Positions 1 to 15,548 of a stretch of 15,548 nucleotides of DNA are shown here, in pieces (within the stretch, counting starts at the first letter, position 1; each line of letters begins with the position of its first letter). Location: positions 1-15,548 of the forward strand of contig JBMFIM010000017.1 in assembly GCA_049976305.1 (NCBI GenBank), written 5' to 3'. Both the position numbers and the translations under genes were made by a program. This stretch comes from Candidatus Micrarchaeia archaeon (lineage in GTDB: Archaea; Micrarchaeota; Micrarchaeia; Micrarchaeales; CABMGC01). The notes under the pieces were generated by a model. It did not search any database and was not told where the DNA came from. It saw only the letters and a list, made by a program, of their open reading frames with translations.

Positions 1-681
1 GCTGGCGCATCTGCTGTGCTAAACAACCTGTTCCAGCTCAACTACTCGCTGAGCGGCACAAGGAACAACATGACCTACACCTCAACTCAGGGCCACTCGC
101 TCAATGCACAAGTAGGCTTCAGGACTGAGAAAGGCAGCAAGATTGCAAGCATATCACCAAGCCAGATAACAGTTGACTTGGCAAAGAACGTTGACATGCT
201 GCAGTTCGTGGTTGGGCCAGTAAACACAACAGTGAGCACTGCAAAGAAGGTCGTTGGACCATTTGGCATAGGCCAGGCAACAAACATACCTAACGTTACA
301 ATTGCCAATGTAACAGCACAGTGCAACTTCACAAGCTCAGGCTGCACAGTAGTTGGCTTGAACAACTTGACCGCAGTGCCAAGCGTAAGCCAGGCAGTAA
401 CGCCTGTAAAGCTCAACACTGCAGCAACACCGCTAGTAGTGCTCGACACGAACGCCAACCCGGCAGAGACATTGATATTAATTGGAAGCAAATATGTAAA
501 CAGCATCGCAGCACAAATCTTTGCTCAGAACCCAAGCCTTGACAGCAGCTTCGGTCCAGGATCAGTGATAGTGCAGGCCTTTGGCAGCAACCGCATACTG
601 GTAGCTGGCTACTACGCCAACGAGACAGTGCAGGCAGGCAACGAGTTCATAAACGACCTGCTCAGCGCTGCAAGCTCATAA
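1..681 (+). CDS. S-layer protein, C-terminal part (5'-truncated by window edge)
   Basis: Frame is open from base 1. Sequence is Asn/Thr/Ser/Val-rich and ends in motifs typical of archaeal S-layer C-terminal domains (VVLD..., LILIGSKYVN, ILVAGY.A.ET..A). Frequent AAC/TTC codons and a strong downstream terminator suggest high expression. Confidence 0.8.
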   Translation, partial: AGASAVLNNLFQLNYSLSGTRNNMTYTSTQGHSLNAQVGFRTEKGSKIASISPSQITVDLAKNVDMLQFVVGPVNTTVSTAKKVVGPFGIGQATNIPNVTIANVTAQCNFTSSGCTVVGLNNLTAVPSVSQAVTPVKLNTAATPLVVLDTNANPAETLILIGSKYVNSIAAQIFAQNPSLDSSFGPGSVIVQAFGSNRILVAGYYANETVQAGNEFINDLLSAASS

Positions 682-688
682 ACAGATT

Positions 689-715
689 AGGAAGCCTTCG
701 GCTTCCTTTTTGTTT
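689..715 (+). terminator. Hairpin plus T-tract terminator of the S-layer gene
   Basis: AGGAAGCC-TTC-GGCTTCCT forms a perfect 8-bp stem (689-707). It runs into TTTTTGTTT (707-715) and begins 7 nt after the TAA stop. Confidence 0.8.
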
Positions 716-772
716 GAATTTTGTATTTCTTCGCTTTTAATTCTCTGCTCACAGCATTCTCTTTCTTTCTGC

Positions 773-795
773 AAAAGGTATAAAAACTTTTTAAT
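773..795 (+). promoter_or_regulatory. Probable BRE/TATA promoter of the 815 gene (leaderless spacing)
   Basis: AAAAGGTATAAAAACTTTTTAAT contains TATA-like boxes about 20-35 nt upstream of ATG 815. No SD motif is present. Confidence 0.5.
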
Positions 796-814
796 CGATA
801 AGAAAATCGATTTA

Positions 815-2866
815 ATGGCTTATTGGCGACCTGCAGGCATTTTGCTGCTCTTGCTCCCCATACTTTTCGTTACTGCAAGCGCATATTCGTCAACGCAGCT
901 CAATACGCTGCTTGTATCATACAACATCTCACCCGGGCTTATCGCCCAGCTAACCCCTGTTTATCTCAATGTTTCAGGCGTAGAGTATATTCTCCTCTAC
1001 AACCACACTATGCCATATTTCCTTGTCAATGCCTCCTCTGACTCTTTCGTGATTAATGCCAGCAGCATTTACTCAGTAATCCACTCGTATATTTTCAACC
1101 AGTCATACGCCTCTCTTAATTTCTCGCAGCTTGCAAAGCAAATGAAAGCATACCAGGCCTCTTCATCCGGGCCAATTGACAACTGCCTGCATGAAACAGG
1201 GCTTGACACTGGATTGACTTGCAACCTAAGCAACTACTGCTACGCTTGCCAGGTTGTGCCTGTCTGCAAGGCAGTGCTCGACAACACTTCAGGCCCGACA
1301 GGCGTTTTGGGCCAAGGCATCATGGAGTTTGAAAAGCAATACAATGCGCTAAACAAGAGCTACTCTGCCTTCTATGCTTCAACTAGCAACGTAACAAAGG
1401 CCAACGTGCTGCAGAAGATAGCCCAGCTTATGAGCTCTTTTGCAAACATAACTAACCTTACCACTACCTTGCACGAAAACCCTATATTCCCTCCCGAGAA
1501 TGTGACGCCTAACATGCTTGCTACCTGCACAAGCTACTATACGCCAACAAGCGCACCTTGGTATTGCACTGCTTTAGGCTTTTGCGAAGCCTTGACCTTT
1601 AACACTACCTTGCTTGGCAAGATGCAGGACGAAATAAATGCAATAAACTCTACCCCGCTTAGCAACGAGCAAATATTCTCGCTTGCCGAGCGCCTGGCTT
1701 CTACAGAGCTTGGTTACGTATTGCCGGTGCTTTCAAAGCAGCACTATGCGCTTCTGCAGCATATTCTCAACACGCAGCTTTCTAACTACTCCACGCTGAT
1801 AAGCAGCGTAAGCTCTTTGCTTTCGCATGTGAACAACTCAACCTTGCTAAATTCCACGCTCAATTTGGAGAAAGCATATGCAAGCCTTCAAAGCAATTAC
1901 CTTACAGAGAACATAACCCAGCAGGCTCAGATTGTAGCTAGCATGCTCAATAACGTGTCTGAAATGTATGCAAAGCTCAACGCAACCTATGCACACCTTC
2001 TTAGCCTAGCCGACAACAACACTGCAGCGCTCATAAAGGCAGAGCTAACTAATCCTTATCAGCAGGGCTTGGCAAGCTTGGCGTTTCTGCAGCTTAGCCT
2101 AAACAAGCAGCTTAGCGGCAGCATTAGCAATGTAAGCAGCTTTGAGCTAATGCTTTCAAACCTTTCATCGAAGCTTAAACACTACCAGACAAGCAGCTAT
2201 ACGCTTGCAGACTTTGCTAGAGGGATAGATGGCGCGTTTGCAAGGCCCATAGTATACTCTATGCATCTTCCTTATGCAAGCGCCAAGGCTTTGGCGCCAT
2301 TTATAGGCTCTCTTCTTGCTTTGATAATAGGAATTGTGGTGCTTGGTGCACTTGCATTTGTAAGATCTTACCTAAAGCTAAAGAGGAAGATTGTGGTTAA
2401 TGAAAAGACAAGAAGAAATTGGCTTTTGCTTTTTGCAATAGTTGGTGTTGGTATAATACTCTATTACGCTGCGTCATTGTCTTTGCTTGAATATGCCAAT
2501 GCGCATGCAAGCCCATCTGCTTTCTACGCTTCGCTGCAGAATGCAAAGGATGTTATCATAGCTATAAACGGCACGCCTACGCTCAACGCCTATTCCTGTG
2601 CAAGCAGCATAGGAGCCAGGCTTGGCAGCATGGGCAAGCATGCAGTGCTTATTTCCTTAGCGAACGGCCTTTGCAAGGTAGGCAACGCGACAGTGGGCGA
2701 GGACTATTGCCTCAACTACTACTCTGCGCTCAATGATCCGATAATAATGCTGAGCAATTCTAGCCAAGCAGGCATAGGCATATACTCTCTGTATGGCACT
2801 CTGCTCAGCTATTCGGGCAATGCGACAGTGATGCAGGCATGCTATCCTTACTTGCTTCTGAATTAG
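815..2866 (+). CDS. Large uncharacterised membrane-anchored surface glycoprotein (683 aa)
   Basis: ATG 815 gives a clean signal peptide (MAYWRPAGILLLLLPILFVTASA). It is followed by an 8-Cys region, a long helical stretch, two hydrophobic segments separated by a basic loop (RSYLKLKRKIVVNEKTRRN) and a C-terminal 4-Cys domain. About 30 N-x-S/T sequons by hand count. Confidence 0.8.
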   Translation: MAYWRPAGILLLLLPILFVTASAYSSTQLNTLLVSYNISPGLIAQLTPVYLNVSGVEYILLYNHTMPYFLVNASSDSFVINASSIYSVIHSYIFNQSYASLNFSQLAKQMKAYQASSSGPIDNCLHETGLDTGLTCNLSNYCYACQVVPVCKAVLDNTSGPTGVLGQGIMEFEKQYNALNKSYSAFYASTSNVTKANVLQKIAQLMSSFANITNLTTTLHENPIFPPENVTPNMLATCTSYYTPTSAPWYCTALGFCEALTFNTTLLGKMQDEINAINSTPLSNEQIFSLAERLASTELGYVLPVLSKQHYALLQHILNTQLSNYSTLISSVSSLLSHVNNSTLLNSTLNLEKAYASLQSNYLTENITQQAQIVASMLNNVSEMYAKLNATYAHLLSLADNNTAALIKAELTNPYQQGLASLAFLQLSLNKQLSGSISNVSSFELMLSNLSSKLKHYQTSSYTLADFARGIDGAFARPIVYSMHLPYASAKALAPFIGSLLALIIGIVVLGALAFVRSYLKLKRKIVVNEKTRRNWLLLFAIVGVGIILYYAASLSLLEYANAHASPSAFYASLQNAKDVIIAINGTPTLNAYSCASSIGARLGSMGKHAVLISLANGLCKVGNATVGEDYCLNYYSALNDPIIMLSNSSQAGIGIYSLYGTLLSYSGNATVMQACYPYLLLN

Positions 2867-2874
2867 GCGAGTAA

Positions 2875-3417
2875 ATGCAGAAAGAGAATGAGTCAAAGCA
2901 AATAAAGCAGCAAGAGAAGAAGAATGAGAAAAAGAGCGCAGCAATGAGCAAGCGCGACATTTACCTGGTTGCAGTTGTAATAGTTGTTGGCATCGCTGTA
3001 TTTGCAACCCTAGCCCTGCTTCTTTCAAAGCCTGGAGTTCCTTTCTCTACATTCAAGAGCAACTTTTATGCGGCGCCCAAGTCTGCCATAGTCGTGGTCT
3101 TTAGGAACCAATCAGAATTTATTTCGGAATCAGCATGCTATCCTTTGCTTAGAGAGGCAATACACAAAAATCTAAATAGTGTAAGCCTGTTCCTTATCAA
3201 TGCCTCAAATTCCACATGCCTTTTCTCGCCTAATGTAACGCCCATGACTATTGTTTACAAGCCTGCCAGCTATTGCCTCAGCATTGCAAGCTCAGAGCCC
3301 AGCATATTCCTAAACTACAGCAGCATAAATGCAAGCATAGTGACCGCTTACAGGCTTACAATACTTGGCAATGCGGAATACATGCAGCAGTGCCCTATAG
3401 CAGTTGATATGTCGTGA
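2875..3417 (+). CDS. Uncharacterised single-pass (N-in) membrane protein with a 4-Cys external domain
   Basis: K/E/Q-rich N-terminus, then one hydrophobic helix (IYLVAVVIVVGIAVFATLALLL), then a domain with 4 Cys and several sequons. Starts 8 nt after the previous stop; alternative start is ATG 2944. Confidence 0.8.
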   Translation: MQKENESKQIKQQEKKNEKKSAAMSKRDIYLVAVVIVVGIAVFATLALLLSKPGVPFSTFKSNFYAAPKSAIVVVFRNQSEFISESACYPLLREAIHKNLNSVSLFLINASNSTCLFSPNVTPMTIVYKPASYCLSIASSEPSIFLNYSSINASIVTAYRLTILGNAEYMQQCPIAVDMS

Positions 3418-3421
3418 GTGC

Positions 3422-3931
3422 ATGGAGTCTGTAATTGCAAAAAGGCCTGCAATTCTTCTGGAGCAGGGCCAGGGGCGAATCACTTATTATGCAGAATACA
3501 CTGTTGATGGAGTCAAGATTCCTGTGGAGCCAGTATTCGCGCCAGAGAGAATAGTAGTATTGGGTCAAAACATGCTTGCAAATGGAAGGAGCATAGTGTA
3601 TGTTGTGCCAAGACTTTTTTCCTCGGATCCCAACGTTCAAGGCTACGCCTTTACTGTCAGGCTTATCTCTGAAGAAAGGCAAGGAAAAGAGTTTACCGCT
3701 GTAGTCGAGCCTTTGGAAGCCATCTACTCTGCAGAAGAAACCTCGCCAAAGGTATTGCTTGTGGAAAAGAACGCAAGAAACGTAGTCGGTTTGAAAGAGC
3801 TCCTTAAAATGCCTGAGATAGTCGTAATGAGAAAAACAGTAGCAGATACTCTAAGGCTACAGCCCGGAGACTTCTTCGCACTCATAAGGACCTATGGAGA
3901 GCCTGTTAAAGAAATAGAGGATCAAGTATAG
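3422..3931 (+). CDS. Hypothetical cytoplasmic protein, possible double-psi/swapped-hairpin barrel motif at the C-terminus
   Basis: ATG 3422 lies 4 nt after the previous stop. The protein has no TM segment. C-terminal IVVMRKTVADTLRLQPGDFFALI resembles the helix-GD-box of CDC48-N/AbrB-type barrels. Confidence 0.65.
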   Translation: MESVIAKRPAILLEQGQGRITYYAEYTVDGVKIPVEPVFAPERIVVLGQNMLANGRSIVYVVPRLFSSDPNVQGYAFTVRLISEERQGKEFTAVVEPLEAIYSAEETSPKVLLVEKNARNVVGLKELLKMPEIVVMRKTVADTLRLQPGDFFALIRTYGEPVKEIEDQV

Positions 3932-3940
3932 AAATACAAA

Positions 3941-4321
3941 CTAAAGTATTGATTCCAGCCTTCTCCCTATTGCAAAAGTCTTGCTTCTTGTTATGTTGTA
4001 GGCGTTGCTTCCTTTTTCAAACTCCTCAAGCTTTATAAAGAACCAGCCCTTGCCGTTCATGCGCCAAGCTACAAATGTTGGGAAAGCTGTGTTGTTCTGC
4101 CACTCTACTAGCTTCTGGAATTGGTCTAAGGGCAAGGACAAGCTGCCTTTGTTCCAAGCTTTGCACTCAATTGCTATCAATTTGCCCGACTTTATTGCTA
4201 TGATGTCCGGGCTTAATGCATTTACTCCAGAGCCTGCGCTTCTTATTACAGAATAGCCTTTGCCTGCAAGTATATTTAGCAGCTCCCTTTCGCTCCTTGC
4301 ACCCTTAGAATATCTGTTCAA
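3941..4321 (-). CDS. hjc: Archaeal Holliday junction resolvase
   Basis: Motifs KGARSERELLNIL..KGYSVIRSAGSG, PDIIA and IECK match the Hjc PD-(D/E)xK signature. TTG start is preceded by GGTG. Confidence 0.95.
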   Translation of the reverse strand: MNRYSKGARSERELLNILAGKGYSVIRSAGSGVNALSPDIIAIKSGKLIAIECKAWNKGSLSLPLDQFQKLVEWQNNTAFPTFVAWRMNGKGWFFIKLEEFEKGSNAYNITRSKTFAIGRRLESIL

Positions 4322-4330
4322 ACAAGCACC

Positions 4331-4372
4331 TATACAAAACTTATAATAACGTTTCTTATTTAATATTATTGT
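4331..4372. promoter_or_regulatory. AT-rich divergent promoter region (hjc / TOPRIM-dnaG)
   Basis: The 85-nt intergenic gap between the divergent genes contains TATA-like TTATAATA and TATTTAATAT. Which box serves which gene cannot be determined. Confidence 0.45.
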
Positions 4373-4406
4373 TGGCAGTCTGATATCTGCAATATGCTGT
4401 GGTTTT

Positions 4407-4853
4407 GTGCATAGAGCAAGGGAAGCAGATAAGGCAAAGCTCGTTCAAAACCTTCTGCAGCAACTCAGAGAAGGGGTAGTAATAGTGGAAGGCAAGCACG
4501 ACAAGGAGGCCTTGAAGGCATTCAGCATAGACTCCTTTACCTTCTATGAGATTGCTAGCAATCCAAGCAAGCTCAGCAACTTTGCAGGGAAAAAAATCTA
4601 CCTATTGTTTGATAATGACAAAGGCGGGGAAGAAAAGAACAGGAAGATGGTAGAGTTAGTAAAAGCCTATGCAATGCATTCCAAAATAAATGATTCATTA
4701 GCTAAGAAGCTTCTTGGCTTGCTCAACTGCACGAGCATAGAGCAGGTACCCGGACCGCTGAGAGAGTTGCTAGATTTGAGAAGAGGTGATATTGATGGCG
4801 AAAACATATTTGGATATAGTCAAGTACATGGTAGTAGTGAACTTCAGCATTGA
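4407..4853 (+). CDS. Small stand-alone TOPRIM domain protein (primase-like/RNase M5-like)
   Basis: TOPRIM motifs VVIVEGKHD and LLFDNDKGG. GTG start is uncertain. Confidence 0.88.
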   Translation: MHRAREADKAKLVQNLLQQLREGVVIVEGKHDKEALKAFSIDSFTFYEIASNPSKLSNFAGKKIYLLFDNDKGGEEKNRKMVELVKAYAMHSKINDSLAKKLLGLLNCTSIEQVPGPLRELLDLRRGDIDGENIFGYSQVHGSSELQH

Positions 4854-6132
4854 GGGTTTAGTGGATAAACCAGACATTATCGGCGCTGTTTTTGGGCAAA
4901 CAGAAGGCCTTCTTGGCGACGAGCTCGACCTTAGGGAGCTGCAAAAAGGAGGCAAAATAGGAAGGATAGAAATAGATCTCTCGCAATCGGGCACAAAGAC
5001 CTACGGCAAGCTCTACTTGCCAGCGTCGCTGGATAGGGTAGATACGTGCATACTAGGTGCAGCGATAGAGGCTGTAGACAGGGTGGGCCCGTTTGATGCA
5101 AAGTTTCAGGTAGAGAAAATAGAGGATACTAGATCAGAGAAGAGAAGGAAGATATTAGAAAGGGCAAAGGCCCTTCTCAAGACTTTGCTCTCTACAGAGC
5201 TTCCAGACAGCAAGGAGCTAGCCGAGCTTGTAGAAAGCGAGGTAAAGGTTGATGAAATATCCAGCTATGGGCCAGAGCACTTGCCGGCAGGTCCAGATGT
5301 TGCCACTAGCAAAGAAGTAATAATAGTTGAAGGCAGGGCCGATGTTCTCAACCTTCTGAAGAATGATATAACAAACGTCATTGCCGTTGGCGGTGCGACG
5401 TCAAACATACCTAGGAGCATAATAAACCTTGCAAACGAAAAGGAGGTAACGGTGTTTGTAGATGGCGACAGGGGTGGGGATCTTATTGTCAGGGCCCTTG
5501 CAAGCGCCATAGAAATAGACTATGTTGCAAAAGCGCCAGAAGGAAAAGAGGTTGAGGAGCTTACTAGGAAAGAAATTATAAAAGCGCTAAGGTCGAAGGT
5601 GCCTTTGGATCAGTACTTTGCAACACTAAAGGCTAAGGAAAATCAGAAGTATGGTACTCAGCAATCAAATGCTGAGCAGCAACAAATAGCCAGGAATGGA
5701 AGAGAGGCAAAGCCTGTAGAGGAGGAAATGGAAACAGGGCTTGAAGAGGTTGGCGAGTCGGAGCAGGAACTGCCGAAGATAGAGCCTGTAGAAAAAGAAG
5801 AGAATAATGCAAAGGTAAAGCCTGCGCTTGAAAGCGTATTGCTTGCTACTCTTTCAGAAGGTCTAGAAAGCCTTTCGGGCACTTTAAGGAGCAGGCTATA
5901 TGCCGCTGATGGGTCGGTGATAAAAGAAGTGCCTATAAGGGAGCTTCTCGTGGACCTGCAGAACACGCCAGGTGTTTATGGCATTGTGCTAGACGGAGTG
6001 GTAACTCAAAGGCTTGTCGAGCTTGCTTTGCAGAAGGGAGTTAGGGCGATATACGGAATAAGGGCAAACCCTATGCCAAGGCTGCCTAGCGAGCTTATTA
6101 TCTACACAAAAGAGCAGGGCAAGCTCAGCTAG
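4795..6132 (+). CDS. dnaG: Archaeal DnaG (exosome-associated primase-like protein)
   Basis: Motifs GLVDKPDIIGAVFGQTEGLLGDELDLRELQK.GKIGRI, IIVEGRADVLNLL, DGDRGG, GKEVEELTRKEI and C-terminal DGVVTQRL. SD GAGGTGA at 4783-4789 precedes TTG 4792/ATG 4795. Confidence 0.97.
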   Translation: MAKTYLDIVKYMVVVNFSIEGLVDKPDIIGAVFGQTEGLLGDELDLRELQKGGKIGRIEIDLSQSGTKTYGKLYLPASLDRVDTCILGAAIEAVDRVGPFDAKFQVEKIEDTRSEKRRKILERAKALLKTLLSTELPDSKELAELVESEVKVDEISSYGPEHLPAGPDVATSKEVIIVEGRADVLNLLKNDITNVIAVGGATSNIPRSIINLANEKEVTVFVDGDRGGDLIVRALASAIEIDYVAKAPEGKEVEELTRKEIIKALRSKVPLDQYFATLKAKENQKYGTQQSNAEQQQIARNGREAKPVEEEMETGLEEVGESEQELPKIEPVEKEENNAKVKPALESVLLATLSEGLESLSGTLRSRLYAADGSVIKEVPIRELLVDLQNTPGVYGIVLDGVVTQRLVELALQKGVRAIYGIRANPMPRLPSELIIYTKEQGKLS

Positions 6133-6151
6133 CTAATGTTTAATAGCCTGG

Positions 6152-7234
6152 CTATATGTATCCAGCGCCTGGGGAAGGCAGGCTCTGCCTTTCTACAAGC
6201 CCTTTGCTTTCTAAGTATGCATAAGCCGAGCTGTACCGCATGTCAAAATATCTTAGCCCTATTTTGCCTACTAAGACCTTGTCAAGCATCTCTACTTTGC
6301 TTTCAGCATATTTGAACTTGCTTAGCGCATTTATCTCCTTTTCAAGCTCGTCTTTATCCTGAAAAGCTAAGATGCCGAAATAGCCAAGGGGCGAGAGCAT
6401 GCGGGCCATGTAAACATATGGGCACACCTCGCTTTTCACCATTTTCAAGTACCATTTCTCTTTTTCCTTCTCAAAACCGCTTCCCTTTAATGTGAGCTCC
6501 AAGAAGGCAATGCTATACTGCGAGATATTGGCGATATAGTAGGTTACCCATTTTAGCACCCTAGTCCTTATGAGCCTGTCATAGGCGTATAACATTTGAG
6601 TAGAACCCTGGCCGTACTCAGCACCTATCTCGGAAAACGGCGCCCTGCCTCTCTTTGTAAACCCTAGAAGTAGGTTCTTGTAAGAATCGAATAGCTTGAA
6701 CGAATTTATCATATCTGTGTCAATAGGGAAGAACCCCCATTCAGGAAAAATCCGTATAACGCTTAGGGTAAATTGATACTTGCTTAGCTTGCTCTGTATT
6801 CCTCTAACAATGTAGCTTATGTCATCGTAGGTTCTTGCAAGCACATAGCCATATGCCTTCTTTGACTTTGTCGTGGCTAAGAACTGGACATATTTTTCTT
6901 TTGTACTTGTTGCATTGGTAAGCTCTTCATACTTAGGCATCGATTCAAAATCCAGCTTGAGCAGGTATTCGCTGAAGCCTGCGTTTGCGACGATCTCGCT
7001 TGCCTCGCCAATTATGCCGCGCTTAGTCTGCTGCCTTGCCTGCTTTGCAAACTCCATAAGCCAAAGATTCTCAAAATTTATCTCAGGCGCGAAAGTAAGT
7101 CCTTCTCTGCTAGACAGCTCTTCAAGGTCTTTGCTTACTTCTTCGGGCTTCATCCCAAATTTCTGCGCCAGCTCCTGTATTGTTGCGCGGCCGTTCACGC
7201 TCAAAAATTTCAGCAGTGCGGCATTATCGCCCAT
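6152..7234 (-). CDS. Tandem (duplicated) Lrp/AsnC-type wHTH transcriptional regulator
   Basis: Two AsnC-like HTH segments (LLKFLSVNGRATIQELAQKFG; LLLGFTKRGRAPFSEIGAEYG...AYDRLIRTRVLK), each followed by an alpha/beta RAM-like region. ATG 7234 lies about 30 nt below a TATA box. Confidence 0.7.
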   Translation of the reverse strand: MGDNAALLKFLSVNGRATIQELAQKFGMKPEEVSKDLEELSSREGLTFAPEINFENLWLMEFAKQARQQTKRGIIGEASEIVANAGFSEYLLKLDFESMPKYEELTNATSTKEKYVQFLATTKSKKAYGYVLARTYDDISYIVRGIQSKLSKYQFTLSVIRIFPEWGFFPIDTDMINSFKLFDSYKNLLLGFTKRGRAPFSEIGAEYGQGSTQMLYAYDRLIRTRVLKWVTYYIANISQYSIAFLELTLKGSGFEKEKEKWYLKMVKSEVCPYVYMARMLSPLGYFGILAFQDKDELEKEINALSKFKYAESKVEMLDKVLVGKIGLRYFDMRYSSAYAYLESKGLVERQSLPSPGAGYI

Positions 7235-7264
7235 GAGGTCGCCTAAGTTAAATAGCAAATAAAG

Positions 7265-7272
7265 TTTATAAA
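7265..7272 (-). promoter_or_regulatory. TATA box of the Lrp-like gene
   Basis: TTTATAAA in the fusA-Lrp gap, about 30 nt upstream of ATG 7234. Confidence 0.55.
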
Positions 7273-7293
7273 ACGAACGAGCCCTAAGAAAAA

Positions 7294-9486
7294 TCAGTCT
7301 AGGAAGTCCTCAGGTTTCGGTGGCTCTTCAGGTATTCCTTTCCTCTTCCTTATTTCCCTTACTACCTTATCTTGCAGTTCAGCAGGGAGCTTTTCATAGC
7401 CAGCGTATTCCATGTACCATATAGCCCTTCCGCTCGTTATGCTCCTAAGCTCGTTTGAGAAACCTTTTATTACTTCTGCAACAGGCATCTTTGCCTTTAT
7501 TGTTACTTCTTCGCCTTCCTGGTCTATGCTTTCTATGTGGCCCCTTCTTCCTTGAAGCATGTTTATGACATCGTTAAGGTACTCAGATGGTATGCTTATG
7601 GTGAATATCTGCTTAGGCTCAAGCAAGATATCGTGTGCTAAAAGCATGCCTGCATTTATAGGCCTTCTTATTGCAGGGATTATCTGTGCAGGACCTCTGT
7701 GTACAGGGTCTTCATGTATTGTTGCATCGGTTATGAGGACCTTTATGCCTGTGCATTTTTCCCTAGCTAGAGGCCCGTCATCCATAGCTTCTTCAAATCC
7801 GTCTATAAGCAGCTCCATTACCTCATTCATGTACTGAACGCCGTGCGTAGCATCTACAAGTATGCTGGAGTTCTTTATGTCGACGCAGTTTTTAGCCTGT
7901 TCCCTTGGCAAGCCTGCATTTACAAGCTTCTCAACAGCGTCCTTTCCTTTTGGCCTGCCTTCATTTATTACTCCTTGCTCTATCGCCTCAACAACACTCT
8001 TTTCCAAAGGCTCTACGTTTATGTAAAACTTCGAGTGCCTGTTGGGCGCTTTTCCTTCTATATTCTCGACTTTGCCTTCTATGGTCTCTCTGTAAACTAC
8101 AATAGGATCGCTTGTTATTATCGGTATTTTGTACTCGTCCCTGAGCTTCGTCTCTATTATTTCTAGGTGAAGCTCTCCAAGACCTCTTATTATGTGCTCT
8201 CCAGTCTCTTGGTTTATCTCTGCTTTGAAAGTTGGGTCTTCTTTTGAAAGCTCCCTTAACGCTTCTATAAGTCTCACAGTGTCTTTGGTCTCCTTAGCCT
8301 CTATTGCCTTCGCTACTACCGGCGGTGAATAATGCCTTATCTCTTCAAAAGGCGTTATCCCTGTTTCGCTCAGCGTGTCGCCTACAGAAACGTCTTTCAA
8401 GCCGATTATAGCAACAATGTTTCCTGCAGGTATTGCTTCTACAGGCACTCTATCAGGGCCCATGTAGAGTGCAACCTGCTGAATCTTTTGCTTGCCTGAA
8501 AGGCCACTGACATAAACTTCAACGCCTTTTCTTGCAGTGCCTGAAAATACCCTGCCTATTGCTACCTCGCCTGCATGCTGGTCGTATGTTATGCTGAAAA
8601 CTGCTATGTTAAGGCTTTTTGTAGGGTCTGCATTTAGCATTGCCTGCCCTTCTTCGCTGTTGAGGTCGCCGTGCCAAATGTTTGGAAGCCTGTATGACTG
8701 GGCTTCTCTAGGGTTCGGCAAATGTTCTACTACCATGTTCAGTATAGCTTCGTCAATTGGTGCTATTTCTCTAAGCTTTTCCATATTGCCTTCAGCAGTA
8801 AGCTTGAAAATGTCTTTGAAAGTGACCTTATACTTTTCCATTATCCTGCTGGAAATAGCCCATCGCTCATAAGCTGAGCCAAAAGCAACATTGCCAGAAG
8901 CCACGTTAATCTTCCACTTCTCAGCCAGCTCTTCGCCGCCATACCTTACCATAAGCTTGTTTACATCATTTATCAAGCTAAGAAATCGTTCATATGTTTG
9001 CTCCGGAGTGAGCTTGAGCTCCGTCAATAACCTGTCCACCTTATTTACAAACAGAACAGGCTTTGCCTTCTCCTTGAATGCCTGCCTAAGAACTGTTTCT
9101 GTCTGCGGCATTATGCCTTCAACAGGATCTATTACCAATATTACACCGTCTACGGCCCTCATCGACCTAGTTACATGGCCGCTGAAGTCCACGTGGCCTG
9201 GTGTGTCGATTAGGTTTATTATGTAATCCTTTCCGCCGTAGTCGAAAGCAAGGGAGATGTTTGCAGATTTGATTGTAAGCCTCCTTTCCTTTTCGATTTC
9301 GTCGTAGTTGGTGTAAAGTATTTCGCCTGCTACGGTCTTTGATATTATGCCGGCCTTTGCAAGCAGGGCGTCTGTAAGTGTTGTCTTGCCATGATGGACA
9401 TGCGCTATTATTGCTACATTTCTCACCCTTGTTATGTCTTGCATGATCTTTACTACTTCCTCAGCCACATACTCTTTTCTTACCAT
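7294..9486 (-). CDS. fusA: Translation elongation factor aEF-2
   Basis: Motifs AHVHHGKTT, INLIDTPGHVDF, NKVD, EDPTF and GELHLE, plus the archaeal diphthamide loop HEDPVHRGPAQ. 730 aa; SD GGTGGAG at 9491-9497. Confidence 0.98.
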   Translation of the reverse strand: MVRKEYVAEEVVKIMQDITRVRNVAIIAHVHHGKTTLTDALLAKAGIISKTVAGEILYTNYDEIEKERRLTIKSANISLAFDYGGKDYIINLIDTPGHVDFSGHVTRSMRAVDGVILVIDPVEGIMPQTETVLRQAFKEKAKPVLFVNKVDRLLTELKLTPEQTYERFLSLINDVNKLMVRYGGEELAEKWKINVASGNVAFGSAYERWAISSRIMEKYKVTFKDIFKLTAEGNMEKLREIAPIDEAILNMVVEHLPNPREAQSYRLPNIWHGDLNSEEGQAMLNADPTKSLNIAVFSITYDQHAGEVAIGRVFSGTARKGVEVYVSGLSGKQKIQQVALYMGPDRVPVEAIPAGNIVAIIGLKDVSVGDTLSETGITPFEEIRHYSPPVVAKAIEAKETKDTVRLIEALRELSKEDPTFKAEINQETGEHIIRGLGELHLEIIETKLRDEYKIPIITSDPIVVYRETIEGKVENIEGKAPNRHSKFYINVEPLEKSVVEAIEQGVINEGRPKGKDAVEKLVNAGLPREQAKNCVDIKNSSILVDATHGVQYMNEVMELLIDGFEEAMDDGPLAREKCTGIKVLITDATIHEDPVHRGPAQIIPAIRRPINAGMLLAHDILLEPKQIFTISIPSEYLNDVINMLQGRRGHIESIDQEGEEVTIKAKMPVAEVIKGFSNELRSITSGRAIWYMEYAGYEKLPAELQDKVVREIRKRKGIPEEPPKPEDFLD

Positions 9487-9497
9487 AATTCTCCACC

Positions 9498-10217
9498 TTA
9501 TCTTGCGCTTCTTGCAATCCTTTCAATCTCTATTTTCTTCTTTATTGCATAGCTGTTCGGGTCATTGTTTGCAGCAAGAATGAGCTCTTCGCTAAGTGCT
9601 TCCTTGAGCGTCTTCCTGCTCTGGAAGGCGTTTGTCAACGCAGCAAGCGCAATATTTCTTAGGGCAACATCAAGCCTTCTCGCCGCGCTTATCCCTACCG
9701 CGACGTTATAGTTTATGCCTCCGTAGCGTATGCGCGTAGTGTCTTCGATTGGTGCAGAGTTCTGTATTGCGTCAACAAGCACCTGGACGGGATTCTTGCC
9801 TGTCTTCTTTGCAACGTCGTCAAAAGCTTCTTCCACTATTCTCATGAGCTTTAGTTTCTTGCCCTGCAGCCTGCCCTCTGTTCTTATAACTCTGCCGCCT
9901 ATCTTTTGGCCTGTGCCTCCCCTCATCATTTTGTTTATTAGCCTCTCCACTATGTTTGCCTTTGTTACGAAATGCGCCTTGTCTTTTCTCCTCCCAAAGC
10001 TATTCAAATTCTCCTTTGGTGTTAAAACTATATAGTTTGCAAGGCTAATGTCTTCAACCACAACGTCCTTTGTGCTGTATTTTCCAAACAACAGCTGTTC
10101 TTCGCTGCCTATTTCTTCTTTCTTTTGAACCTTCTTGACTCTCTTTGCTTTCTTCTCTACTTCTGCCTCTTTCTTTGCTTCTTCTTGCACCTTCTCTGTT
10201 TTCTCTGCCTCTGCCAT
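9498..10217 (-). CDS. rps7: 30S ribosomal protein uS7
   Basis: Motifs IVERLINKMM, NPVQVLVDAIQNSAP.E..TRI.YGG, RRLDVALR and EIERIARSAR. Lies between uS12 and EF-2. Confidence 0.97.
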   Translation of the reverse strand: MAEAEKTEKVQEEAKKEAEVEKKAKRVKKVQKKEEIGSEEQLLFGKYSTKDVVVEDISLANYIVLTPKENLNSFGRRKDKAHFVTKANIVERLINKMMRGGTGQKIGGRVIRTEGRLQGKKLKLMRIVEEAFDDVAKKTGKNPVQVLVDAIQNSAPIEDTTRIRYGGINYNVAVGISAARRLDVALRNIALAALTNAFQSRKTLKEALSEELILAANNDPNSYAIKKKIEIERIARSAR

Positions 10218-10221
10218 TTCA

Positions 10222-10650
10222 TTACCTCTTAGGCTTCTCCTTTCTTCCCTTTACAATTTCGTAAAGGTCTACGCCGTTGACAGCTACTACCCTATATTTT
10301 AGTCCGGGTATGCTGCCCATTTGGCCTCTCTGGGATCCTCCCATGCCTTGTATAAGCACCTCATCGTGCTCCTCAATGAACCCTATGGCGCCATCGTAAG
10401 GCACATATGCACCTACTACCTTTCCGTTCTTTGTAAGCTGCACCCTAACGCATTTTATCTGGCCACTGTGAGGTTGCTTCTGCTGAAGGCTGAACTTCTG
10501 CAAAACAAGCGCCCTTGCCATAGGCACAGTTCCCATTGGGTCATACTTCTGCTTAAGCTTGAAGAACTTTCTCTTCCACCATTTCTTGAGCATCCTTTCC
10601 CTGTGCCTCTTTTTTACAAGCTTAAGAGCAGCAAATTCTCCCTTCGCCAA
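10222..10650 (-). CDS. rps12: 30S ribosomal protein uS12 (archaeal S23 type)
   Basis: Motifs GEFAA.KL, KCVRVQL.KNGK, FIEEHDEV, IPG.KYRVV.VNGV and C-terminal KEKP. TTG start with AGGTG SD. Confidence 0.97.
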   Translation of the reverse strand: MAKGEFAALKLVKKRHRERMLKKWWKRKFFKLKQKYDPMGTVPMARALVLQKFSLQQKQPHSGQIKCVRVQLTKNGKVVGAYVPYDGAIGFIEEHDEVLIQGMGGSQRGQMGSIPGLKYRVVAVNGVDLYEIVKGRKEKPKR

Positions 10651-10658
10651 TTAAACAC

Positions 10659-10955
10659 CTAGTATTTTTCGTTAAGTATGTTTGATGTGCCAGGGTCTAT
10701 TATTGCAAGGCTGCTTACGCTGTAAGGTTTGCCGCACACCCTGCCTAGCTCCATAGCGTTGCCGTTGAAGTTTATGACCCTTATGCCTGCAAGCTTGCAG
10801 GCGTGCAGTATGTCGTCAGCCTCTTTCTTTCCTTTGTTTGCCATTACTACTGCCTTTGCCTTGTCTTCTAGTACTGCCTTTAGGGTTTCCTTAAAGCCAA
10901 AGCTCACGCTGCCTGTATCTACTGCCAGCCTCAAATCGCTGTTCAAGTCAGGCAT
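10659..10955 (-). CDS. rpl30e: 50S ribosomal protein eL30
   Basis: Motifs LRLAVDTG.V.FG.KETLK, ELGRVCGKPYSVS.LAIIDPG.SNI. Confidence 0.95.
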   Translation of the reverse strand: MPDLNSDLRLAVDTGSVSFGFKETLKAVLEDKAKAVVMANKGKKEADDILHACKLAGIRVINFNGNAMELGRVCGKPYSVSSLAIIDPGTSNILNEKY

Positions 10956-10973
10956 CAAAAAACCTGAGCAAAA

Positions 10974-11008
10974 TATTGCAATAAATTTTGTCAGAATAGG
11001 TTTATAAA
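10974..11008 (-). promoter_or_regulatory. Probable promoter of the eL30-uS12-uS7-EF-2 operon
   Basis: TTTATAAA at 11001-11008 and a second AT-rich box near 10979-10989, in the 81-nt gap upstream of rpl30e. Confidence 0.5.
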
Positions 11009-11036
11009 TCTGCTTCTGAGAAGGCGAGAAGTAAAA

Positions 11037-12056
11037 TCAAGGCGTGTGGATTATAATTTGGTTGCAGCCTGCTGTGTCTATGCCTCCTTTGAATGCAAGC
11101 GTAATATAGCCAATCCAAGGAATTTTGGCGATTATGTAGCCCAGGACCTCATTGCCGTTTGGCGGGTAATTGCCAAATTGTATGTCAAAAGCTTGGTTGT
11201 TGTCGCCTTTTGTAAGAAGGTAGTATTGGTTTCCAACCTTTATGGCAGCCACAAGCCTGTGGACTATGTTGCCAGAGAACGTATCCTGCGGGATTGTGGA
11301 ATAGACAATTATGGGCTCGGTATAGTTGTCGGTAACAGTTGTATTGGCTATTTTGACAGAGTTTGTATAAACAATTTGGTATCTTGTATTGTTTATGAGA
11401 ACGTTGCCTATCGTGTAGGAGTATTTTATGAGGTTTCTTTGCTGGCTTGCGTTTTCAACAAAGCATCTTGCAAAGTTGTAGTGCTCATTTTCATAGGCAT
11501 AGATAGAGAGGCATTTGGTGTTGTACAGGCCTATGCCATACTTCTCTCCAGGCTCTACTATGTATGAGATATTTGATTTGTTGTTGCCAAAGTAGGCGTA
11601 GAATGCAAGGAATTCGTTGCTTATGTTGGCGAGCATGGAGTAATAGGCTTGCGGGCTTACGTTGACTATTGGTATGTGGTTGCTTATCAGGAAAGAGGTC
11701 ATGTTTGATATGTGCTTAAGCACTACAACGTCTCCTATTCTAAGTGTAGGGAGCATGCTGCAGCTGGGCACAACGTCAAGGGGCGAGGATGTGCCGAGGA
11801 GCAAAATTGCTACAATCCAAACTGCAAAAATCACTCCCAGGGTTTCAAGCACCTCGACAGCGGTAGCCCTCAAGCCCAGTACCTTTATATCCCGCTTAGT
11901 CTCAACTATAAGCAATGCTGCAAACACCACAACAAAGGCTATGCTGAATATGTAGTTTTTGGTGAACGCATAGGCTATTATCAGCAGTAAGAGAAGAACG
12001 TATAGTGCCTTCTCATCATTTTGCATCTTTCTTTGTTTTCTTCCCTTCTGCCTCAT
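11037..12056 (-). CDS. Signal peptidase I (S26B/Sec11-type) with large insertion
   Basis: N-terminal TM helices, PLDVVPSCSMLPTLRIGD (catalytic Ser box), IVHR, TKGDNN..D and G......IPWIGY. Start is either 12056 (ATGA overlap with the smc stop) or 12026. Confidence 0.88.
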   Translation of the reverse strand: MRQKGRKQRKMQNDEKALYVLLLLLIIAYAFTKNYIFSIAFVVVFAALLIVETKRDIKVLGLRATAVEVLETLGVIFAVWIVAILLLGTSSPLDVVPSCSMLPTLRIGDVVVLKHISNMTSFLISNHIPIVNVSPQAYYSMLANISNEFLAFYAYFGNNKSNISYIVEPGEKYGIGLYNTKCLSIYAYENEHYNFARCFVENASQQRNLIKYSYTIGNVLINNTRYQIVYTNSVKIANTTVTDNYTEPIIVYSTIPQDTFSGNIVHRLVAAIKVGNQYYLLTKGDNNQAFDIQFGNYPPNGNEVLGYIIAKIPWIGYITLAFKGGIDTAGCNQIIIHTP

Positions 12057-15000
12057 GCTCCTGCCTTAGGCTTTACGGCGCTTACCTCAATGCCTACTAC
12101 CTGAGACGCGCCATTGTTCCTAACAACCCCTATGGCAACATCAGCGCCCAGAACTGTTGCGTCGTTGTGGCTTACAACTATGAACTGCGCATTTTTAGAA
12201 AGCTCCTTTATGAGTTGTGAAAGCTTCTTCGAATTCTCCTTATCAAGCGCAGCGTCTATCTCGTCAAACACGTATATGCTCGAAGGCCTGTAGGCGTGTA
12301 TTGCAAAAAGGAGCGTAAGTGAAAGAAGGGCTTTTTCTCCTCCTGAGAGGGCGCTGACCCTGTTTGCAACACTTATGTTTAGCCCGCCCTCGAAAGGATT
12401 GTTGGGGTTTTCAAGTACAAGCTTCGCCTTCCAAGGGAATATATAGCCAAGCATGTTCTCGAAATTCTTGCTTATCTCATTGAACGCGCTCATGAAAGCA
12501 TCAAGCTTCTTCTTGTCTATCTCCTCTATCATGCTTATTACTGCCTGCCTTTCAGTAGCAAGGGTATCTAGCTTTGCCTGCGCCTCGTCGACCTCTTTTT
12601 TCTTAGCCTCGTAAACCTCAGGCGCCTTCATGTTTACGTTGCCCAGTGCAGAGATCTTGCCGTTTACTAAGCTTGCTTCTTTTTCCATCTCCTCTATGCT
12701 CATGCCCTTTACGGGCTCCATTGCCTCGTAAGCGCCCAGCTCAGCCTTCAAGTCGCTAAGCCTTACTTCAAGCTGGCTCTTCTTTACCTTTGCCTCTTCC
12801 ATTTTCTCCTCTACCTGCTTGGCTTCTGAGCCCAGCATGCCTGTTTGCTTGCTGATCTCAACGGCACTTGCCTCTATGGCGTTTATTTGTTCATAGAGTC
12901 CTTTCGCCTTCTCGCTTGCGCTCTTCGTCTTTTCCTCAACCTCAGCCTTCTGCTTTGCCAATTCCTCTTTGAGCTTAGCCTGCTTTTCGGCCTCTTGCCT
13001 GAGCTTTCCAAGCTCTTCGTCAAGCTTCGCGCTTTGCGAGTTATAGTCTGCAAGGGCCTTTTCAAGCATCTCCATTTCCTTCCTAAGCTCTGCAAGCCTT
13101 ATCTTCTTCTCCTCTATTTCCTTAGCCTCCTTGCTAGCTTGCGATGCGTAGCCAGAGTTAAGCTCCTTTGTTTTGTCATCTAGCTCCTTTCCTAACAGCT
13201 CGCTTTTTGTTACAAGCTCTTCTTTTTTCTTCTCCAGCTCCGCAATCTTGCCCTTCTCTTCTTCGAGCTGCCTAACTAGCAGCGCAAACTTGTCCTCTAG
13301 CTCCTTTTTCCTTTTTTCCAGCTTTTCCAAGCTCTCTTTAGCTTCTTGCATGCGAGCCTCTGCTGAAGCAAGCTCCTTCCTGGCTTTGAATGCAAGCTCA
13401 TCTTTCTCTTTTAGTGCAGCAGAATACTCCTTGCTCTGCCTTTCAGCATTTTCTATTTCCCTGCCGAGCACAGCGGGGCTAAGGCTCGGCTTAGCTCCAC
13501 CACTTACAAGCCCGCTGCTTTCTACAATGTCTCCATCAATGGTAACGTATCTTGCCTTTCCTACGCCCTTTGCCTTTGCTTCTTCTATGCTACCTACTAG
13601 GAACGTGCCGCCGAACACAAACTCTATCGCCTTTGCAAACTTGCTGTCATACTGTATTACGCTTGTAAGAGGCTTTGCATCAACTTTCGCCTGCCTCTCG
13701 ACGTTTATGTCACGCAGAGGTATAAATGTAGCTCTGCCTATGCTATTGCTTTTCAAATAGTCTATGATCTTTTCTGCAACATCTATCGACTCTACAACAA
13801 GATAGTTGAGCCTGTTTCCAGCAGCAGCTTCAACAGCCACAGCGTATTCTGGGCTATAGGTGCAGATGTCAGAAAGTACGCCGTAGAAGCCATCTTCTTC
13901 TCCAAACAACTTTCTTATTTTTTCAGCTATTCCTTTGTCTTTTGGCGCAGCCAAAGCTCTTTTTTCCTTGAGCTCAAGGAGCCTGGTATTCGCAGCATCA
14001 AGCCTTTTGCTTATTTCTGCAATTTCATTGTTGAGCAAGTCTAGCTTTTTGCTTGCTTCTTCCATCGCCTTTGTGCTCTCCTCCAGGCTCTGCCTTTTCT
14101 CGTTTATCTCCTTTTCAAGCTCATCGTGTTCAGTGTTTATGCCTATAAGCTGGTTGTCTAGCAGAGACTTGTTTCCTCTGTGTTTTGCAAGCTCAAGCTC
14201 TACTTTGCTAAGCTCTCCCTGAACAAGCCTCAGTGCGTCTTGGAGGTCGCTTATGTTTTCCGCTAGTGCTTCTATTCCTCCTTTTTGCTGCACATCAGCA
14301 TTGCCAAGTGTACGCTTGAGCTTTTCGGCTTCGCCCATATCCTCTTCGATCTTCTGCTTTGTCTCCTCTATGCTCTTCGCTAGTTGCTGCTTCTGCGTTT
14401 CTTTCTCGCTTATTTGTTTAGCCGTGCTGTCAATCTTTGCATCTATCTCTGCAATCTTTCCAAGAAGGCTTTGCAATAGGGCATTTGTAGCGTTGGAGGC
14501 CTTTGAGCTTTCCTCAAGTTGTTGCGTAAGCTGCTTCCTCTTAGCTTCAAGCTCATTCATCTGCTTGGTAAGCTCTGCAAGCCTTTTTCCCGTTTCTTCA
14601 CGCTTTTTTGTAAGCTCAGCTAGATCCTTTTCAAAAGACTCTATAGCAGAGCCGGTAATTGAAAGCTTGGCAAGCAGTATGCTGTAGTTCAGCTGTTTGA
14701 GCCTTTTCGAAAGCTGCTCGTATTGCTGTGCCATGTCTTTTTCCTTTTCAAGCTCTTTCAAGAACGCAAGCTTTTCCTGGAATATGCCCTGCATCTCGCT
14801 TAGCTTCATGTTTACCTTTTCAAGCTCGTTGAGGGCCTCGGCCTTTTTAAGCTCGTATTCCTTAATGCCTGCGACAGCATCGATAAGCTCCCTTCTTTCC
14901 TTGGCGTTTAGCTCTACAAACCTTCCTACTTCGCCTTGCGCCACTGTGTTTCTCTCATCAGCATAAACCCCGTGCTTGCCCAATACCTCAATTACCTCCT

Positions 15001-15337
15001 GCCTTGTCATGCGCTTGCCGTTTAGCCTGTAGATGCTTTTGCCATCCGCCCTTAGCCCCCTTACAAGCTCAATGTGTTCGTCGCCATCAAGCTCAAGCTT
15101 GACATAGGCTTTGCTTGTTGACCTTTTTTCTCCTGTAACTGTTATCAAATCCTCTAGCTTGTTGGCCCTTAGCCTGTGCAGCGAGTTTTCCCCAAGGCAA
15201 AACAGCAGTGCGTCGCATATGTTGCTTTTCCCAGAGCCATTCGGCCCAACAATTGTGTTGAAGCCTTTGCTGAGAAGCAGGTTTGCATGCTTGAAAGACT
15301 TGAAGTGGTCTAGCGTGACCGATTTTATGTAAAGCAT
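12053..15337 (-). CDS. smc: Chromosome segregation ATPase SMC
   Basis: FKSF, Walker A GPNGSGKSN, Q-loop VAQG, coiled coils, hinge (GFYG.LSD, GRATFIPL, VTIDGD...SG.VSGG), LG.VN.KA, signature LSGGEK, Walker B/D-loop FDEIDAALD, and QFIVVSH. Confidence 0.97.
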   Translation of the reverse strand: MLYIKSVTLDHFKSFKHANLLLSKGFNTIVGPNGSGKSNICDALLFCLGENSLHRLRANKLEDLITVTGEKRSTSKAYVKLELDGDEHIELVRGLRADGKSIYRLNGKRMTRQEVIEVLGKHGVYADERNTVAQGEVGRFVELNAKERRELIDAVAGIKEYELKKAEALNELEKVNMKLSEMQGIFQEKLAFLKELEKEKDMAQQYEQLSKRLKQLNYSILLAKLSITGSAIESFEKDLAELTKKREETGKRLAELTKQMNELEAKRKQLTQQLEESSKASNATNALLQSLLGKIAEIDAKIDSTAKQISEKETQKQQLAKSIEETKQKIEEDMGEAEKLKRTLGNADVQQKGGIEALAENISDLQDALRLVQGELSKVELELAKHRGNKSLLDNQLIGINTEHDELEKEINEKRQSLEESTKAMEEASKKLDLLNNEIAEISKRLDAANTRLLELKEKRALAAPKDKGIAEKIRKLFGEEDGFYGVLSDICTYSPEYAVAVEAAAGNRLNYLVVESIDVAEKIIDYLKSNSIGRATFIPLRDINVERQAKVDAKPLTSVIQYDSKFAKAIEFVFGGTFLVGSIEEAKAKGVGKARYVTIDGDIVESSGLVSGGAKPSLSPAVLGREIENAERQSKEYSAALKEKDELAFKARKELASAEARMQEAKESLEKLEKRKKELEDKFALLVRQLEEEKGKIAELEKKKEELVTKSELLGKELDDKTKELNSGYASQASKEAKEIEEKKIRLAELRKEMEMLEKALADYNSQSAKLDEELGKLRQEAEKQAKLKEELAKQKAEVEEKTKSASEKAKGLYEQINAIEASAVEISKQTGMLGSEAKQVEEKMEEAKVKKSQLEVRLSDLKAELGAYEAMEPVKGMSIEEMEKEASLVNGKISALGNVNMKAPEVYEAKKKEVDEAQAKLDTLATERQAVISMIEEIDKKKLDAFMSAFNEISKNFENMLGYIFPWKAKLVLENPNNPFEGGLNISVANRVSALSGGEKALLSLTLLFAIHAYRPSSIYVFDEIDAALDKENSKKLSQLIKELSKNAQFIVVSHNDATVLGADVAIGVVRNNGASQVVGIEVSAVKPKAGA

Positions 15338-15376
15338 CCTATCACGGTCGCCGATTTATCCTATCGTCGTTTTGGC

Positions 15377-15384
15377 TTATAAAT
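15377..15384 (-). promoter_or_regulatory. Possible TATA box of smc
   Basis: TTTATAAG on the - strand about 40 nt upstream of ATG 15337. GTGATAGG directly before the ATG is SD-like. Confidence 0.45.
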
Positions 15385-15488
15385 CTATCGTAGAATTGTA
15401 AAATTTTTGCAGCTACTACATCTAAAATTCGGAAACATGAAAACATATCTATTTAAGTTTGACTTTTGTAAATCCATCTATCGAGGCA

Positions 15489-15548
15489 ATGCCCAGGCGC
15501 AGGTCGAGGCAGATAAGGCGTAGAAGTGGTAAGGCTACTGTTAGGTCT
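15489..15548 (+). CDS. Possible start of a divergent gene with an Arg-rich N-terminus (3'-truncated)
   Basis: ATG 15489 follows GAGG and AT-rich boxes. It reads MPRRRSRQIRRRSGKATVRS and stays open to the window end. Confidence 0.4.
   Translation, partial: MPRRRSRQIRRRSGKATVRS

Follow-up and report, generated by a model that had tools for sequence, protein, structure and literature searches.

A probable co-adapted replacement of the uS12 clamp on 16S helix 18 in Micrarchaeota and other DPANN archaea

The PNSA motif, R49 and D88 of ribosomal protein uS12 have been described as universally conserved, and the locus studied here raises the question of how a decoding centre is built when they are replaced. 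The window, i.e. the whole stretch of 15,548 nucleotides from a Candidatus Micrarchaeia archaeon, carries an rps12 gene in which an earlier note had read both decoding-centre loops as altered, with N>H and D>S replacements that were proposed to form a compensatory pair. The gene and its operon are arranged as follows.

10222..10650, minus strand: uS12 (rps12) gene, 142 aa, TTG start, single copy (family profile, fold match, gene order)
10656..10660, minus strand: Shine-Dalgarno-like AGGTG, 5 nt before the uS12 TTG and overlapping the eL30 stop (direct reading of the sequence)
10659..10958, minus strand: eL30, operon neighbour upstream of uS12 (profile match)
9498..10217, minus strand: uS7, operon neighbour downstream of uS12, used as an independent tree marker (profile match)
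7294..9486, minus strand: aEF-2, third gene downstream (profile match)

The gene order was eL30-uS12-uS7-aEF2, and the protein passed the TIGR00982 profile over its full length (166.8 bits, cut-off 140.2) and scored 180.8 bits against NF003254, under the cut-off of 196. The uS12 fold was confirmed by a model with a pLDDT of 79.6, for which the top 50 Foldseek matches were all ribosome chains with probability 1.00. This AlphaFold model, of the protein only and without rRNA, had a pLDDT below 50 at residues 106–110 in the second loop. The nearest relatives by similarity were titled Candidatus Micrarchaeota. Elsewhere in the window, a 368-aa ORF directly behind aEF-2 (6152-7258, minus strand) had no NCBIfam match and looks, from its translation, like a double helix-turn-helix Lrp/AsnC-type regulator; an NCBIfam match was also absent for a 175-aa ORF (3404-3931, plus strand). 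Sequence reading gave an S-layer-like C-terminal fragment (16-681, plus strand), a 718-aa membrane protein (710-2866, plus strand) and an SMC-like ATPase (12053-15337, minus strand), and a weak match pointed to a signal-peptidase-I-like protein that carries a long insertion (11037-12056, minus strand).

For comparison, 355 uS12 sequences were read. They were not drawn at random and comprise 160 of 295 Micrarchaeota matches, 69 of 81 from Iainarchaeota, 71 of 78 from an Aenigmarchaeota-like order, 21 of 21 from a Nanoarchaeales-like order and 34 from other archaea. The Aenigmarchaeota-like label rests on a cluster member whose loop is identical, and the Nanoarchaeales-like order, within the Nanobdellota sample, was tentatively so named for its place in the tree and a known primer sequence. 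Genes with an intein-split or broken uS12 were left out of the counts (G357, G406, G412, G454 and G462).

The probability that the altered codons are an artefact of sequencing or assembly, or belong to a pseudogene next to a canonical copy, is negligible. A second canonical rps12, a possibility raised in the earlier note, was looked for in the genome (93.7% complete) and none was found; uS12 is present in one copy. A public gene with 99% identity differed by 23 synonymous and 1 non-synonymous changes and had the same four key codons. Contigs from four public runs (from at most two studies, one run perhaps being the source) showed no difference inside codons 57, 61, 65 and 113 and differed beside them at third positions only, with one run not covering codon 113. 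The earlier note's view that the changes are not sequencing errors was borne out by this agreement. The same state was found in 160/160 phylum members, and R65 or D113 in 0/120 of the closest database proteins. Compared to four relatives, 61–65 synonymous and 9–20 non-synonymous codon differences pointed to purifying selection on uS12. The artefact and second-copy ideas were ruled out by the single copy, the agreeing contigs and the phylum-wide state.

In the canonical ribosome, D88, N45 and R49 make up one stable hydrogen-bond network between the two uS12 loops, in which the D88 carboxylate links N45 and R49 and thereby joins the PNSA loop to the PGVR loop, with both set against the 530 loop (PMC4224418). 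One K+ is shared by C518, G529, P45 and N46, and a second K+ is bound by C518, G530, P45 and the third codon nucleotide (PMC6555806; protein residues as numbered there). m7G527 lies next to D89, with G527 in a pocket; methylation of G527 affects the streptomycin response, and its loss is thought to favour an open, hyper-accurate form (PMC7550191). The residues of the window's uS12 were numbered by alignment to archaeal chains, and the E. coli numbers were taken from papers (57=P41, 58=K42, 60=P44, 61=N45, 63=A47, 65=R49, 113=D88, 115=P90). The changed positions are the following.

10480..10482, minus strand: Gln57, Ala in most archaea and P41 in E. coli; a long polar residue stands here whenever Arg65 is lost
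10468..10470, minus strand: His61, E. coli N45 of PNSA and a K+ ligand together with 16S C518 (codon read; PMC6555806)
10462..10464, minus strand: Gly63, E. coli A47, a common archaeal variant found in 268/268 sequences without R65
10456..10458, minus strand: Ile65, E. coli R49 and human R67, the central arginine lost (PMC4224418, PMC6954397)
10333..10335, minus strand: Ser106, a weaker member of the package, invariant in 160/160 Micrarchaeota
10312..10314, minus strand: Ser113, E. coli D88 (codon read)

The codon readings of the earlier note (KQPHSGQIK and MGSIPG) were exact, and both loops are altered: K58 (10479-10477), Q59, P60, H61 (CAC, 10470-10468), S62, G63 (GGC), Q64, I65 (ATA, 10458-10456) and K66 (10455-10453) in the first, and S113 (AGC, 10314-10312) within MGSIPG in the second. 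K58, P60, S62, K66, P115 and G116 (E. coli K42, P44, S46, K50, P90 and G91) are kept. The canonical N45-R49-D88 side-chain network is absent, with H61, I65 and S113 in its place. The A>G replacement that had been counted among the changes is nothing special, as solved structures of the Pyrococcus type have PNSG and G63 was found in 59/87 R65-keeping sequences; A47G was rejected as a special change. The most important replacement, R65>I, had been masked by writing the motif as AxRK, and Ala57>Gln had also been overlooked.

The residues at 57 and 113 went together with the arginine at 65. Where R65 was present (87/355), D113 was found in 87/87 and residue 57 was small (A in 84, S in 2, V in 1). 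Where R65 was absent (268/355), residue 57 was long and polar in 268/268 (Q 244, K 19, R 4, H 1) and D113 was lost in 264/268, but these counts overstate independence, as there are only 1–4 phylogenetically independent contrast pairs on supported branches. With 1–4 pairs the independent-contrast tests were underpowered and no pair could reach p<0.05. The four exceptions, which kept D113 without R65, all had R57 (two Aenigmarchaeota-like and two Nanoarchaeales-like). R57 with D113 amounts to the charge pair in a moved position, and nothing else speaks so strongly for a single site made up of 57, 65 and 113. Judged from the alignment, the strictly coupled set is 57/65/113 (E. coli 41/49/88), and residue 57 would be in contact with 65 and 113. 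K58, the equivalent of K42, was K or R in all 355.

The proposed compensatory pair of N>H and D>S stood in part. Some coupling between 61 and 113 was seen inside the window's order, where S61/H113 swaps occurred in 5 genomes, S61/R113 in 1 and N61/A113 in 5. The coupling was not strict, since H61 occurred with intact R65/D113 in 10/355 and N61 was kept with D113 lost in 9/355. On the loop-masked tree, position 61 changed 16 times, compared to 5, 5 and 6 times for 57, 65 and 113, and once R65 was gone it took the states H, S, A, Y, N and T. A strict H/S pairing was rejected on these counts (10 and 9 of 355; 16 vs 6 tree changes). Across archaea, columns 61 and 113 do not change only together, yet the changes are co-adapted.

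The replacements are not peculiar to this genome and turned out to be a trait of the whole phylum. uS12 was found in 295/301 phylum genomes, and the 160 sequences that were read came from 25 families. R65 or D113 was kept in 0/160. The states at 61/65/113 were HIS in 106, HIC in 28, HVS in 8, NIA in 5, SIH in 4, NIC in 3, HLC in 2, and NIW, HTS, SIR and SVH in one each; Q57, G63 and S106 were found in 160/160 and H61 in 145/160. The 120 nearest database proteins matched the Micrarchaeota pattern. Among the best 150 representatives of 50%-identity clusters, 132 covered all three sites, and of these 126 had N/R/D, 4 differed from N/R/D at 61 alone, and 2 had H/I/S. The arginine was also lost in 16/69 Iainarchaeota, 71/71 of the Aenigmarchaeota-like order and 21/21 of the Nanoarchaeales-like order; R and D were kept in all 34 other archaea read. 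An 11-genome Iainarchaeota group with Q/H/M/S was nested among canonical relatives. A full-text literature search, which covered mainly the main texts of openly accessible papers, found no description of these substitutions in DPANN, and the replacement of the clamp is apparently undescribed within that scope. The main text of PMC8570412 made no mention of Micrarchaeota or DPANN and reported only K60R.

The history of the change was followed on three trees, from uS7 alone (245 rows), from loop-masked uS12 and from uS7 and masked uS12 joined (57 rows). In all three, Micrarchaeota, Iainarchaeota and the two other orders were separate from one another. The arginine-loss label changed 6 times on the best joined tree, with at least 3 changes forced by strongly supported branches (57 rows), although such counts do not separate gains from losses; part of DPANN may have inherited the neutral design from its ancestor, some lineages then reverting. 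A single clade of all genes without R65 was rejected (AU p=0.002; 44 rows, loops masked).

That rejection speaks against one origin followed by sideways spread, either through gene transfer among co-occurring DPANN or through co-conversion during homing of a uS12 intein, which we consider quite improbable. In favour of such spread, codon 67, where the intein inserts, is two codons away from position 65, both allele types carry inteins at C67, in several phyla, and an identical Q/H/I/S is found in Micrarchaeota, basal Iainarchaeota and a basal Aenigmarchaeota-like branch. However, loop-masked uS12 follows the phylum grouping of uS7, the nested Iainarchaeota allele, in the stretches between and after the loops, shares 78–80% identity with canonical Iainarchaeota but only 45–67% with other phyla, and the Nanoarchaeales-like order has different residues (K57/Y61). 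Transfer within Iainarchaeota may have taken place. Sideways spread concerns history and is compatible with the structural reading. Two related candidates were discarded: whole-gene transfer between phyla was not supported by the masked trees and the AU test, and escape from intein homing as a driver was rejected by the presence of inteins in both allele types. The intein itself is about 510 residues long and sits at Cys67 of canonical and rewired alleles (L402 of G357, G406, G454); intein-bearing uS12 was also seen in P0132, P0133, P0137, P0138 and P0143, and RefSeq names an intein in Caldivirga.

A remodelled decoding site had been proposed, and an inspection of 16S helices in the same genome suggested. 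The own-genome 16S was not found in the assembly with Rfam RF01959 or by blastn with a same-genus 16S; in relatives, changes were present in h18, h2/h27 and h44, in agreement with the proposal. In the window's family, G518 and A527 replaced C518 and G527 in 33/33 genomes that gave a match, one of them from the same genus, and from these family members we infer that the window's genome has G518/A527 as well. The sister family had A527 in 51/51 listed rRNA matches, with G518 in 47 and C518 in 4, the latter being the S61 genomes. In other Micrarchaeota families with the new protein, h18 was canonical in 35 genomes and changed at 518 alone in 43. Thus, the protein change would have preceded the rRNA change, because many Micrarchaeota families combine the new protein with a canonical or 518-only h18.

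Both markers were available in 260 genomes, 201 without and 59 with R65. A527 was found in 81/201 without R65 and 0/59 with R65, and a base other than C at 518 in 120/201 vs 1/59, the single case being G518 with H61. The 201 divided into 72 with G518/A527, 44 with G518 only, 9 with A527 only, 4 with A518 and 72 with canonical C518/G527, and 58 of the 59 were canonical. The rRNA state also followed residue 61: S61 was found in 9/9 genomes with C518 and A527, and every genome with G518 had H, Y or N at 61 (117/117), G518 being found in 0/34 genomes with A, S or T there. A strict requirement of G518 for H61 was rejected by nine genomes with N61 and G518, all without R65. Four Aenigmarchaeota-like genomes with G518 and A527 had 16S and uS12 on the same contig, which excludes a binning error in those four. 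In Iainarchaeota, G518 was found in 4 genomes only, all with Q/H/I/S, and in the Nanobdellota sample C518/G527 was found in 127/128 genomes with an rRNA-type match, by 16S alone. Positions 522 and 527 pair in h18. In 9/9 Nanoarchaeales-like genomes with Y61, G518 and A527 occurred together and U522 restored pairing to A527; Micrarchaeales retained C522, resulting in a C-A apposition with A527.

Several sequences were left out of these counts: the 23 f3 genomes, all missed by the h18 pattern owing to an insertion; G481 (A61 with G518 and A527), the 16S of which matches the Nanoarchaeales-like type; and second or non-rRNA pattern matches (G015, G111, G166, G718, G386, G455, G643, G504). The 16S fragments G481:C57, G718:C35 and G166:C110 match the h18 type of another lineage and are probably misbinned. 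The f3 insertion (L235-L238) is a hairpin of 28–31 nt that follows C526 and precedes G527/C528; it is probably an rRNA intron, with boundaries that permit G527 or A527 after splicing and a 3′ end that mimics the A527 form. In 11 Aenigmarchaeota-like 16S genes (e.g. G436, G445) the h18 pseudoknot strand had G524A, with Ala61 in 11/11, and G524A was found only with Ala61 uS12.

The rest of the decoding centre was read in the family's full-length 16S, i.e. in relatives. G530, A1492, A1493 and A1408 were kept in 28/28. G18-C917 replaced C18-G917 in 29/29, and U1404-A1497 was found in 25/28. The U1406-U1495 pair was a Watson-Crick pair (C-G or G-C) in 17/28 family members, including the same-genus genome, and stayed U-U in 24/24 comparison genes. 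Among the family genes L102-L129, A1405-U1496 was found in 2 and A916 opposite C19 in 2, and about half carry 16S introns, with lengths near 2 kb. The main text of Noller 2022 (PMC9014874) does not name C518, G527 or U1406, and on its account these bases are not called universal here. The changed 16S bases are physical partners of the changed residues, given the K+ sites at C518 and the G527 pocket beside D89.

Taken together, we find it probable that the uS12-helix 18 clamp of these archaea is a co-adapted, neutral second design, which later let the rRNA change. The two members of the Arg-Asp charge pair would have been lost together (R49>Ile, D88>Ser/Cys), with Gln at 41 occupying the vacated space and its hydrogen bonds and His at 45 filling the gap towards Ser88, a geometry suggested by the co-occurrence of these residues. 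Gly63 is likely to have been permissive beforehand. The replacement would date back to the Micrarchaeota ancestor or earlier, at a time when 16S h18 had kept its canonical bases. Once the base-specific side-chain contacts were lost, C518 and G527 would have been freed, changing repeatedly in step with residue 45; co-occurrence is what was observed, and the order from protein to rRNA is suggested by the nesting. The likely net outcome would be a 30S shoulder with its open/closed equilibrium shifted in either direction, and with it a modestly changed speed-accuracy setting and a changed aminoglycoside/streptomycin pocket, largely compensated. Decoding by the normal mechanism is expected, because G530, A1492, A1493, P44, S46 and K50 are kept. 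To our knowledge, archaea lack D88 methylthiolation. One methylthiotransferase-like radical SAM ORF was found in the own genome by motif only (C5:41301-42590), which we take to be most likely the tRNA enzyme, and Asp88 is absent. An altered modification, which had been offered as one outcome, is unlikely, as D88 methylthiolation is a bacterial RimO feature (Anton 2008).

Relaxed selection in reduced symbiont genomes might instead have left a decayed clamp and an error-prone ribosome, through shared ancestry and patch-up substitutions. The affected lineages all belong to DPANN groups with small genomes, position 61 is found in many states after R65 loss, the h44 pair 1406-1495 exists in three states within the family, and at the same position human RPS23 R67K raises frameshifting and readthrough and lowers fidelity (Paolini 2017, via PMC6954397). 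We nevertheless judge decay unlikely, because the new state is near-invariant (Q57 and S106 in 160/160, H61 in 145/160) and the same residues recur in separate phyla. Moreover, the equally reduced Pacearchaeota-type archaea and 53/69 Iainarchaeota keep R and D, and 127/128 genomes of the Nanobdellota sample keep C518/G527. Escape from a natural inhibitor of the uS12/h18/h27/h44 pocket (streptomycin-like, an aminoglycoside or a host ribotoxin) is very improbable. It would fit the Watson-Crick replacement at the aminoglycoside-site pair U1406-U1495, the effect of G527 methylation on the streptomycin response (PMC7550191) and the fact that P41, N45 and P90 are streptomycin-dependence sites (Demirci 2013, PMC3884664). 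The classic resistance residue K42 (K58) nevertheless stays K/R in 355/355. Archaea are, in addition, generally insensitive to streptomycin already.

The K+ site at the third codon base also brings AUA decoding into view. The own genome has a tRNA-Ile with a UAU anticodon (G000:C2:37828-37903) and only two CAU tRNAs, and AUA is its main Ile codon (48 per 1000). TiaS, the agmatidine enzyme, was not found in it with PF08489 (genome 93.7% complete). In a set of 10 genomes and 4 control archaea, TiaS was found in 0/8 genomes without R65, 1/2 with R65 and 4/4 controls. The rewiring might then be an adaptation to the reading of AUA by an unmodified tRNA-Ile(UAU) after TiaS loss, with uS12 and C518 changed at the K+ site of the wobble position so as to tighten the rejection of U34-G on AUG. 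A precedent is the Mycoplasma mobile ribosome, which rejects AUG for tRNA-Ile(UAU), with S12 or 16S changes suggested (Taniguchi 2013, PMC3575796), and C518 and P44 bind K+ at the third codon base (PMC6555806). This adaptation is nonetheless improbable. tRNA-Ile(UAU) was also found in G359, G361 and G339, of which G361 and G339 have canonical N/R/D and a canonical h18; TiaS was not found in the canonical G347, and the TiaS comparison covers 10 genomes only. The rewiring is therefore not required for UAU decoding, and UAU decoding as a sufficient cause was rejected by G361 and G339. The UAU tRNA pattern had no match in 4/5 genomes without R65, and it also missed the intron-bearing tRNA of G339, so these blanks carry no weight. 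At most, the rewiring was a later refinement for UAU decoding in some lineages.

In its widest form the idea is that several DPANN lineages independently re-tuned the wobble check, with TiaS loss and tRNA-Ile(UAU) followed by a rebuilt uS12 clamp and then rebuilt C518 K+ sites. This is a long shot, as is the consequence that the re-tuned decoding centre would tell U-A and U-G pairs apart at the third base of the codon. If true, no structural basis for a change of wobble rules encoded in the ribosome would have been identified earlier, and four residues plus two bases would be a transplantable module.

On the reading preferred here, a co-adapted neutral clamp, whole archaeal lineages have more than once replaced a network described as universally conserved, and they would offer a natural series of epistatic substitutions in protein and rRNA, right in the decoding core, in which C518 and G527 change in a fixed order. 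The role of D88 and its G527 pocket, the translation accuracy of reduced symbiotic archaea and the ribosomal rejection of U-G wobble become open to test. A primer mismatch in helix 18 of these archaea is known, and their h18 mismatches to common 16S primers would thereby be explained mechanistically.

Compared to canonical archaeal and eukaryotic uS12 (TIGR00982; Pyrococcus, Saccharolobus, Thermococcus; 4v6u_AN, 9fhl_N, 6skf_Ao), the window's protein is alike in family, fold, length and operon and shares K58, P60, S62, K66, G112, P115 and G116, and Pyrococcus already has PNSG. In contrast, 5/5 residue-aligned solved canonical chains keep N, R and D, all three of which are replaced here together with Ala57>Gln. 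In hyperthermophilic archaea, RPS23 K60R (Martinez-Miguel 2021, PMC8570412) is likewise a natural variation of the KQPNSA loop; it has a repeated origin and alters accuracy on transplantation. K60R is a single conservative change, whereas the window's uS12 keeps K58 and changes four other sites, with 16S changes in relatives. The human ribosomopathy RPS23 p.Arg67Lys (Paolini 2017, via PMC6954397) affects the same arginine (65 here) and impairs fidelity and biogenesis; R67K is uncompensated and harmful in humans, but Micrarchaeota have Ile with compensating changes, fixed in the phylum.

Laboratory streptomycin-dependent rpsL mutants at P41, N45 and P90 (Demirci 2013, PMC3884664) lie in the same pocket and show second-site suppression in protein and rRNA. 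They keep R49 and D88, whereas the natural solution drops the charge pair, followed by h18 base changes and not C1490U. A side observation is that Trp115, the equivalent of P90W, which is streptomycin-dependent and distorts decoding in Thermus (PMC3884664), occurs naturally in 68/69 Iainarchaeota and 43/71 of the Aenigmarchaeota-like order (e.g. L303, L340); the Iainarchaeota 16S genes that were read also have A1405-U1496. Finally, the Mycoplasma mobile UAU system (Taniguchi 2013, PMC3575796) shares the absence of the C34-modifying enzyme, tRNA-Ile(UAU) and the need to reject AUG, but in the archaea studied here the link to the uS12 change is not one-to-one.
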